Origin: an uncultured delta proteobacterium | GTDB lineage: Bacteria > Desulfobacterota > Binatia > Bin18 | Assembly: GCA_963733195.1 (NCBI GenBank) | Contig: CAVTCR010000006.1 | Span: 39,947-103,946, forward strand | DNA length: 64,000 bases | Reading direction: 5' to 3' | Part shown: positions 1-64,000 of the stretch, in pieces | How positions within the stretch are numbered: the stretch's first letter is position 1 | Layout of the letters: each line of letters starts with the position of its first letter | Notes under the pieces: generated by a model | What the model saw: only the letters and a program-made list of their open reading frames with translations | Told to the model about the DNA's origin: nothing | Database searches by the model: none | Made by a program: the position numbers and the translations under genes

Positions 1-2866
1 ATCGGCATTCACACTGGCTTAGTCGTCATCGGCGAAATTGGCAGCAGCGAGAAGCGCGAGATGCTGGCGCTGGGCGAGACGCCCAACATTGCCGCCCGCG
101 TGCAGGGAGTGGCCGAGCCCGACACGGTGGTCATGAGTGCGGTGACGCAGCGGCTAGTGCACGGCTTATTCGAGTGTCAGGACCTGGGACCCCAAACACT
201 CAAAGGCATTTCCACTCCTCTGTCGCTGTATCGAGTCATCGGAGAGAGTGCGGCGCAGAGCCGCTTTGAGGTGGCTGTCGGTGCTGGCTTAACCCCGCTG
301 GTCGGGCGCGAGGAAGAACTGGGATTATTGCAGCGACGCTGGACGCAGGCCAAAGAAGGTGCTGGTCAGGTGGTGCTGCTCAGCGGTGAGGCCGGGATTG
401 GCAAATCCCGCCTGGTGCAAGCGCTCAAAGAGCAGGTCCTGGCTGAGGGAGCTACTCGCATCGAGTTTCGCTGCTCGCCTTATCACCAAAACAGCGCCTT
501 CTATCCCATCATTGACCACCTGCAGCGGCTCTTGCAGTTTGCTCACAATGAGACGCCGCAAGCCAAACTCGCCAAACTCCAACAGGCGCTCACGGCCTAT
601 CGCTTCCCGCAAGCCGATACCTTGCCGCTATTAGCGACCTTGCTCTCGTTGCCCCAGCCTGAAGGTATGCCACCGCTGACGCTGAGTCCGCAGAAGCAGA
701 AGCAGAAGACCCAAGAAGCGTTGGTGGCGTGGATCATCGAGGAGGCCGAGAAAGCTGCCGTGTACTGTGCCTGGGAAGATCTGCATTGGGCTGATCCTTC
801 CACACTAGAGGTGCTCACTCTCTTCCTGGAGCAAATTCCGACCACACGAGTGTTCTCCGTGCTGACCTTTCGGCCTGATTTCACGCCGCCGTGGAGTCCG
901 CGCTCCTACCTCACCCAGCTCACACTCAGTCGCTTAGGACGACCGCATGTCGAGTCGATGGTAGAGAAAGTCACAGGCGGTAAAGCTCTGCCGTTGGAAG
1001 TGTTGCAACAGATTGTCAGTAAGACTGACGGTGTGCCGCTGTTTGTCGAAGAGCTGACCAAGATGGTGCTGGAGTCGGGGCTACTCATAGAAGCAGATGG
1101 TCACTATGAGTTACGGTGGCCCACTCCCTCCCCTGGCGATTCCCAGCACTCTTACAGGACTCTTTGATGGCGCGGCTCGATCGGCTTGGCGCCGGTTCAG
1201 AGAGATTGCCCAGTTGGGGGCTACGCTGGGCCGAGAGTTTAGCTACGAACTGATCCACGCCGTCTCCCCGTTAGACGAGGCACACTTCAGCAGGGGCTGC
1301 ACCAGTTAGTCGAGGCCGAGCTGATCTACCAGCGCGGGCTGCCGCCACAGGCCACCTATCTCTTCAAGCATGCCCTGATTCAGGACACGGCCTATCAGTC
1401 GTTACTGAAGAGCAAACGTCAGCAGCTGCATCAGCAGATTGCCCAGGTGTTGGCGGAGCGATTTCCTGAGACGGTCGAGACCCAGCCTGAACTGCTGGCC
1501 CATCACTACACCGAGGCGGGTCTCATAGAGCAGGCTATTCCCTACTGGCAGCAGGCAGGACAGCGAGCCAGTCAGCGCTCGGCCCATGTGGAAGCGGTCA
1601 GCTCACCTCACCAAAGGGTTGGAGTTGCTCAAGACCCTGCCGGACACTCCCGAGCGCACCCAGCAAGAACTCACCTTGCAGCTCGCCCTGGGTGCTGCCC
1701 TGATCGCTGTCAAGGGCTATGCGGCCCCGGAAGTGGAAAAAACGCTACACTCGGGCCCGGGAACTGTGCCAGCAGTTGGGGGAGACTCCCCAGCTCTTCC
1801 CGGTGCTGTGTGGACTGGTGTTGATTTTATTTAATCCGGGCGGAGTTACAGACGGCCCGTGAGCTGGCGGAGCAGATGCTGCATCTGGCCCAGAGCGTCC
1901 AAGACCCGCTATCTCCTCTCGGTAGCTCAGCGAGACTCGGGTTCACATTGTACTTGCTTGGGCGAGTTTACCTCGGCCCGGACACACTTGGAGCAGGGGA
2001 TTGCCCTGTATGACCCTCAGAAGCACCGCTCCCATCACCGTCGGTACGGACTGACCCGAGGCTGGATTGCCTTTCCTATGCAGCCTGGACTCTGTGGTAT
2101 CTTGGCTATCCGGACCAAGCCCTGACAGAGGAGCCAGGAGGCAGTGGCCTTGGCTGAAGGGTTATCTCACCCCTTTAGTCTGGCCTATGCCTTGAGCGTG
2201 GGCTGCCATGCTCCATCATTCCGCCGGGAGAGGCAGGTAGCCCAAGAGCGGGCAGAGGCGGTGATTACCCTGTCAACCGAGCAGGGGTTTCCGTACTGGT
2301 TGGCGTTGGGAACGATGAGTGCGGGGCTGGGCGCTAGCCGAGAGGACAGAGGAGAAGGGATTGCGCAGATGCGCAGGGCATGGCCCATGCGGGCGTCAAG
2401 GGCACAGGTGTCGCTGCATTCTTCTTCATCCGTGCTGGCCGAGGCGTATGGGAAAGCGGGACAGGTTGAAGAAGGGCTGAGCGTGCTGGCCGAGGCGCTC
2501 GCTTTCGTGGACAAAACTGGGGAGCGTTACTACGAGGCGGAGCTGTATCGGTTAAAAGGGGAACTTACGCTAGCAAAAGTTGTCAAGGTTCAAGTCCAGT
2601 TGTCAGTTACACCCCCGAGTCCGATCCAGAGCCCAGAGCAGAAGCGGAAGAATGTTTTCTCAAAGCCATCGAAATCTGCTCGCGCCAGCAGGCGAAGTCA
2701 CTGGAACTTCGAGCAATGATGAGTTTGGCGCGCCTGTGGCAACAACAGGGCAAGCATGATAGAAGCGCACCAGATGTTATCTGAGATCTACAACTGGTTT
2801 ACGGAAGGGTTTGACACGAAAGATTTGCAAGAGGCCAAGGCATTGTTGCAAGAGTTGAGTCATTAG
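1..2866 (+). CDS. Class III adenylate/guanylate cyclase - AAA ATPase - TPR protein (5' end outside window, several frameshifts)
   Basis: Cyclase C-terminal motifs ([17 protein letters not shown]), Walker A GEAGIGKS, Walker [20 protein letters not shown], and the family C-terminus [18 protein letters not shown] ending at TAG 2864-2866; pieces fall in several ORFs. Confidence 0.9.
2794..2866 (+). repeat. Direct repeat copy 1 (3' end of the cyclase gene)
   Basis: 2822-2857 matches 3854-3889 at 34/36 nt. Confidence 0.85.
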
Positions 2867-2882
2867 AAAAAAGGCAAATGTT

Positions 2883-3455
2883 GTGAACGGGCCGCCAACA
2901 TTTCACTGGGCGATTGAAGATGTTATGGCCGCGCATCCCAATCTGTATTTGGAACACTGTGTCGTCATGGCTGTGGCGCTGATGAGTCGGCGGATAGTTT
3001 CGCCGTGTGAGTTCGCTGTCGAATGCGAAGGATTTCTCCCCGCTGCTTTAGGTTTCGCAAACAGGTTTCTTTTGCATGTATCATGGACCGAGCAGACAGC
3101 GCTTAAAGCCCAACGGGTATGGCAAACCGAGCAGCCCAAGTCCATTATCGAGCGAGCTGCTGTGGCGCTGGCTGCTCTGTTGTTTGCTAAGCTCATTCCG
3201 CATGGTCAGATGCGCGTGACCCGCGCAGGTGAGCGCGCTGACTATTGGCTGCCACACTTGCAGTGTGCCTTGGAGGTGAGCGGAACGGAACGTTTCCGTG
3301 AGCTACCGCGTCGTCAGCGAGAGAAAGCCTTGCAAGTATTGAGCAACCCTCTGCGCTGGCATGGATATGTCGTTGTGTGTTGTTTTGCTGTGTCGAAGAA
3401 ATTGATTCGGTGGTCGTATCATCCCCAGGAGGAACAAAAATATGGGTCGTCCTAA
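2883..3455 (+). CDS. Hypothetical protein, possible PD-(D/E)xK-like nuclease
   Basis: 190-aa ORF with E...GERADYWL...LEVSG motif resembling restriction-endonuclease-fold active sites; overlaps the next gene. Confidence 0.6.
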   Translation: MNGPPTFHWAIEDVMAAHPNLYLEHCVVMAVALMSRRIVSPCEFAVECEGFLPAALGFANRFLLHVSWTEQTALKAQRVWQTEQPKSIIERAAVALAALLFAKLIPHGQMRVTRAGERADYWLPHLQCALEVSGTERFRELPRRQREKALQVLSNPLRWHGYVVVCCFAVSKKLIRWSYHPQEEQKYGSS

Positions 3456-3837
3456 AGAGAAGCCGTCTACGGCTCTTGTGGAGAAACTCTTGGGAGAGGC
3501 CTCGTGGCTCCTGTCCCACGCGGAAGCCCTGACCGATTACGGGCGCACGCAAGAAGCCGCCGCTGAACTGGCGCGAGCTGCCAGTTGTGAGGAACAAGTG
3601 GCGTGCTTACTCGATGCTGTTGGTCGCGAGCAAGAGGCCGTCGTGCACCGTGTGAGCGCGGCTTCTTGTCACGAACATCTCGGACAGTACGCGCGGGCGG
3701 TCACCCTGCTCCGCGCGGCATTATCCGAATCGCTTTCAGACGATTATCGGCGGCAGATCGAACAGCAACTTGTTCGTTGCCTCACCCAAGTACCTAAGGA
3801 AACGCGTCAATTGTCACCTGTAAGGCTGGTTCCCTGA
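3442..3837 (+). CDS. Small helical TPR-like hypothetical protein
   Basis: 131 aa, AGGAGG RBS, Ala-rich helical repeats (AASCEEQVA / AASCHEHLG), 14-bp overlap with the upstream gene. Confidence 0.65.
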   Translation: MGRPKEKPSTALVEKLLGEASWLLSHAEALTDYGRTQEAAAELARAASCEEQVACLLDAVGREQEAVVHRVSAASCHEHLGQYARAVTLLRAALSESLSDDYRRQIEQQLVRCLTQVPKETRQLSPVRLVP

Positions 3838-3895
3838 AAGTTTCGACATAAAGGATTTGCAAGAGGCCAGGGCATTGTTGCAAGAATTGGCCTAG
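3826..3895 (+). repeat. Direct repeat copy 2: degenerate remnant of a cyclase-gene 3' end
   Basis: Translates as WFPESFDIKDLQEARALLQELA*, matching the cyclase C-terminus. Confidence 0.85.
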
Positions 3896-3964
3896 AACAG
3901 GAAGTGACGGCTACGACTGCTATAAGGAACCTAAATGAGATGTGTCAGAAAGACACCATGTTCG

Positions 3965-4080
3965 CCCTTCGACTTCCCCTTCGATCCTTCGACAAGCTCA
4001 GGACTCAGGGTACGCTCAGGACGAGCGGTTTTGAGGATCCATTTGTACTGAGCCCTTCGACGAGCTCACGGCGAAAGGGC
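3965..4080. repeat. REP-like palindromic element (CCTTCGAC..GCTCAGG family), nested copies
   Basis: Repeated CCTTCGA and CTCAGG units; related copy at 37967-38043. Confidence 0.7.
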
Positions 4081-4207
4081 ATAGCCATAGCAAGACGAAG
4101 CATACAATCCCGCAGTCGTGAAGTCGAGGCTAATACGTCCGGTTGTCAATTACTCGAATTCGGGATATTCTTTTCATGATGCCTAATGCTGACTACTGGC
4201 TACTATT

Positions 4208-5233
4208 ATGGACTTTCGCGCTATCACCCTACAGCTTGATGACATCAACGAAGTCGCGCGTCTCGCCAAGATGGCAGAAGATGCGAACTTCGGCTTGGCG
4301 TGGGGCATCGATACCCCACGCTCAAATGCGTTTATTCACATGGCGGCGATGGCTGCGAACACCAAGAAGATACAGATTGGCTCTGGGATTGCTCGCGCTT
4401 TCGTGCGCGGACCGCTGCAAACAGCGGCCTCTGCTGTTGATCTTGATCGATTGTCGAATGGACGCATGTTACTGGGGTTAGGGAGCGGCACGCGCAAGCA
4501 GAATCTGTATGAACTCGGAGTTCCATTTGATCATCCGGCATCGCAGATCAAAGAACTGATCCAGATTATCCGCCAAGTGTGGGCACTCAACGGGGAAGGG
4601 GATCTCAACTTCCAAGGGAAATTCTACCGCCTCACTGCGCGTGGATTTACCTTGACTAAACCTCTGCGTCAGGGTCTGCCGATTTATATGGCAGCGGTGA
4701 ATCCGATCATGTTGCGGGTGGCTGGAGAAGTTGCCGATGGACTGGCCGGACATCCATGCTACTCCGCGCGCTATATGAAAGAAGTTGGCATTCCGCAGCT
4801 AGCGATTGGCTGGCAACGAGCAGGGAAGAACCGCAAAGATTTCAAGATCACTAGTTGGTTGATTACCAACATTGCTAAAGACCGTAAGCAAGCACGACGT
4901 GAGGCAGCGTATCAGATCGGCTTTTATCTCTCGACACGTTCATATGGTGGTATCCTCGATTATCATGGCTGGCAAAAGGAGAAAGACGCCATTCGTATCG
5001 CCTTCTTTGAAAAGCGGGACATGGAGGCGGTAGCTGACGCCGTGTCGGATGATATGGTCGATCATCTTGCGATCGCTGGCACTCCAGATGATTGCCGGAA
5101 ACAGCTAGAACGCTACCGTGACGTGCTGGATTTCCCAACGCTCTATACTGCAGGTGTCGGTCCAGCGCGTACAGTACCGCAAGAGCGGGTGCGCGAGAAT
5201 TTGGCAACGATCATTGATACATTTGCGCAGTAG
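4208..5233 (+). CDS. LLM-class flavin/F420-dependent oxidoreductase
   Basis: Luciferase-like motifs (T..IQIGSGI, LSNGRMLLGLGSG, PIYMAA, AGEVADG). Confidence 0.9.
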   Translation: MDFRAITLQLDDINEVARLAKMAEDANFGLAWGIDTPRSNAFIHMAAMAANTKKIQIGSGIARAFVRGPLQTAASAVDLDRLSNGRMLLGLGSGTRKQNLYELGVPFDHPASQIKELIQIIRQVWALNGEGDLNFQGKFYRLTARGFTLTKPLRQGLPIYMAAVNPIMLRVAGEVADGLAGHPCYSARYMKEVGIPQLAIGWQRAGKNRKDFKITSWLITNIAKDRKQARREAAYQIGFYLSTRSYGGILDYHGWQKEKDAIRIAFFEKRDMEAVADAVSDDMVDHLAIAGTPDDCRKQLERYRDVLDFPTLYTAGVGPARTVPQERVRENLATIIDTFAQ

Positions 5234-5241
5234 GAGGGACC

Positions 5242-6798
5242 GTGCCTTTTCTTGATGGACCGATTCCCGAACAACTGAACATCACTGCCTATCTTGTCGA
5301 CCGCCAAGTTGAGTTAGGGCGTGGCGAGCAGGTGGCGTATCTCACTGACGATGGGCCGCTAACGTATGCGGATCTCGCAGTCTTACAGAATCGCTACGGA
5401 AACCTACTGGCGGCGGGTGGTGTGGAAATCGAGAATCGCGTGGCAATGATCCTGTATGATTCGCCAGATCTTATTGCTGGGTTTCTCGGTGCGGTAAAAA
5501 TTGGGGCGGTGCCGGTTGTTCTCAATCCGTATGCACCTCTCGATCTCTATGTGTATTTTCTCAATGATAGCCGGGCAAAAACACTGATCGTCGAAGATGC
5601 AGTTTGGCAGCACTTAGCAGCGAGACGTGAAGAGTGTCCGGCGCTGAAGAATGTGCTTGTTCGTGGTGAGAAGAAAAATCGGGCCACTGGGCTTGTGTCT
5701 CGCCTCAAAAAAGTATCACCAGAGTTGGCGGCTGCCCCAACTCACAAAGACGATATGTGTTACTGGTTGTACACCTCGGGCAGTACAGGCTTGCCGAAGG
5801 CCGTGGTGCACCTTCATCATGGTCCATATTCATGTCTTCAGTTTGCTATCGACTTGTGTCAAATGGATGAACGTTCTGTCTCGTTTTGTTTTAGCAAGGT
5901 CTTCTTTGCTCTCGGATTATTTGTGACGGTTTTCCAGCCATTAGCAGCTGGAGCCACAGCCGTCATTACCCACAAGCGCCTTACGCCAGTCGAAACCTTT
6001 GCTGCCTTGCATGAGCATCGCCCGTCGCATTTTTACTGTGTGCCAACGTTCCTCAACGCCATGCTGCAAGTGCCAGAAGAGGAAAGTGGCAAGGACTTAA
6101 GCTTCCTCCGCTACTGTGCGTGTGGTGGTGAAGTGTTGCCACCACGTGTTCATCAGGAGTGGCGTGAACGCTTTGGGATTGAGTGGCTCGATGTTATGGG
6201 ACTGACCGAGACGATGTTTATCGTCTTTGCCAATCGCTCTGGTCATTCTCGGCCAGGAAGCTCTGGTCAACTTCGAAATGGAGCAGAAGCACGGATCATT
6301 GATGATAATGGGCAGAATGTTCCGGTTGGCCAAGAAGGCCACTTACTCATCAAAGTCGACAGTATCATGCAAGGATATTGGCATAAGCAAGAGAAGACCC
6401 GCGCGGTGCTTGAAGGTGAGTGGTTCCGCACAGGAGATCTCTATCGTTGCGATGAAGACGGATATTTCTGGTTTTGTGGACGCGCTGATGACATGCTGAA
6501 AGTATCGGGCATGTGGGTCTCGCCGCTAGAAATCGAAACTGTTTTGATGGAACATGCTGCTGTGTATGAATGTGCAGTTGTAGCGCGGCGCGACAACGAT
6601 GGACTCGACAAAGCTCGAGCGGTGGTGGTGTTGAAGCCCGGACATGATGAGAGAACCCTGCCTGAGATCGAAGACCTTATACGCGGAAAGCTGCCACGCT
6701 ACAAAGTCCCGCAGTGGATCGAACTGGCTGATGCGTTGCCTAAAACCGCGACTGGAAAGATTCAACGCTTTGCCTTACGGCAAGCGGACAAAGGGTGA
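5242..6798 (+). CDS. Benzoate-CoA-ligase-family acyl/aryl-CoA ligase
   Basis: YTSGSTGLPK AMP-binding motif, GRADDMLKVSGMWVSP, PKTATGKIQRF. Confidence 0.9.
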   Translation: MPFLDGPIPEQLNITAYLVDRQVELGRGEQVAYLTDDGPLTYADLAVLQNRYGNLLAAGGVEIENRVAMILYDSPDLIAGFLGAVKIGAVPVVLNPYAPLDLYVYFLNDSRAKTLIVEDAVWQHLAARREECPALKNVLVRGEKKNRATGLVSRLKKVSPELAAAPTHKDDMCYWLYTSGSTGLPKAVVHLHHGPYSCLQFAIDLCQMDERSVSFCFSKVFFALGLFVTVFQPLAAGATAVITHKRLTPVETFAALHEHRPSHFYCVPTFLNAMLQVPEEESGKDLSFLRYCACGGEVLPPRVHQEWRERFGIEWLDVMGLTETMFIVFANRSGHSRPGSSGQLRNGAEARIIDDNGQNVPVGQEGHLLIKVDSIMQGYWHKQEKTRAVLEGEWFRTGDLYRCDEDGYFWFCGRADDMLKVSGMWVSPLEIETVLMEHAAVYECAVVARRDNDGLDKARAVVVLKPGHDERTLPEIEDLIRGKLPRYKVPQWIELADALPKTATGKIQRFALRQADKG

Positions 6799-6971
6799 AA
6801 CGGGGAAGGGTAAAAGGGGAAATGGGAAGAATAAAGAACGGATAAATGAATAAAAGGGGAAACGGATAAGGGAGAAGCAAGACGCGGAATACGTACCACG
6901 CAACACGTATCACGGAATATGCATCTTCCTCCTCTCCGTACGTTTTACGCACTTTGTTATAGGAGGAACAC

Positions 6972-7430
6972 ATGGCAACACGCATCGTTGAGTTCAAAGA
7001 TGTGAAGTCATTAGTTGGCAAAGAGCTGGGAGTGTCTGAGTGGCATCTCGTGACCCAAGATGAGATCAATAAATTTGCTGATGCTACCCATGATCATCAG
7101 TGGATTCACATCGACGTTGAGCGGGCGAAGAAAGAATCGCCGTTTGGCGGACCGGTTGCGCACGGTTATTACACGTTGTCTCTCGCGCCGCATTTGATGA
7201 GCCAGATCTGGGCTGTAAACGGTATCAAGATGGGCGTGAATTACGGGCTGAATAAGTTACGGTTTCCCTCGCCGGTGATGATTGGCAAACGTGTACGTGC
7301 GCGGGCGACGCTCAATAATGTGGAAGACGTGCAGGGTGGTATCCAGGTGACTGTTGGTATTGCTTTTGAAGTAGAAGGAAGTGACAAACCGGTCTGTGTC
7401 GCAGAAGGGCTTTATCGTTATTATAACTAA
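6972..7430 (+). CDS. MaoC-family dehydratase
   Basis: FADATHDHQWIHID..AHG hydratase motif, NYGLNKLRF; AGGAGG RBS. Confidence 0.9.
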   Translation: MATRIVEFKDVKSLVGKELGVSEWHLVTQDEINKFADATHDHQWIHIDVERAKKESPFGGPVAHGYYTLSLAPHLMSQIWAVNGIKMGVNYGLNKLRFPSPVMIGKRVRARATLNNVEDVQGGIQVTVGIAFEVEGSDKPVCVAEGLYRYYN

Positions 7431-8607
7431 GCGACTGCGCCAACTCTTTGCTCCTCGTCTGAGCGAGGAGGAATTCCAGGCTGCACTTGTACGTCTCCGC
7501 CAGGGGTCGCCGCCGCCAGTGATCTGGCTGTTTGGTAAAGTGCAGTCTGGTAAGACCTCGATCATCCATGCGTTGACCGGCGCCGAACGTGCGCAAATCG
7601 GTTCCGGATTTGCTCCGTGTACTCGTTGGGCGTCTCGCTACGAGTTCCCCAATAGCGAGCTTCCTCTGGCCGTCTTCCTTGATACCCGCGGCATTGGAGA
7701 AGCAGGTTACAATCCACAAGAAGACTTTGCGGCATTTCGTGACCAAGCGCACATGGTGTTAGTTGTAGTCAAAGCGATGGACATGGCGCTGGAGCAGGTG
7801 GTCTCAGCACTCGAAACCATCGTCCGGGGCAAGTCAACCTGGCCCGTCGTCGTTGCGCAGACGACGTTGCACCAAGGCTATCCACCAGAGATGCACGATC
7901 ACCCGACGCCCTATCCATTCACGGAGCAATCAATCCCGCCTCGGGTACCGAATGACCTTGCCCGCGCGTTGACGTTTCAGCGGTCATTGTTCGACCGTAT
8001 TCCGGTCAAACAGTTTGTCCCGATTGATTTTACGCTTCCTGAAGACGGCTTCACGGACCAGTTCTATGGCCGCGACGTATTACTGTCGGCGTTAGCAGAG
8101 GCACATCCGCATGCAGTGTACCAGACGCTACAACAACTGCCACACCTGACCAGAGAGCTTAAAAGTTTGCATTTCCGCCAAGCCCAACCTCACATTCTTT
8201 CTTATGCGGTGTTGGCTGGAGCAGCGGGAGCGACGCCGCTTCCTATTGCCGACCTTCCTGTCATTAGTGCTCTCCAACTTAAGATGTTACATGCAGTGGC
8301 GTCCATCTATCGCCAGCCGATGAAAGTGAAAACGTTTCTTGAGCTTGCAGGCGCGGTAGGGTTAGGGCTGATTTTTCGCCAGGGGATGCGCAGCTTACTC
8401 AAAATCATTCCCGGTTTCGGGAATGCAATCTCTGGCCTATATGCAGGAGCAACAACGTATGCGCTCGGCTGCGCACTCTGCTTCTATTACCAAGAAGTAT
8501 TCGATGGTCATTTGCCACGCGCTGAGCAAATCAAAACGTTCTATGAAGAAAAGTTTGCCGAAGGGATGAAGTTGCTGCGCAAGAAAGGTCCGAGTAACGA
8601 GGACTGA
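7381..8607 (+). CDS. P-loop GTPase with C-terminal DUF697/YcjF-like membrane domain
   Basis: G1 GKVQSGKTS, G3 DTRG, C-terminal PLPIADLP..LQLKML helices; start codon uncertain. Confidence 0.8.
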   Translation: MTNRSVSQKGFIVIITKRLRQLFAPRLSEEEFQAALVRLRQGSPPPVIWLFGKVQSGKTSIIHALTGAERAQIGSGFAPCTRWASRYEFPNSELPLAVFLDTRGIGEAGYNPQEDFAAFRDQAHMVLVVVKAMDMALEQVVSALETIVRGKSTWPVVVAQTTLHQGYPPEMHDHPTPYPFTEQSIPPRVPNDLARALTFQRSLFDRIPVKQFVPIDFTLPEDGFTDQFYGRDVLLSALAEAHPHAVYQTLQQLPHLTRELKSLHFRQAQPHILSYAVLAGAAGATPLPIADLPVISALQLKMLHAVASIYRQPMKVKTFLELAGAVGLGLIFRQGMRSLLKIIPGFGNAISGLYAGATTYALGCALCFYYQEVFDGHLPRAEQIKTFYEEKFAEGMKLLRKKGPSNED

Positions 8608-8647
8608 GGACTGAATAAGAAGAGAAGTATGGGACGAGGCAGCAAGA

Positions 8648-10219
8648 ATGAAAATACCAGCTCAGTCCTCATCGCTCATTCCTCATTACTTACGACAAGG
8701 GTGGCGTTTGTGGTTCTTAGGTTTCTTGTTAACCGTTCCGGTGTTGGCATTCGGCGTTGCTGGGACACTGTGGTTGTACGACCGAGGCTGGCTTAGGTGG
8801 GTAGGATTAGGGGCGCTATGTATCCAAGCGTTGGTACTCGTACTATTCCGACGCTGGAGTAAGGCACATGGGATAATTCTCCCGCAGCCATCAACGGAAC
8901 TACCCGCCGACCTTGCGCCTCGGGACGAAACCGCGTGGAAAATCGTTCAGGAGTATATTGAACGAATCAACTGCGGAGAACTGACCCTCACTTCAATGGA
9001 CCAGTTCTGGTCGTTGGGACAGGAGATCCTTACGCGCATTGCCGAGTTCTACCATCCGAACGACAAGGCCCCGTTGTTGGCCGTGCAAGTACCGTTATTG
9101 TTTCGTGCGATTGAAGAAACTGCCCGTGACCTTGCGACGGTAACAGCGGACGTCCCCTTTGCACATCGTGTTACGATTGGCGATGCCGTGCGGGGGTATC
9201 GGCTACAACAGAAAGTGAAGCCTGCTTACGATGTCTACCGTATATTGTATCCAGTACTGAACTGGAAGAATGCTTTGTTTCAGTGGTTTGTGAATGACCG
9301 CCTGTTTGATCTCACTAAAATGACACTGAGTCAGTGGATACTCAAGTGGTATGTTGATCGGGTTGGCTATCACGCCATCGAACTCTACAGCGGCAAGTTA
9401 CTCGTCACTCGCCGTTTTGAGGGCCAGCTTCCGCTATCAGCAGAAAATGCCACTGTACTGAACGCAAAACAGAACCCATCCGAGCCACTACGGCTTTTGG
9501 TTCTTGGACAAGTGAAAGCTGGGAAATCCAGCCTGGTGAATGCGCTGTTTGGCGAGCTGCGCGCTGCGACCGATGTGGTCCCAACGACGGCCCAGGTCGC
9601 ACCTTATGTCCTGGATCGTGCTGACCTCGGAGGGAAGGTCATCATCTCAGACATGGGTGGATATGAGGACGCTACAGTACCGAAGGAGCGACTTGAAGAA
9701 GCGTTAGCAGAAGCGCAACGCTCAGATATCGTTCTCTTAGTTATTTCAGCAGTCAACGCTGCACGGGACGCGGATCAGCGTTTGCTTAGGCAGATAGATC
9801 AACACTTCGCTGCTCGACCAGAACTACGTCCGCCACTTGTGATTGTTGTGTTGTCACATATCGATCTGCTCCGCCCGGTGCGAGAGTGGGATCCACCGTA
9901 CAATGTTGTGCTTCCAGACGCGGCCAAGGCACATACAATTAGAGCGGCGATGAACGCTGTTGCCGGAGACCTTGCTATTGATTCTGAACTCGTGGTGCCG
10001 GTCTGTTTGCTACCCGAACGGGTCTACAACGTTGACGAAGCGCTTGTGCCGTTATTGGTCGAAGTGCTTCCCGACGCGAAGCGAACGTTGCTTCTCCGTA
10101 ACCTCAAGACACTTCGTGAACAAGAACAATGGTCGCTGCTTGGCCGTCAGGCCCGCGCAACTGGGCGGTTCTTGTGGCAACTGAGCGGTACGGTGTTGAA
10201 GAAATCAGTGCGGGTGTAA
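8648..10219 (+). CDS. Membrane-anchored Era-like GTPase-domain protein
   Basis: Two N-terminal TM segments, G1 GQVKAGKSS, G3 DMGG, SHID G4-like motif. Confidence 0.8.
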   Translation: MKIPAQSSSLIPHYLRQGWRLWFLGFLLTVPVLAFGVAGTLWLYDRGWLRWVGLGALCIQALVLVLFRRWSKAHGIILPQPSTELPADLAPRDETAWKIVQEYIERINCGELTLTSMDQFWSLGQEILTRIAEFYHPNDKAPLLAVQVPLLFRAIEETARDLATVTADVPFAHRVTIGDAVRGYRLQQKVKPAYDVYRILYPVLNWKNALFQWFVNDRLFDLTKMTLSQWILKWYVDRVGYHAIELYSGKLLVTRRFEGQLPLSAENATVLNAKQNPSEPLRLLVLGQVKAGKSSLVNALFGELRAATDVVPTTAQVAPYVLDRADLGGKVIISDMGGYEDATVPKERLEEALAEAQRSDIVLLVISAVNAARDADQRLLRQIDQHFAARPELRPPLVIVVLSHIDLLRPVREWDPPYNVVLPDAAKAHTIRAAMNAVAGDLAIDSELVVPVCLLPERVYNVDEALVPLLVEVLPDAKRTLLLRNLKTLREQEQWSLLGRQARATGRFLWQLSGTVLKKSVRV

Positions 10220-10222
10220 CCT

Positions 10223-10246
10223 GTAGAGTAGGCACTGCCCACCCTA
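10223..10246. repeat. GTAG-type REP-like palindrome
   Basis: GTAGAGTAGGCACTGCCCACCCTA imperfect palindrome between convergent genes. Confidence 0.5.
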
Positions 10247-10271
10247 GTGACACGTAGAAAAGAAAACGTCT

Positions 10272-10598
10272 CTAATTGTGACGAGTGCGATAAATGCTGC
10301 GGCTGGTGTGATTCAAACGATGGTAGAGGCGGGCGCGTTCGTATGATCCAATGTGACCATCGTTGTGACGGAAATTGGAACGCATCCGCGCAGAGCGGTA
10401 CTGTTGACGTTCTAGATAGCGATACTCACGTGGACCAATTTGTCCTTGTCCGACACCTTGATAAATTCGTCCCTGTTGGTGATGCATGTGCCAGCCCGCA
10501 GGATACTTCGGACCAGCGAAGCTGAACGTGGGAATGGTAAGCAAGGTCAAGGCGGTCAGGGCACTTGCCAGAATAACTAAAGTCAAACGACGCGACAT
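10272..10598 (-). CDS. Small secreted Arg/His-rich hypothetical protein
   Basis: Signal peptide, GGAGG RBS, repeated G.I...E...L units. Confidence 0.7.
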   Translation of the reverse strand: MSRRLTLVILASALTALTLLTIPTFSFAGPKYPAGWHMHHQQGRIYQGVGQGQIGPREYRYLERQQYRSARMRSNFRHNDGHIGSYERARLYHRLNHTSRSIYRTRHN

Positions 10599-10912
10599 AG
10601 GTTTTCCTCCCTCGTTTAGCTGCCTCTCTGGCGGCTTCTAGAGAAGAGAACGATTGAATTGCAGAAAAGTTCCCCAGAAAAAGGGAGGCCTTTTGTCGCC
10701 TTTTCAATTTTGGAGAGGAGGACTCCTAGTGGTTGGAGGGCAATCCCGAATCTTCTGGGTATTCGCGCTTGCGTTGAGAGACAGGCACTCGAACCAGGCC
10801 GACTCGGGGAAATGTTGCTAAGACGAAAGCGACCACGAGACCAATGACAGTGATGAGCAATAGATACGAGAGCATGGTGTTCTCCTGTGCTGTGTTCTTC
10901 TCTGTCCTAGGG

Positions 10913-11245
10913 TTAGAGCAAATCGTTATCATGCGGACCAGTGCCATAAGGAAACCGAATGTTGATATCAACGCCAAAGTCACAGACAGGCGTGTTGCAC
11001 TTTCCACAGGCAATGGCCGCGACGACGTCATTCGCGCAGACCTCATCTTGTGTAATCGATATTCCTTCACCATCAACGGCAAGCTTCCGGAGTTGCCACT
11101 GATATTGAACAAACTGTTTGATGTTACCACATCTTGGGCACTGGTACTGCATCTCATCCTCCTCAACGACATTTTGGCCGAGAAAAGAGGGTTGGTGTAT
11201 AAGGTCCCCACCCAGTTGAACGTCACCTGTCTTTGTTATCGTCAA
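10913..11245 (-). CDS. Putative zinc-ribbon protein
   Basis: CPRC...CGKC cysteine pairs; start uncertain. Confidence 0.55.
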   Translation of the reverse strand: MTITKTGDVQLGGDLIHQPSFLGQNVVEEDEMQYQCPRCGNIKQFVQYQWQLRKLAVDGEGISITQDEVCANDVVAAIACGKCNTPVCDFGVDINIRFPYGTGPHDNDLL

Positions 11246-11281
11246 GTGGAAGTATTTCTTTAATGATTGCTGTGCGAACGA

Positions 11282-11316
11282 CGGATTCCCCTCGCTTTCT
11301 CAGCGAAGGGAATCCA
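11282..11316. terminator. Stem-loop downstream of the amidohydrolase gene
   Basis: GGATTCCC..CGCT/AGCG..GGGAATCC inverted repeat. Confidence 0.55.
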
Positions 11317-11400
11317 TAAGGCTAGAGACCGGGTGAATGGAGAGAAATGGAGCGCTCGGGTGCAGGGAGGACTGTCGAGGTTTCGATAGTTCCCGAGGAG

Positions 11401-12552
11401 TTAAATTTTGTACAAATTTTTCACATTCTCGCCGGCAATTTGCTTTTGCACAGGTAACGGGAGTGGAGCGAGCATTTCTTTGAGTTCTCGTACGTAGTGG
11501 CCACCGTGATCAGGATGAGGATAGTCTGTCGCCCACATCAGACGGTCTGTCCCAATGTAATCAACTAACAACGAAAGCGCTCGCTCGTCAGGGTCCGCTG
11601 AAATCCAACACTGTCGTCGTAAATATGAACTCGGAAGTTCTTTGAGTTTGCATGAGGCGCCAACCGGTACTTTGTAAAACGCATCCATGCGGTCGATCCA
11701 GAACCCGACCCAGCCAGCGCCGCTTTCCAAAACCACCAACTTCAACTGCGGGAAACGATCGAATACACCGTATTGGAAAAAGGTGGTAAATGCCATTTGC
11801 GAGCCGAAACCCGCAAAGACGTTGTAATACCACCCGGTTTTATGCCCCATGTCTTTGAAACGCAGGTGCGGATTGGTGGCGACCGGCTCAAGGGTAGGGT
11901 GAATCGCAATCGGTACATCTAACTCCTGAGCCTTGGCCCACAACGGGTCGTGGTCAGGATGTCCATGCGGCTTCTTCGTAATCGTAAACGGAGCAACGAA
12001 CCCGCCCACCGCGCCTACTTTGACAGTACGTTCGAGCTCTCGTACTGCCTCGTCTATGTCGCCAAGAGAGAGATGGGCGACCGGCAACAAACGACCGCCA
12101 GTGCCTTTGCAGAAATCGAGAATCCAACGATTATAAGCACGGCAATAGGCCGAAGAAATTTCTATGTCTTCAACTTCAGCTTCCCACAAAATGCCGAGCG
12201 TTGGATAAAGGATGGCTTTATCCGTCCCCTCCTGGTCGAGCAATTGGAGGCGTTCCGAGGCTTCCATTGCGCCAAAAGGTGCACCGCGTACATAGGTCCT
12301 CTCTGGTGACGGGATTGTTTCTTTTGCCGTCTTCCCCATACCACCTAGAAAACCCAGGGTGCCGTGGGCACTGAGTTTTGATTTGTGTCCGTCGAGTTCA
12401 AGGTATTCAAGTCCGCGTTCGTCGACTTTGATGCGGATCGCACGGTCACGATACTTTGCTTCGAGGTAACGTTCCCAGAGATCCGGGGGTTCGAGAATAT
12501 GGCCATCGGCATCAATCACGCCGGGGAACGGCATGCGGTCCGTTGTTGTCAT
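11401..12552 (-). CDS. Amidohydrolase_2 family protein
   Basis: IDADGH, LESGAGW, WATDYPHPD motifs; GGAGG RBS before ATG 12552. Confidence 0.9.
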   Translation of the reverse strand: MTTTDRMPFPGVIDADGHILEPPDLWERYLEAKYRDRAIRIKVDERGLEYLELDGHKSKLSAHGTLGFLGGMGKTAKETIPSPERTYVRGAPFGAMEASERLQLLDQEGTDKAILYPTLGILWEAEVEDIEISSAYCRAYNRWILDFCKGTGGRLLPVAHLSLGDIDEAVRELERTVKVGAVGGFVAPFTITKKPHGHPDHDPLWAKAQELDVPIAIHPTLEPVATNPHLRFKDMGHKTGWYYNVFAGFGSQMAFTTFFQYGVFDRFPQLKLVVLESGAGWVGFWIDRMDAFYKVPVGASCKLKELPSSYLRRQCWISADPDERALSLLVDYIGTDRLMWATDYPHPDHGGHYVRELKEMLAPLPLPVQKQIAGENVKNLYKI

Positions 12553-12688
12553 GAAAAAGCCTCCTTGTGACTCTAAGCCTGAGTGATGAGTGCTGAGGAC
12601 TGAGTCCAAACCATTTCGAGTTCTGGGTTTCGAGAAAAAGTCCTCTCTTTTCTCTCGTTCCTCATTGCTCAGTATTCGGCATTCAATA

Positions 12689-13298
12689 TCACGGTGTTGG
12701 TGCAGCGACCACTGGTGCAAGGTCGGTGACGAGTCGTCCAAGAATGGTCTCCAGGCTGCGACTCATAGCTTCTGCGATTGCCTCGGGATTGCGTTTCGCG
12801 GCTTGCTGGGTAGCGGAATAAGATTGAAACCACACTGGGGTACGTTCTCCAGAGCGAACGAGCCAGAAGTCAATGCTGATGGCAGCTTCCCACGTTTTCT
12901 CACCGTCGATTTCCTCGAATTGTTGGACTGTGCCATCAAGGACGAAATCAGCTATGGCATCAAAATTTGGAAATACCTGCGCAAACAGCCCACTCCCGCG
13001 CAGGTATCGACGAGTCCATGTAGTGACCTGTTCTCCTGGCGGTGAGGCCCAGCGATGATAGTTATAGAGATCAAAGGCGTATGAAGATGAACGATACACG
13101 ATGCGTTCTTGATCATAGGGGTCGCGCGCACCGATCGGACGGACAACAAGTGATACTTGTCTGCGTGCTCGGTGTTTCGGGAACAGTGAGTGTTAACGTA
13201 TAGTGGTGCACTTCTGGACGTGGCTTAGTGAAACTACACGCATCGAGATTGATACTCCATACCACAACTCCCCACGTCAACCACATCCGCATGTTCAT
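12689..13298 (-). CDS. PqiC-like ABC transport auxiliary lipoprotein (frameshifted)
   Basis: Lipobox-like LDAC, Y..YHRWASPP motif; split into ORFs 13113-13298 and 12689-13099. Confidence 0.75.
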
Positions 13299-14273
13299 TT
13301 GTCAGGAATCTCTTTCTCCGGCAGGTTCTTGCCCCACACGATTTCTGAGGGATCGTCCTTCAGGGTACTAACAGTTTCTTTCAAGTGACGAGAGGCCTCG
13401 CTTAAGTTCAGCAGAAGCTGGCGAAACTCTTTGTGGTTATCGGCCACGACATCATCGAACCGTACTGCGAGTTGATCGGCATGTTTAGCCAGATCAGTAG
13501 CATGCTTTACAATCTCCCGAGTTTCCCCGGCAAGCTCGGCTGTCACTGCTGCGGTTTGTCGAATCTGGGTGAGCATCGCACGCCCTTCATTGAAAAGGTC
13601 ACCGCGAATATCGTTAATTGCATCGGTGGCACTTTTAATGCCCGCAGCTGCCTGCGCCAGATTATCGACCATAGCTTTCAGTGACGCGCGGGTGGCTGGA
13701 GTGGACACGTCGTCCAGTGACGTGCTGAGTGTTTCCGAGATGTGAGAGGCGTTGCGCAAGAAGGTAGAAAAGGCCGCGCGATTCTCTTCATTTAGAAGAT
13801 CTTGCTCGATCCTAGTGAGGGTCGAGAGGATACGTGTGGCAATTTCACTCGCTTGGTCGCGAAACTGTTCAAATTCTCCAGTACTCACAGGAATGGTTCC
13901 GCCGAATTCGAGGGGCGGTGCAGTAGCAGAACCGCCGGTGAGTTCGACAAAGCGAATGCCGGTGACAAGGGAACCGACCAAGTGTGCACTCGTGTCTTTG
14001 CGAATAGGGGTGCCTGGCTCTAAGGCGACCGTAACAGCAGGCACGTGGAGGTGTCTCGTTGGTCAACCGAACTCCTTCGACTTTGCCAACTGTTACTCCG
14101 AGATACTCTACCGCTGCTCCTGGGAGGAGGCCACTGACGGACTGCTCGAAGACAATCTTATAATTATCCACCGGCTGAAAAAATCGTGACCCTGCGAGCC
14201 AGAGGATAGCGGCAGCTAAAATGAAGAAACTGATAGTAACAAATATTCCTACCTTAAGACGGGTTTTGCCCAT
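13295..14273 (-). CDS. mlaD: MlaD/MCE-family protein (frameshifted)
   Basis: TM then SVSGL..GA.VEY.GV.VG.V MCE motif, helical tail; frameshift near 14040. Confidence 0.85.
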
Positions 14274-15080
14274 GCTCTCCTCCATCAACGAGCAGTGTGT
14301 CCAGCAATCCTCGCTCCATCGTCAGCGAGCGCGGTTGACGATCAAAAAATGCACGTACATGAGGATTGTCCGACGAGCGTACCTGAGCAAGTGCGCCGGC
14401 AGCAATCACTTTGCCGCCATGGAGCATGATTGCCTGATCTGCGATCATCTGAATACTGCTGAGTTCATGCGTCACGATCATTATCGTGACCCCGAGTTGT
14501 GCTTTCAGCCGGAGGACGAGTTCGTCAATTTCACGTGCTGTGACGGGGTCGAGTCCAGCTGACAGTTCATCGAACAAGAGCAGCGTCGGATCAAGCGCAA
14601 GCGCACGCGCGATAGCTGCACGCTTCTTCATGCCACCGCTAATCTCGGAGGGGAGGAGGTGAGCTGCATGTTCCAGCCCACTAAGGAGAGCTTCATCCGT
14701 GCGAGCATACGTGCGTTGCTTGGTCAGCCCCAGCATGTTCCATGATTGGCAATGCGATATTGTCCTCTAAGGACATCGAATTAAACAGGGCTCCGGCTTG
14801 AAAAGACATGCCGATGTTCCGCAGGATCGCTTCTTGCTCGTCTTCTGACGCGCGATGAAAGTCTTGTCCATTGATGAGTATGCGACCTGAAGCTGGAGTG
14901 AGGAGCCCGACAATATGACGAAGGAGCGTGCTTTTTCCAGCAGCCACTGCCGCCGAGAATGACGGTGATCTCTCCGCGATGCGCAGTCATGGAAACGTCG
15001 TCGAGAATGGTGCGGGTGCCATAGCGAGCAACTAAGTGTTCTACTTGGACGTACGGGGAAGGCTCAGGCACTGTCACCAT
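14254..15080 (-). CDS. mlaF: MlaF-like ABC ATP-binding protein (frameshifted)
   Basis: GGSG.GKS Walker A, ISGGMKKRAAIARA, LLFDE across three ORF pieces. Confidence 0.85.
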
Positions 15081-15084
15081 GTGT

Positions 15085-16176
15085 TTATTCTACGTAGAAA
15101 AAGATCGTGGTAAAGACAGCGTCAGCAAGAATGCAGAGCACGATTGACGTTACTACTGATGCGGTTGTGTTTGTGCCCACTCCTTCAGCACCGCCGCGCA
15201 CATAGAATCCCCGGTAGCAAGACACGAGACCAATGAGCAACGCAAAGACCAGGCTTTTTACCATACCGGTAACGAGATCGCTGATAAGCAGAGACTGTGC
15301 AGTTTGCTGGACATAATTACGGCTGCCAAGGCCAAGCACGATGACTCCCACCCAATACCCGCCAAAAATTCCGGCAAGATTCGATAGGATGGTGAGGCAG
15401 GGAACCGCACACAGCAAGGCGAGTATCCGCGGTATGAGGAGAAAGCGACTCGGGCTGAGCGCCATGGTGCGCATGGCGTCGATCTCTTCTGAAACGACCA
15501 TGGTGCCTAACTCGGCGGTAATTGCCGAACCGCTACGACCAGCGACGATGATGGCGGTAATCAATGGTGCCATCTCTCGTGACATCGAGACCCCAACAAG
15601 GTTGGCAATATAGATGGCTGCGCCGAACTGACGTAGTTGGCTTGCGGCGTTGAGGGCCAGGACCGCTCCGATCAGAAACGATAGGAAGGTGACGATTGGC
15701 ACTCCTTCTACGCCGATTTTTACGATCTGCTCAACGGTCCGATCCCATTTGACCCCCTTGCCGTGCCACGGCGCAATAAAAATTCCATGGACGATCTCAC
15801 CGATGATCTCCATGATTTGTCTCCCTGTCGCTACAAATTCAAGCGTTTGTTCGCCGACCTCCTCAACCGGGGAAAGATCTTCTGTGGTTGATACGGTCTC
15901 TTTGAGGAGTCCTGCTTCAAGTCCAGTAAACGCTTGACGTGCTTGCTGGGAGAGCTGAGCAAAGCGAATGTCAACACCTTGCTCGCGGCCTTCAATGACG
16001 AGGCGGAGAAGAGTGGCGGCCTCAAGGCTCGTCATTGTGGTGTACTCTTTCAAATTCAACACCACGTGTGAGCCTGAAGTGGCTCGGTGTAGTATTTGCT
16101 CACGCAAGGAGGGAAGGGAAAGCCCCTCAGCAGAACGTGTAGCAGTAAGAACAAGAGGTTCCACGAAACGACGCAA
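15085..16176 (-). CDS. mlaE: MlaE permease with N-terminal STAS-like domain
   Basis: REMAPLITAIIVAGRSGSAITAELGTM..EEIDA motif. Confidence 0.9.
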   Translation of the reverse strand: MRRFVEPLVLTATRSAEGLSLPSLREQILHRATSGSHVVLNLKEYTTMTSLEAATLLRLVIEGREQGVDIRFAQLSQQARQAFTGLEAGLLKETVSTTEDLSPVEEVGEQTLEFVATGRQIMEIIGEIVHGIFIAPWHGKGVKWDRTVEQIVKIGVEGVPIVTFLSFLIGAVLALNAASQLRQFGAAIYIANLVGVSMSREMAPLITAIIVAGRSGSAITAELGTMVVSEEIDAMRTMALSPSRFLLIPRILALLCAVPCLTILSNLAGIFGGYWVGVIVLGLGSRNYVQQTAQSLLISDLVTGMVKSLVFALLIGLVSCYRGFYVRGGAEGVGTNTTASVVTSIVLCILADAVFTTIFFYVE

Positions 16177-16416
16177 CTTTCTTTTTCAATGCGATTCGGT
16201 TTTGGCCGTTCCCTATTGTTCTTAGAGGCTGAAGCAGGGCCTGTAAAGATCAAGGTCCAAAGGCGAAGTTTTTAGAGAAAGGCCTAAAGCTTTTTCCTTA
16301 CCTTCCGATCTCACTGGTAGAGAGAATCGTTGGGGGAAAGAAAAAAGCCAGGCCGAAACTTTTACGGAACGGCGACATTTAATCAGAGTGAGACATCTGC
16401 GTAAGGAGGATGTGTC

Positions 16417-16638
16417 ATGATTAATCGTACACAAGCGGGCTTTCGTTGTCATACACGCCATTTGGTTCGTACTGTGAAGGGGGATTTGCCTCGGGAGAGC
16501 CACGGGACCATTCTCTATGAGATGGAAAATCTTGGGCGACAGCTTATTCTTGTGAACTGGGATAACGGAATTGCAGTTCCTGTGTTCCCTGACGAGATCG
16601 AGATTGAACCCCCAGTATCCACTGGCCCTATGCCATAG
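16417..16638 (+). CDS. Small hypothetical protein (SH3-like beta fold possible)
   Basis: 73 aa with strong AAGGAGG RBS. Confidence 0.6.
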   Translation: MINRTQAGFRCHTRHLVRTVKGDLPRESHGTILYEMENLGRQLILVNWDNGIAVPVFPDEIEIEPPVSTGPMP

Positions 16639-16858
16639 CTACAATCTGTAGCCTCCCGTCTCCGGATACTGCGTGGGCGCAAACGTTCTACGAATGCGTG
16701 GTGGTGTGAAACTTTTCTCTCTTGCCTTTTCTTGTGACTCTCCTTGCCTGAGATGTCGCACGAATTTCCTCGGTAGCCATTGCCGTTTTAACTTTGGCGA
16801 GCCATCGTTATCTCCCCGGTGTTTGTTATGATAACCAACTTGCAGGGAGGACTGTACA

Positions 16859-17974
16859 GTGCGATGGAAACTCCAAGTGCTCACGAGGCAGATTCTTGCG
16901 ATTTTGCTCATTTTTCTGGCTATTTTAAGTTGCGGTAGAGCAAAAGAAGAACCTGCCACAAAAGAAGCGCAAGATCTCGAATCTTCGACTTCCTCTGGAG
17001 CTGTAACTGGAGAAGACGAGAACCAGGGGTCATTGCCGTTGCTGGATGAAGTGCATCAGCTGGCAGAATGGGGCGAGCCAGTAGAAGGCGAGAACCAGGC
17101 GTCATCGTCGTCTCCAACACTGCCTGTCCAGCAATCTCCGGTCACGACTGAGTTGCTGACTTCATCTGCTCGGAGTACCGTCATTATCGGGGGAGACCTT
17201 GGGCTGACAGTCAGCGGCGAAGGTATAGGAGATCCGAACCGTTCTTCTGCAGAATTGGAACAACAACTCCGTACGTTTCTGCCGCAACTCCGTGAGGTCT
17301 ATGACCAAGAGCTCACGCGCGACCCTCATGGTATGGGGAGTCTAGATGTAAAGATGACTATCGAGCCGAGCGGAAGAGTTTCAGAGCTACGTTTTCCGTT
17401 GAAGCGTGTGTCGAGTGAGAGGCTGACCTCTGCGGTATATGATGCTATGCGTGCGTGGCAGTTCTCATCCGCCGAACATCCGGTTGATCTTCGTTATCGG
17501 ATGATTCTTGTTCCGGCTGGAATGGACCCAGCATCCATCGGTAGATGGGAGAAACACTTGGCTGACCGGATAGAGGTTGATCGATCAGAAAGAGCGTCAC
17601 CAACAGTTGCACCACGCCGTACCTTAGAGCACCTGCTGAAAGAGCATGGGTTTGATCGATCAGAAAAAGTATCACCAACAGTTGCACCTGCCGAAGTCAC
17701 TTCCAGCGATAGAGTACCGCCTCGCCAGCAAGAAGCCGAGAGTCCTCGCCAATTTCTCGCGCAATGGTACCATGTGACTCGACCGACGGTGCTCTACGCA
17801 ACTCCTAACTCATCTGCTGCGGTAGTCACGCGATTACGACCAGGAAAACATATCTGGGTCATCGGTATGGTTGATGGCGAATGGCTTGAGGTCCGTTCGG
17901 TAAAAGGGCGACGACCTGGATTCCTCCCGCGTGAGGATGCGCAGCCTGAGCGACGAGAACGAGCACGACGCTAG
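16859..17974 (+). CDS. Lipoprotein with AgmX/PglI (TonB-C-like) domain and C-terminal SH3b domain
   Basis: LSC lipobox, LREVYDQEL..DP...G...V..TIEPSG.V, C-terminal P......V..L.PG..I.V...W..V..GF. Confidence 0.7.
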   Translation: MRWKLQVLTRQILAILLIFLAILSCGRAKEEPATKEAQDLESSTSSGAVTGEDENQGSLPLLDEVHQLAEWGEPVEGENQASSSSPTLPVQQSPVTTELLTSSARSTVIIGGDLGLTVSGEGIGDPNRSSAELEQQLRTFLPQLREVYDQELTRDPHGMGSLDVKMTIEPSGRVSELRFPLKRVSSERLTSAVYDAMRAWQFSSAEHPVDLRYRMILVPAGMDPASIGRWEKHLADRIEVDRSERASPTVAPRRTLEHLLKEHGFDRSEKVSPTVAPAEVTSSDRVPPRQQEAESPRQFLAQWYHVTRPTVLYATPNSSAAVVTRLRPGKHIWVIGMVDGEWLEVRSVKGRRPGFLPREDAQPERRERARR

Positions 17975-18011
17975 TGAGAGCAACACGTGCCTATTGGGGA
18001 GACTGCTAGGA

Positions 18012-19463
18012 TCATCGCGCCCGACGAAAACGCAGCTTATACGCCCGCCCAAGCAAAACCGCACCTGACCAGAGCCCAACAAGTGCTAAGGGAAGAGTAA
18101 GCACTCGTGGCCACAAGATCGCAAGTGCCGCAAGCGCGAAAAGGAGAACCCCTCCGCCTACCAGGACCGTTGCTTCGGCAGGGCCGAGTACTCGACGGTT
18201 CGTCATTGCAGCACCGAGGGCATTACTGAGTCGCAATGCTCCAGCCACGGCGCGTCCCGCACTGCCTTGTCCTCTGGGGACTGTTGGTACTTCTTGCCCG
18301 ACGACTTTTGCGCGTTGGACTTTTCGCCTCGTGCTCAAAACAATCTCTGTTGTCTGCGTGAGGTCGTCGAGGAACATGGCTTCCATTTGCTGGGCAAAGA
18401 AATTGTCTTCAACCGCGACGTCGAGTTCCCAGTTCCCCAACCAACTTGCTGGATTGAGGTTAGTTGAGCCGACCCTGGCCCAGTGACCATCCGCGACTGC
18501 TGTTTTGGCATGCAACATCGGTCCGTTCCACTCGAACACGCGCACTCCACCTTCGAGCAGTGCACGATAGCCTGCGCGAGATAAAGCCCTCACTAGGACA
18601 TTATCACTGGCACCAGGCACGAGGAGGCGTACGTCTACGCCGTCGCGTGCTGCAGCGATCAGTGCCTGGACGTAAACCGTCGTTCCCACAAAGTAGGCGT
18701 CAGTGAGCCAGAGCGATCGGCGAGCACCTGCGGCGATCAGCGTATCCAGGCGAAATAGCCCGGCTGTACTTGGTTCACTGGCGATAACGCGAAGCCCGAC
18801 GTCGCCGACCGCAGCAAGGCTGGTACGATGGGGAACCTCAGATTTGGGGAGTGGAGTCCCTGTAATATCCCACATCCGAGCAAATGCATGTTCCAGGTCG
18901 GCGACGGCTGGTCCCTGGATTTCAACCCCTGTGTCTCGCCAAGGTGCAAGTCCGCGACTAGTATCTCCTTCCCATATCTTGCCAATGCACAACCCGGTCA
19001 CGAAGCCGATGCGTCTATCGACTGTAAGCATCTTACGATGGTCTCGGCTGATCCAGCCAAACGGGCTACTCCACTGAAATGGATTGACACAGCGAACTTC
19101 AATGTGAGCCTCGCGCAGTTTGCGCCAAAAGCGCTGTGAGGTTTTTCCCAACGCACCCATCCAGTCGTAGAGTACACGGACCCGTACTCCCTCACGTTGC
19201 TTGCCAATAAGGGCGTCGGCGAAGCGATGGCCAACGACATCATCACAAATGATGTAGTTCTCAAGGTGAATACTTTGCTTGGCGTTTCCAATTGCATCAA
19301 GCCATGCGGGATAATTCTCGGTTGCATCTTTTAACAATCGAAGGCTGTTCCCAGGAATAAGCGGGGCACCGGCAGCCCGTGAGAAGGCTTGATCCGCAAG
19401 CAACCGTGCTGTCGAAGAGAGGTCGTGCTCCAGCGTCGCCTCGGGTAGCCGATGGTCATTCAT
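18012..19463 (-). CDS. cls: Cardiolipin synthase / phospholipase D
   Basis: Two HKD motifs ([18 protein letters not shown]). Confidence 0.9.
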
Positions 19464-19484
19464 ACCGTGGGCAGTACAGAAGCG

Positions 19485-20894
19485 TTAGGATGTTTGCCCA
19501 GCAACCGATAAGCGCAGTTCTTCGCTGGTATGAGGGAGACCTTTTGCCTGCTCAATCCAGTCGCGAATCTGGGCGAGAATCGGCAAAATTCGCGAGAGTT
19601 GTTTGGTTGCATTAACATCCAGAAACTTTTGGTGAAGGGTTTCTGCCGTGCATTTCGTCAGTTCGGTGACGGAATCAATGCCTGCAGCGTTTAGCAATTC
19701 TGCATAGATTCCCGACATGCCTTTAAGGCGCAAGAATTCGGCCTGTCGAACCCATTGGAGGATGAGCGATAAGGGGATTCCTGTCTTGCTCGAAATCTCA
19801 TCTCGTCCCTCTGAAGACAAGCCTTTCTCCAACAGAGCCGCTCTGGAAGTGATTCCAGCCTCCCGCAGCTTTGGTAAATATTCGTCATTGAGACTTTTGA
19901 TTTCGCTCAGGTCTGTTGTTAACACGCGAGGCTTTGTGGCCAACCACTCCCGAGGAAGGCTTGAGGGAGTGCGGTGATGCAAGCTGGGAGAGAATTGGAG
20001 AGGGACGGTGATGGGTTCGCTCTTGCGATGAAGAAGCAACTCGAGGCCGGCGATGCGTGCCTGCAGACGTGTAATGGTTGCCTCTTTCTCTCGAAGCGTT
20101 ACTTGGTGACGCGTCTTGAGTTCACTTATCCTCGCCTCCTTAGTGATGCTGTCCTCGTCAGGAAACTTGAGGGTATTAATATGGGCTTGCAGACGAATAA
20201 TCTCAGCATCCTTGTCTCGTACCGCAGTTTGGTAGTAAGCCTCGGCTTCTTGCAGCGTGCTCGTGCATTCTGAGAGTTGTACACTCAATGGTTCTAGGGT
20301 AGCGACCTGCGCTTGAAGGTGGCTGATTGTAGTCTCTTTTTCGTTCAGTAGTGAGTGAAAGTGCGCTGTCAGCTCGGCAATATGATTCTCATGTTCCTTG
20401 AGGTTTTCATGGGGAGTGCTGTGTTCCTCCAGATGTAACAGCATCTGACGGAGTTCTTGGTCTTTATTCCCAAGTTCATTGTGCAAGGTCCGTACTTCTG
20501 TTTCGAGGGTTATTGCCGACTGCGTGTTTTGTTGCAGGGCAAGCTCAGTAGCTATCAGTCTCGTTTGTAACTTTTCGGTCTGTGCATTTGCCGCCGACAA
20601 GGTTGCGAATTGTTCGATAAGATCGGTTTCTAATTTGGCCAGCGAGGCTTCGCGACTTTGTAATGCAGTCGTGGCGATTTCCACCTGAGTGCGCAGGGCG
20701 TTGATCTGCATGGGGATGACCTCACGTTCTTTAGCAAGACTTTCCCGACTCTGCGCTAGGATTTCGTCTTGGCGAAGGGAAGCTGAACGTTTCTGAGAGA
20801 CAGACAATTGCTTGCACAACCAGCCAACAAACAGCCCTAGACCAAAAGCTGCAAGGAGGCAGACCCAGATTTGTTCAATGAGTACGAGAGACAT
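19485..20894 (-). CDS. Membrane-anchored coiled-coil protein with C-terminal DUF4332 (HhH) domain
   Basis: N-terminal TM, long heptad region, WVRQAEFLRLKG..GIYAELL.AAGIDSV.EL. Confidence 0.8.
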   Translation of the reverse strand: MSLVLIEQIWVCLLAAFGLGLFVGWLCKQLSVSQKRSASLRQDEILAQSRESLAKEREVIPMQINALRTQVEIATTALQSREASLAKLETDLIEQFATLSAANAQTEKLQTRLIATELALQQNTQSAITLETEVRTLHNELGNKDQELRQMLLHLEEHSTPHENLKEHENHIAELTAHFHSLLNEKETTISHLQAQVATLEPLSVQLSECTSTLQEAEAYYQTAVRDKDAEIIRLQAHINTLKFPDEDSITKEARISELKTRHQVTLREKEATITRLQARIAGLELLLHRKSEPITVPLQFSPSLHHRTPSSLPREWLATKPRVLTTDLSEIKSLNDEYLPKLREAGITSRAALLEKGLSSEGRDEISSKTGIPLSLILQWVRQAEFLRLKGMSGIYAELLNAAGIDSVTELTKCTAETLHQKFLDVNATKQLSRILPILAQIRDWIEQAKGLPHTSEELRLSVAGQTS

Positions 20895-20913
20895 AGGTTA
20901 GGTTCCTTTTGAC

Positions 20914-21564
20914 TCAGCTCCCAATAGCAGAGGAATGAACGATGATTTCCGTCCGACGATTACGTTGCCTTCCTTCCGCAGTTGCATTGTCAGCAATAGG
21001 CAAGGAAGAACCATATCCCTGCGCGACTAAGTGCTGTTCTGCGACTCCCCGAGCAATAAAATAATTCTTGACGGTTTCCGCCCGTCGCTGACTCAAAGCG
21101 AGATTATAGTCTTGAGCGCCAACATTGTCAGCGTGTCCAGCGATCTCGAGGTGCGTATTGGGGTTTTTACGCAGGATGGGGAGAAGAGTGTTCAGTGTTC
21201 CTCGTCCTTTCGGGGTCAGTCTGTCACTCTCGGCATAAAATTCGACTACCTTACTGCGAAGCGTCGGCGTCAAGGACTGTGGGTGTGACTGTTCCTTGCT
21301 TGTTCGTTCTGTAGGTTCTGCAGGTATAAGAGAATCTGTTGGTGTTGCTTCTAACGTTGGCAGGGGTAAAGACACTGGTGGTGACTCTATAACAACTGTG
21401 GAAGGTGGGACGACAGCCGAAGCGATAGGGGGAATTACAGCAGCTGCCGGAGGTGAGATGTCGGAAGGATGGTGTACGCCTGGCCCCACACTATGATGCC
21501 ACGTACAGAACAGCAAGAATCCTAAGAACGCAACAGTTCCTGCAACAATTCCGATCTTTTCCAT
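20914..21564 (-). CDS. OmpA-like peptidoglycan-binding protein
   Basis: GHADNVG..YNLALSQRRA..V, PIADN.T.EGR.RNRR. Confidence 0.9.
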   Translation of the reverse strand: MEKIGIVAGTVAFLGFLLFCTWHHSVGPGVHHPSDISPPAAAVIPPIASAVVPPSTVVIESPPVSLPLPTLEATPTDSLIPAEPTERTSKEQSHPQSLTPTLRSKVVEFYAESDRLTPKGRGTLNTLLPILRKNPNTHLEIAGHADNVGAQDYNLALSQRRAETVKNYFIARGVAEQHLVAQGYGSSLPIADNATAEGRQRNRRTEIIVHSSAIGS

Positions 21565-21781
21565 GATGGAAAATAATCCTCGTCTTGAGGGCTCACAAGG
21601 GTAAAGTTATGAGGAATGTAACAGGTTTTCACGGTGAAGACCCCTCACTTCTTGTAGTATGCAACCGAAATGGGGGACAAGACAAGTGTCTTATCTGGAA
21701 CAGCGTTTCGTTGGGAAAGAGAGAAAACCGTAATTCTGGACTGGTGTCGAGAGGAGGCAAACGGTATCCTCCTTTTCGGGT

Positions 21782-22735
21782 CTATCCTTGGGGGAAGTTG
21801 CTCTGAATCACCTCTACTGGTGCTCCACCTGGAACAGATCGAAGTCTTCCCGCTCCGCGCCGTAAAAGTAATTGGAGTCCAGAAATCCGTGCCCGCAGCT
21901 GAGCAATCTCGACGTCTTTTTCTCGCACATCCATATGTGTCCTTACATCTGGAGGCGGCATTTGAATTAAAGGTGAGACTAAGGGGGCTTCGTGCGTGCC
22001 CAGCGAGGTAAGCTGAGTTCGTAAGCGCTCAATTTCTGTTTCTGCCTCATGAATATCAGATTGATAGCGAGCGCACGAGTGTCGCAAGTTCCGGTTGCTC
22101 TCGGTGAGGTGATTCTGCTGTATTTCGAACGTTGCCAAGCGATCCTGAAGTTGTTGAATCTCGGTCTCTCTGGTGCGAAGCGTAAATTCTAAGCGAGAGC
22201 GTTGCATTTGGTGATTCGCTTCTTGCTCACGCATCTTTACACTTTGCATTTCTTGGTCCTTGAGGCGCTGAGAGAGTTGCATGTGTGTTTGAGCTTTGTC
22301 TGCGAGGTTTCGACGGAGAGCTTGGAGTTCATCCTCCAACCGGCGCGCGAGGTGCCGCTCTTTTGACAACTCCGAATTGCTCTGTGCCAAGGCTTCTTGT
22401 GCATCTCTGAGCTGTTTTTCTATAGGTGTTGACTCGGAAACCTTTGTCTCAAGCTCACTCTGAGTGGTAGCCAAAACAGACTCCACCTTCTTCAGCGTGT
22501 CGTTGGCGGCCGTCAACTGATCTTGAAATTCACGAATCTGCCCTGCATTCTTTCGTGCCGCATGTTGGGCGGCCTCAAGTTCTTGCTTTTGTCGTTGGAG
22601 CCGTTCCTCCCACGACCTGCGGTCTTGCTCCAAAGCAAGGTTAGCGCGGAGTTGCTTAGCCAGCCATCCCACCAAGATACCAAGGACGAACGTGCCACAG
22701 AGGTACGGTATGATTTGTATAATCAATGGTGACAT
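21782..22735 (-). CDS. Membrane-anchored coiled-coil protein
   Basis: N-terminal TM and C-terminal EKD.EIAQLRARISGLQLLL similar to the 19485-20894 product. Confidence 0.75.
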   Translation of the reverse strand: MSPLIIQIIPYLCGTFVLGILVGWLAKQLRANLALEQDRRSWEERLQRQKQELEAAQHAARKNAGQIREFQDQLTAANDTLKKVESVLATTQSELETKVSESTPIEKQLRDAQEALAQSNSELSKERHLARRLEDELQALRRNLADKAQTHMQLSQRLKDQEMQSVKMREQEANHQMQRSRLEFTLRTRETEIQQLQDRLATFEIQQNHLTESNRNLRHSCARYQSDIHEAETEIERLRTQLTSLGTHEAPLVSPLIQMPPPDVRTHMDVREKDVEIAQLRARISGLQLLLRRGAGRLRSVPGGAPVEVIQSNFPQG

Positions 22736-22915
22736 ATAAAAACGCTAGCAGATCTTCTGGAAGCGAACCAGAGATTGTGCGTCTCAATTTTAGAGAACTT
22801 TTGTGACCGTCAATGCCTAATAACAAGGCGTGAGATGTGCGCTGGAAGGTAAACTCGAGGTATGTTCGTGGAAGAGTGGGGGCGCACTAAGGACGCCCCC
22901 TTGTGCGGGCTACTA

Positions 22916-25510
22916 TTATCCCTGGCGGGAAAAATACGCGAGTAGATTTGCTTCTTCCCGCTGTTTGCAGGCAACGGCAATACGCAACTTTTCCAGATGC
23001 TGATCCATGGTCTTTGCCCCTTGTTTCACTGGATGAGACGAAAAGAACTGTCGAACATCAGTTTCAAGAGCGGCCGTGGCAAGTGCGGTGATGCCTTCAC
23101 ACATGCGGACAATCGAGTTGTCTGGATACTGCTGTGTCATCTCCTCCCAATGCTGTTTCATGAATGCCCACACACGCTCCCGTCCATCGATGTTGAGTAG
23201 CAGCGAGCGCATGAGATATGGCGCGTTCTGGGTGCGTACCTCGCCATTGATAGTCATGGCGAGCGTCCGATCCAAAAGATCGACTGAGCGAAAAGCGGCG
23301 AGGGCGAAGAGGTAGCGTTGTTCTTCCTGTGGTGTTTTTGCCGTACTTACATTTGCGTGGAACTCCTCATACTCCGCGCGTCCCCCGGTGTGCGCAATAA
23401 TCGCCACCAGTGCTGGTACAATATTGGGATCGACCGCACGAGGATCGATCTTATACCGCACATAGTGAGTCCGTGCTTCAGCTTGTATTGTGGCGTCGTT
23501 ACCAAGAGTGCCCAGAGCGCTGAGTAGTTCCCCACGTAATTGTTTGGTGAGGTCATTCTCTCCAGGTAAAGGGTGCCAGCCAAGTTTCTGGGTGATCGGA
23601 GCAAGTAACCGACGCAGGAACGTTTGCAATCCTGGCCGTTGCTGTGGGTCGAGCAATCTGTACAGATAGTGACATGATCCAAGGATTGCTGCCCAGACAT
23701 TGGGGTCACTTTCTTCGCGGAAGAGTTGCAAAAGGTCGAGATAGGAGGCCATCGGACTGAGTCCGGCAAGAGTTGCGGCCCAGGTGTCGTTGACCAGATT
23801 GAACCGTTCGACCGCCGAGAGCGTCGTTTGTAACTGTTGCGTTAATTGGTTCAGCAAATCAGGAGAGTAGCGGACGCGGTAGAATCCTGCTCCGTCGGCG
23901 TTGACGATAACCCATTCCGGAGCCGCAGGAAGTGTAATGCGAGCCTCACGTTCAGTGAGGAGAAGCGTTTGTGTGTATACTCCTGTTGCGGTTTTTATGC
24001 GGAGGAAGATCGGCACTTGCCATGTCTGATCATGCCTCGTGTCATCTTGCAAATACAGGAAGCGCTGTTGCGTGAGGATCAGTGTATTTTGCTCTGCCCT
24101 GACGGTAATGAGTGGATATCCGGGTTGAAATACCCACGAGTCCATCAGTGCACGCACGGGCTGCTGAGAGGATGTTTCGATAGCGTCCCATAGATCTGTG
24201 GTTTCGGCGTTGTTGTACTCATGTTTCCGCAAATAAGAGACAATGCCTTGGCGGAAGACGTCTGACCCGAGGTATTGCTCCAACATGCGCAATACCGCTG
24301 CGCCTTTTTCATAAGTGAGAATATCGAACATTCCGGCTGCTTCGGCGGGAAGGCGTACCGGAAACTCAATCGGACGAGTGCTTTTGAGACCATCGACGAG
24401 CATAGCTGCGGCCCGTGACACCGCAAAACTGGTCCAACGCTGCCACTCTGGTTTACAGTGGTCTACGGCTAACATTTCCATAAAGGTGGCAAAGGCTTCG
24501 TTGAGCCACAAGCCGTTCCACCAGCGCATAGTCACAAGGTCGCCGAACCACATGTGTGCATTTTCATGAGACACAACATCGGCTACCCGTTCGAGTTCGC
24601 TCCGGGTGGAATTTTTTTCGTCGACTAACAAGGCAGTTTCACGGAAAGTGATGGCTCCGAGGTTTTCCATCGCACCAGAGGCAAAGTCAGGGATGGCAAT
24701 CAGATCGAGTTTGTCTCCTGGATAGGGATAGCCGTAGTAGGTACTGAAAAAGGCAAGGGATGCTGCGCCAATGTCTTGACCGAACTTCGCGAGATGCCGC
24801 TTCCCTGGTACTGCCCACACACGTAAAGGCTTACCATCAACAAAAACAGGCTCTGTGGCTTCAAACTCCCCAACGATAAAGGCGACCAAGTACGTTGACA
24901 TTTTGATGGTATCCGCGAACACCACTTCTTTTTTGCCAGTTCCTGGTAGTCGCGTTTCTCGGACGATCGCTGTGTTGGAGATTGCCGTCAAATGTTCATC
25001 GATCACTAGAGTTGACTGAAAAACCGCCTTGAGTGCCGGCTCATCCCAACACGGAAATGCGCGCCGGGCATCGGTCGATTCAAACTGGGTGCTCGCCAAC
25101 ATTTTTTCCTGGCCATTCGCATCCTTGTAGGTGCTACGGTAAAAGCCATGCAGTTTGTCATTCAAAATGCCTGCGAACTGAAGGTGGAGTTGCCACGACC
25201 CTGGAGCAAGCGTTTGCGGGAAGGTGCAGGTCGCTCGCTCGTTGGCGTCATCTAAGCGGACAGTGCCGGCGATGGCTTTTCCACCGATATCGGTCACTGT
25301 CACGCGATGAATGTTCAGTTCTGCCGCATTGAAGGAAATCTCCTTCACCGGTTCGTGGATAGAGAGGATCACAATCTCTTCACCAACGAAGGTGAAGGTT
25401 TTCAGGTCAGGTGTCAGACGGATCTGATAGCGCTCTGGGGTGACCGTTGTTGGTAGCCGGTAGGATTGGTCATCAACAAACACAGATCCCTGTTCGTGTG
25501 TGTCGGACAT
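22916..25510 (-). CDS. pepN: M1-family aminopeptidase
   Basis: GAMEN and HENAH-x18-E motifs, ERAP1-like C-terminus; GGAG RBS before ATG 25510. Confidence 0.92.
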   Translation of the reverse strand: MSDTHEQGSVFVDDQSYRLPTTVTPERYQIRLTPDLKTFTFVGEEIVILSIHEPVKEISFNAAELNIHRVTVTDIGGKAIAGTVRLDDANERATCTFPQTLAPGSWQLHLQFAGILNDKLHGFYRSTYKDANGQEKMLASTQFESTDARRAFPCWDEPALKAVFQSTLVIDEHLTAISNTAIVRETRLPGTGKKEVVFADTIKMSTYLVAFIVGEFEATEPVFVDGKPLRVWAVPGKRHLAKFGQDIGAASLAFFSTYYGYPYPGDKLDLIAIPDFASGAMENLGAITFRETALLVDEKNSTRSELERVADVVSHENAHMWFGDLVTMRWWNGLWLNEAFATFMEMLAVDHCKPEWQRWTSFAVSRAAAMLVDGLKSTRPIEFPVRLPAEAAGMFDILTYEKGAAVLRMLEQYLGSDVFRQGIVSYLRKHEYNNAETTDLWDAIETSSQQPVRALMDSWVFQPGYPLITVRAEQNTLILTQQRFLYLQDDTRHDQTWQVPIFLRIKTATGVYTQTLLLTEREARITLPAAPEWVIVNADGAGFYRVRYSPDLLNQLTQQLQTTLSAVERFNLVNDTWAATLAGLSPMASYLDLLQLFREESDPNVWAAILGSCHYLYRLLDPQQRPGLQTFLRRLLAPITQKLGWHPLPGENDLTKQLRGELLSALGTLGNDATIQAEARTHYVRYKIDPRAVDPNIVPALVAIIAHTGGRAEYEEFHANVSTAKTPQEEQRYLFALAAFRSVDLLDRTLAMTINGEVRTQNAPYLMRSLLLNIDGRERVWAFMKQHWEEMTQQYPDNSIVRMCEGITALATAALETDVRQFFSSHPVKQGAKTMDQHLEKLRIAVACKQREEANLLAYFSRQG

Positions 25511-25612
25511 AGTTACTCCTGAGAGAGGCTGTCGGATCGGCGTACGAACCGATCCGATGCAGCGATAGGGATACAGAAAAACGCAGACATTGGCAATGAA
25601 GAAGCACAAATG

Positions 25613-25646
25613 CAACGGGCGTCGAGATTAATCTCGACGCCCGTTG
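25613..25646. terminator. Perfect stem-loop downstream of the PEP-CTERM gene
   Basis: CAACGGGCGTCGAGAT-TA-ATCTCGACGCCCGTTG. Confidence 0.65.
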
Positions 25647-25674
25647 TGAAGATGAACTTGTCAGCTGTGCTGTC

Positions 25675-26230
25675 TTAGCTGTTATGTTTCCGTCTCAGCC
25701 AGGCAAGACCGACGAGGCCGGAGCCAAGGAGGAGCAGTGAACCTGGCTCTGGTGTTGTTTGTGACGAAGTCGTTGAGGAGAAATTAACTCTGGTTCCAGA
25801 TGTAGTTCTGTTTGCAGTGAGGATCCAATCTGCGTTGGTGTCATCGAAACCCGCAGCCAGAGATAGTACCTGTTCCAAGGAGGACCAAGGAAATTGCGTT
25901 TTGGAAGTCGATAGTAATCGTTATTGAGGCTAAATGAAAAAATTCCTGAACTCCACACGAGGGTTGGGTTAGAGAAAAGGATTGAAAGTGAAGTCAAAGA
26001 GATTGACGGTATCGCCTATCTGGCTTCCTGCGGTATTGAAATCTCCGTCTGAAACCTCCACCGGGGTCGTTTGAGGATTAAAATCGATTGCGGTTAGTCC
26101 TGCCAAGTTAATTGAGTTAACAAGATTGTTGCTGAAACCGAATTCACCAGTGATCTGGATAGGCTTCGGCCCTTCCTAACATGGCAACGCTCAACAACAT
26201 TGCCAGCCCTAACATCACGAAACGCTTCAT
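25675..26230 (-). CDS. PEP-CTERM sorting-domain protein (frameshifted)
   Basis: AGGAGG RBS plus MKRFVMLGLAMLL signal peptide; C-terminal TPEPGSLLLLGSGLVGLAWLRRK. Confidence 0.85.
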
Positions 26231-26287
26231 TACTAACCTCCTGATTTATAAGTAGCCATTATGGCCCAAGATGATAATACGTAGTGG

Positions 26288-26303
26288 GCAAATTGTATGC
26301 CGA
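26288..26303 (-). promoter_or_regulatory. Sigma54 -24/-12 promoter of the PEP-CTERM gene
   Basis: Minus strand reads TCGGCATACAATTTGC, an exact GG-N10-GC, about 58 bp upstream of the ATG. Confidence 0.8.
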
Positions 26304-26328
26304 ATTAATTATTGAAAAAATTATTATT

Positions 26329-26341
26329 TATCAGATAGTTA
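26329..26341. promoter_or_regulatory. IHF-like binding site
   Basis: TATCAGATAGTTA versus consensus WATCAANNNNTTR, in an AT-rich tract between promoter and enhancer boxes. Confidence 0.55.
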
Positions 26342-26371
26342 TATTAGTGCTAAGGTATGAGGGCGGAAATT

Positions 26372-26695
26372 TGTAAGGAAGTTCGACAGTCACTAAGGTT
26401 TTATGTTTTTAGGACCTTTCTTTAAGTGTTTGTAAATAAGTGACAATTTATAGACATAGAATTCGTAATCGGAGATTCTCATTGTAAAACTTCCTGACGG
26501 TGCCTTGAATAAAATGAACAAAAAGTGAGGATTTCTCAAAAGAGAATCGCTAGTTTCTTTTCCTTCCTTTCGTTGTTTGAATTGTAGGAGCGCATTCTTG
26601 CTACGAAATTCAGACTTCTCCCTTGTTGTTACAGATGAGCATTGAGTTCTGAAAGAAAGAGGAGGGAATTATTTACGGTGTAAACTTTATCGACA
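26372..26695. promoter_or_regulatory. Three enhancer-like 17-bp boxes TGTAA-N7-YGACR
   Basis: TGTAAGGAAGTTCGACA (26372), TGTAAAACTTCCTGACG (26483), TGTAAACTTTATCGACA (26679). Confidence 0.7.
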
Positions 26696-26870
26696 ATAAG
26701 ATCCCGGTTCTTGCTAAGGAGGGTAGAAAGGTATCCTGAGAGTGGTTAGGATTTCCTTGCCACTTCGGATTAAATTAGGGCACGATCGGACCGGAAGAAA
26801 AAATTGACCCAGTCAGATGATCAAGGTATGGAAAATGGAATCATGATAGTGTCACGTGGGTGAGGATAGT

Positions 26871-27191
26871 ATGAAGCAGCACGATAACGATACCGATTTC
26901 GAACGTGGCGTTGTTACCGAAACCGAGAAGAAGCTTAAGAAGCCGCCTTTGTACAAGGTCTTGCTCCATAACGATGACTACACAACCATGGAGTTTGTGG
27001 TGTATGTCTTACAGTCAGTGTTTCATCTTGACCCTACGAAAGCGACGCAGGTTATGTTGCACGTACATCGGAAGGGGGTTGGTGTTGCGGGAGTGTATAC
27101 GTATGAAGTGGCCGAGACTAAAGTGAACCGAGTGCATGATTTGGCCAAAGAGTACGAGTTTCCGTTGAAATGTAGTATGGAAGAAGCGTAA
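26871..27191 (+). CDS. clpS: ATP-dependent Clp protease adaptor ClpS
   Basis: PPLYKVLLHNDDYTTMEFVV...MLHVH..G; directly upstream of clpA. Confidence 0.95.
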   Translation: MKQHDNDTDFERGVVTETEKKLKKPPLYKVLLHNDDYTTMEFVVYVLQSVFHLDPTKATQVMLHVHRKGVGVAGVYTYEVAETKVNRVHDLAKEYEFPLKCSMEEA

Positions 27192-27285
27192 TGGAGCCGC
27201 AAACGCCTTCCCCGTTGTCAGTACGACCTTAATTGGTATTCTGCGTTTTACGATTTATGTTTTCTGTTTCACAGGGGGCGAATGC

Positions 27286-29586
27286 ATGTTACGACTGAGC
27301 CGAGAACTAGAAGCCACTTTCTCTTTAGCGATCAAAGAAGCCAAACGCCGTCGGCACGAGTACCTGTGCTTAGAACATATCCTCTACGCACTGACCTTTG
27401 ATGAGGCTGTGGCTGCCATCATTCGTCACTGTGGTGGCAACGTCAAAGCCCTACAGCGGGATCTCGAAGACTTTTTCAAAGATAATATTGAGCAGCTTCC
27501 AGAAGGCGTTGATGCTGAACCTCAACAGACTCTCGGCTTTCAACGCGTCTTGCAACGAGCAGCGGCTCACGTGCAGTCGAGCGGCAAGGAAGTCGTGGAA
27601 GGCCGTAACGTCTTGGTTGCGCTGTTTCGTGAGGAGAACAGTCATGCTCTCTACTTGTTACAACGGCAAGGCATTTCGCGGCTTGATGTGTTGAACTATA
27701 TTTCTCACGGGATTTCGAAAGTCCCAGGCGAGGATGAAGAAACCCCGGCATCTCGTACAGATGAGCACCCACCTGCGCAGGATGACGAAGACGAACCCAG
27801 ACCAGTGAAAAATCCACTCGAAGCATTCGCGTCGAATCTCGTACAACGTGCAAAGGATGGCCTTATTGATCCACTGATTGGCCGCCAACATGAACTTGAG
27901 CGTACGATTCATGTCTTGTGTAGACGGCGCAAGAATAATCCCATCTATGTTGGTGATTCCGGGGTGGGGAAGACGGCGATTGTTGATGGTCTAGCCCTGC
28001 AAATTGCCAAAGGCGAAATCCCTGAGGTGCTGAAAGATGCAACGATTTACTCGCTCGATATGGGAGCTGTGCTTGCAGGAACGAAATTCCGCGGCCAGTT
28101 TGAAGAACGCCTCAAGGCTGTGATTAACGAGCTGAAAAAGCAGCCCAACGCGGTTCTGTTCATCGATGAGATTCATACGATTGTCGGTGCAGGCGCCACA
28201 AGTGGTGGTTCGATGGATGCTTCGAACATCTTGAAACCGGCGCTTACTTCTGGGTCCCTGCGCTGTATCGGTGCAACGACCTATCATGAGTATCGCAGCT
28301 ACTTCGAGCGTGACCGGGCGTTGGCACGCCGCTTCCAGAAGATCGAAGTGCATGAGCCGAGTATTGAAGAGACGGTGCAAATTCTCGAAGGACTCAAGAT
28401 TCACTACGAAAAGCATCACAATGTCACCTATACGCCTGAGGCCTTACGTGCAGCAGCGGAACTTTCGGCCAAATACATCAACGACCGCTTTCTGCCTGAT
28501 AAAGCCATCGATGTCATCGACGAAGTGGGTGCCTCCTTCAAGATTAAACCTGCCTCAGCAGAACGCACAGTCAGAGACACCGATATTGAAGATGTCGTCG
28601 CGAAGATCGCACGGATTCCACCACGGAGTGTGTCGGTATCCGATAAGGAACGCCTGCAGAATCTTGATAGTGACCTGAAGCGGGTCGTCTTCGGGCAAGA
28701 TAAGGCTATTCAGACGGTCGTTACCGCAATCAAACTCTCGCGTGCTGGGCTTGGACATCCTGAGAAGCCGGTTGGTTCCTTCCTGTTTACTGGCCCTACA
28801 GGGGTTGGCAAGACGGAAGTCGCGAAGCAGTTGGCTGCAACTCTGGGCCTCCAATTCCTGCGGTTTGACATGAGCGAATACATGGAGAAGCACACTGTCT
28901 CGCGGCTGATTGGTGCGCCACCGGGGTATGTCGGCTTCGACCAGGGAGGATTACTCACTGAGTCCATCACCCGAAACCCTCACTCGGTGTTACTCCTTGA
29001 TGAAATCGAGAAAGCTCATCCAGACCTGTTCAACATCCTGCTACAAGTGATGGATCATGCGACCCTGACGGACAACAACGGCAAGAAAGCCGATTTCCGC
29101 CATGTCATTCTGATCATGACGAGTAACGCCGGGGCACGAGAAATGGCGTCCGCGTCGATCGGATTCGGAGATCGGTCGAACCTCGGCAAAGGAGAGCAGG
29201 CGCTTGAGCGGCTTTTCAACCCGGAATTCCGTAACCGCCTGGATGCGACGGTGACGTTTGGTCCGCTTGTTCCTGAGGCCATCGAGAAGGTCGTAGATAA
29301 GTTCGTCCACGAAGTTGTCCAGCAGCTGGTGGAAAAGAAGGTGACGATCTCGCTAACTCCTGCAGCTCGCCAATATCTGGCGGAGAAGGGCTATGACAAG
29401 ACCTTTGGGGCACGCCCAATGGCACGTCTCATCCAGAAAGAAATCAAACAGGTGCTGGCTGATGAAATCCTTTTTGGCAAACTCCAGGACGGCGGCAAAG
29501 CGGAGATCGATTTGGGAGAGGATGGTCTTGTTTTTAAGTATGTTGTCGCACCAGTAGAAGAGAGAGCGGTGGCAGAGGCTGTGTAA
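27286..29586 (+). CDS. clpA: Clp protease ATP-binding subunit ClpA
   Basis: Two AAA+ modules (GDSGVGKT, GPTGVGKT), ClpA N-domain, no ClpB M-domain. Confidence 0.95.
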   Translation: MLRLSRELEATFSLAIKEAKRRRHEYLCLEHILYALTFDEAVAAIIRHCGGNVKALQRDLEDFFKDNIEQLPEGVDAEPQQTLGFQRVLQRAAAHVQSSGKEVVEGRNVLVALFREENSHALYLLQRQGISRLDVLNYISHGISKVPGEDEETPASRTDEHPPAQDDEDEPRPVKNPLEAFASNLVQRAKDGLIDPLIGRQHELERTIHVLCRRRKNNPIYVGDSGVGKTAIVDGLALQIAKGEIPEVLKDATIYSLDMGAVLAGTKFRGQFEERLKAVINELKKQPNAVLFIDEIHTIVGAGATSGGSMDASNILKPALTSGSLRCIGATTYHEYRSYFERDRALARRFQKIEVHEPSIEETVQILEGLKIHYEKHHNVTYTPEALRAAAELSAKYINDRFLPDKAIDVIDEVGASFKIKPASAERTVRDTDIEDVVAKIARIPPRSVSVSDKERLQNLDSDLKRVVFGQDKAIQTVVTAIKLSRAGLGHPEKPVGSFLFTGPTGVGKTEVAKQLAATLGLQFLRFDMSEYMEKHTVSRLIGAPPGYVGFDQGGLLTESITRNPHSVLLLDEIEKAHPDLFNILLQVMDHATLTDNNGKKADFRHVILIMTSNAGAREMASASIGFGDRSNLGKGEQALERLFNPEFRNRLDATVTFGPLVPEAIEKVVDKFVHEVVQQLVEKKVTISLTPAARQYLAEKGYDKTFGARPMARLIQKEIKQVLADEILFGKLQDGGKAEIDLGEDGLVFKYVVAPVEERAVAEAV

Positions 29587-29651
29587 GGGTGCTGGGAATC
29601 GGCCAGTCCGTCTAGTAAAATTTGACAGTCAGAATCGGAAATCAGGATTCG

Positions 29652-29680
29652 GTAGAGACGCCCCGACCGGGCGTCTCTAC
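29652..29680. repeat. GTAG-type REP palindrome
   Basis: GTAGAGACGCCC..GGGCGTCTCTAC; related copy at 55321-55347. Confidence 0.75.
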
Positions 29681-29693
29681 AAACTCCTACTAC

Positions 29694-29987
29694 CTACTTG
29701 CCAATCGGCGCAAACAAACATTTCTCGTCAATATAAAGCCCTCCACGGAGCCGACAATCTTCCTGGTTAAAAGTCGCCCCGCTCGAGTCTGGGGTATAAC
29801 ATTGGTCATTATTAAATATTCCACCTCTCTGTTCACATTTGTCTTCTGGTGATTTTCGTTGTTCTACAGTACGTTCTACTTCGCGTTGAAAGTCTTGTTT
29901 CCATGCTTGTAATCGTCTTTGAGAATAGCTGCAGGCGGATGCTGTCAGCAGTATCCCGACCATGCAAAATAAAATTCGCCGTTCCAC
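29694..29987 (-). CDS. Small lipoprotein with two C-x3-GG-x6-C repeats
   Basis: ASAC lipobox; CEQRGGIFNNDQC and CRLRGGLYIDEKC. Confidence 0.7.
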   Translation of the reverse strand: MERRILFCMVGILLTASACSYSQRRLQAWKQDFQREVERTVEQRKSPEDKCEQRGGIFNNDQCYTPDSSGATFNQEDCRLRGGLYIDEKCLFAPIGK

Positions 29988-30096
29988 TCCTACCTCCTTG
30001 CTTCTCCTCTACCATCGCGAATAGATTCTTGGTAGGGTGACTGCCGCACAAAACGGTTCTGCCTGCTACATGCTCATAGAATGAGAGAATCAATGC

Positions 30097-30624
30097 ATGG
30101 CTGATTTTGCTTTCACCTCGCATATAAAAGTTGGTGAGAAACGTTATCGCGAACGTTTCGGATTAGATTTTGAAGATTTTGCCGTTGGTCAAGTGTTCAA
30201 GCATCGTCCAGGATTGACGGTTTCTCAGCAAGAGAATGTTGAGGAATCGATGGATACCCTCAATCAAGCAATGATCCATTTCGACGAGCGGTACGCCTCA
30301 ACAACTGAGTGGAGGAAGCCGTTGGTCGTGAGTACACTCACCCTGCAACGACTCATTGGGCTCACGTGGAAGACATTTGCCAAGAAAATTCGCATTCTTG
30401 GCTGGGCAGACATCAGCATGACCCGCCCGGTCTTTGGTGGCGACACTTTATATGCTGAGTCAGAAGTGAAGGAAAAACAGGAAGTTCAAGACGATCACTC
30501 ATGCGGAAGGTTGACTGTCCTCACCCGAGGTATCAATCAAGATGGGACGATCATCTGTTCGATGGAATACAGCATCCTTGTCTATAAACGAGAGTACGTC
30601 CCCTTTGACAAAGCTGGATACTAA
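30097..30624 (+). CDS. MaoC-family dehydratase
   Basis: FEDF.VGQVFKHRPG.T, N..MIHFD, PVFGGDTLYAESEV. Confidence 0.85.
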   Translation: MADFAFTSHIKVGEKRYRERFGLDFEDFAVGQVFKHRPGLTVSQQENVEESMDTLNQAMIHFDERYASTTEWRKPLVVSTLTLQRLIGLTWKTFAKKIRILGWADISMTRPVFGGDTLYAESEVKEKQEVQDDHSCGRLTVLTRGINQDGTIICSMEYSILVYKREYVPFDKAGY

Positions 30625-30650
30625 TGATTTTTTGACAAGGACAAGTAACT

Positions 30651-31172
30651 ATGACGACATTTTACTCTCACCGCAAGTTAGCAGACCAGGCGTACATTGA
30701 GATCGCTGGGGTAGAGTACGATGATTTCGAGGAAGGGGCTATCTTTGAACATCGTCCGGGACGAACCCTCACTGCTGAAGAAAATCGTCTGCATGCAATG
30801 CGTTCGGCTGATCTCTCAATGCGTGCGGTTGATGCCGTTTACAACGAGAAAATATATGATGGGCAGAACGTGATTAGCGAAACGTTCGTTCTGAGTATCG
30901 TTACGGCTCTGACAACGAAGACCTTCAACAAAGTGGTTGCAAACCTAGGGTGGAAGAATATTCAGTTTCCGACTCGTGTGGTTGCGGGTGATACTCTCTA
31001 TGCCGAGTCAGAAGTGCTTGGTAAACGGGAGTCGCAATCGCGACCAACGCAAGGAGTGTTGCATATCAGAACTCGAGCCGTGAATCAGCATGGTGAAGAA
31101 GTCTGCTCGTTCGAGCGTCGCCTGCTGATTTACAAACGAGGCTTGGGACCGTACGAAGCCGCAGGGTATTAG
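30651..31172 (+). CDS. MaoC-family dehydratase paralog
   Basis: YDDFEEGAIFEHRPGRT, VANLGW, GDTLYAESEV. Confidence 0.85.
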   Translation: MTTFYSHRKLADQAYIEIAGVEYDDFEEGAIFEHRPGRTLTAEENRLHAMRSADLSMRAVDAVYNEKIYDGQNVISETFVLSIVTALTTKTFNKVVANLGWKNIQFPTRVVAGDTLYAESEVLGKRESQSRPTQGVLHIRTRAVNQHGEEVCSFERRLLIYKRGLGPYEAAGY

Positions 31173-31200
31173 CGTTTGCTGTGAAAAAGAGGTCTGGACC

Positions 31201-31560
31201 ATGCGTGATGCCCACACCTTAACTCGTCGTCTACGGAGAACGCTCACAGGGAGGAGGTTGCGGTATGAACCTGGACGTCCTCCACGCTATGCGGTGGTTC
31301 TCCACGGTGATTGGATCAATAGCTCCCAGTATATTGCCCGGATGTTGCAACGGACCTTTTTCTATAGTCAGACAAGAGCCAGTTACTTGGCGTTGTTGGC
31401 CCGCTGTGTCGGCCGTTGTACGGTATGGAAGGGCCCATTTGAAATTGCTGAGATGAAGGCTTACCAGTTGCGTTCCTATGGCCCTGATCCGCGGCGTATT
31501 ACCGCAGGTGCACGACCGTTGGATGTAACGCTCGAACCGTTAGAGCGCAGACGGTCCTAG
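31201..31560 (+). CDS. Divergent ClpS-like adaptor
   Basis: PPRYAVVLH.D...GRCTVWKG..EIAEMK..QL.SYGPDP...PL.VTLEP follows the ClpS pattern. Confidence 0.7.
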   Translation: MRDAHTLTRRLRRTLTGRRLRYEPGRPPRYAVVLHGDWINSSQYIARMLQRTFFYSQTRASYLALLARCVGRCTVWKGPFEIAEMKAYQLRSYGPDPRRITAGARPLDVTLEPLERRRS

Positions 31561-31832
31561 GTTGTCAGATGGCTGCGTGGTGAGTACTCGCCGGCTGTTA
31601 TCTCGGCAGTTATGCTTTGTTTCGTACCTCCCCCATTGCGCTCTGGGAAAAAGATGGCCGACCGTGTGTCATCTTTTCGGTCGAGGGTCAGGGGACGTAT
31701 TACCTGTACCGTTCCCTGACGTATGCTGATTCATTGCTTACCGGAATGGAATTTCATATTGGACCGCATCGACAGTAGAAGCGTCTCCGGCTGATAGTTG
31801 TACACAGAGATCGCTCTCTCCCTCAGACACTG

Positions 31833-32291
31833 CTAGTGACCTCGTAGATGTTCCTCGGTTTTATTGGTCATTTCTTTTGTGGCATCACCGGCAGACTTGG
31901 CTGCATCGCCCACAGCTTGAGCTGCATCGCCCACGGTACCCACTGCGGCAGCGGCCGTGTCTTTCGCAGCTTGTTTTGCTGCATCGGTAGCGTTGCCGAG
32001 TTGCTGCTTCGTCGCATCAACTGCGTGTTCCACAGTTTCCGAAGCTGCTTGCGTCGCACTTGATGCTGCATTCTTTGCTGCTTCTGCTGTATCGCTGGCT
32101 GCCTGTTTTGCCGCGTCTACTGCCTGGCCGGTTTTCTCTGCCGCCGTTGCTGCTTTCTCCTTCGCCGCGTCAATCATACCTTTCCCGGTTTCAGTTGCCT
32201 GTTCATTCGTGCAACCTCCAAGGTTAACTAGCGCAATCCCGCCGGCGATGACGGCTGCGAACGTAAACCGTGTAAAATTCCTCTGCTTCAT
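31833..32291 (-). CDS. Ala/Thr/Lys-rich repetitive lipoprotein (LEA-like)
   Basis: LGGC lipobox, repeated DAAKQAA units. Confidence 0.75.
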   Translation of the reverse strand: MKQRNFTRFTFAAVIAGGIALVNLGGCTNEQATETGKGMIDAAKEKAATAAEKTGQAVDAAKQAASDTAEAAKNAASSATQAASETVEHAVDATKQQLGNATDAAKQAAKDTAAAAVGTVGDAAQAVGDAAKSAGDATKEMTNKTEEHLRGH

Positions 32292-32464
32292 CGTGTCCCT
32301 CTTCACCTAGCAAATTGCTAAGATTATCTATTTTAGCCCCATCCCTTCTCTCTTAAACTCTTTCTTTTTCTGGTGCAAGTAAAAAATTATGTCTCTATGA
32401 GACAAAACAGAACAAAGGCGAATCTCCCATAAGCATCTTGCGGAGGAAATGGCGGCTGTCCCCG

Positions 32465-33781
32465 CTACTTGTCTGTGCCAATAATTTTCTCGCCGCGATA
32501 GCTCTTGGCTAAGATTTCGATTGGATTTAATGGTTTGCGTCCGGTTCCTTGTTGAATTTGGATGGCTGCCATCGGACAATCCGAGCAGCTTACATCTGGT
32601 TCGGCATTGGTGATGTCACGGAACGCCTTTCCTCCCCACTTGAGCGAGGCCTCAAAGTTTTCTTTCTTCATAGCCCAGGTGCCATCGTGTCCCGAACAAG
32701 CTTCGATCATTTCTACTTTAGTGTCTGGCAGAAGTGAGAGTACGTCACGAGTTTTATAGCCGATGTTCTGTGTGCGCAGATGGCACGGCATGTGATAGGC
32801 CACTTTACCAGCACCGGTTTTGAAGTCGCGATTGAGTTTTTTCTGACTCGCAAGCGATGCGAGAAACTCCGTAGGGTCGGTTGTCTTTTTTGCCACCGCT
32901 TTGGCATCCTCAGTTCCCAAGAGGCGTGGATACTCTACCCGCAACATTTGCGAACAGGTAGGATTGGTAGCAACAATCGTCCGCCCTTCGTTGACATGGG
33001 GCAGGAGCGAGGCTACGTTCTTCCGTGCTGCGTCAATCGCACCATCCATGTTTCCATTGTGCCACAATGGCATTCCGCAACATTGCTCGTACGCGAAAGC
33101 GACATCGACCTTATTGCGCGCCATCACTTCCAGTGTGTCCATCCCTAACCCAGGGGCATTGTAATTCACAAAACATGTAGAAAAGAATGCAATCTTAGCG
33201 ACAGGCTCCCCCTCTGGATTTTTCCATGAGGAGCGAAACCGCGCGGCAAAGGTCTTCCACGCAAACGGAGGTAACTTCTTGTCTTTGTGAATGCCCAACG
33301 CTCCTTGCATAAAGAGACGGTGAACTTTGTTCTCGTTTGCCCAATTTGCGATTGGCGCGGTCCACCGTGCAAACTTGCCGATCAGATCGGGGTTACCCAA
33401 TATGCGATCTTGCAGCGATACGCCATTCTTCTTAACCTCAATGGCCTTCGCTCGGGCTATCAGTCGCGGAAAATCGATTGCCCATTCATGGTTATTGCTT
33501 GGAGTGTACGGACAGTTGATGTCACACAGCTTGCACTGGAAACAGAGATCGACGACCGTTTTGACATCCTCGGCTTTGAACTTTTTGATATCGACCTCGG
33601 CATACTTATCGTCGGTACAGTAACTATCAACCGCATCGAAGAGCTTAGGAAAACTACCGCAGAATTTGTTGCACAGACGACAGTCCGAACAGAGATTAAA
33701 AATGCGTTCCACTTCCGAGCGTAAATCCTTCTCATCGTAGTAACGGGAATCAATAGGGTCATAAGCTGGGGCATTATGCAT
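32465..33781 (-). CDS. GlpC/HdrD-like Fe-S oxidoreductase
   Basis: CxxCxxCxxxC motifs, CCG motif, YHMPCH, CSGHDG. Confidence 0.88.
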   Translation of the reverse strand: MHNAPAYDPIDSRYYDEKDLRSEVERIFNLCSDCRLCNKFCGSFPKLFDAVDSYCTDDKYAEVDIKKFKAEDVKTVVDLCFQCKLCDINCPYTPSNNHEWAIDFPRLIARAKAIEVKKNGVSLQDRILGNPDLIGKFARWTAPIANWANENKVHRLFMQGALGIHKDKKLPPFAWKTFAARFRSSWKNPEGEPVAKIAFFSTCFVNYNAPGLGMDTLEVMARNKVDVAFAYEQCCGMPLWHNGNMDGAIDAARKNVASLLPHVNEGRTIVATNPTCSQMLRVEYPRLLGTEDAKAVAKKTTDPTEFLASLASQKKLNRDFKTGAGKVAYHMPCHLRTQNIGYKTRDVLSLLPDTKVEMIEACSGHDGTWAMKKENFEASLKWGGKAFRDITNAEPDVSCSDCPMAAIQIQQGTGRKPLNPIEILAKSYRGEKIIGTDK

Positions 33782-34006
33782 TGCTTTGCTCTCTTTCTAG
33801 GGCGGTAGTTCCACGCAAACTTGTACGGAAGATCCGCGTCCTCATCTGTCTTCGTATCGACAGAGGGAGTCTGTTGGCAATCCCCTCTGTGAATAATTCA
33901 GAAAAGTGGTCGTCAATCGTCTAGACGCCTTCGTTGTCTTCATTTCCTTGTGTACAATTCTGAGCAGTGCCGCTGTGAAACAGTGCAGAGTAAGGATCGT
34001 GGACTT

Positions 34007-34738
34007 ATGAAGAAGCTTTATGTGCTGGTCGTTGCCCTCGCCATGATGGTCACACTGAGTGTGGTATCACCAGCAGTTGCGCAAACGCCAGAGAAGACTC
34101 GTTATGAAATTACCGTGACGAACCTGACACGTGGACAACATTTCACCCCACCCTTTGTCGTGATCCATAAGCCGGGAGTTAAACTCTTCACCTTAGGCGA
34201 GCCAGTCAGTCCACAATTGATGGCCTTGATTGAAGATGCTAGCCCGAACGCCCTCGGCGTATTGCTTGCTAGTTTACCGGAAGTGAAGGAGGTTATTACC
34301 GCAGCGACACCGCCGGCGAACGCGCTCATTGATCCGGGAAAGTCCGGTACGGTGACGGTTGAGACAAGCGCAGATTTCAATCAGATCAGCTTTGTCTCCT
34401 CATTGGTGCCGACGAACGACGCCTTCATTGCAGTAAACGGGATTGCTGGACCAAAAGGGGATACTACTCTTTCGCTTTTTGTCCCAGTCTATGACGCTGG
34501 GAGCGAGCGCAATGATGAACTGTGTGCCTCGATTTTTGGTCCGTCCCTCACTGAGTGTGGAGGTGCTGGAGGTGGAGGCCGTCCAGGTGGAGGCGAGGGG
34601 TTTGTTTATATTCATAACGGAATTCATGGCGTTGGGAATCTCAATGCTGCTCTGCGAGACTGGCGTAATCCTGTGGCGCGAATTCTCATTCGTCAGCTCG
34701 GAGCGACTGAGCCAATTGCTGCTGGGGTAGACCTCTAG
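34007..34738 (+). CDS. Secreted spondin-domain protein
   Basis: Signal peptide; YEITVTNLT.GQ.FTP, LVPTNDAF, YDAGSE.NDE. Confidence 0.85.
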   Translation: MKKLYVLVVALAMMVTLSVVSPAVAQTPEKTRYEITVTNLTRGQHFTPPFVVIHKPGVKLFTLGEPVSPQLMALIEDASPNALGVLLASLPEVKEVITAATPPANALIDPGKSGTVTVETSADFNQISFVSSLVPTNDAFIAVNGIAGPKGDTTLSLFVPVYDAGSERNDELCASIFGPSLTECGGAGGGGRPGGGEGFVYIHNGIHGVGNLNAALRDWRNPVARILIRQLGATEPIAAGVDL

Positions 34739-34781
34739 TCTGGGATGGTCAATATAAGGGGAAAACAGAATCATATGTGAG

Positions 34782-36094
34782 ATGAAGATTTCTGATACTT
34801 TTCTCCCCGTGCCTCTGCTTGAAGATCCAGTTCGCTCTTACCGTTTATTGCACCCTTCCTTTAATCCAGACTTTTACGATAATCGCCTCATTCACGGTGA
34901 TAATCTGCCTGCCCTTCATGCGCTAGCGGAGGAATTCGCAGGTACGATCAAATGTATCTACATCGACCCACCATATAATACCGGCAATTTGTTTCCGCAT
35001 TATCGTGATGGTCTCCGACATGAACGCTGGCTTGACATGATGCGGCCACGTTTGGAGTTGCTGTGGGGACTGCTGCGGGACGATGGCTTTCTTGTCGTAC
35101 AAATCGACGACAATGAATTTGCCCGCCTGTATCTTCTTATGGTGGAGATCTGTCGGGAACAAAACCTGAAAGTGATTGTGGTGAAGATGGCCGAGCCGAC
35201 TGGGGTGAAAATGTCGCAGGTTGTGAAGAGTGGCGGTATCGCGCGACTGAAGGAGTACATGATCCTTGCCGGGAAGTCCGGTATCCGCGGCTTGCACTTG
35301 AACGTATCGCCAAAGATGCCTGGGATGGAGAGTACAGAACAGTAGTCGATAACGTCAGCCGCTCTGAGATCACGCAGCTCAAGGAGATAATTGCCAACAA
35401 GAAACGAACAGTAGCTGAGATGCAACGTGCCGATATGATCTGCGGGAAGTTCGTTTTTCTGACCGCGGAAGAAATGTATCACCGCGAACAGACTGGCTCT
35501 CCCACCAAGACGTGGCTGCAAGAAAACGCCTGGCGCATTGTGCGAACCTGTGCGACTACAACTATTGCAAAGCGCTTAGCTGATCAAAAGCGGACATTGC
35601 TTAAGCCCTACGCGGCAGCATTTGCGATTGAGACGCCACAGCACAATTTGTATGTCATCAAACGAGACTACAATGTGCAGATGGCACAGCCACGTATTCG
35701 CTTGCTCTTTGCTGATGACTATTTGACTGTACATCCTGGTGATTTCTGGCAAGACATTAAAACCACGGGCCTGGGGGATGAAGGGGGAGTTGATTTTACC
35801 AGTGGCAAAAAACCAGAGGCGTTGCTGAAGCGCATTATCGGTATGGCAACGCAACCAGGAGATTGGGTGCTCGATGCCTTTGCTGGGTCAGGAACAACTG
35901 GTGCAGTTGCTCACAAAATGAGACGGCAATGGATTATGATCGAATCTGGCGAACACTGTCATTCGCATATTCTCCCGCGTCTTCGCCGGGTGATTGATGG
36001 AACCGACCAGCAGGGAATCAGCCAGGCGATGAAATGGAAGGGAGGAGGAGGATGGCGATATTTTCGCGTGAAGAATGTAGGAGACAAAAGGTAG
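34782..36094 (+). CDS. Beta-class adenine DNA methyltransferase, type III Mod-like (frameshifted)
   Basis: LIHGDNL, YIDPPYN, KKPEALLKRII, LDAFAGSGTTGAVA; split near 35300. Confidence 0.88.
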
Positions 36095-36134
36095 AAGACA
36101 GGAGAAGAAATGGAAAGACAGCCAGCACAGACTT

Positions 36135-36404
36135 TTATTTTGAGGCTGCTAGTTGTTGGCGGAGAAGATCGCTCGCAAGATGGCTGACGGTGACCTTCTT
36201 CCGCCGGGCCTTGATTTGAAGGGCCTTAACAATATCCGCCTCAACTTCAATTTCGTAGTGACGACTTCTGAATTTGGCCTTCACTTCGACTGTTCGGAAA
36301 GCATCTGGATAGTCTGTCGTATCATGAGTATCCCAAAACTCCGCCGCTTCCTCGTAGCTAGCGAATTCTTCTGGAATAGGATCAACGTGTTTTCTTTTGC
36401 GCAT
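36135..36404 (-). CDS. BrnA/CopG-like antitoxin
   Basis: [23 protein letters not shown] plus RHH-like C-terminus. Confidence 0.85.
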
Positions 36405-36678
36405 GGTAATATTTCCGTTCAGACGAGGTCATATCGCGAGCAGAAATCGGTAGAGCGGCAACACGCCGCTTGCGGATAAAGAAGACAATCAGGTATCTGC
36501 CCGCTGAAGTTTGTCCGTAGGCAGCGTACAAATGTTCATCTCTTACCCGTCCCTTTTCGGCCAGGCGAACATGGGGCTGTGAAAACAGAACTTCTTCGGC
36601 TTCTTCCGTCGTAACCCCATGCTTGAATGCCAGCTTCTCGACGAACTGATCTTTCCAGATAACGTCGTAGAGCCGCAA
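36382..36678 (-). CDS. BrnT-family toxin
   Basis: W....EKL..KHGV..EEAEEV, GQT.AGRYL.VFF, PISARDM...ERK.Y; TTG start after GGAGG. Confidence 0.85.
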
Positions 36679-36786
36679 GCCTCCTCCTCTCGTGTAGTGT
36701 TGCCGCCGTACCCTTTCCGGGATGAGATCATGGCAGTTTATGCGGAATATTGCCAGGCTTTGTTCGGTCAGCCTGCAGAGCAAATT

Positions 36787-36813
36787 CTGGATTCCCGCTT
36801 TCGCGGGAATGAC
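36787..36813. repeat. REP-like palindrome (GTCATTCCCGCGAAAGCGGGAATCCAG family)
   Basis: CTGGATTCCCGCTTTCGCGGGAATGAC; degenerate copy at 37868-37893. Confidence 0.75.
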
Positions 36814-36918
36814 GCCGCCCTCATCCGCCCCGCAAAACTATTGCAGCGGACCACTGGGTACCCGGCCCTATCCGAGGTAGACGATACGATATATCAACGG
36901 GAAACGAGGCAATATGAG

Positions 36919-37816
36919 ATGATTGAGCGAGCGGACCGGTTGAGAGGATTGCTGTTGATGACAGCGGCTGGGCTCTGCTGGAGTACTGGTGGGATTCTGT
37001 GCGTTCAGTGACAGTGACAGATGCGTGGGAGATCGTCTTTTGGCGTGCGTTGTTTATGGCGTTGTTTATCGGCGTATTTCTGATCGCTGCGGTATGGAAG
37101 CCGAGACAGTCTCGTATATTACTGCTGTTGGTTTTCCAGGGTTATTGGCTGGCGCTTTGCTTGCCTCGTCTTTTTTCCTGTTCATCCTGTCGGTGATGCG
37201 TACCACCGTGGCGAATTCGCTGTTCTTGATGAGTACCTCACCGTTTGTTGCTGCACTGTTTGGGTGGCTCTTCCTCAACGAGCAGGTTCGCGTCGCACCG
37301 CTATTGCGATGACGGCCAGTCTCGTTGGAATTGCGCTTATGTTCGCTGATGCCTTTGGTTCTGGCGGGGCGCTGAGTGGCAATCTCCTTGCCTGTGGGGT
37401 ACCGCTGGCTTTCGGAGCGAACGTCATCCTGTTGCGCAAGATGGGAGCCTCTGTCGATATGGTTCCAACTGTGTTGCTTGGCTGGGCTGATTGCGATTCC
37501 GATCGCATTGCCGATGGGCTGGCCACTCACTGCCTCATGGCATGATGTCGGTGTACTGGCGGTGATGGGAATTTTTCAACTTGGCATGGGCTGTTTGTTG
37601 TTGACCCTAGCCGCGCCCCATCTTTCTGCTGTGGAAATAGGCCTTCTGTCTCTACTCGAAACGATCCTCGGTCCAGTGTGGGTCTGGTTAGGCGTTGGTG
37701 AACGGCCAAGTGACACCGCGCTCCTTGGCGGATTGGTCGTTTTGTCCTCTCTGGTAGTGAATCAACTGGCGGGACTACGGAATGTTTCTCTTATTGCTTC
37801 TCCTGCTTCCCGATGA
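36919..37816 (+). CDS. DMT/EamA transporter (frameshifted)
   Basis: Ten hydrophobic segments, TSPFVAALFGWLFL.E, LLETILGPVWVWL..GE.P. Confidence 0.85.
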
Positions 37817-37966
37817 AGGTAGAAGAAAGTCGTGCGCTGTCAGCATGATTTTGAGAAACCCGTCTTCGTCATTACCGCACAAGCAGGAATGACGAACCTG
37901 CAGCCATGCGAGTTCTGTCGGAGCCCCACCTTCTTTTCTAAGAGGCTGCTGAATACTCTCCCATCA

Positions 37967-38043
37967 CCTTTCGACGGGCTCAGGATGAATGGCTTAGCAG
38001 TCAAAAAAGTTGAATATTTCCACTTGTGCTGAGCTTGTCGAAG
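37967..38043. repeat. REP-like element (CTTCGAC..GCTCAG / CTGAGC..GTCGAAG)
   Basis: Inverted arms TTCGACGGGCTCAG / CTGAGCTTGTCGAA. Confidence 0.7.
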
Positions 38044-38116
38044 TGCGCGATTCTCTCTTCAGTAAATCTGTGAGGTCCTCGACCCTTTTGTCTCTACGCG
38101 CTACTATGCCGCGCCG

Positions 38117-39703
38117 ATGACAACGGCAGCTCAGTCTTCACGTATCATGCAACACGCTACAAATGTCACTCCGCCGCAATGGTTTGTCCGAGGTGATATT
38201 GATGGTTTCTTTGGTCTTTTTATCGACAACCTGCTGCAGCTCATGTTGATTGCGGTGTTGTGCAAAGTCGTCTGTGGTTTTCCTCCGGAGTTGATCACTG
38301 GTCGTGTGCTTCCTGGTGCAGCAGTTTCGTTGCTGTTGGGTAATCTTTTTTACTCGTGGCAAGCACGGGAGCTGATGCGCCAAACAGGTCGTACTGATGT
38401 GACTGCACTGCCGTATGGCATCAATACCCCCAGTTTGTTTGCCTATATTTTCTTGATTATGGGACCAGTCTATCAGGAGACGCAGAATGCCACACTGGCT
38501 TGGCAGGCTGGATTGTTTGCGTGTTTGCTCAGCGGGCTGATGGAAACGGCGGGAGCTTTCATTGGCGACTGGATACGACAGAATACGCCTCGCGCAGCGT
38601 TACTCACTGCTCTCGCTGGCATAGCGATTACTTTTATCGCGATGGGCTTCATTTTTCAGATCTTTGCTTCACCGACGATTGCTCTCCTGCCAATGATGAT
38701 GATTCTCGTTACCTATGCTGCAGGAATGAAATCTCTGTTTAATCTTCCCGGTGGCTTTCTCGCTGTCCTTACGGGAGTAGGGTTTGCCTGGCTGTTGCGT
38801 GCTTTGGGTTTCTCTTCGTTTACGCCAGCAGCAGATCCGTACACGTTTGCCATTCATCTCCCGACACCAGTTCCTAGTGACGTCTTCGCTTTGCTTACTA
38901 GTGACACGGGCTGGAAGTATCTGGCAGTGATCTTTCCTATGGGACTATTTAACGTGGTCGGCTCTCTGCAGAACTTGGAAAGTGCGGAAGCGGCAGGCGA
39001 TCGCTACGAGACCAAACCCTCTTTACTAGCGAACGGCATTGGTAGCCTGGCGGCGGCATTCTTTGGCAGTGCCTTTCCGACAACCATTTACATTGGGCAT
39101 CCCGCTTGGAAAGCGATGGGTGCACGCGCAGGCTATTCTGTACTCAACGGTGTGGTGATTACTCTCCTCTGTTTGCTCGGTGGAATTACGCTTGTTCTCA
39201 AGATTGTTCCCATCGAGGCGACCCTTGGCATCCTCTTATGGATCGGCATCATCATTACGGCACAAGCTTTCCAAGAGGTACCCAAGCAGCACGCGCTCGC
39301 TGTTGCCTTCGGCTTGATTCCATCAATAGCAGCATGGGCGTTGTTATTGATCGAAACCAGTGTACGTAAAGCTGGGAAGTCTCTGTTTGAGGTGGTACCG
39401 ACCTTTGGCAACGATTTGTATATTTATGGAGTGATTGCGCTGAATCAAGGATTTCTGCTGAGCGCGATGGTATTGGCTGCTATTCTAGTATTTGTGATCG
39501 AACGCCAATTTTTACGTGCCGCAGGATGGACGCTGGTGGCTGCAGTCTTGTCTGCTGTGGGATTGATTCACGCTTATGAACTAACCCCCGTCGGTGTACA
39601 GAACAAATTTGGTCTGATGGCCGCACCAGACTTTGCCGTGATGTATGCTTTAACTGCTGGGTTTCTGATGCTGGTGCATTTAACTGAGCAGCGGCGGCGA
39701 TAA
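38117..39703 (+). CDS. NCS2/AzgA-like nucleobase permease
   Basis: GDIDGFFGLF.DN, TALPYGINTP, ESAEAAGD, PTTIYIGHP. Confidence 0.88.
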   Translation: MTTAAQSSRIMQHATNVTPPQWFVRGDIDGFFGLFIDNLLQLMLIAVLCKVVCGFPPELITGRVLPGAAVSLLLGNLFYSWQARELMRQTGRTDVTALPYGINTPSLFAYIFLIMGPVYQETQNATLAWQAGLFACLLSGLMETAGAFIGDWIRQNTPRAALLTALAGIAITFIAMGFIFQIFASPTIALLPMMMILVTYAAGMKSLFNLPGGFLAVLTGVGFAWLLRALGFSSFTPAADPYTFAIHLPTPVPSDVFALLTSDTGWKYLAVIFPMGLFNVVGSLQNLESAEAAGDRYETKPSLLANGIGSLAAAFFGSAFPTTIYIGHPAWKAMGARAGYSVLNGVVITLLCLLGGITLVLKIVPIEATLGILLWIGIIITAQAFQEVPKQHALAVAFGLIPSIAAWALLLIETSVRKAGKSLFEVVPTFGNDLYIYGVIALNQGFLLSAMVLAAILVFVIERQFLRAAGWTLVAAVLSAVGLIHAYELTPVGVQNKFGLMAAPDFAVMYALTAGFLMLVHLTEQRRR

Positions 39704-39761
39704 TGAAGTAAACTTTCCCTCTCCCTGGAGGGAGAGGGCACGCCTAGTCGATACGTTGTTA

Positions 39762-40052
39762 TCACCCAATCGGTAGCTTGGTCATTATCGTCAGTGTTTC
39801 GTCTTCGACAATTTCACTAATGCGCGCAGCAGCCTTTTGCATTTCCGGGTCGGATAAGGCAGCTTGCAGTGCGTTCGGATCGGGTAGTTCCCACAAATCA
39901 ACAACTGTATTGAGACGTCCGGCAAAAGTAGCGAAACTCCCAACTAATTTCCAGCCATGTTTGGCCACAACTGGAGTCAACGAGTTGAGCAACGCGATAA
40001 AGTCCTGTTGTTTGCCTGGATACAACTTGATCGACGCCTGTAGATACACCAT
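39762..40052 (-). CDS. NIPSNAP-family protein
   Basis: GWKLVGSF....GRLNTVVDLWEL; GAAGGAGG RBS before ATG 40052. Confidence 0.75.
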   Translation of the reverse strand: MVYLQASIKLYPGKQQDFIALLNSLTPVVAKHGWKLVGSFATFAGRLNTVVDLWELPDPNALQAALSDPEMQKAAARISEIVEDETLTIMTKLPIG

Positions 40053-40161
40053 AGTGAGCCCTCCTTCATGAGATATGGGCTCAGTTAGCACCAGGAGGAA
40101 AGCTGTGTCAAGATTGACGTGAACCACAAGCAAGACACAAGCGTATGAAAGGAGAAGAGGT

Positions 40162-40920
40162 ATGGATCTCGGTCTCAAGGGGAAAAAAGCAATTATCACT
40201 GGCGGTAGCCGGGGCATTGGCCGTTCGATTACTGAATTGTTCCTCGACGAAGGGATGAGTGTCGCAATCTGTGCGCGTAAAGCCGAGGGACTCCAGCAAG
40301 CTGTAGACGAACTCCAAGCCAAAGGTGGCAAGGTGGTTGCCAAAGCTGTCGATGTCAGTAGCGCGACCGACTACAAAGCCTTTATCGCCGAAGCCGCGGG
40401 AGCGCTCGGAGGACTCGATGTGTTCGTTCACAACGTGAGCGCGATGGTAGGCGTTGATGAAAAAGGTTGGGAACGTAGTTTTCAGATCGACATGATGGGA
40501 GCGGTGCGCGGTGTTGAGGCGGCGCAGCCATTCTTGGAGAAGTCTGGTGAAGCCAGTGTGATCTTCATTGGAACCACCGCAGCGGTCGAGAATTTTGGTC
40601 CGCCGAACTCCTATAGTGCACTTAAGGCAGGGCTGCTGGCGTATACGAACGACCTCGGCCAAGCGCTGGCGCCGAAAGGTATTCGTGTGAATACCGTGTC
40701 TCCAGGGTCAATTTACTTCAAGGGTGGAGCCTGGGACCGGGTCGAGAAAAACATGCCCGACTATTATGAAAAAGTGCGCAAGTCGATTCCTTTCGGTCGT
40801 CTTGGCAAACCCGAAGAAATTGCGCGTGTCGTTGCTTTCATGGCGAGTCCGATGGCGAGTTGGGTCACTGGCACCCATATCATTGTTGACGGTGGGCAAC
40901 ACAAGGGAGTGGATCTCTAA
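40162..40920 (+). CDS. SDR-family oxidoreductase
   Basis: TGGSRGIG, YSALK, IRVNTVSPG. Confidence 0.92.
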   Translation: MDLGLKGKKAIITGGSRGIGRSITELFLDEGMSVAICARKAEGLQQAVDELQAKGGKVVAKAVDVSSATDYKAFIAEAAGALGGLDVFVHNVSAMVGVDEKGWERSFQIDMMGAVRGVEAAQPFLEKSGEASVIFIGTTAAVENFGPPNSYSALKAGLLAYTNDLGQALAPKGIRVNTVSPGSIYFKGGAWDRVEKNMPDYYEKVRKSIPFGRLGKPEEIARVVAFMASPMASWVTGTHIIVDGGQHKGVDL

Positions 40921-40968
40921 AGCGAACCGCTCCACATTGGTGTACTGTCTGATGTAACTCTTCACTAT

Positions 40969-41030
40969 TGTCATTCTGAGAGGAGCGAAGAATCTCGCTG
41001 AGAGACCCTTCGTTGCACTCAGGGTGACAG
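40969..41030. repeat. REP-like element (GTCATTCTGAG..GAAGAATCT family)
   Basis: TGTCATTCTGAG...CTCAGGGTGACA inverted arms. Confidence 0.75.
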
Positions 41031-41075
41031 CCTTAGGGTGCCAATCCTTATAACGTACGGAAACACAAGACGAGG

Positions 41076-41987
41076 ATGAATGGAATGAGTAAAGAACGCG
41101 AGTTGGCCAAGGCCTTTCGTGTCACTAATGGTAAACAGTTTCAACTAAAGGGTTGTGATCCTGGCGATACCCGCGGGCTCAAGTCTAAGGAAAAAGCCCA
41201 AGAAGCACTTGCTCAAGGCATCCTCCGGCTCCGCGAAGATCAAGAAAAACTCTATGCGCAAGATCGCTGGGCGTTGCTCCTGATTTTTCAAGCAATGGAC
41301 GCTGCGGGAAAGGACAGCACGATTGAACACGTGATGTCCGGTGTGAATCCGCAGGGGTGCCAGGTCTATTCATTTAAGGCTCCTTCAGCAGAGGAACTCG
41401 ACCACGATTTTATGTGGCGGACAACGCGGTGCCTTCCTGAGCGTGGACGCATTGGCATCTTCAATCGCTCGTACTACGAGGAAGTATTAGTGGTACGAGT
41501 TCATCCTGAGATCCTTGCCAAGCAAAGGCTTCCGGAAGAACTAGTGACAAAAGACATTTGGCAAGAACGGTACGAAGATATCAAAATGTTCGAGCGTTAT
41601 CTGTCTCGCAACGGTACGGTGATCCGCAAGTTCTTCTTGCACGTGTCCAAAAAAGAACAGAAGCAACGTTTCCTGGATCGACTCGCGGAACCGGAGAAAA
41701 ACTGGAAGTTTGCCTTACAGGATGTAAAAGAACGCGAACAGTGGGATGACTATATGCGAGCGTATGAAGATATGATCCGCAGTACCAGCACCGAGCACGC
41801 ACCGTGGTATGTGATCCCGGCGGATCACAAATGGTTTACACGTTTGGCAGTTGCTGAAGTGATTGCGGATACGCTGGAAGATCTGAAACTCAGCTTTCCA
41901 CAAGTCAATGCCGAGAAGAAGAAAGAGCTTGAGGCCGCCCGTGCGCTGCTGAAGAGGGAGGCAAACAGCGAGCAGAAGTCGTTGTAG
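41076..41987 (+). CDS. ppk2: Polyphosphate kinase 2 (class III-like)
   Basis: QAMDAAGKD, FKAPS.EELDHD, IFNRSYYEEVL, PADHKW. Confidence 0.93.
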   Translation: MNGMSKERELAKAFRVTNGKQFQLKGCDPGDTRGLKSKEKAQEALAQGILRLREDQEKLYAQDRWALLLIFQAMDAAGKDSTIEHVMSGVNPQGCQVYSFKAPSAEELDHDFMWRTTRCLPERGRIGIFNRSYYEEVLVVRVHPEILAKQRLPEELVTKDIWQERYEDIKMFERYLSRNGTVIRKFFLHVSKKEQKQRFLDRLAEPEKNWKFALQDVKEREQWDDYMRAYEDMIRSTSTEHAPWYVIPADHKWFTRLAVAEVIADTLEDLKLSFPQVNAEKKKELEAARALLKREANSEQKSL

Positions 41988-42004
41988 GGTGAGTATAGTC
42001 TTTC

Positions 42005-42061
42005 CTGGGAGCACGACCGTCTCGGTCGCTTCCGACGCGGGCGTCCCGCCCGCGCTCCCAG
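42005..42061. repeat. REP-like palindrome between convergent genes
   Basis: CTGGGAGC...GCTCCCAG arms with internal hairpins. Confidence 0.6.
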
Positions 42062-42063
42062 AC

Positions 42064-42556
42064 TTAGGCTCGCTCAAATTTCACACGCAACGCCTGCAAT
42101 CCGCGTAGGATGAAACTTGGAGCGTGAGTAAAATCATTCTTATCCGGTACGAGCCGGATGTTGGTGAGACGACTGAGTAGCGTCTCAAAAGCAATCTTTC
42201 CTCCAGGCGGGCCAAAGGTACACCCAGGCAAAATGATACCGACACCAAAAGCCAAGTGATTTTTGGTATTGGCTCGGCAAACGTCAAACTGCTCGGCGTC
42301 GGGAAACTGCGTGTCATCGCGGTTGCCTGCCGCATACATCTTGTGGCGGTTCCTTGCGCACTCCAGGTCCGGTCTTTGAAGAAAATAACTCCGGATGAGT
42401 CAAAACAAACTGGAGGTCCTCATAGCGACTGACGATGAAGAATCCCATTCCCGGTACTTCGTACACCGGCGCCTCGCGACGCATGGCCGCGTAGAACGGG
42501 TAGGGGCACTCAACCGTTTCGGGAGCGAAGGGGTTGAATTCAGAGACTAACGACAT
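42064..42556 (-). pseudogene. Cytochrome P450 with a large internal deletion
   Basis: N-terminus (PYPFYAAMRREAPV..VSRYED) joined directly to the C-terminus (A.NRD..F..., HLAFG.G.(H)FCLG..LARLE); only about 165 codons remain. Confidence 0.85.
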
Positions 42557-42667
42557 GAGAGGCCTCCGTGCGTGTTTGTCTTGATTCCTATAGCATCACG
42601 CGTGGTGGGTGAGAACAGTACAGTACGGGTTGTGACTAACTCCGTTTACCCGTGAAGGAGAGTACCA

Positions 42668-45600
42668 ATGGTCAGAATGGTTCTGTTGCTTGTTGTATTA
42701 CTGAGCCAGAGATTGGTAACCTTCGCCGCACCATTACCACCGCAAGATGTTCCTGAGCCACTACGTCCGTGGGTGAAATGGGCACTACACGGGTACAAAG
42801 ACAATGATTGCCCATTTTTCTACAACGGTGCCGGGCAAGCCACTTGCACCTGGCCTGCACGGTTGGAATTCAATCTGCACGCACGCGGCGGGGAGTTTGC
42901 ACAACAGTGGCAAGTTTTTACTGAAGAGTGGATCAGCCTCCCCGGTGAACGCGACCATTGGCCGCAAGAGGTCAAGCTCGATGGCAAGCCTGTGGTGGTT
43001 CGGGACGCAGGTGGCGTTCCTCAGGTCCGTGTTCAACCTGGCAGTCACACCGTGAGTGGTGCTGTTCTGTGGGATACGCTGCCGCAAGGGTTACAAATTC
43101 CTATATCCACCGGTCTTGTGGCGTTGACACTCGACAATAAAATGATCGATTTTCCACAGATCGATGACAGTGGAAAACTGTGGCTGCGCCAAGGCGCTGC
43201 AGAACAGGAGCAGGTCGCGGATCGCCTTGAATTAAAAGTCTACCGTCGCATCACTGATGGCATTCCATTGATGGTGACCACACAGATCGACCTGCAAGTG
43301 TCTGGCAAGCAGCGGGAGGTGACGCTCGGGCAAGCAATTTCAGCTGAGTACATCCCACTCTCACTCAACAGCTCACTTCCGGCGCGACTTGAGCCTGACG
43401 GACGGCTGCGTGTACAGGTGAGGGCAGGGCAGTGGACGATCACTTTGATTGCGCGTCATACCGGAGTGGCGCTGACCTCAATTCCTCTCCCAGCAGTGAC
43501 AGGGGGACAGTGGCCGGAAGAGGAAGTGTGGGTGTTTGAAGCGCAACCACACTTGCGACAGGTGACGCTTGACGAGGCGTTATCGATTGACGCCCAACAA
43601 ACCACACTGCCACCAGAGTGGCGCTCGTTTCCAGCTTACATGCTCAAAGCCGGTGGAGTCCTACAATTAACGGAGAAGAAACGCGGTGACCCTGAACCAG
43701 CACCAGACCAACTGACGCTGCAACGGCAATGGTGGCTCGATTTTGATGGGCGCGGATATACGGTCCAAGATACCATTGCTGGGACGATGACCCGTGGTTG
43801 GCGGTTGGATTTGCCTACCCCTGGCACCCTTGGCCGTGCTGCTGTCGATGGGCAAGAGCAATTCATCACCAAGAGTGATCAAAATGAACGCGCAGGTGTG
43901 GAGCTGCGGCGTGGTCAAGTTCAATTAGTCGCGGATAGCCGTTTAGAAGCGCAACGCTCACTTGTACCAGCCGTTGGCTGGGATCACGATTTTCACCAAG
44001 TCAGTGGATTATTGCATCTCCCCCCAGGCTGGCGTGTCTTGACGGCTACAGGGGTAGATTTTATGCCGGATACCTGGCTCGACCGCTGGACGCTGATGGA
44101 TTTGTTTGTTGTGTTCCTCATTGCCTTGGCGGTTGGCAAATTATGGGGATGGCCGTGGGGAATCGTTGCGCTCTCGGCGCTTGCTCTCATCACGCATGAA
44201 TCCGGTGCACCGTGGTGGATGTGGTTACATGTGTTGATCGCGACCGCCTTGCTACGCGTATTACCTGCAGGTTGGCCACGGCACGTCGCTTTTGCCTATC
44301 GTTTTGTTGCGCTTCTGATACTGATTGTCATTGCTGGCACGTTCATGATCCGTCAAGCACGATGGGGGCTCTATCCACAACTCGAAGGATTCGAACGTGG
44401 GGAGACACGAGTAGCCTCTATGGGGACGACAGCAGCTGAGTGGGAAAAGACCACAGGGTATGTTCCGGCCAACTCAGCGCTCAACGGTACAGAGCCAGAT
44501 GGCGCAGGACGAGGCGATGACGAATATCGAGGGCGCCTCGACTGGTGCAGTGATGGGTCGTGGTGATTTTCCAGTTGCTGCTACACCACCACCACCTCCT
44601 CCCCCTGAGAGGTACACTGATTCGCTTGACTATGAAAAAAGTTCTAACGTTGCTGTTAGCAAAGCCGTACAACGACCTGCTCAATACGATCCTAATGCTG
44701 CAATTCAAACCGGGCCGGGTCTGCCACGCTGGCAGTGGAACACTTTTTCCTTAAGCTGGAACGGGCCAGTAGAGCGAACCCAAGAGGTACACTTCTTTTT
44801 GTTCTCACCACGGATGAATCTGTTTTTCGCGCTACTGCGGATTCTGCTCGTCGCTGCTTTGCTCGTTTGTGTGTTTGATGTCCGCTACAGCAACGGCAAA
44901 CTGTCGCTTCCTTCCTTGCCAACAACGACGACAGCAACGATCGTCGTTATGCTCATGTTCTTAGTAATCTCGCAGGCGAGCTTTGCCCAGTCGATGTTGC
45001 CGTCACCTGAGCTGTTAAACGAACTCCGCACCAAGTTGACCTTAAAAGAGCCGCCACAGTGCGGACCGCAGTGTGCGACGAGCCCACGACTGCAAATCGA
45101 AATCGTTGGTGAGACACTGCGCCTACGGCAGGAAATTCATGCGGCGACGCACGTCGCGCTGCCGTTACCTGGTCGACAGCGACACTGGTTGCCTCGAACG
45201 GTGCTGCTCGATGGGACACCAGCTCGCGCCGTAAACCGTGATAATGGTCAACTCTGGATTGCATTACCAGAGGGACAGCATCAAGTGCTGATGGAAGGGC
45301 CGTTACCGGTGCGTGACAGCGTTGAACTCATGTTGCCGATACATCCGTACTTCGTGCAAGTGGCAGCCAGTGGATGGGAGGTAGACGGTGTTCACGAGGA
45401 TGGTGTTGCCGATGATCAGCTCCAGTTGCGGCGCGTGCGCAGTGATGCCAGTCAGGCGGCGGCAACGTTGGAGCCAGGGACCTTGCCTCCGTTCGTCCGC
45501 GTCGAACGCACGGTACAGCTTGGCCTAACATGGGGAGTACAAACGCGCGTCTTACGGGTCTCTCCTCGTGGCTCAGCTGCGGTCGTGGCAATACCGCTTC

Positions 45601-46892
45601 TGGAAGGGGAATCGGTGACCACTTCTGCTGTACGTGTGGAATCTGGCAAAGCGCTGGTGAATATGTCACCAAATGACACTGAGATGATGTGGTCATCGGT
45701 CCTTGAGCCGCGCTCCCAACTCACGCTGAAAGCCCCGGAAACTACTGCCTGGACGGAAATCTGGAAACTCGATGTGAGTCCAATTTGGCGAGTCACTCCG
45801 ACTGGTATCCCAGTGGTTCATCACCGTGACCAAGCCTCTAGCTATTGGTTACCGGAATGGCATCCGTGGCCTGGGGAAACCGTTGCTCTCCAGATTGCCA
45901 GACCAGAAGGGTTGCCTGGACAAACACTGACGGTTGACAGCAGCCTTCTTCAAGTAACACCCGGACGACGAGCTACGGATGTGTTATTGCAAATGACACT
46001 ACGCAGCAGTCGTGGTGGGCAACACAGTATTACTCTTCCAGAATCGGTTACGTTACAATCTGTGAGTATCAACGGAGCGTCTCAAGCGATTCGGCAGGAA
46101 GGGCGGACAGTGACGGTACCAATTTCACCAGGAATGCAAGAGATCAACGTGGCATGGCGACAAACAAATGGCATTACGTCTTCGTATACGACTCCGCAGG
46201 TCGATCTTGGCAGTAGCAGTGTCAATGCCTCGCTCCAGGTACACATGCCGCCAGATCGCTGGACGCTGTTTTGCCGGGGACCACAACTCGGACCGGCGGT
46301 GCTCTTTTGGTCAACAGCCTTTGTCGTCATGCTTGGGGCGGTAGCGTTGGGGCGAATCCCTATGACTCCACTGCGGACCCATCACTGGATCTTACTTGGT
46401 ATCGGTTTTAGTACCGTCTATATCAAAGTGATGCTCCTTGTCGTGGGTTGGCTGTTTGCTCTCGAATTTCGCAAGCGTCTGACTCCGGACACCCATCCAC
46501 TACTGTTCAATGTGATCCAACTCGTGCTCATTGCCTTGACTGTATTTGCCCTTGGCGCATTCGTGTTTGTCGTTCAGCAAGGGCTGATGGGGGCGCCTGA
46601 GATGCGTATCTTTGGCAATGGCTCTAGCAATCTTTTCCTGCACTGGTATCAAGACCGAACTGATCCTATTGTTCCACAAGGTTGGATCTTTTCTTTACCA
46701 TTGTGGACGTATCGTCTGGCGATGTTGGCGTGGGCTCTATGGCTAGCGTCTGCCCTCATCGGTTGGTTACGTTGGGGGTGGGAGTGTTTTAGTACGAGTG
46801 GCCTCTGGCGCAAACGCGAGCGAGTTGTTCCCCCAGCTAGGGAGGGAAAGCTAGTACCGCCCGCATCGACCGAACAGCCGAGTGAGGGGTAG
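42668..46892 (+). CDS. Very large multi-domain membrane hypothetical protein (one frameshift near 44460)
   Basis: Signal peptide, VPEPLRPWVKW; two similar beta-rich plus TM halves in ORFs 42668-44566 and 44460-46892. Confidence 0.75.
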
Positions 46893-46910
46893 GCGAGGAA
46901 AGGGAAAGGA

Positions 46911-49900
46911 ATGCGAAAGAGGTATGGATCCCAGGGGCAACGGGGCTCCTCGTGGCAAGTTATTCAAGTTGTTATTGATCGATGGTTTGGTGACCTTTTT
47001 TTGCTGGGCTTTGTGTGTGGGAGTATTCTGCTGGGTTGGTATCCGTTCGTTGGGGCACAATCCGTATCTGGACAGAAGAGCAGCCCGGTAACCGACGAGG
47101 ACCCCTTTCGTTTACCTGCGCTCGAACGAGAGGTGGATCCACTCGGCGATGTACAGGACGATCAGCCTCAAACCCCACCGATACGAGAACAAGATTTACC
47201 CGAGGAAGGACCTGCAGCTCCAATACCAAGCGTAGAGAGCAGTCCCTCTCTCCCGCCTAGTCAGAAACAAGCTCCTCCGTCTGAAGCGAGAGACGAGCAA
47301 GTGCCAGTCTCAACGGAAGAAGAACCGCCTGCTGAAGAGACAGAGAAATCTCCTTCGCAGCAAGAACCCCGGCCAGTTGTCAGCGAAGAGCAACCGTCAG
47401 CAGAACCACCAGCGGCTGAAGCGGGGCAAGAAAGAGCGACACCACCGCCAACACGTGAAATGCCTCCAGGCCATCCGCCTGTAGGACCCGTCCATTCAGG
47501 AAACGCTCCTGAAGATGCCACAGCAGCGGCAGAAGAAGCGAAGCTCCTCAGCAATATTCGCCAAGTCACGTTTGTCGGACAGCGTGCTGGCGAGAGCTAT
47601 TTCAGTCAGGATGGTTCACTCTTAGTTTTCCAGAGTGAGCGAGAACCAGGCAACCCGTTCTACCAGATTTATCTTCTCGATTTACAATCAGGTAACTTAC
47701 GCCGTGTCTCACCCGGAGTGGGAAAAACGACCTGTCCGTGGATTCACCCCAATAAGAAAAAAGTGCTTTTTGCCTCCACTCACCTCGACTCGCGTGCAGC
47801 AGAGAAACAAAAAGCCGAACTAGCCCAACGAGCCTCCGGCCAGGAGCGTCGCTACTCTTGGGATTTCGATGAACAGTACGACCTTTTTGAGACAGACCTA
47901 GCGAGTGGCAGATCGACAAATCTTAGTAAGGCTCGCGGCTACGATGCTGAGGCGTCGTGGTCGCCAGATGGATCACTGGTTGCGTTTGCTTCTAATCGTC
48001 ATGCGTATACTGCGCAACTTCCGGCTGAAGAGCAGGAGGCGTTTACTCGCGATCCATCCTCGCAGATGGATATCTATCTTATGAAATCCGATGGGACACA
48101 GGTACGACGGCTGACGACGAGTCCAGGATACGATGGTGGGCCGTTCTTCAGCGCTGACGGGCGGAAGATTTGCTGGCGACGCTTCTCTGTTGATGGTGCG
48201 ACAGCTGAGATTTTTACCATGAATGTCGACGGTTCAGAGCAGACGCAGATTACCCAACTCGGCGCGATGTCGTGGGGACCGTATTTTCACCCGTCTGGTG
48301 AGTATCTTATTTTTGCTACTAACCGAGAAGGGATGAAGAACTTCGAGTTATACCTCGTTGATGCTGCTGGTACTTCGACCCCTATTCGTGTGACCTTCAA
48401 AGATGGTTTCGACGGGCTACCGGCTTTCTCTCCTGATGGCAAGCGACTCGCGTGGAGTAGTGGTCGCGGTCCACAAAAACGCCCGCAAATTTTTTTTGCT
48501 GAGTGGAACGATGGAGAAGCTCGCCGGAAGCTTGGACTTGCGCCCGTGGTCTCCTCGGCTGCTACAGAGGAGACCACAGTACCCTCTACGGAGATCGGCA
48601 AGGCTCTTTTCCCGATTAACGCGCGGGGTCTTCGTATTCATCTCGATACGCTCGCGTCTGAGAGGATGGAAGGACGATTGACCGGTACCGATGGCGAACG
48701 GCGCGCGACCGAGTACGTAGCGTCGATATTTCAGTGGTTAGGATTAACGCCGGCAGGAGATAGCGGTACCTATTTTCAGAACTTTCAATTCACTGGTGGT
48801 GTCTCGCTTGGTAGTGACAACCAACTTCAGATGCGTTCGGAGGTTGGCGAGCAGGTGTGGTCAGTGAATACAGACTGGCGGCCGCTATCTTCGTCCAAAA
48901 TTGGCACTTTCGAGCAGGCAGAGGTGGTGTTCGCTGGTTATGGCATTGTTGCCCCCGCAGCAGATGGTAACGATGCCTACGACTCTTATGCTCATCTGGA
49001 TGTGGCGGATAAATGGGTCATGGTTTTTCGTTATGTCCCTGAGGGTATTACTCCACAGATGCGTCAGCATCTCAATCGCTATGCGAGTCTACGATACAAG
49101 ACGATGGTCGCACGCGACAAAGGCGCACGAGGTGTTCTCTTTGTGAGCGGGCCGCAATCGCAGGTAAAAGAACAGTTAATCCCACTGTCGTTCGATGCCT
49201 CGATGTCTGCGAGTAGTATTGCTGCTATTTCAGTAAGTGATGCGGTAGCTGAACGGTTGTTCCAATCCAGCGGTAAGACCTTAGCCGATCTACAAGCGAC
49301 TCTCGATTCTGGGGCGCTTTCTCCAGGCTTTACCATTGACGGGATTCGTATTGAAGCGTCGATTGATATTGTTCAGGAAAAGCGAACAGGTCGTAACGTG
49401 CTAGCACGACTCACGGCTGGTCAGAGTCCAGGGAACACTGCCATCGTTGTTGGTGCCCATGTTGACCATCTCGGGCGTGGTGAAGGAACCAGCTCGCTCT
49501 CACGCGAAGGGGAGAAAGGGCAGATTCACTATGGAGCAGATGACAACGCTTCTGGTGTTGCTGGTCTGCTTGAGATTGCCCAAGCTTTAACTGAGGCCAA
49601 GGGTAAGGGAGAGCTGCGATTACAACGTGACGTGATATTTGCCGCCTGGTCTGGAGAGGAATTGGGATTATTAGGGTCGAATCATTTCGTGCGTACTGTG
49701 CAGGGTAGTGGAACTGAAGCAACTACGCTTACTCCTGGGATCACTGCCTATCTCAATATGGACATGATTGGACGGATGAAGGACGCAGTGGTCTTGCAGG
49801 GGGTCGGATCGAGCTCGGTCTGGATACGAGAGATTGAGCGACTCGCGGCACCGCTCGGTCTAGCTGTGACGTTGCAACAGGATAGTTATCTGCCGACCGA

Positions 49901-50393
49901 TGCGACCTCTTTCTATCTCAAAGGAGTACCGATTCTTAGCGCCTTCACTGGCGCACATGCCGAGTATCACACTCCTCGTGATACGACAGAGAAGATAAAT
50001 GGCGAAGGCGCGACGAAAATCGCCCGTTTCATGGCGGCAGTTACTCAGTCCCTAGCAACTCGGACGGATCCACCGGACTACATCGCGGCCACCAAACCCC
50101 CGACGACAGTGGGACGAGTTGCGATTCGCGCCTATCTTGGAACTATTCCTGACTACACTCCTGGTGATACCGTTGGAGTAAAGATTGCTGGTGTAGTGAA
50201 GGGTGGACCCGCTGACCAGGCTGGTCTCCTCGGTGGCGACACCATCATCGAGATCGCGGGAAGAAAGATCGAGAACATTTACGACTACACGTACGCCCTT
50301 GACGGCCTCAAGGTCGGGATTCCGGTTGAGATGCGCGTTGTACGGCAGGGACAACCAACGATTCTCAAGGTGACTCCAGGGTCGCGGGAATAA
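46911..50393 (+). CDS. M28 peptidase with PD40/TolB repeats, PA and PDZ domains
   Basis: GYDAE.SWSPDG repeats, GAHVDHLG, GADDNASG, SGEELGLLGS, C-terminal LGTIPDY..GGPA. Confidence 0.92.
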   Translation: MRKRYGSQGQRGSSWQVIQVVIDRWFGDLFLLGFVCGSILLGWYPFVGAQSVSGQKSSPVTDEDPFRLPALEREVDPLGDVQDDQPQTPPIREQDLPEEGPAAPIPSVESSPSLPPSQKQAPPSEARDEQVPVSTEEEPPAEETEKSPSQQEPRPVVSEEQPSAEPPAAEAGQERATPPPTREMPPGHPPVGPVHSGNAPEDATAAAEEAKLLSNIRQVTFVGQRAGESYFSQDGSLLVFQSEREPGNPFYQIYLLDLQSGNLRRVSPGVGKTTCPWIHPNKKKVLFASTHLDSRAAEKQKAELAQRASGQERRYSWDFDEQYDLFETDLASGRSTNLSKARGYDAEASWSPDGSLVAFASNRHAYTAQLPAEEQEAFTRDPSSQMDIYLMKSDGTQVRRLTTSPGYDGGPFFSADGRKICWRRFSVDGATAEIFTMNVDGSEQTQITQLGAMSWGPYFHPSGEYLIFATNREGMKNFELYLVDAAGTSTPIRVTFKDGFDGLPAFSPDGKRLAWSSGRGPQKRPQIFFAEWNDGEARRKLGLAPVVSSAATEETTVPSTEIGKALFPINARGLRIHLDTLASERMEGRLTGTDGERRATEYVASIFQWLGLTPAGDSGTYFQNFQFTGGVSLGSDNQLQMRSEVGEQVWSVNTDWRPLSSSKIGTFEQAEVVFAGYGIVAPAADGNDAYDSYAHLDVADKWVMVFRYVPEGITPQMRQHLNRYASLRYKTMVARDKGARGVLFVSGPQSQVKEQLIPLSFDASMSASSIAAISVSDAVAERLFQSSGKTLADLQATLDSGALSPGFTIDGIRIEASIDIVQEKRTGRNVLARLTAGQSPGNTAIVVGAHVDHLGRGEGTSSLSREGEKGQIHYGADDNASGVAGLLEIAQALTEAKGKGELRLQRDVIFAAWSGEELGLLGSNHFVRTVQGSGTEATTLTPGITAYLNMDMIGRMKDAVVLQGVGSSSVWIREIERLAAPLGLAVTLQQDSYLPTDATSFYLKGVPILSAFTGAHAEYHTPRDTTEKINGEGATKIARFMAAVTQSLATRTDPPDYIAATKPPTTVGRVAIRAYLGTIPDYTPGDTVGVKIAGVVKGGPADQAGLLGGDTIIEIAGRKIENIYDYTYALDGLKVGIPVEMRVVRQGQPTILKVTPGSRE

Positions 50394-50444
50394 CGCATGA
50401 GGGTGGTCCCGATGGCAGATGAGGAATGCTAAAAGAACCGTTGT

Positions 50445-51854
50445 ATGAAAACGGAAAGGTTTCGCTATCGCACGCGAATCAATGCTCCAGCAGAAGAAGT
50501 TTTTCGTTGGCATACACGTCCCGGAGCGTTGGAGCGTCTGACGCCGCCATGGGAACCAGTAGAAGTGATCGAACGGACGGGTGGGATTAATAACGGCGAC
50601 CGCGTGGTGCTCCGTATTCGTCTTGGCCCGTTTTCGCAGCGATGGGTGGCTGAACATTGTGATTATGTTGAAGGCCGACAGTTCCGTGATATCCAACGTG
50701 AAGGGCCGTTTGCACGTTGGGAGCACACGCATCGCTTTGAGCCCAATGGTCCGACTGCATGTTATCTTGAGGACCGCATTGAGTATGCGTTGCCATTCGG
50801 TGCGCTCGGCCAGTGGGGTGGACGAACATTTGTTCAACGTAAGCTCGAGCGCATGTTTCACTATCGTCACCAGGTGACGGCTGCCGATGTAACCGCTCAT
50901 ACAAGATACGCACAGAAGCCGCTCAAGATCTTATTGTCCGGGGCAAGTGGATTAGTGGGCTCGGCGCTTGTTCCATTCCTCTTAGCTGGGGGGCACCAGG
51001 TGATTCGCTTGGTGCGAGGAGAACCACGTCCAGGTATGCCAGAGGTGCACTGGGACCCAGTGCGCGGCGTTCCAGACCTCTCACGTCTGGAGGGGATGGA
51101 TGCCGTGATCCACCTCGCTGGCGAGAATATTGCCGCCGGACGATGGACAGCGGAGCGCAAGGCCCGTATCAGGGACAGCCGGGTGCGAGGAACGAAAACA
51201 CTGAGTGAAGCACTTGCGCAACTCGTTCTTCCACCGAAAGTATTCATCAGTGCTTCAGCGATTGGGTATTACGGTGACCGGGGTGGTGAAGTCTTGCATG
51301 AGGACAGTCCGCCAGGAGAGAATTTTCTCGCTGAGGTCTGCAAAGCTTGGGAAGCTGCTACGGAGAGCGCAGAGAAGAAAGGTATTCGTATTGTCCATCT
51401 ACGCATCGGGCTAGTCCTGAGTGGCACAGGCGGTGCGTTGGCAAAGATGCTCATTCCGTTCAAGCTCGGAGTGGGTGGCACTATTGGTTCTGGACAGCAG
51501 TATGTCAGCTGGATCTCGATCGATGATTTAGTAGGTATTATTCACCACGCGTTGATGACTGAGACCTTGAGTGGTGCGGTGAATGCCGTCACTCCCAATC
51601 CGATCACGAATAGTGAAATGACAAAAACGATGGGCCTCGTACTCCATCGTCCAACATTATTTCCAGTTCCGGCCTTTGCCTTGCGACTTGCACTCGGACG
51701 GGAAATGGCGAACGATCTGCTGCTGTCGAGTACGCGGGTCGAACCACGTCAGCTCTTAGCTACCCAGTATCCGTTTCGCCATCCGTCTCTGGAGGAGGCC
51801 TTGCGGCAGGTGTTGGGCAGGCCGAAGGCTACAGGAGGAAGAGATAAAGAGTGA
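50445..51854 (+). CDS. SRPBCC-fused TIGR01777-family NAD-dependent epimerase
   Basis: WH.RPGALERLTPPW; GASGLVG; SASAIGYYG. Confidence 0.9.
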   Translation: MKTERFRYRTRINAPAEEVFRWHTRPGALERLTPPWEPVEVIERTGGINNGDRVVLRIRLGPFSQRWVAEHCDYVEGRQFRDIQREGPFARWEHTHRFEPNGPTACYLEDRIEYALPFGALGQWGGRTFVQRKLERMFHYRHQVTAADVTAHTRYAQKPLKILLSGASGLVGSALVPFLLAGGHQVIRLVRGEPRPGMPEVHWDPVRGVPDLSRLEGMDAVIHLAGENIAAGRWTAERKARIRDSRVRGTKTLSEALAQLVLPPKVFISASAIGYYGDRGGEVLHEDSPPGENFLAEVCKAWEAATESAEKKGIRIVHLRIGLVLSGTGGALAKMLIPFKLGVGGTIGSGQQYVSWISIDDLVGIIHHALMTETLSGAVNAVTPNPITNSEMTKTMGLVLHRPTLFPVPAFALRLALGREMANDLLLSSTRVEPRQLLATQYPFRHPSLEEALRQVLGRPKATGGRDKE

Positions 51855-52002
51855 TGAGTGATGAATGAAAAATGATGAATGGGGAGTAAAGAGTGGAAAG
51901 TAGGAAGAGGGAAGAAAAGGAGCAAGACTGTCACACCTTCTCGCCTCTCAACGAGGTTTGGGTCAGGCTCTGGCAGGAATCCAGATTGACTGAGAGATAT
52001 GT

Positions 52003-52512
52003 ATGAAACGGCTCGTGAATGTCTTCTTCTTTTTTCTAGAAAATCTCGGTGCCGGAGTGTGGGTTGGTGCGCTTGCGACGTTCGGATTTGCGGTGGCGGC
52101 TCCAGTCTTTCGCGGGTTACCAAGCGTCACCTTGGCCGGGAGTCTCACTGCTCAAGTTCTCCAGCGCATCAACGTCCTAGAGACGATTACGGCGAGCCTT
52201 ATGGCTGTCGCTGCGTTGGTCTTTCTTGCACAACGTGAACAGCGGACGTTGGTGCGTATGCTTAAGACCGTCGTGATGGCGCTGATGGTAATCCTTTTTG
52301 CCTACTACGGAACAACGCTGATGAATCGCATGGAGCATCTACGGACAGTAGAGATCCAGAATTTTGACAAATTTGAAGAATCAACCCGTGCCGCGCGTGA
52401 TGAGTTTGACCGCTTACACAAGTTGTATACAAAACTCGCAAGCGCTAATGTATGGCTCGGACTTGGCTTTCTCTTCCTTTCGGGATTCGAGCGGCGAGAG
52501 CCTGAGAAGTAA
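52003..52512 (+). CDS. DUF4149-like membrane protein
   Basis: WVG...FG..VAAP.F, FDRLHK motif, four TM segments. Confidence 0.75.
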   Translation: MKRLVNVFFFFLENLGAGVWVGALATFGFAVAAPVFRGLPSVTLAGSLTAQVLQRINVLETITASLMAVAALVFLAQREQRTLVRMLKTVVMALMVILFAYYGTTLMNRMEHLRTVEIQNFDKFEESTRAARDEFDRLHKLYTKLASANVWLGLGFLFLSGFERREPEK

Positions 52513-52529
52513 GAGACAGTTTCATTTCA

Positions 52530-53120
52530 TCATAGAGAGCTAGCGCTATTCAGTACGGCTCTCAGCATTGCCTGTCGTGAATCTCTTGCGAATTGTTTCT
52601 GTAAACGTCTCACATACAGATAACCGAGCCAAGTCAGCGGGTGATTAGGTCGGGAGAAAGCGAGGATATCGTACGAGACGGAGTCATTACTGTGGTTCCA
52701 CTCCACGGTGAAGCGCTCTTCTCCACATTCGACATGATCTGGTAACGTGCCGTAGGCAAACCCGAAGGTTTCTATTGGTCCCGAGTCGTCGATCACATAG
52801 ACAATGCGGCAGGCATTTAAGACCCAGAACCCGAACACACGGGCAAGCACCGCCACGGTAGTCTCAGGTGTGATCGGTGCTGTTGGCCAACAGAGCTGAA
52901 TCCATCCTAGGTTGAACATTTCCCACCGATGAATTGCCATTTTTGCCTTTTCAAATACATCTCTTCCAGTGCCAAGGTGGATACGACTGTGATCGATGTC
53001 GTAACCAAGCGGTGGGGTATCCCTGGTTGCACCGATCTCAGTGTAGGAATGAGATAAGTGGTGCTGATGGGCAATGAAGCGACGGAGGTCATCATCAGTC
53101 GGTTGATAAAGTAAGAACAT
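52530..53120 (-). CDS. DUF1990-family protein
   Basis: SY.EIGAT, NACRIVYV, GFAYGTLPDH.ECGEERF. Confidence 0.88.
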   Translation of the reverse strand: MFLLYQPTDDDLRRFIAHQHHLSHSYTEIGATRDTPPLGYDIDHSRIHLGTGRDVFEKAKMAIHRWEMFNLGWIQLCWPTAPITPETTVAVLARVFGFWVLNACRIVYVIDDSGPIETFGFAYGTLPDHVECGEERFTVEWNHSNDSVSYDILAFSRPNHPLTWLGYLYVRRLQKQFARDSRQAMLRAVLNSASSL

Positions 53121-53249
53121 CCTTACTAGCGTAGGATTTCTCCATATCGGTCGTCAACGATGTGTGGACGCCTCAGGTGTAGAAGGGCCAAAAGATAAGG
53201 TATATTGTCAGTGATATTCTGAAATTTTGAACCGAGAACACGAGCACTG

Positions 53250-54404
53250 ATGAAAAAAATCCACAAACATAAGAAACGAAAGCGGCGTGACTCCTATGTC
53301 CAGATTCCTCCTGGAACGCCACCGGGGACGGTAATTGTCGATCCTGAGGCGGCACAGCCGACTATCAGTGTGTTAGCCTATGGATCGGACGACGTACTGG
53401 AAGAAAAAGTCAGCGACCCGTATCGGGTCCGAGATTTTTTGGATAAACAGCCAGTGACATGGGTTGATGTTGAAGGTCTTGGAGATGCCAGTACGATCCA
53501 CACGTTGGGAGAAATGTTTGGCGTACACCGACTGGCCCTTGAGGATATTGTCACCATGCACCAACGCCCGAAGGTGGAACAGTATGGGGAGCAACTCTTT
53601 ATTGTCGCGCGTGCTGTCTACCTTGGAGAACAACTTGATACTGAGCAAATCAATCTATTCGTCGGGAAAAACTTCGTCTTGACGTTTCAGGAAGGAAGGC
53701 CGGGCGATTGTTTGGAAGCGATCCGTGAACGGATTCGTAAACGAGGAGGGAGGATCCGTGACGCGGGTCATGATTATCTCGCGTATGCGCTGCTTGATGC
53801 CATTGTCGATAGTTATTTCCCGATTCTCGAAGAATATGGCGAACAGCTGGAAACGCTTGAAGATGAGATTCTGTCGCATCCCCAGGTAGACACAGTCGCG
53901 CGGGTTCATAGCATCAAACGTGACCTGTTAACATTGCGCCGGGCGATGTGGCCACAGCGAGAAACGTTCAATGCCCTGTTACGCGATGAAGTTTCGGTGA
54001 TGACGACAGAGACCCGACTGTATATGCGCGATTGTTATGATCACTCTGTACAAATTCTTGACTTACTCGAAACCTATCGCGAATTGGGGTCTGACTTGAT
54101 TGATATATATCTGTCGATGGTCAGTAACCGTACCAACGAAATCATGCGGGTTCTGACTGTTATCTCAGTCATCTTTATTCCGTTGACATTTATTGCTGGA
54201 GTCTACGGAATGAATTTTGATACGGAAAAGTCACCCTGGAATATGCCTGAACTGAAATGGGTTTGGGGGTATCCGTTCGCCTTGCTGTTGATGCTTCTGG
54301 TTACCCTTGGACAATTGATGTTCTTTCGCCGTAGAGGGTGGCTCGGATCGCCGCACTTACTGGGACGGAAGGAACGACAAACAGAAGGTGAGGGTAGCAA
54401 GTGA
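53250..54404 (+). CDS. corA: Magnesium/cobalt transporter CorA
   Basis: HRLALEDI..QRPKVE, YGMNF, MPEL.W..GYP. Confidence 0.93.
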   Translation: MKKIHKHKKRKRRDSYVQIPPGTPPGTVIVDPEAAQPTISVLAYGSDDVLEEKVSDPYRVRDFLDKQPVTWVDVEGLGDASTIHTLGEMFGVHRLALEDIVTMHQRPKVEQYGEQLFIVARAVYLGEQLDTEQINLFVGKNFVLTFQEGRPGDCLEAIRERIRKRGGRIRDAGHDYLAYALLDAIVDSYFPILEEYGEQLETLEDEILSHPQVDTVARVHSIKRDLLTLRRAMWPQRETFNALLRDEVSVMTTETRLYMRDCYDHSVQILDLLETYRELGSDLIDIYLSMVSNRTNEIMRVLTVISVIFIPLTFIAGVYGMNFDTEKSPWNMPELKWVWGYPFALLLMLLVTLGQLMFFRRRGWLGSPHLLGRKERQTEGEGSK

Positions 54405-54500
54405 AGGGATGGAGCTATAGGCCAGGGGCCCGAAGCCCCTGGTTGCAGAAAGATATGATGGCCGCTATTTCCCCATGGTAAGCTTTATCCATTGCCTTGT

Positions 54501-55172
54501 CTACGACGTTGGTAAGGCTTTATCCATCGCATTCTGAGCCGCGGCCGGAATTGTTGTCGGAGTAGTCATTGCAGTTGCGTTAGCCTGAGTCATTTCAATA
54601 TCGATGGTGATAGTGACATCTTCACCTACAGCAACGCCACCAGTTTCCAGCGCAGCGTTCCAGGTTAACCCGAAGTCTTTCCGGTTGATCTTGGTGGAGG
54701 CCATGCCGCCGATGAGCGTCTTGCCTTGGGGGCTCTTGACGGGCTTGAGGTTTCCCTCAAAGTCTAGGACAACCTCTTTTGTAACGCCGTGAAGCGTGAG
54801 GTCTCCAGTGATCTTGTAGTTTCCGTCGCCTGCGCCTTTCTGAATTTTCTTGGACTTGAACGTCATCGTGGGATGCTTCGCAACGTCGAAAAAATCCGGG
54901 CTTCTTAAGTGGTCGTCTCGCTTGGCGATGCCAGTGTCGAGTGACGCAACATCAATCGTTGCCTCAACTGTTGACTTGGTGACATCTTGGTCATCGAGAT
55001 TGACTTTGCCTGAGACTTTGCGGAAGTCGCCACGTACGGTGGAAACCATCAAGTGACGGATGGCAAACTGGGCACTGGTGTGGGCAGGGTCGATCTCCCA
55101 GGTGGACGCCTGTCCGAGGGCAGGCAGTGCCAAGGTAACTGCAGCAAACGTGGACACAATATAACGACGCAT
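54501..55172 (-). CDS. YceI-family lipid/polyisoprenoid-binding protein
   Basis: Signal peptide; WEIDPAHT..F.IRHL, RDDHLRSPDFFD, INRKDFG. Confidence 0.92.
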   Translation of the reverse strand: MRRYIVSTFAAVTLALPALGQASTWEIDPAHTSAQFAIRHLMVSTVRGDFRKVSGKVNLDDQDVTKSTVEATIDVASLDTGIAKRDDHLRSPDFFDVAKHPTMTFKSKKIQKGAGDGNYKITGDLTLHGVTKEVVLDFEGNLKPVKSPQGKTLIGGMASTKINRKDFGLTWNAALETGGVAVGEDVTITIDIEMTQANATAMTTPTTIPAAAQNAMDKALPTS

Positions 55173-55320
55173 AAATCCTCCTCCTTCTCTCTAAGAAAAT
55201 TACTGTGACTGAAATTTATTCCCCCATCACGAAATGTTCTTTCACCCATAATGCTCAACGTGACATTCAAACAGGACTCTTCTTGCTGTGATGAAGAAGT
55301 GGGTTCGAAAGGAACGAAAA

Positions 55321-55347
55321 GTAGAGACGTGAATGTCGCGTCTCTAC
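55321..55347. repeat. GTAG-type REP palindrome
   Basis: GTAGAGACG..CGTCTCTAC. Confidence 0.7.
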
Positions 55348-55367
55348 AAGGCTTCATGATCCCGGAA

Positions 55368-56474
55368 TTAAGCGGCTTTAGTGCTCTGGGGACGATCGAG
55401 TGCTCGTAATTTTGGCATGACTTGGGTGGCGAACAATTCCTCCGAGCGCAAAACCTGCTGCTGAGCGAGATCACCAAAATTCATCCAACACAAGAAGTGA
55501 CCAGCACCGGTTTCTTCGATTTGCTCCGTGAGTTGTTGAGTGACTGTCTTAGGGCTGCCTGCGATGAGAATGCCATTGTTGAGAATGTCTTCATACGTCA
55601 TCGAGGCACCCACGAAGGGGCGGAAGAATTCCTTATAGTAGGCGTAGTCATCAGGCAGAGCATCCAGATCTTTGGGGACTGCGTGAGGGATGAACAAACG
55701 GAACAGATGATTCAGCGGTCCTTCGGCGAGCTTGCGTGCTTCTTCGTCGGTTTCGGCGACGAAAACGTTGCGCATCTGCACGATGTGTTGCGGGCCGACC
55801 TTGTGCCCTGCTTCAGCAGCGGTCTTGCGATAGAGGTCGAATCGCTGCTTACTAATCTTGGGCGGCAAAAATGCACTTGACATGGGATAGCCATTGCGAG
55901 CGGCCCACACGATGGTGTCCGGGCTCAGCGCAGTGACCCAGATCGGCGGATAGGGCTTTTGCAGTGGGCGCGGCCAGATGGTCGCGCGGCCAACCTTGCG
56001 AAACTTGCCATCGAATTCAAATTCCGGCTGCTGCCAAGCCTTGAGGATGAGATCTAAACCCTCTTCAAAACGTGGTCGCGCTTCTGGGTAGGGCATGCGA
56101 TGGCGGAGGAATTCTTGTTCATCGACGCCGCGACCAATACCAAACTCTAAGCGACCGTGTGTGAGTAGGTCGAGCATCGCACCTTCTTCAGCAAGTCGTA
56201 GTGGGTCATGAAATGGCAGCACGTTAATCATGACACCAATGCGAAGGCGGGAGGTGTGTTGCGAAAGGGCAGCAACCAGAAGATTCGGAGACGGCGTGAT
56301 CGAATAGGCCGTGAAATGGTGCTCGCCGAAAAAGACTGAGTCAAACCCAAGCTGCTCGGCACGAATATATTCTTGCATGCGCGAGTCATAGACTTCTGCG
56401 GCTCGCTGTGGGTCAAAATCCGTGGGGTTCGTTCCTCCTGGCCAGTGCATAATGTCAAAGAGTGAGAACTTCAT
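55368..56474 (-). CDS. LLM-class flavin-dependent oxidoreductase
   Basis: GEHHF, PLRLAEE.AMLD.L..GRLEFGIGRG, PRPLQKP.PPIW. Confidence 0.92.
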   Translation of the reverse strand: MKFSLFDIMHWPGGTNPTDFDPQRAAEVYDSRMQEYIRAEQLGFDSVFFGEHHFTAYSITPSPNLLVAALSQHTSRLRIGVMINVLPFHDPLRLAEEGAMLDLLTHGRLEFGIGRGVDEQEFLRHRMPYPEARPRFEEGLDLILKAWQQPEFEFDGKFRKVGRATIWPRPLQKPYPPIWVTALSPDTIVWAARNGYPMSSAFLPPKISKQRFDLYRKTAAEAGHKVGPQHIVQMRNVFVAETDEEARKLAEGPLNHLFRLFIPHAVPKDLDALPDDYAYYKEFFRPFVGASMTYEDILNNGILIAGSPKTVTQQLTEQIEETGAGHFLCWMNFGDLAQQQVLRSEELFATQVMPKLRALDRPQSTKAA

Positions 56475-56550
56475 GCTGCCTCCTGCAAAACGATAGAATT
56501 CAGCCTTCTATAAACTGTTTGCGCAGGTCAACAAAGAGGGGTCCGCGAGA

Positions 56551-56904
56551 CTAGAACCCGCTTTCCCAGATCCGACTGAGATCAAGAACAAACCCTGGCA
56601 GTTCTGGTTCCGCTGAGACCGAGGTGGGATTATCCAGACAAACAACCGTAACCTCTGGGCGGTACACATAGACGCGACGCTCAAGCAGGTCGAGTAACAG
56701 ACCGAGCCGAGCCCCATTGTCAATATACTCCTGCATTTTCTGCTGAACCGCCTTGAGACTATCAGAAGGAGAACGCAGTTCGATGACAAAGTCGGGGCAG
56801 AGCGGAAGGAACTTCTTTTTCTGAGCCGGTGTTAATGAGGCCAATCGTGATCGCTTTACCCATGCTGCGTCTGGGGAACGCATAGCCCCGTTGGGAAGGG
56901 TAAT
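56551..56904 (-). pseudogene. 5'-truncated Uma2-family endonuclease
   Basis: TLPNGAMRSPDAAWV, CPDFVIELRSPSD, KMQEYIDNG; the usual N-terminal third is missing. Confidence 0.8.
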
Positions 56905-56920
56905 TTGGTATACGCTTTCC

Positions 56921-57889
56921 CTATATTCCACCTCTTCCACAGGCTTGGGCAATACTTACGCGAACGCTCTCGTCGCAGCTCCCAATCACCCAAAAACTCA
57001 ACGCAGTGAAAGACGCTACGAGGACAAAGAGGAGCAGCCCCAGGAAAGTCAGGTGTGTGAAGGAGACGGGGTCGCCCCGCTGCAAGCGGCGGACAAGGCG
57101 GATTTGCAGGAGCGCAAGCGGGGACGTGAGGACGACAGCCAGGGCGACCTGCACGGGCAGGCCGATACACGCAGCGGCGCCGACGAGGCCGAAGGCGAGG
57201 AGGATAAGAGCATTGTGCAACCTGGCTCCGGTGCGGCGGCCCACGCGTACCAGCAACGTCCGCTTCCCGGCGGCTTCGTCACTCAGAAAATCGGGGAACT
57301 CAAAGGCCAGCAACATCGCCAGGTGCAACACTATGAGCGGTGCCGTCGCCAATAGCACTAAGAAGCTGGGCTGGCGGGCCTGCAGCACATGGCCCAGAGC
57401 CGGGACGAGGCCTGCGACGACAATCGAAGTCGTCAGCTCACCATAACCGGTGCTGGATAACGTAAGGGGCGGGCTGGAATAAAAGTAGGCACCTGTGAAG
57501 CCGAGCAAGAGGATGACCCACGCGCTCGACGGCACAGCGTAGGTAAAAATCAGCCGGCTCGCCATGGCCGCAGCTACCGCTAGGCACACCATCGCCGCGG
57601 TGAATGCCGTCTTGCGAGGTAGTTCACCGTGCACCAACACCCCACTGCCGCCCGAAAACGGGGTGCGGTTGTGGTTGAGGCGATCCGCTTCCACATCCCA
57701 ATATTCATTGAGATAGTGCGTCATCAACTGCAACGCGGTGATGGAGAGCTGGCCGCTCCAATACACGCCCAAGTCCATAGCAGAGCCTTGATACCGCGCG
57801 ATCAGTGCGCCGAGGGCATACAGCAAGACTCCACCTAAAAGAAACAACGGACGAGAGAGGCGGAGGAAGGCGATGAGTTTGCGTGCCAT
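56921..57889 (-). CDS. UbiA/MenA-like prenyltransferase
   Basis: HYLNEYWD..AD, FSGGSGVL, EFPD..SD..AGKRTL.VR.G; 3' end uncertain. Confidence 0.85.
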   Translation of the reverse strand: MARKLIAFLRLSRPLFLLGGVLLYALGALIARYQGSAMDLGVYWSGQLSITALQLMTHYLNEYWDVEADRLNHNRTPFSGGSGVLVHGELPRKTAFTAAMVCLAVAAAMASRLIFTYAVPSSAWVILLLGFTGAYFYSSPPLTLSSTGYGELTTSIVVAGLVPALGHVLQARQPSFLVLLATAPLIVLHLAMLLAFEFPDFLSDEAAGKRTLLVRVGRRTGARLHNALILLAFGLVGAAACIGLPVQVALAVVLTSPLALLQIRLVRRLQRGDPVSFTHLTFLGLLLFVLVASFTALSFWVIGSCDESVRVSIAQACGRGGI

Positions 57890-58025
57890 CAGTTCACTAG
57901 CCTTAAAAGAAGTAATATCGTTAGCTCGTAAGCAAAACAGTCTCCCAGGAAGCTGCGGAGCTGTTTGCTTTCTGGCATTCTTTTCTGTGGGCAACGATAC
58001 TACCGCGAGATTTACCAAAATTGTT

Positions 58026-58086
58026 GTCTATAGACATGAGCGGCAGCCCACGGCTTGCCGGGGCATGTCCGTTCGGGGGTAGGTGC
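58026..58086 (-). other. Degenerate attC site (attC-1)
   Basis: Minus strand: CACCTACC..CGAACGGACATGCCCCGGCAAGCCG..TGCCGCTCATGTC..TATAGAC; central palindrome intact, R boxes eroded; lies just after a cassette stop codon. Confidence 0.6.
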
Positions 58087-58108
58087 GTAATGAGCAAATA
58101 TACGGAGC

Positions 58109-58453
58109 CTACTGGTCTTGCTCCCAGTGGAACTTGTGCATAACACGGTGCACTACCGGGGCGAAGACGAGGCCCGCCGCGACAAGGAATACCAAGCCTG
58201 CGTAGAGCGCATACAGGCCAGCAAACAACTTACCTCCATCCGTTCGTGGCGCGTCTACAGGCCCCATTCCGCCCAAGAGCATTGCCGCATTCAAGAATGC
58301 ATCGCGCCATGGGAGTTGCTCGAAGTACTCGTAGCCCGCCATACCAAGCATGAGTGAGAGCAGCCGAGGGCGAACGCAGCCGCGACGTGGACGCAGCACT
58401 CGCCTGACGAACTGTTTGCGAGGGATCAGTGGATGTGCTTTGGGCTCGTACAC
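58109..58453 (-). CDS. Cassette-encoded small membrane protein (two TM plus pore-loop-like segment)
   Basis: GMAGY..FE.L.W.DAFLNAAMLLGGMGP...GK.FAG.YALY.G; flanked by attC sites; probable indels near the 5' end. Confidence 0.75.
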   Translation of the reverse strand: MYEPKAHPLIPRKQFVRRVLRPRRGCVRPRLLSLMLGMAGYEYFEQLPWRDAFLNAAMLLGGMGPVDAPRTDGGKLFAGLYALYAGLVFLVAAGLVFAPVVHRVMHKFHWEQDQ

Positions 58454-58481
58454 GAGAGTTCGAGCGATTAGAGTGCGAAGC

Positions 58482-58547
58482 GTCTAACGTTCGCGTTGAG
58501 CGGCACGCCGTTCTTCAGCGCGTCCACTCTCGAACGCGCTGTTAGAC
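58482..58547 (-). other. Intact attC site (attC-2, 66 bp)
   Basis: Minus strand GTCTAAC (R'') ... GTTAGAC (R'), imperfect palindrome; upstream gene stop TAA lies inside R''. Confidence 0.9.
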
Positions 58548-59010
58548 CGCTGATGGCTCGCGGCCAAAGTAATACTGCCGCCACTGAGCCACCACCTCCT
58601 GTCCATTGCTCCTTCATCATAAGCCGGCGAGATGAGCGGCTGCGCGGCTACCACCTCGATGACGACGATAGCCTTGATGCGACGTGGCGCATCAGCAAGC
58701 TTGCGCTGGGTGAAGAACGCCACCAATTCCTCGAAGATAGCTCCCTGCTCATGGACGACCGCACGGCCTTTGAAGCGGTACCCCTTGCGCCTGAAAGGAT
58801 CCACGACGTTGACTTCAATATTTTGATTCGCTCGGAGATTGGCTACGGTGCCGGGCGAGCGAAGGTCGGCAAAGATCAGATGCGCATCATCCAAAACGCA
58901 GAGGGTGCCCTTGGGCGAGACGTTGGGGTCCCGTCCGGGCACACCGTGGCCACGAACCCTAAGCGCACCTGCTCGATGACCTGCTTCATGTGCTGATTTA
59001 ACACTCGCAT
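58542..59010 (-). CDS. Cassette-encoded pyridoxamine 5'-phosphate oxidase-like FMN-binding protein (frameshifted)
   Basis: GFVATVCPDGTPNVSPKGT, FADLRSPGTVANL..N..IEVNVVDPF.RKGYRFKG. Confidence 0.85.
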
Positions 59011-59035
59011 TCTTACGTCTCCGTTATTCACCGCG

Positions 59036-59128
59036 GGCTAACGCTTAGCAGCCGCCGCCGCAGCCTAAACGTGCCTTTTCAGGTTCAGCAGGAACCGCTC
59101 GCGGGCTGCGGTCGGCCTGCCTGCTGTT
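59036..59128 (-). other. attC-3, main part (remainder at 60764-60771), split by IS110
   Basis: Plus strand GGCTAAC...CCGCAGCC/GGCTGCGG...TGTT; joining to AGCC at 60768 rebuilds a 97-bp GGCTAAC...GTTAGCC palindrome. Confidence 0.85.
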
Positions 59129-59210
59129 GATACTCATCCAGGCCTCCTTTGCTGCAAGTGGCAGCGGAAGAATGGCTGTCTCCCAACAATCCATTCTACA
59201 AGGAGGATCC

Positions 59211-60261
59211 CTGGAGGAATTTCTACACACGACACCATAGACATTATTGCGGCATCGATCTACCTGCGACGGCGATGTCCGTTTGCATCCTCGATCAAGC
59301 CGGGACGATCCTCGTTCATAAGAATCTGCCGACAACCCCCAAAGCGTTTTTGCGCGTCATTGCTTCCTATCGGGAGGATGTGGTCGTCGGCGTCGCGTGT
59401 ATCTTCACGTGGTAGTGGCTGGCGGACTTGTGTGCGAAGGAAGGGATTGCCGTTGTCCTGGGACACGCACTCTATATGCAGGCGAGTCATGGCGGCAAAG
59501 CCAAGAACGATAAGATTGATGCGCACAAGAGCGCGCTGTGGTTACGCGGCGGGATGATGCCCCACGCCTATGTCTATCCGGCCGAGCTGCGCGCCACCCG
59601 AGAGTTACTCTATCGTCGGTGTCATCTGGTGCAGAAACGGGGCGAACTCTTCGCCCACATCCAGAATACGAATAGTCAGGAGAACTTGACGGCAATTGGG
59701 AAAAAGTTGACGTACAAAGCCACTCGAGCGGGAGTCGCCGAGCATGTTCCCGCTCCGAGCATACGCAAAACCATTGAGATGGATGTGTCCCTCATGGATC
59801 ACTACGATCAATTGCTCGGTGAAGTGGACCTATTATATATTCCGCGCACCGCCAAACTGCACGAGGTGCAGACCTTCACGCCGTTACAATCCGTACCCGG
59901 GATTGGGCAGATGCTGGCTCGGGTTCTGCGCTATGAGAGTCAGGACAGCGCGCGCTTTCCGCGCATGCAAGACTTCGTTTCCTCTTGCCGCCTAGTGCAG
60001 TACGCCAAGGAGTCGAATGGCAAACGGCTGGGCACCTCGGGCAAAAAGACTGGCAACAGCCATCTCCGCTGGGCGTTTGCGGAAGCCGCCATACTCTTTA
60101 TTCGGCAGAGCCAACCCGGAAAAGCGTATTTTGCCACCCTCGAACACCAACATGGCAAAGCCAAAGCGCTCACGGTACTCGCCCACAAGTTGGGCCGGGC
60201 CGTGTATTACCTGCGCACGTGCGAACACGCGTTTGATCCCCAACGCTTTGTGACCGCGTAA
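59211..60261 (+). pseudogene. IS110 DEDD transposase/recombinase, degenerate
   Basis: YCGIDL, KNDKIDA, LQSVPGIG, ESNGK, GNSHLRWAFAEAA; in-frame TAG at 59413, no ATG, expected catalytic Glu reads Ala. Confidence 0.85.
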
Positions 60262-60763
60262 CCCCTGAGGGAAGAGCCCAAGCCCGCCGTCTAACCGGCC
60301 ACCAGCGAGCCGAACCTGTCTGAGGCGTCTTCCTGATCTACAGCCCTGACGTGCCGGACCCTCTGGACGACAGGCTCCGAGCCGCACGCCGTGATTGGAC
60401 GGTCTCTCTCGCTCATCTTCTTGGTAAGGCGTCACCAAGTGCCCCGTGGCTACCCCTCCACCGAGTCTGGACCTAACTAGGAGTGTCTCACGACACAATC
60501 CGCTATTTTGAGAAGACCGGCATGAGGGTACAGAAGAGTTTCTAGGGCGTGGCGTTTGCGAATGCCACTGTTTCCCGTGGACCATGGTCCACCGAAACAT
60601 GGACCCTCGATAGGTGTTTGGTGCAGCTACAGGCTGTGACCAGCAACCGAAATTAAGTCAGCCGCAAACACTTGGCAATGATGATTCACCAAATGTTATT
60701 CGGACGGCCACTCCGCCCCCGTAGGGCATCCGTCTGCCCTCTTGACATCGGCGGCCTCATAGG
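60262..60763 (+). ncRNA. Candidate bridge/seekRNA region of the IS110 element
   Basis: Structured non-coding 3' end; ATAGGTGTT (60610-60618) is identical to the element right end; two CTAAC-containing modules. Confidence 0.55.
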
Positions 60764-60784
60764 TGTTAGCCGAAGCAGCACTGC

Positions 60785-61138
60785 TCACTCCCCGAACGGT
60801 AAGAAGATGACCTGATTCATTAGATCTGCAGGTTCTCCAGCCTTCGCGATCAGTTCTAGATCTCCTACACATCTCCCGATCGACACGCGGAGTTGATGAG
60901 CATACACTATACCGTGGAATAGGAGGCCTGCACTTTGTCGTTTCGTCGCCTCGACTAAGAGATCGTCATCGCGTGTGAACAACACCCGCTCCAATTCACC
61001 AGCCCGATCCAGGAGCCTCACATCCTCAAGTTCACTGGTGCCATCTTCATAGGCAGTGAGCACCTCTACGCCACGGAGCCGAAGGCCGAGGGTGATTGTT
61101 CGGGGCACGTGTTGATCCATGTAGAAGGCAATGGGCAT
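60785..61138 (-). CDS. DUF5615 PIN-like toxin (cassette TA module)
   Basis: FYMDQHV, D..LL..A....RVLFTRDDD. Confidence 0.85.
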   Translation of the reverse strand: MPIAFYMDQHVPRTITLGLRLRGVEVLTAYEDGTSELEDVRLLDRAGELERVLFTRDDDLLVEATKRQSAGLLFHGIVYAHQLRVSIGRCVGDLELIAKAGEPADLMNQVIFLPFGE

Positions 61139-61449
61139 TAACTCAGCCTTCGAGCCTTCAGTTGCTCTACCAGTGAAGAGGAAGGCAACGTTTGCTGTAA
61201 CTGGTCAACGAGCTGTAGCCGTCGTTCCATGTCTCGATCAAGCTCGGCTTTATGATCCCAATAGTATGCCAGCGCCGAGTGGATCTGTCCCATCGTCAGA
61301 TGAGGATGTTGAAAATGTAACTCTTCTGGGCTCCAGCCATAGGCGAGTTGATCCAAAACAAGTTCAATGACTTTCACTCGCGTGCCCGCAATCAACGGTA
61401 CGTGTGCCTCATCTAGGATAATATGTTCGTAACGCGTTTCGCTCAGCAC
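61138..61449 (-). CDS. DUF433 antitoxin (cassette TA module)
   Basis: PLIAGTRVKV, GWSPEEL..QHPHLT..QI.SALAYY.DH; AAGGAGG RBS, GTG start, 1-bp overlap with the toxin. Confidence 0.88.
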   Translation of the reverse strand: MLSETRYEHIILDEAHVPLIAGTRVKVIELVLDQLAYGWSPEELHFQHPHLTMGQIHSALAYYWDHKAELDRDMERRLQLVDQLQQTLPSSSLVEQLKARRLS

Positions 61450-61475
61450 TGAAGGAACCTCCTTTCTCCTCAATG

Positions 61476-61505
61476 AGTGTACGTCTGGGATTGTCTCCAT
61501 GTAAA
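61476..61505 (-). promoter_or_regulatory. Sigma70-like promoter internal to the TA cassette
   Basis: Minus strand TTTACA-N18-TACACT. Confidence 0.55.
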
Positions 61506-61517
61506 GAGGATTGCGAC

Positions 61518-61609
61518 GGCTAACGCTGGCGGTCACCGCGAGCTGCCCAACCGAGAACTTTGGCTTCAGCAGAACCGCCACCGGGCAGCAATGCGGTGCA
61601 GCGCCTTGT
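61518..61609 (-). other. attC-4, interrupted at R'' by a group II intron
   Basis: Plus strand GGCTAAC..CACCGC..GCTGCCC/GGGCAGC..GCGGTG..TTGT then the intron start. Confidence 0.85.
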
Positions 61610-61990
61610 GTACGCCCGGCATGGGCGTGAGTGTGGGGGTGCAAGTCCCCTGTAGGAGGTTCACCTTCATGAATCGCAGGATACATGAGGATAACTACAA
61701 GTCCAAGGCAAGGGCGTCACCGCGAGGTGGGGTCTGAAGGAAGCCGGCGACCGCGTTGCGAGGCGAGGAACACGAACGGCATAGAAGGCTCACTTCCCGG
61801 GACGAGTTGGCACAACACAACGAAGTCCTGTGAATCGGGGGATCGGGTAAATGCCGCGCTTGTGCAACGACCACTCACGGTCTTATCCGGGGAGATCTGC
61901 TCCGTGTCCTGGGAAGTGGCGTGCCACGGAAATTGACTAAGCGCGGGCGAAACCGCGCTGAGCCCGGCAGAAGTCAGCCGCGGGCATAGT
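61610..61990 (+). mobile_element. Group IIC-attC-type intron, 5' part (domains I, II and start of III)
   Basis: GTACG-CCCGG start pairing with CCGGG 61887-61891, GGGTGCAAGTCCC, EBS1 loop ACAA (61812) complementary to TTGT, GGAGATCTG..CAGAAGTCAGCCG..CATAGT. Confidence 0.85.
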
Positions 61991-64000
61991 GTGTGCCTGG
62001 CAGTTTGTGTCTCAGGCGGGTTAAAGTCCCGCTCAGCCTGTGGCCACGGGCTGATATCCAAAAGTGGGAGTAACGTCTCACTGGCCAAAGAAAGGGGAAG
62101 GTATGGAGAAGTCTACCCGGGCACGAAGGCGAAAGCTGGACACAGCCAAGACGGACCTGCAGCCCCCTCTTGCAGTTCTTTGGAGGACAGGGTGTCCACC
62201 GCGAGGTGGAATCCGAAGGGTTTGCGGAGAACCACCGGGTCGTACTCGAAGGGAGCTATCCCGCCGAGGAACCGGTCGGCCCAAGCTGGGGAATGGTCGA
62301 GCCTGCACTATGGAGGCGAAGGCGTTGTGGTTCCCCCCCAGCGTACCAAGGTGTGTGCGGGCGACACGGTGGGGAAGAGAGACAAATGACCCAGGGAGAC
62401 CTGGTAGGGTCCGACGGGAAGGTAGGGTTGCGATATGTGGCACTCGCAGACGAAAGGGCGAGTAACGGAGAAGACAAAGAGCGACCTACAGCCCCCGGAG
62501 GTAAGGGGAGATATAAGCGGAAGCGAAGTTCTAACCGAGGCGCTGCCAGGAGTCGGAGCGGGGTACAGTACTCAGGAACGTCGTCAGAACAAAAGGCGGC
62601 GGAGGGTGGCCACGTGCCACTACGCTGGGTGACTCAAACGGTCAGCCAGAGGGGGAAGGCCCTGTGCTTAACTGTGTGTGAGTATATGTCGAGCGACAGC
62701 GAGTAAGTGCTGGTGTGTTGGACAGTTCCCTAGGCGAAAGACCCAACCCCAGTAATGAGGAGACTGTGGAACGACAGGACTTACCATTATCGAAGACCAG
62801 ACCAGGGAAGAGAAAGGTCCATTCCCTGATCGACAAGGTGTATAGTCGCACCAATTTGGCGTTGGCCTGGGAGAAGGTGAAGCAGAACCACGGCAGTGCC
62901 GGAGTCGACGCGGTGACCATCACGGAGTTTGAGGCAAACAAGGCGTTCTATTTGGAACGTCTGCACTGCCAGCTCCGAGATGGGACCTACCAACCACAAC
63001 CTGTGAAGCGAGTTGAGATAGACAAATCCGATGGCGGGGTCAGAAAGCTCGGCATCCCGGTGATTTTCGATCGCGCGGCCAGCAAGCCCTGGTCCAGCGG
63101 ATGGAACCGTCTTCGAGCCGCTCTTTGAGGACTGCTCCTTCGGGTATCGCAAAGGGCGCTCGCCGCACGATGCGATGCGACGTGTGTGGCAGGACTTGAA
63201 TGCAGCTATGGCTGGTGCGTCGATGCCGATCTCCGGACGTTTTTCGACACCATCCCGCAGCCTCGGTTGGTCGACATGATCGCGGAGGAGATCAGTGATG
63301 GGCGGGTCTTGCAATTGATCTGGGCGATGTTACGGGCGGGGACGATGCAGGGAACGTATTGGGAACCCACACTGACTGGTGTACCCCAAGGGGCAGTGGC
63401 CAGCCCAATGTGGTCCAATATCTTCCTGACGCCCTTTGATCGGGCGATGACCGCGGCGGGCTTTCGCCTAACGCGGTGGGCGGATGACTTTGTCGTGCGT
63501 GTAAGACGCGCGGCGAAGCCCAGCGGGCCTTGGCGTTTGCGGAACGGTTTCTCCGCGAGGAACTCGGTGTGACCCTGCATCCGCAGAAGACGCGGATCGT
63601 GCATGTGAGTCATGGCTTTGAGTTCCTCGGGTACAAGGTCAAACAGGGGAAAGGGTATCGGCTGGCGGCGTCCAAGCGGCGGAGCCGGACGAATGCTCAC
63701 AACCTGTATGCCGTACCACGCGAGAAGAGCGTGACGCGCTTCAAGGACCAAATCCGCCGGCTCACCCGGCGCAAGGCTCCGGTGAAATTGCGCGAGATGA
63801 TCCAGCAAGTGAATCCAGTGATTCGCGGCTGGGGCACGTATTACCGCAAGGCGCACGTGCGCCGCCTCTTCATCAGCTGGACGGATGGATCGAGCGCCGC
63901 CTCTACTCGTTTCTCGCCAAACGCTGGCGGAATCATATGTGGCGGCGCTATCCAACCGGGCGGTTCATTAAGGAGTTTGGCCTCGTTCGCCTCATCCATC
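61991..64000 (+). mobile_element. Second (inner) group II intron nested in domain III of the first; runs out of the window
   Basis: GTGTG-CCTGG start pairing with CCAGG 62391-62395; D2 stem CCTGGTAG/CTGCCAGG; AGTCGGAG D3; EBS1 ACTATG (62307) complementary to CATAGT (61985-61990). Confidence 0.8.
62715..64000 (+). CDS. Group II intron reverse transcriptase/maturase (frameshifted, 3' end outside window)
   Basis: KVHSLIDKVY, GSAGVD, R.LGIP...DR, SFGYR, DADLRTFFD, GVPQG..SP, RWADD, GFEFLGY, domain X NPVIRGW..YY. Confidence 0.92.

Follow-up and report, generated by a model that had tools for sequence, protein, structure and literature searches.

Insertion sequences of the IS1111 group are arranged with a long non-coding region 3′ of the transposase gene (PMC11187229; PMC11208160). 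For the attC-targeting members ISKpn4, ISPst6 and ISPa25 the published text describes seekRNAs that derive from this downstream region and in which a match to the top strand stands 5′ of a match to the bottom strand (Siddiquee et al. 2024, PMC11187229); the mechanism, including its attC-targeting members, has thus been in print since 2024 (PMC11187229). Bridge RNAs have been predicted in the right end of 93% of IS1111 elements, the donor nucleotides often lying in a multiloop (PMC11208160). Donor recognition and loop usage are much less understood for IS1111-type bridge RNAs than for that of IS621.

Here we analyze a window of 64,000 nucleotides from the genome of an uncultured delta proteobacterium (Desulfobacterota; Binatia). 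Comparison with its relatives indicates that the window holds a decayed IS1111-type element, inserted in an attC site, and that a long, structured guide RNA of the bridge RNA or seekRNA kind is probably encoded in the 3′ non-coding region of this element. The original prediction had singled out this non-coding region (60262 to ~60763) and three strings within it, all of which are found where it placed them: a 9-mer, ATAGGTGTT, at 60610–60618, which recurs at 60759–60767, and two segments containing CTAAC, AGCCCGCCGTCTAACCGG at 60281 (module 1) and AGTCTGGACCTAACTAG at 60464 (module 2).

The element, its ends and its transposase gene

The element and its principal parts are as follows.

59129 to 60764, plus strand: IS110-family, IS1111-type insertion sequence of ~1636 bp; five further full copies have the same limits
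59129 to 59147, plus strand: left end GATACTCATCC, then the subterminal inverted repeat CAGGCCTCC (59139–59147); conserved in 60+ homologs
59215 to 60261, plus strand: transposase pseudogene, with AGG in place of the ATG start of its paralogs and an in-frame TAG at 59413–59415
60742 to 60764, plus strand: right end, comprising TTGACA (60742–47), the subterminal repeat GGCGGCCTC (60750–58) and the tip ATAGGT; family consensus CtcTTGACannnGGaGGCCTtATAaGtGTT

Six full copies are present in the 6.9-Mb genome, the window copy being 78–81% identical to the five others, together with five solo fragments of the 3′ end. The fragments measure 47–159 bp and differ in their 5′ cut points (C47:62007–62165, C56:189882–190024, C5:56248–56318, C16:34144–34271 and C73:49002–49048, the last three judged by BLAST limits).

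Read through its internal stop, the transposase frame of the window copy matches Pfam families PF01548 (E 4.8e-11) and PF02371 (E 1.1e-13); it thereby has both the DEDD (RuvC-like) N-terminal domain and the C-terminal Transposase_20 domain of the IS110/IS1111 group. The internal stop arose from a TAT codon, and the frame ends in TAA at 60259–60261. Four of the other copies in the genome are frameshifted. Only one of the six (L006) has an open frame, in which the stop is replaced by TAC with a 12-codon extension; its product (L006:1587–2663) scores 204 bits against NF033542, ‘IS110 family RNA-guided transposase’ (cut-off 140). As in the IS1111 group, the long non-coding region lies downstream of the gene, with ~503 nt after the stop codon vs ~86 nt between the left end and the start of the gene at 59215, and the homologs described below share this arrangement.

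The subterminal inverted repeats are 9 bp long, within the 7–17 bp of the IS1111 group: (C/A)AGGCCTCC stands 10 nt inside the left end and GGAGGCCT(G/T) stands 6–9 nt inside the right end. The outermost pair of the repeat covaries, position +11 of the left end being complementary to position −10 of the right end in 98% of 55 loci (a mutual-information scan, dominated by self-matches and clade signal, was used for this repeat alone). The TTGACA of the right end is likely to be the −35 box of a junction promoter, a feature of IS1111 elements cited in PMC11187229. The window copy is most likely a fossil, since it has no working transposase, matches the subterminal repeat at 7/9 positions and carries mismatches at three of the ten pairs of helix P1 (see below).

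The target is an attC site and the insertion point is fixed

The element is flanked by the two parts of an interrupted attC site.

59036 to 59128, plus strand: left part, with the R″ box GGCTAAC (59036–59042), the arms and a 9-nt spacer, CCTGCTGTT, up to the insertion point
60765 to 60771, plus strand: attC R′ box GTTAGCC, intact to the right of the element

The R″ box is complementary to the R′ box at 7/7 positions. The genome contains at least 29 uninterrupted attC sites of the same two repeat subtypes, each with a GTTAG-like box at its end, and encodes an integron integrase (477 bits, cut-off 265). These perfectly complementary boxes, the family of empty sites and the integrase together identify the target as an attC site. 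Two purpose-made attC scanners performed no better on the sequence than on shuffles, and the assignment rests on the boxes, the empty sites and intI.

The distance from the conserved arm to GTT in the empty sites is 9 nt in 25/29 and 10 nt in 4/29 (hand count); between ...CTG and GTT of the empty paralogous sites it is 9 nt in 6/8 and 10 nt in 2/8. At occupied sites the number of nucleotides before the left end is 9 (the window copy, L002, L005 and L006), 8 (L004) or 10 (L003). This equality of spacing places the element directly against the 5′ side of the GTT of the R′ box. In all six copies of the genome the left end adjoins the left arm of attC and GTTAG follows the right end, so both the point and the orientation of insertion are fixed. 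The consensus after GTT in 55 right flanks is AGGC.

The only bases common to both junctions are T59128/T60764 and G59129/G60765, and it is possible that the crossover is T or TG. GTT is preceded by G in 16 of the 29 empty sites, by T in 7 and by A in 6 (hand count). Of 64 distinct occupied sites, 59 have T next to the left end, and 16 of 69 right junctions have G before GTT where the predicted RNA has U. Such a choice of bases is what a one- or two-base crossover with a tolerated mismatch would leave. A duplicated core of GTT (or TT), with the element ending at 60767, was rejected: it needs 11–12 nt before the left end, where the sites have 8–10. The earlier description of the repeated 9-mer as ‘right end plus core’ therefore stands for the right end and fails for the core, GTT at 60765–60767 being the start of the attC R′ box, as in the 29 empty sites.

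Several observations concern the surroundings of the site. The attC sites of the two subtypes are scattered over more than 15 contigs and do not form one array. The integrase gene (genome G000, C33:20009–20953) lies in an open 381-codon frame (TIGR02249), and broken integrase fragments are found on C32, C1 and C33. One cassette to the left of the element, a 66-nt attC-like palindrome of a different subtype (GTCTAAC ... GTTAGAC) occupies 58482–58547. To the right, two adjoining small ORFs of 117 and 182 codons fill the cassette (60785–61686, minus strand). In the stretch 61510–64000 a group II intron has split the next attC, whose left part runs from GGCTAAC near 61520 to the end of GGTGCAGCGCCTT at 61611; the intron starts at ~61612, matches RF02001 at 61716–61881 (E 1e-22) and contains a reverse-transcriptase-like ORF from 62715. 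The intron occupies the same spot in attC as the insertion sequence, 9 nt past the conserved arm, and its 5′ end is found again behind attC arms on contigs C55 and C56.

The non-coding region is conserved and is predicted to fold into a multi-looped RNA

A scan with the L006 protein of one genome per species gave 363 confirmed matches, of which the best 80 (60–91% identity) were taken; these 80 come from metagenome-assembled genomes labelled as many phyla. The motif CCTC-N-ATA(A/G)GTGTTTGGTGCAG, which includes the 9-mer, is present ~350 nt after the stop codon in 70/80 loci and also in 6/6 copies of our genome, and in the homologs a right end of the form TTGACA..GGAGGCCT-N-ATAnnnGTT lies 140–220 nt beyond it. 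Rows were left out of the counts where the motif was absent (10/80), the right end was absent (7/76), the left end was undetected or the contig end cut the locus; both ends of the relatives were called by consensus-based fuzzy patterns, which could miss very different ends.

Mean column identity in the non-coding region is ~89% across the six copies of the genome. Among 57 distant loci (60–70% transposase identity) conservation is concentrated in blocks at 60281–97, 60392–400, 60451–80, 60508–47, 60600–27, 60650–62 and 60738–67. A search of 56000–64000 against Rfam (15) at E ≤ 1 returned group II intron matches only, none of them on this region. At one locus (L052:2915–3200) a copy of the element has inserted into the non-coding region of a second copy. 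The sequence on its right, TCTAGGTCGTGG.., is that of the conserved GTTTCTAGG block, so that the predicted guide RNA template can itself be a target.

The predicted structural elements are listed below.

60271 to 60409, plus strand: domain A, in which helix P1 (60271–60280 with 60400–60409) closes a loop with module 1 on its 5′ side and GUGAUUGGA on its 3′ side
60427 to 60450, plus strand: 5′ arm of the long-range helix P2
60454 to 60528, plus strand: domain B, in which helices 60454–58/60524–28, 60461–63/60518–20 and 60466–68/60514–16 close a second loop
60619 to 60642, plus strand: hairpin directly 3′ of the 9-mer, from single-sequence folds
60649 to 60661, plus strand: GAAAUUAAGUCAG, a block conserved family-wide and predicted to be single-stranded, on the 3′ side of the multiloop
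60660 to 60687, plus strand: 3′ arm of P2, within which CACUUGG pairs with CCAAGUG at 60438–60444

Helix P1 is particularly well supported. All ten of its pairs have changed on both sides, 93.2% of cells are paired and 109 cells are double-changed, a result reached by 0/500 shuffles; partners slid out of register are paired in 37–47%. The G:U pairs in P1 (GU 10 and UG 13, at two pairs) fit an RNA of the plus strand. Across the family loop A takes the form AGCCngnCGtCUAACUGG on its 5′ side and UUGAUUGGA on its 3′ side.

Domain B comprises 11 predicted pairs, six with compensatory change (e.g., CG in 22 and UA in 21 sequences at one pair). Its loop has module 2 (CUAAC, 60473–60477) on the 5′ side and UUGA (60508–60511) on the 3′ side, with the consensus ..nnnCUAACUGG and uuUUGAnuaGGAC, respectively. 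Loops A and B have in common CTAACTGG (CUAACUGG as RNA) and TTGAnT(a)GGAC, and on this account look like an internal duplication. Alignment folds took 43, 46 and 47 of 60 references for the individual domains, near-duplicates being dropped by eye.

The two arms of P2 enclose domain B and the following domain C. Over 55 distinct arm pairs, the mean duplex energy is −17.0 kcal/mol for an arm with its own partner vs −11.1 kcal/mol for cross pairs, and 0/2000 permutations were as low. In domain C minimum-energy folding places a hairpin directly after the 9-mer in nearly all of 60 distinct homologs, although their stem sequences differ (mean z −2.0; z < −1.5 in 41/60); single-sequence folds were used here since the hairpins were misaligned and RNAalifold returned no pairs. 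From this hairpin a conserved GAAAyyAAGUC block leads into P2. It is possible that GAAAUUAAGUCAG in this block is antisense to the left end or left flank: its reverse complement resembles the commonest left flank, ..GACTT|G, which AAGUCAG fits as antisense. The base next to CAA varies, many relatives pair CCAAG in a small hairpin, and an antisense match of AUCAA to the left end occurs in a subset of homologs only.

Compensatory change is seen in the long-range helix P2 as well as in P1, in the helices of domain B and in the hairpin that follows the 9-mer. The region has the properties of a structured non-coding RNA, and the covarying helices of the homologs bear out the expectation that it would be long and multi-looped. 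A stem that had been proposed, GTGTTTG (60614–60620) with CAAACAC (60665–60671), does not hold: CAAACAC is kept in 1/6 copies, and the 3′ part belongs to the covarying P2.

Three loop segments track the DNA at the junctions

Segments of the predicted loops were compared with the DNA at the ends and flanks of the same locus. All of these covariation tests were made on related sequences, the permutations ignore phylogeny, and the independent lineages per guide variant are few (~5 for the 9-mer, 4–5 for module 1 and 3 for UUGAU). The candidate guides are as follows.

60600 to 60618, plus strand: donor (right-end) candidate guide, GACCCUCG followed by AUAGGUGUU (60610–60618); same-sense to the right junction
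60281 to 60298, plus strand: module 1, AGCCCGCCGTCTAACCGG; family consensus AGCCngnCGtCTAACTGG; CGUCUAAC is 60288–60295
60391 to 60396, plus strand: GUGAUU (family consensus UUGAUU); same-sense with the left junction (the final 2 nt of the left flank, then GAT)

The 9-mer occurs three times in the window, where 0.18 occurrences are expected and 0/100 shuffles reach three; the third copy, at 22422, is in unrelated sequence. In 69 loci with both sites the internal 9-mer equals that of the right junction at 9/9 positions in 47 and at 8/9 in 13. Summed identity is 587/621, against a permuted mean of 543.5 and maximum of 559 (0/10000). The variants ATAGATGTT, ATAGGCGTT, ATATGTGTT and ATAAGTGTT are each found at both places; the first three are rare and stand at both places within one locus. 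Position 4 (A/G) agrees with the junction in 65/69, and the usual mismatch is at position 6 (17/69). Because GTT belongs to the R′ box, the 9-mer reads as the right-end tip ATAGG, the crossover T and the first three bases of attC R′. Two further ideas about this segment were discarded. GGUGCAG, which follows the 9-mer, resembles positions −13 to −7 of the flank; it forms the stem of the hairpin and was treated as coincidence. The idea that the solo 3′ fragments are excision products cut at the internal 9-mer was rejected, as one alone (L007) starts there and another (L008) starts later.

In module 1, CGUCUAAC is antisense to the attC R′ sequence GTTAGRCG, as would be expected of a right-target guide. 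CTAAC by itself is five letters long and meaningless alone; its weight comes from conservation and covariation in the homologs. Compared with the GTT plus 5 nt of its own locus, module 1 (8 nt to AAC) scores 377/504, against a permuted mean of 351.8 and maximum of 370 (0/20000). Individual loci show paired changes: CUUAUAAC with GTTATAGG or GTTATAAT in L038/40, CGCACAAC with GTTGTGCA in L044, CGCCGAAC with GTTCGGCC in L073 and, as a partial match, CUCGAAAC with GTTCCGGC in L084/85. Over seven bases, UUAUAAC accompanies GTTATAG or GTTATAA, GCACAAC accompanies GTTGTGC and GCCGAAC accompanies GTTCGGC. Module 2 changes together with module 1 in L044, L045 and L013; in L038/40, L073 and L084/85 it does not. 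Of the two modules proposed as complementary to the target, then, module 1 tracks the right flank, but module 2 follows the target only in some lineages.

The GUGAUU segment on the other side of loop A appears, from its same-sense match, to read the left junction or crossover. Scored against its own left junction, UUGAU gives 282/295 (permuted mean 268.9, maximum 277; 0/20000), and GCGAU, UGGAU and AUGAU occur with left flanks ending in GC, TG and AT. Treated instead as matching the final 6 nt of the left flank, UUGAUU failed (147/354 vs a permuted mean of 151.3). The covariation tests on homologs turned up no segment that convincingly guides to the left flank, nor one that reads more than 3 nt of the left end. 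At the target, matches consist of module 1 with GTT and the flank on the right side and of 1–2 nt before the crossover on the left. As for the donor ends, the loops match the right end and, of the left end, only the GAT within UUGAU.

Two degenerate copies, L013 and L039, show linked changes: each has G as the last base of its 9-mer, and CUCAC stands in both modules of L013 and in module 1 of L039. This suggests that the 9-mer and the modules have the crossover position in common.

Together these analyses support the original prediction of a bridge RNA or seekRNA programmed for attC, since one segment covaries with the right junction, a second with the right flank and a third with the left junction. 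Had CTAAC and the 9-mer stayed fixed in homologs whose targets and ends differ, that interpretation would have suffered; instead the 9-mer changes with the right junction and module 1 with the right flank.

A proposed model for the working of the predicted guide RNA

The roles of the loops were assigned by analogy with IS621 (PMC11208160, PMC11208158) and with the seekRNAs (PMC11187229), as far as these are described there, the data themselves being covariation and not pairing. Existence of the region as RNA, its binding by the recombinase, the strand paired at each step and the role of loop B are all inferred. The guide RNA would be ~420 nt long (roughly 60266–60688), from the plus strand, and probably the tail of the transposase transcript. 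Loop A, closed by P1, would be the target loop and carry CGUCUAAC; on its other side (U/G)UGAU would read the crossover T(G) together with the start of the left end. This short same-sense piece would comprise the base or bases before the crossover, then 2–3 bases of the left end, like an extended handshake. The left flank would hardly be read, which suits attC sites, whose spacers differ.

Domain C would be the donor loop, with AUAGGUGUU beside the hairpin in the multiloop closed by P2. AUAGGU would read the bottom strand of the right-end tip and the crossover, and GUU the first R′ bases after the exchange. Domain B, in the same multiloop, would be a paralog of loop A (CUAACUGG ... UUGA).

A bolder version of this model seems to us unlikely. 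It takes the molecule to be a three-loop bridge RNA about twice the known size, with a donor multiloop and two paralogous target-type loops (A and B), both of which bear CUAACUGG on one side and UUGA(U) opposite; the guides of this RNA would match recombinant junctions and not substrates. The two loops would grip both arms of a folded or cruciform attC, or one would serve insertion and the other excision. Since CUAAC is antisense to both R′ (top strand) and R″ (bottom strand), one RNA could grip both attC arms. If this were true, target choice would rest almost wholly on the 7–8 nt R′ box, and the invasion of hundreds of attC sites would be explained.

Alternative explanations

The region might instead be a structured 3′ UTR or regulatory RNA, concerned with stability, translation control or termination of the transposase transcript, its matches to the ends and to attC being by-products of common descent in few lineages. 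This has in its favor that the structure is well supported and the function is not, that the permutation tests are blind to phylogeny, and that CUAAC in loop B can be conserved without tracking the target. It must nevertheless account for three distinct segments, all located in loops and all in the register that a junction would require, and for variants that change together with DNA 150–1500 nt away or outside the element (L038/40, L044, L073, L074 and L029/49). Moreover, where one element is found at different sites (L062–64) the RNA is kept and the flanks vary at the crossover nucleotide alone, and the family model NF033542 is itself named ‘RNA-guided transposase’. We consider a purely regulatory role very unlikely.

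Very unlikely too is that the internal 9-mer and its CCTC-rich lead-in form a second right end at the level of DNA, a pseudo-end or duplication relic usable as DNA by the recombinase and kept similar by shared protein recognition or gene conversion and not by RNA pairing: the likeness is indeed same-sense and extends weakly upstream (GAGCCTC-N-ATA.. vs GAGGCCT-T-ATA..), and one solo fragment (L007) begins at the internal motif, but other fragments begin elsewhere (L008 later), the internal copy has no subterminal repeat partner beside it, covarying helices lie on both sides of the multiloop that holds the motif, a conserved hairpin follows the motif immediately, and the flank covariation of the antisense module 1 is left unexplained.

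Comparison with described guide RNAs

As a template of a guide RNA, the region resembles those of the attC-targeting elements as described in PMC11187229 in several respects: it lies downstream of the transposase gene, the element has subterminal inverted repeats and inserts at one end of attC, the top-strand complement (CGUCUAAC) stands 5′ of the reader of the bottom strand (UUGAU), and the right end carries the −35 box of what is likely to be a junction promoter. It differs in size and layout, the published peaks being 82–96 nt with long forms of ~150 nt, whereas here we predict ~420 nt and three loops. It also has a clear donor (right-end) guide, of which the text of PMC11187229 gives no description, although the supplementary folds of that paper may show part of the layout. 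The transposase is ~24% identical to its IS110-family matches on Klebsiella and E. coli plasmids; the link to the studied attC-targeting elements is one of architecture. An element on a P. aeruginosa plasmid, 33% identical, has a ~400-nt downstream non-coding region and lies outside attC.

The predicted RNA shares with the IS621 bridge RNA, as described in PMC11208160 and PMC11208158, separate target and donor loops, with natural reprogramming seen as covariation. Common to both are a same-sense left-donor guide with the crossover, an antisense right-target guide with the crossover, and guide extensions that, like handshake guides, read a few bases of the partner DNA. Unlike that of IS621, it is located in the right end rather than the left, its target loop presents the guides in the opposite order, its donor guide lies in a multiloop, and there is a third, paralogous loop. 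Further differences from the same accounts are that the left-target guide is only 1–2 nt plus the crossover, that the extensions are 2–3 nt and match recombinant junctions, and that the crossover appears to be T(G) rather than a CT core. The location in the right end and the donor nucleotides in a multiloop agree exactly with the account of many IS1111 orthologues, whose bridge RNAs were predicted by covariance models, in Durrant et al. 2024 (PMC11208160); six IS1111 elements are shown there, and the likeness is by description, not sequence.

Judged from sequence comparison, what is unusual here is the length (~420 nt vs 82–250 nt), the duplicated loop, the explicit right-end guide, the junction-like extensions and the distant transposase clade.

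Significance

The locus appears to be a clean natural example of RNA-guided recombination aimed at attC, in a clade found in many environmental phyla and far from the elements studied at the bench. The comparative data amount to a predicted residue-level map of the RNA positions that would read the right end, the crossover and the attC R′ box. They contain several instances of natural reprogramming, and they put the crossover one base 5′ of the GTT that belongs to the integrase. Such a map could help in selecting an intact homolog, either of the L006 type or from among its relatives, for biochemistry on an IS1111-type bridge RNA. In the genome itself, the attC cassette sites have been invaded at the same point by an IS family and by a group II intron.

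What the first reader, a model, noticed from the sequence alone, without database searches (positions are those of the whole stretch)
61610..64000. Group II twintron inside an attC site: an intron that appears to target domain III of other group II introns
Seen: two complete sets of group II domain I-III hallmarks in tandem. The outer set starts at 61610 and breaks off after GGGCATAGT, the conserved domain III motif. A new GUGYG 5' end starts at 61991, with its own D1 closing stem (CCTGG/CCAGG), D2 stem and D3. Its EBS1-position loop ACUAUG (62307-62312) is the exact complement of CAUAGU just upstream, and CCCGC (62260-62264) could serve as EBS2 for GCGGG. Established: EBS1-IBS1 pairing sets group II intron target sites, and bacterial twintrons are known but uncommon. 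Inference: the inner intron retrohomes into a conserved ribozyme motif, parasitising an integron-targeting intron. The outer intron could only splice and restore attC-4 at the RNA level after the inner one is removed.
Basis: partly seen in the sequence, partly recalled or inferred. Interest (0 to 1): 0.9.

Follow-up and report, generated by a model that had tools for sequence, protein, structure and literature searches.

The report
Intron lineage that invades other introns
A self-splicing group II intron sits inside the catalytic core (domain III) of another group II intron lodged in an integron recombination site, and its relatives in soil and sediment bacteria mostly sit at the same spot of other introns, so it belongs to a lineage that lives on introns.

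Summary
The nested intron is real. At 61610-61990 lies the 5' part of a ~621-nt ORF-less, class-C-like intron inserted in an attC-like repeat. Three uninterrupted paralogues in the same genome give the empty site GGGCAUAGU|AGCGG in the domain III internal loop. At 61991 a second intron starts. It encodes a reverse transcriptase without an endonuclease domain and runs to the contig end at 64000, so its last ~140 nt and the outer 3' part are not assembled.

It lies in a hairpin loop of a D1 fold in which 60 of 91 pairs show compensatory changes, and it covaries with the 6 nt upstream of the insertion site across relatives. The proposed EBS2 (CCCGC) is not supported.

The idea that the intron targets domain III holds for the whole lineage. 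Of 77 copies with enough flank, 63 carry the J2/3-domain III motif of a host intron at the same distance. Rfam finds a second intron's D1 just upstream in 24 of 40 metagenome contigs scanned, and the hosts fall into 26 unrelated sequence clusters.

The window copy looks like a fossil, with five frame-breaking deletions in the RT gene. I found no description of domain III homing in the papers I could search. The closest precedent homes into the YADD codons of intron RT genes.

The parts
60785..61461 (-). Cassette genes next to the attC: DUF5615 (60785-61138) and DUF433 (61138-61461). They lie on the strand opposite to both introns.
   Evidence: Pfam PF18480 (E 2.2e-7) and PF04255 (E 5.1e-11); ORFs.
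61517..61609 (+). attC-like imperfect palindrome (GGCTAAC ... CCTTGT), cut by the outer intron just before its last bases (expected TAGSC).
   Evidence: The same repeat family gives 31 BLAST hits on 18 contigs. An empty copy ends TTGT|TAGCC. With that 5-nt end added it folds at -49.8 kcal/mol. One full-length integron integrase lies on C33, 477 bits against a cut-off of 265.
61610..61990 (+). Outer intron, 5' 381 nt: D1, D2, J2/3 and the 5' strand of D3 up to GGGCAUAGU. It belongs to an ORF-less family of ~621 nt.
   Evidence: RF02001 at 61716-61881, 110.8 bits. RF01998 from 61938, cut off. 92% identical to the C56 copy and 88% to the C55 copy. Those copies continue AGCGG..., D5/D6.
61985..61990 (+). 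IBS1 of the inner intron: CAUAGU, in the 5' strand of the D3 internal loop of the outer intron.
   Evidence: Fold of the intact C56 D3 places GCAUAGUA in an internal loop below a 12-bp hairpin. CATAGT is the commonest flank, 27 of 77 copies.
61991..64000 (+). Inner intron, first 2010 nt of about 2152. It is cut by the contig end.
   Evidence: 98.5% identical to the C39 copy. The 3' end is defined in C39 and relatives as ...GACUCUAC.
61991..62400 (+). Inner intron domain I, with the 5' GUGUG and the closing stem 61996-62000 / 62391-62395.
   Evidence: RNAalifold on 24 sequences: 91 pairs, 60 of them with compensatory changes. Weak RF02001 match at 62195-62387, 24.7 bits.
62307..62312 (+). EBS1 of the inner intron (ACUAUG), in the loop of hairpin GCCU-GCACUAUGG-AGGC.
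   Evidence: Among 24 copies with a different EBS1, 131 of 144 positions pair with their own flank, against 95.8 +/- 4.5 in shuffles (0 of 2000 shuffles reach the observed value).
62715..64000 (+). Remnant of the intron-encoded reverse transcriptase/maturase, split over at least three frames.
   Evidence: ORFs 62715-63128, 63186-63572 and 63530-64000. One-base gaps relative to C39 at 63077, 63109, 63205, 63498 and 63868. A 94%-alike contig of run X1 has a base at these places, within a base of each (63077, 63110, 63206, 63498, 63868, table 4). The C39 ORF matches RVT_1 and GIIM.

Best explanation
WHAT IT IS. The window ends in a true group II twintron.
- The host is an ORF-less, class-C-like intron of about 621 nt. 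It is inserted after TTGT in an attC-like site and runs antisense to the cassette genes.
- The guest is a 2.15-kb intron that encodes a reverse transcriptase/maturase without an endonuclease domain.
- The guest lies between U and A of GCAUAGU|A, the 5' strand of the conserved internal loop of the host's domain III.

HOW THE GUEST FINDS ITS SITE. It belongs to a widespread lineage found in Terriglobia, Sporomusa, Lederbergia and many soil and sediment metagenomes. In this lineage the EBS1 loop is almost always ACUAUG. That loop pairs with YRUAGU, a motif that functional constraint keeps in domain III of many group II introns. The next base, A, is the first base of the 3' exon.

INFERRED MECHANISM. 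The intron RNP reverse-splices into DNA that matches EBS1, most likely single-stranded DNA at replication forks because there is no En domain. The copies that persist are those inside other introns. Such a site costs the cell nothing, exists in several copies, and cannot easily mutate away.

EFFECT ON THE HOST INTRON. While the guest is present the host's domain III is split by 2 kb, so the host ribozyme should fold only after the guest is spliced out.

STATE OF THIS COPY. Both copies in this genome have broken RT genes: five one-base deletions in the window copy and one insertion in the C39 copy. At least eight intact domain III sites in the genome are unoccupied. The window twintron is therefore most likely a decaying relic, not an active element.

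SHOWN VERSUS INFERRED. Shown: the nesting, the EBS1-IBS1 pairing and its covariation, the lineage-wide site preference, and the diversity of hosts. Inferred: the DNA-level mechanism, the order of splicing, and the safe-haven logic.
For: EMPTY SITE AND NESTING.
- C56, C55 and C66 carry the same outer intron uninterrupted, with D5/D6 at 40.1-40.7 bits.
- The fold of the intact D3 puts GCAUAGUA in an internal loop.

THE JOINT IS NOT AN ASSEMBLY ARTEFACT. L018 and L028 are colinear across it.

THE GUEST IS A REAL INTRON.
- D1 consensus fold: 60 of 91 pairs have compensatory changes.
- RVT_1 and GIIM in the C39 copy. TIGR04416 at 391-407 bits in relatives with intact ORFs.
- In 10 relatives RF00029 at gathering score ends exactly at the 3' end found with nhmmer.

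EBS1.
- Own EBS1 and IBS1 pair at 6 of 6 positions in 56 copies, 5 of 6 in 19 and 4 of 6 in 2, out of 77.
- 24 copies with a non-consensus EBS1 pair at 131 of 144 positions, against 95.8 +/- 4.5 in shuffles (0 of 2000 reach it). Examples: CGAAGC with GCUUCG, CAUCUC with GAGAUG, CCUAUA with UAUAUG.

DOMAIN III PREFERENCE.
- 63 of 77 flanks have G[TG]C at -18 to -16. The chance expectation is 1 in 32 per copy.
- The base at +1 is A in 47 of 51 D3-type copies.
- A second intron's D1-D4 hit lies upstream in 24 of 40 metagenome loci scanned and in L006, L007, L014, L015 and L017.
- The host's own D5/D6 lies downstream at gathering score in L014, L042, L072, L087 and L091.

INDEPENDENT INSERTIONS.
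- The 300-nt upstream flanks of 48 D3-type copies form 26 BLAST clusters.
- Nearly identical guests L006 and L007 sit in hosts that match different Rfam models.
- The D3 state is spread over the whole D1 tree. Copies with a changed EBS1 at other sites form one derived clade.

DECAY OF THE WINDOW COPY., and table 4.

UNOCCUPIED SITES IN THIS GENOME..
Against: - The 3' half of the window twintron is not in the assembly. Two D5/D6 sets and a resumed D3 cannot be shown for this copy.
- The other copy in this genome (C39) lies after a cobW-like gene, in a 75-codon ORF that matches no Pfam family. No intron is detectable around it.
- Five Terriglobia copies (L008, L009, L011, L012, L016) show no host-intron Rfam hit. 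By the flank motif, four of them count as non-D3. L012 (GTC) and C39 (GGC) carry the motif and are counted among the 63.
- Six or seven paired bases cannot explain the preference alone. YRTAGTA occurs 1245 times in this genome, while I picked out about nine D3 sites (eight unoccupied, one occupied) by eye among 132 loose-pattern hits. I did not identify what adds specificity, and no EBS2 was found.
- 5 of the 40 scanned loci have a D3-like flank but no upstream Rfam hit. 4 more had under 120 nt of upstream sequence.
- Covariation counts include related copies at one shared site (L044, L045, L089, L097), so the events are fewer than the cells.
- The single-base deletions could be assembly errors near a contig end. 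No raw reads of this genome were available.
Confidence: 0.88

Rival explanations
1. Survivorship, not aiming. The intron inserts at any short YRUAGU|A match. Copies inside other introns are simply the ones that do no harm, so they are the ones that remain. The domain III excess is then made by selection after insertion and not by target recognition beyond EBS1.
For: - No EBS2 or other pairing to the flank was found.
- Recently expanded, nearly identical copies in two Terriglobia MAGs lie largely outside recognisable introns: L008, L009, L011, L012 and L016 against L006, L007 and L010.
- C39 lies outside an intron.
Against: - YRTAGTA occurs 1245 times in this genome against about nine D3 sites picked out by eye. 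A 63 of 77 share at D3 would need very strong purging.
- EBS1 ACUAUG is kept in 53 of 77 copies across three phyla and the metagenome copies, as expected if the D3 motif is the maintained target.
- Two of the six non-intron sites (C39, L012) still carry G[TG]C at -18 to -16. This is a weak hint that the upstream motif counts.
Confidence: 0.3
2. Composite spread. The window twintron did not arise by insertion in this genome. It arrived or multiplied as one unit, either by retrohoming of the outer intron with the guest inside or by vertical descent of an old nested pair.
For: L018 and L028 carry the same guest sub-lineage at the same site, and L028's host aligns with the window's outer intron. 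Divergence looks similar across host and guest parts, 85-91% over the whole colinear stretch. The three other outer copies in this genome are empty.
Against: - L018's host differs from the window's host over the first ~100 nt and in its 5' flank.
- For the lineage as a whole, 26 unrelated host clusters need many separate insertions.
- This rival concerns the history of one copy. It does not contradict domain III homing.
Confidence: 0.35
3. Assembly chimera. The contig joins an outer-intron fragment to a copy of the C39 intron by error at a repeat.
For: - The contig ends inside the repeat.
- The window copy has seven one-base gaps relative to C39.
- No public run holds more than 0.34 of the sampled words.
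Against: - Colinear joints in two independent assemblies.
- The same kind of joint in dozens of relatives.
- The joint falls exactly at a 5' GUGUG, after a perfect 6-nt match to the intron's own EBS1.
- The window copy differs from C39 by 22 substitutions inside the intron, so it is a separate copy.
Confidence: 0.03

Closest known systems
B-like (class D) lineage M.a.I5 / UA.I3 / P.l.I2 / B.th.I3, which homes into the YADD-coding motif of RT genes of other group II introns (passages of PMC2504315; review passage in PMC4424553)
   Same: - An En-less intron lineage whose IBS matches a conserved, constrained motif of other group II introns.
- It therefore forms twintrons repeatedly and in distant hosts.
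- It sometimes lands in a look-alike site outside an intron. B.th.I3 sits in a retron-like RT gene.
   Different: - There the target is protein-coding sequence in domain IV (RT active site), recognised through IBS1 plus IBS2.
- Here the target is the ribozyme itself, the domain III internal loop. No EBS2 was found.
- The IEP here is nearest to class C RTs among solved structures.
- I did not test whether the two lineages are related.
Thermosynechococcus elongatus twintrons, TeI3c in TeI4c (passages of PMC2882425)
   Same: An inner intron inserted at a conserved site of a related mobile intron. The authors propose this as a way to proliferate, and inner and outer introns can move separately.
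   Different: The site there lies between the first two ATGs of the IEP ORF in domain IV. The inner introns are ORF-less and use the host's IEP, and the case is one genome and one intron family. Here the guest brings the IEP and the host is often ORF-less.
Trichodesmium erythraeum twintron (abstract and passages of PMC4649490)
   Same: A bacterial group II intron nested in the ribozyme part of another. Sequential splicing was shown there by experiment, which is the behaviour inferred here.
   Different: That is a single locus, with the inner intron in domain I of the host and inside a protein-coding gene. No lineage-wide site preference was reported in the passages I read.
Group IIC-attC introns such as S.ma.I2 (abstract and introduction passages of PMC3001079)
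   Same: For the outer intron: inserted in an attC site, oriented opposite to the cassette genes, class-C-type D1 (RF02001), short IBS1 and no EBS2.
   Different: The outer intron here has no ORF (621 nt), so its place in the IEP-defined IIC-attC clade cannot be tested. I found no ORF-less IIC-attC intron described in the passages I read.

Membership tests
Group II intron (inner element, 61991-64000) | 5' GUGYG and a domain I fold supported by covariation | tested here: met
   GUGUG at 61991. Relatives start GUGCG or GCGUG. 60 of 91 consensus pairs have compensatory changes.
Group II intron (inner element, 61991-64000) | EBS1 loop complementary to the 5' exon end (IBS1) | tested here: met
   ACUAUG pairs with CAUAGU at 6 of 6 positions. 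Covariation across 24 variant copies, 0 of 2000 shuffles reach it.
Group II intron (inner element, 61991-64000) | Domains V and VI at the 3' end | not testable with these tools
   The contig ends at intron position 2010. In the C39 copy a D5-like helix is visible by eye but RF00029 gives no match at E<=1. In 10 relatives RF00029 reaches gathering score and ends at the 3' boundary.
Group II intron (inner element, 61991-64000) | Intron-encoded RT with maturase (X) domain in domain IV | tested here: inconclusive
   RVT_1 (E 1.7e-32) and GIIM (E 4.8e-21) in the C39 copy. The window copy is split over at least three frames. Relatives have intact ORFs of 423-451 codons, TIGR04416 at 391-407 bits.
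Twintron (intron nested in an intron) | Host intron sequence on both sides of the guest, and an uninterrupted form of the host | tested here: inconclusive
   The 5' side and the uninterrupted paralogues are met. The 3' side is absent from the assembly. Both sides are met in relatives L014, L042 and L087. L018 resumes with 20 nt after the guest's 3' end.
Group IIC-attC intron (outer element, 61610-61990) | Inserted in an attC site, antisense to the cassette genes | tested here: met
   attC-like palindrome family. An IntI gene is in the genome. The DUF433/DUF5615 genes lie on the minus strand. The definition is from PMC3001079.
Group IIC-attC intron (outer element, 61610-61990) | Class C ribozyme features | tested here: met
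   RF02001 at 110.8 bits with a short EBS1 hairpin (loop GCACAACA). The ~621-nt paralogues have D5/D6 at gathering score. That RF02001 stands for class C is my reading: class-C-like hosts behind terminators match it at 148-152 bits.
Group IIC-attC intron (outer element, 61610-61990) | IEP falls in the monophyletic IIC-attC clade | not testable with these tools
   The family has no ORF. The related ORF-bearing copy on C64 is truncated, and no reference set of classified IEPs was at hand.
Domain III-homing lineage (proposed here) | Copies sit after YRUAGU in the domain III internal loop of unrelated host introns | tested here: met
   63 of 77 flanks. 24 of 40 scanned loci with a host D1-D4 hit upstream. 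26 host clusters.

The most novel reading that the evidence does not exclude
This may be a large, old and so far undescribed lineage of 'hyperparasitic' group II introns. Their EBS1 is fixed on the catalytically constrained internal loop of domain III, so any group II intron of several structural types is a potential host. The guest may carry the only RT in the pair, since many hosts are ORF-less, which raises the possibility that host and guest depend on each other. Because the target is a single-stranded loop of an abundant ribozyme RNA, first entry could even occur by reverse splicing into host intron RNA and not into DNA.
Probability: 0.45. Interest if true: 0.85.

Novelty: new variant of a known kind. 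Interest (0 to 1): 0.74.

Why it matters
Twintrons in bacteria are treated as rare curiosities (PMC4649490, PMC4424553). The only lineage-level case I could read about targets RT coding sequence.

A lineage aimed at the ribozyme core would show three things:
- Group II introns carry their own specialised parasites.
- The conservation that makes domain III work also makes it a stable landing site.
- Annotation pipelines that skip nested introns (PMC4028801, PMC8919778) miss a whole class.

It also offers a natural system for studying three questions:
- ordered splicing;
- whether an ORF-less host uses the guest's maturase;
- how a 6-7-nt pairing reaches high site fidelity without EBS2.

For integron biology, an attC site blocked by a nested pair of introns is a cassette boundary that probably can no longer recombine.

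Tried and rejected
3' HALF IN THE ASSEMBLY. BLASTN of the full C56 outer intron and the full C39 inner intron against all 87 contigs found no contig with the inner 3' end joined to the outer 3' part. RF00029 hits near contig ends (C26, C64, C1) are other introns by BLAST.

READS.
- No public run holds more than 0.34 of the sampled words of 61500-62500.
- Laying four runs gave only short contigs of mixed relatives.
- One 163-nt contig of X2 covers 61967-62100 with 1 other letter. Only 24 letters lie left of the joint, below the tool's 31-letter criterion, so I do not count it as bridging.
- No conclusion on expression, habitat or strain is drawn from these runs.

EBS2.
- I inspected the aligned D1 between the kappa-like region and EBS1 against flanks -7 to -22.
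- A CGAR motif 2-4 nt upstream of IBS1 appears in six Terriglobia sites. It could pair with UCG in GUAAUCGA, but only 3-4 bp, and it is absent from D3 sites. I left it open.

CLASS OF THE INNER INTRON. Not assigned. The PDB comparison shows only that class C RTs score highest (227 bits, against 159 for a CL RT and 132 for LtrA). Classes A, B, D, E and F have no solved RT in that list.

RFAM D1-D4 FAMILIES AS HOST CLASSES. I rejected this as a count of host classes. RF02003 and RF02005 can hit adjacent parts of one intron (L013). I clustered upstream flanks instead.

LOOSE GENOME-WIDE PATTERN FOR D3 SITES. It gave 132 hits, mostly chance. Only those with a D3-like 3' flank were used, picked by eye.

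LITERATURE.
- Nine searches were answered. They used twintron, domain III/DIII/domain 3, IIC, another group II intron, inserted into or within domain III, hyperparasit and related terms. None turned up a report of a bacterial intron lineage homing into domain III.
- Term look-ups inside PMC3552965, PMC12584367 and PMC8637638 found nothing relevant.
- Three key papers are not held and were not seen: PMC2525955 (Simon 2008), PMC101233 and PMC1370365 (Dai and Zimmerly 2002, 2003).
Any of these may already list such twintrons.

Full report
WHERE THE WINDOW LIES

The window is the last 64 kb of contig C6 of a 6.9-Mb, 87-contig assembly, and base 64000 is the contig end. The finding therefore sits at an assembly break inside a repeat.

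THE OUTER INTRON

Rfam finds one strong match in the whole window: RF02001 (group-II-D1D4-3) at 61716-61881, 110.8 bits against a gathering score of 32. With relaxed thresholds, RF01998, which models D2, J2/3 and the start of D3, matches from 61938. It is cut after GGGCAUAGU at 61990, scoring 24.6 bits.

BLASTN against the same genome shows that 61519-61990 has paralogues on three contigs:
- C56, 92% identical;
- C55, 88% identical;
- C66, 89-95% identical in two pieces.

A more distant relative lies on C64 at 70%. Reading these copies shows a 621-nt intron without any ORF. After GGGCAUAGU it continues A-GCGGUCGGCCUC-UUCC-GAGGCCGACCGC-GAAGGACCGAAC, then a short domain IV, then D5/D6. RF00029 matches the three copies at 40.1-40.7 bits (gathering score 40), and RF01998 now matches end to end.

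The C66 copy is itself broken by an IS630-like element flanked by a TA duplication, and the C64 relative carries an RT gene cut off by an unrelated recombinase gene. These paralogues are the empty site that proves an insertion in the window copy.

A fold of the intact C56 D3 places GCAUAGUA in the 5' strand of an internal loop, between a short basal stem and a 12-bp hairpin. The guest sits between the U and the final A.

THE attC CONTEXT

The 93 nt before 61610 form an imperfect palindrome that starts GGCTAAC. The same repeat gives 31 BLAST hits on 18 contigs.

- An empty copy on C55 ends TTGT|TAGCC.
- The paralogous introns are flanked ...TGT|intron|TAGGC, or a close variant.
- Two more such sites lie at 58482-58547 and 59036-59132.
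- The genome has one full-length integron integrase on another contig, 477 bits against a cut-off of 265.
- The neighbouring DUF433 and DUF5615 genes are on the minus strand, so the intron is antisense to the cassette.

This matches how group IIC-attC introns are described (PMC3001079, abstract and introduction passages). Because the family has no ORF, its membership of the IEP-defined IIC-attC clade cannot be tested.

THE INNER INTRON

From 61991 the sequence is 98.5% identical to a second copy on C39. There the 5' flank is ...CAAUCCUGUAGC and the element ends ...GACUCUAC, about 2152 nt in all.

The C39 ORF matches RVT_1 and GIIM and ends right after the maturase domain, so there is no endonuclease domain. 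Among solved structures the closest RTs are class C ones. I could not assign a class.

Aligning the two copies inside the intron shows 22 substitutions and seven one-base gaps in the window copy:
- Five gaps (63077, 63109, 63205, 63498, 63868) break the RT frame in the window.
- At a sixth (63696) the extra base is in C39 and breaks its frame.
- The seventh (62434) lies outside the ORF.

A 94%-alike contig from run X1 has a base at the five window gaps, within a base of each place, and at 62435. It lists no extra base at 63696 (table 4). That fits real decay in both copies, although assembly error cannot be excluded without reads of this organism.

RELATIVES AND THEIR FLANKS

A scan of one genome per species with the RT returned 12 loci in two Terriglobia MAGs, two Sporomusa MAGs and Lederbergia lenta. 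A metagenome scan with an alignment of five RTs found 566 relatives among 600 candidate stretches, and the best 80 were kept.

An nhmmer profile of the first 440 nt placed the 5' boundary in 78 copies. With the window and C39 that makes 80, of which 77 have at least 20 nt of flank.

The flanks are striking. Most read like ...GAGAAGUCAGCAGAGGYCAUAGU|, ...GGGAGUCGGA-N6-YRUAGU|, ...GAGGAGUCACAC-N4-GCAUAGU| or ...GGUGGCGGA-N6-CGUAGU|. That is J2/3 plus the 5' strand of domain III of a group II intron.

Counts:
- 63 of 77 have G[TG]C at -18 to -16, where chance gives 1 in 32 per copy.
- A 3' profile placed the 3' ends. The first base after the guest is A in 47 of 51 D3-type copies.
- The following sequence usually reads as a hairpin and then GGAGSGAAGG, the other strand of the D3 loop.

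INDEPENDENT CHECK WITH RFAM

At gathering thresholds a second intron's D1-D4 family hit lies just upstream of the guest in L006, L007, L014, L015 and L017. It also does so in 24 of the 40 metagenome loci I could scan. Those 40 were chosen from the 80 for having the most flanking sequence, and the cap of eight Rfam searches prevented scanning the rest.

The 16 loci without such a hit divide as follows:
- Seven have a changed EBS1 and a different site.
- Four have under 120 nt of upstream sequence.
- Five have a D3-like flank but no hit. One of these, L072, has the host's D5/D6 downstream.

The host's own D5/D6 lies beyond the guest at gathering score in L014, L042, L072, L087 and L091, and just below gathering score in L007 and L015. 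In L007 both D5/D6 sets score just under the threshold, 37.0 and 36.4 bits, with the guest's own set ending at its 3' boundary. In L087 the host's set starts about 180 nt after that boundary, so both of these hosts are ORF-less.

In ten relatives RF00029 at gathering score ends exactly at the guest 3' end that nhmmer gave, which supports that boundary.

All three Firmicutes copies sit after GUCAUAGU of class-C-like introns. The L014 and L017 hosts follow a terminator-like hairpin, and the L015 host is 5'-truncated.

THE HOSTS ARE MANY

The 300 nt upstream of 48 D3-type copies fall into 26 clusters that BLASTN does not link: three clusters of 12, 9 and 4 members, and 23 singletons. Nearly identical guests in one MAG (L006, L007) sit in hosts that match different Rfam models. 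Spread of one composite element therefore cannot explain the pattern.

A D1 tree built without the EBS1 columns shows D3-type copies throughout. Most copies with a changed EBS1 at other sites form one derived clade, and the Terriglobia copies outside introns form a tight, recent cluster. The tree is midpoint-rooted from about 430 columns, so I take it only as a rough guide.

EBS1 AND EBS2

In the RNAalifold consensus of 24 diverse D1 sequences, 60 of 91 pairs show compensatory changes. ACUAUG lies in the loop of hairpin GCCU/AGGC, at the place where the class C model has its EBS1 hairpin.

EBS1 is ACUAUG in 53 of 77 copies. Own EBS1 and IBS1 pair at 6 of 6 positions in 56 copies, 5 of 6 in 19 and 4 of 6 in 2. 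In the 24 copies with another EBS1, 131 of 144 positions pair with their own flank, against 95.8 +/- 4.5 when flanks are shuffled among them (0 of 2000 shuffles reach it). Clear double changes include GCUUCG with CGAAGC, GAGAUG with CAUCUC and UAUAUG with CCUAUA. Several of these copies share one site, so the independent events are fewer than the counts.

CCCGC overlaps the 3' strand of a small hairpin whose two strands covary with each other. Five or six of the 24 sequences lack the hairpin, and it does not change with positions -7 to -11 of the flank. I found no other EBS2.

WHAT REMAINS OPEN

- Site fidelity. Seven paired bases do not explain it. YRTAGTA occurs 1245 times in this genome, against about nine domain III sites that I picked out by eye, eight of them unoccupied. 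Either something else is recognised or selection removes copies elsewhere. I give this as the main rival.
- The C39 copy. It lies after a cobW-like gene, in a small ORF with no Pfam match. Its flank GGCAGA-N6-UGUAGC resembles the D3 context of L006, which may or may not be chance.
- Self-invasion. The guest's own domain III reads UACAGUA here and AAUAGUA in many relatives, one mismatch from the target. In L092 and L046 a member of the lineage appears to sit in domain III of another member. I saw this only by eye.

COMPARISON WITH WHAT IS KNOWN

- Bacterial twintrons are described as few and mostly intergenic (PMC4424553, passage).
- Known types are the T. elongatus pairs at the start of the IEP ORF (PMC2882425) and the Trichodesmium pair in domain I (PMC4649490).
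- Closest in logic is a B-like lineage (M.a.I5, UA.I3, P.l.I2) that homes into the YADD codons of other introns' RT genes (PMC2504315).
- Pipelines that collect bacterial introns set nested ones aside (PMC4028801; PMC8919778).

In nine answered searches and the look-ups listed under Tried and rejected I found no report of homing into domain III. Three central papers and the Calgary database were out of reach, so I rate the case as a new variant of a known kind and not as categorically new.

VERDICT

- The window copy itself is incomplete in the assembly and probably decaying.

Noticed in passing
L004:1480-2701 (G000 C66 40479-41700): An IS630-like element of about 1.2 kb with inverted ends and a TA duplication interrupts domain I of another copy of the ORF-less outer intron. 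That copy also lies in an attC-like site.
   Followed up: partly
L005 (G000 C64 1200-4700, minus strand): A related class-C-like intron (RF02001 at 132.8 bits) still has the start of an RT gene. It is cut off after about 170 codons by an unrelated gene on the other strand. Its domain III site GGGCAUAGU|A is unoccupied.
   Followed up: partly
window 59149-60261 (+): Transposase-like reading frames split in two (59149-59415 and 59428-60261) lie between attC-like sites. From recall they look like the IS110 family. No family search was run.
   Followed up: no
window 58482-58547 and 59036-59132: Two more attC-like palindromes (GTCTAAC...GTTAGAC and GGCTAAC...GTTGATA). The end of the window is therefore a cassette array, while the only full-length integron integrase is on another contig (C33).
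   Followed up: partly
L044, L045, L089, L097 (and L064): A sub-clade of the guest lineage has EBS1 changed to GCUUYG or GUUUUG. It sits at one shared non-intron site ...GGCGGAGUACGCGAAGY|U in four or five separate metagenome contigs. This looks like retargeting to a conserved gene, which I did not identify.
   Followed up: no
L092:32 and L092:540; L046:140: Two members of the guest lineage seem nested in one another. The second starts about 508 nt into the first, after a J2/3-D3-like flank of the lineage's own kind. L046 has a similar flank and an EBS1 changed to ACUAUU, which fits AAUAGU.
   Followed up: no
G000 C1:68047, C3:89454, C35:5868, C26:277, C48:5279: Other group II introns of this genome, of families different from the outer intron, have intact CGUAGU|A or CAUAGU|A domain III sites that are not occupied. 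The genome has at least 11 RF00029 matches.
   Followed up: partly
L013:3349-3851: One Terriglobia copy lacks the first ~290 nt of the guest. In their place stand RF02003 and part of RF02005 of another intron. This is a rearranged or recombinant nest that I did not resolve.
   Followed up: no
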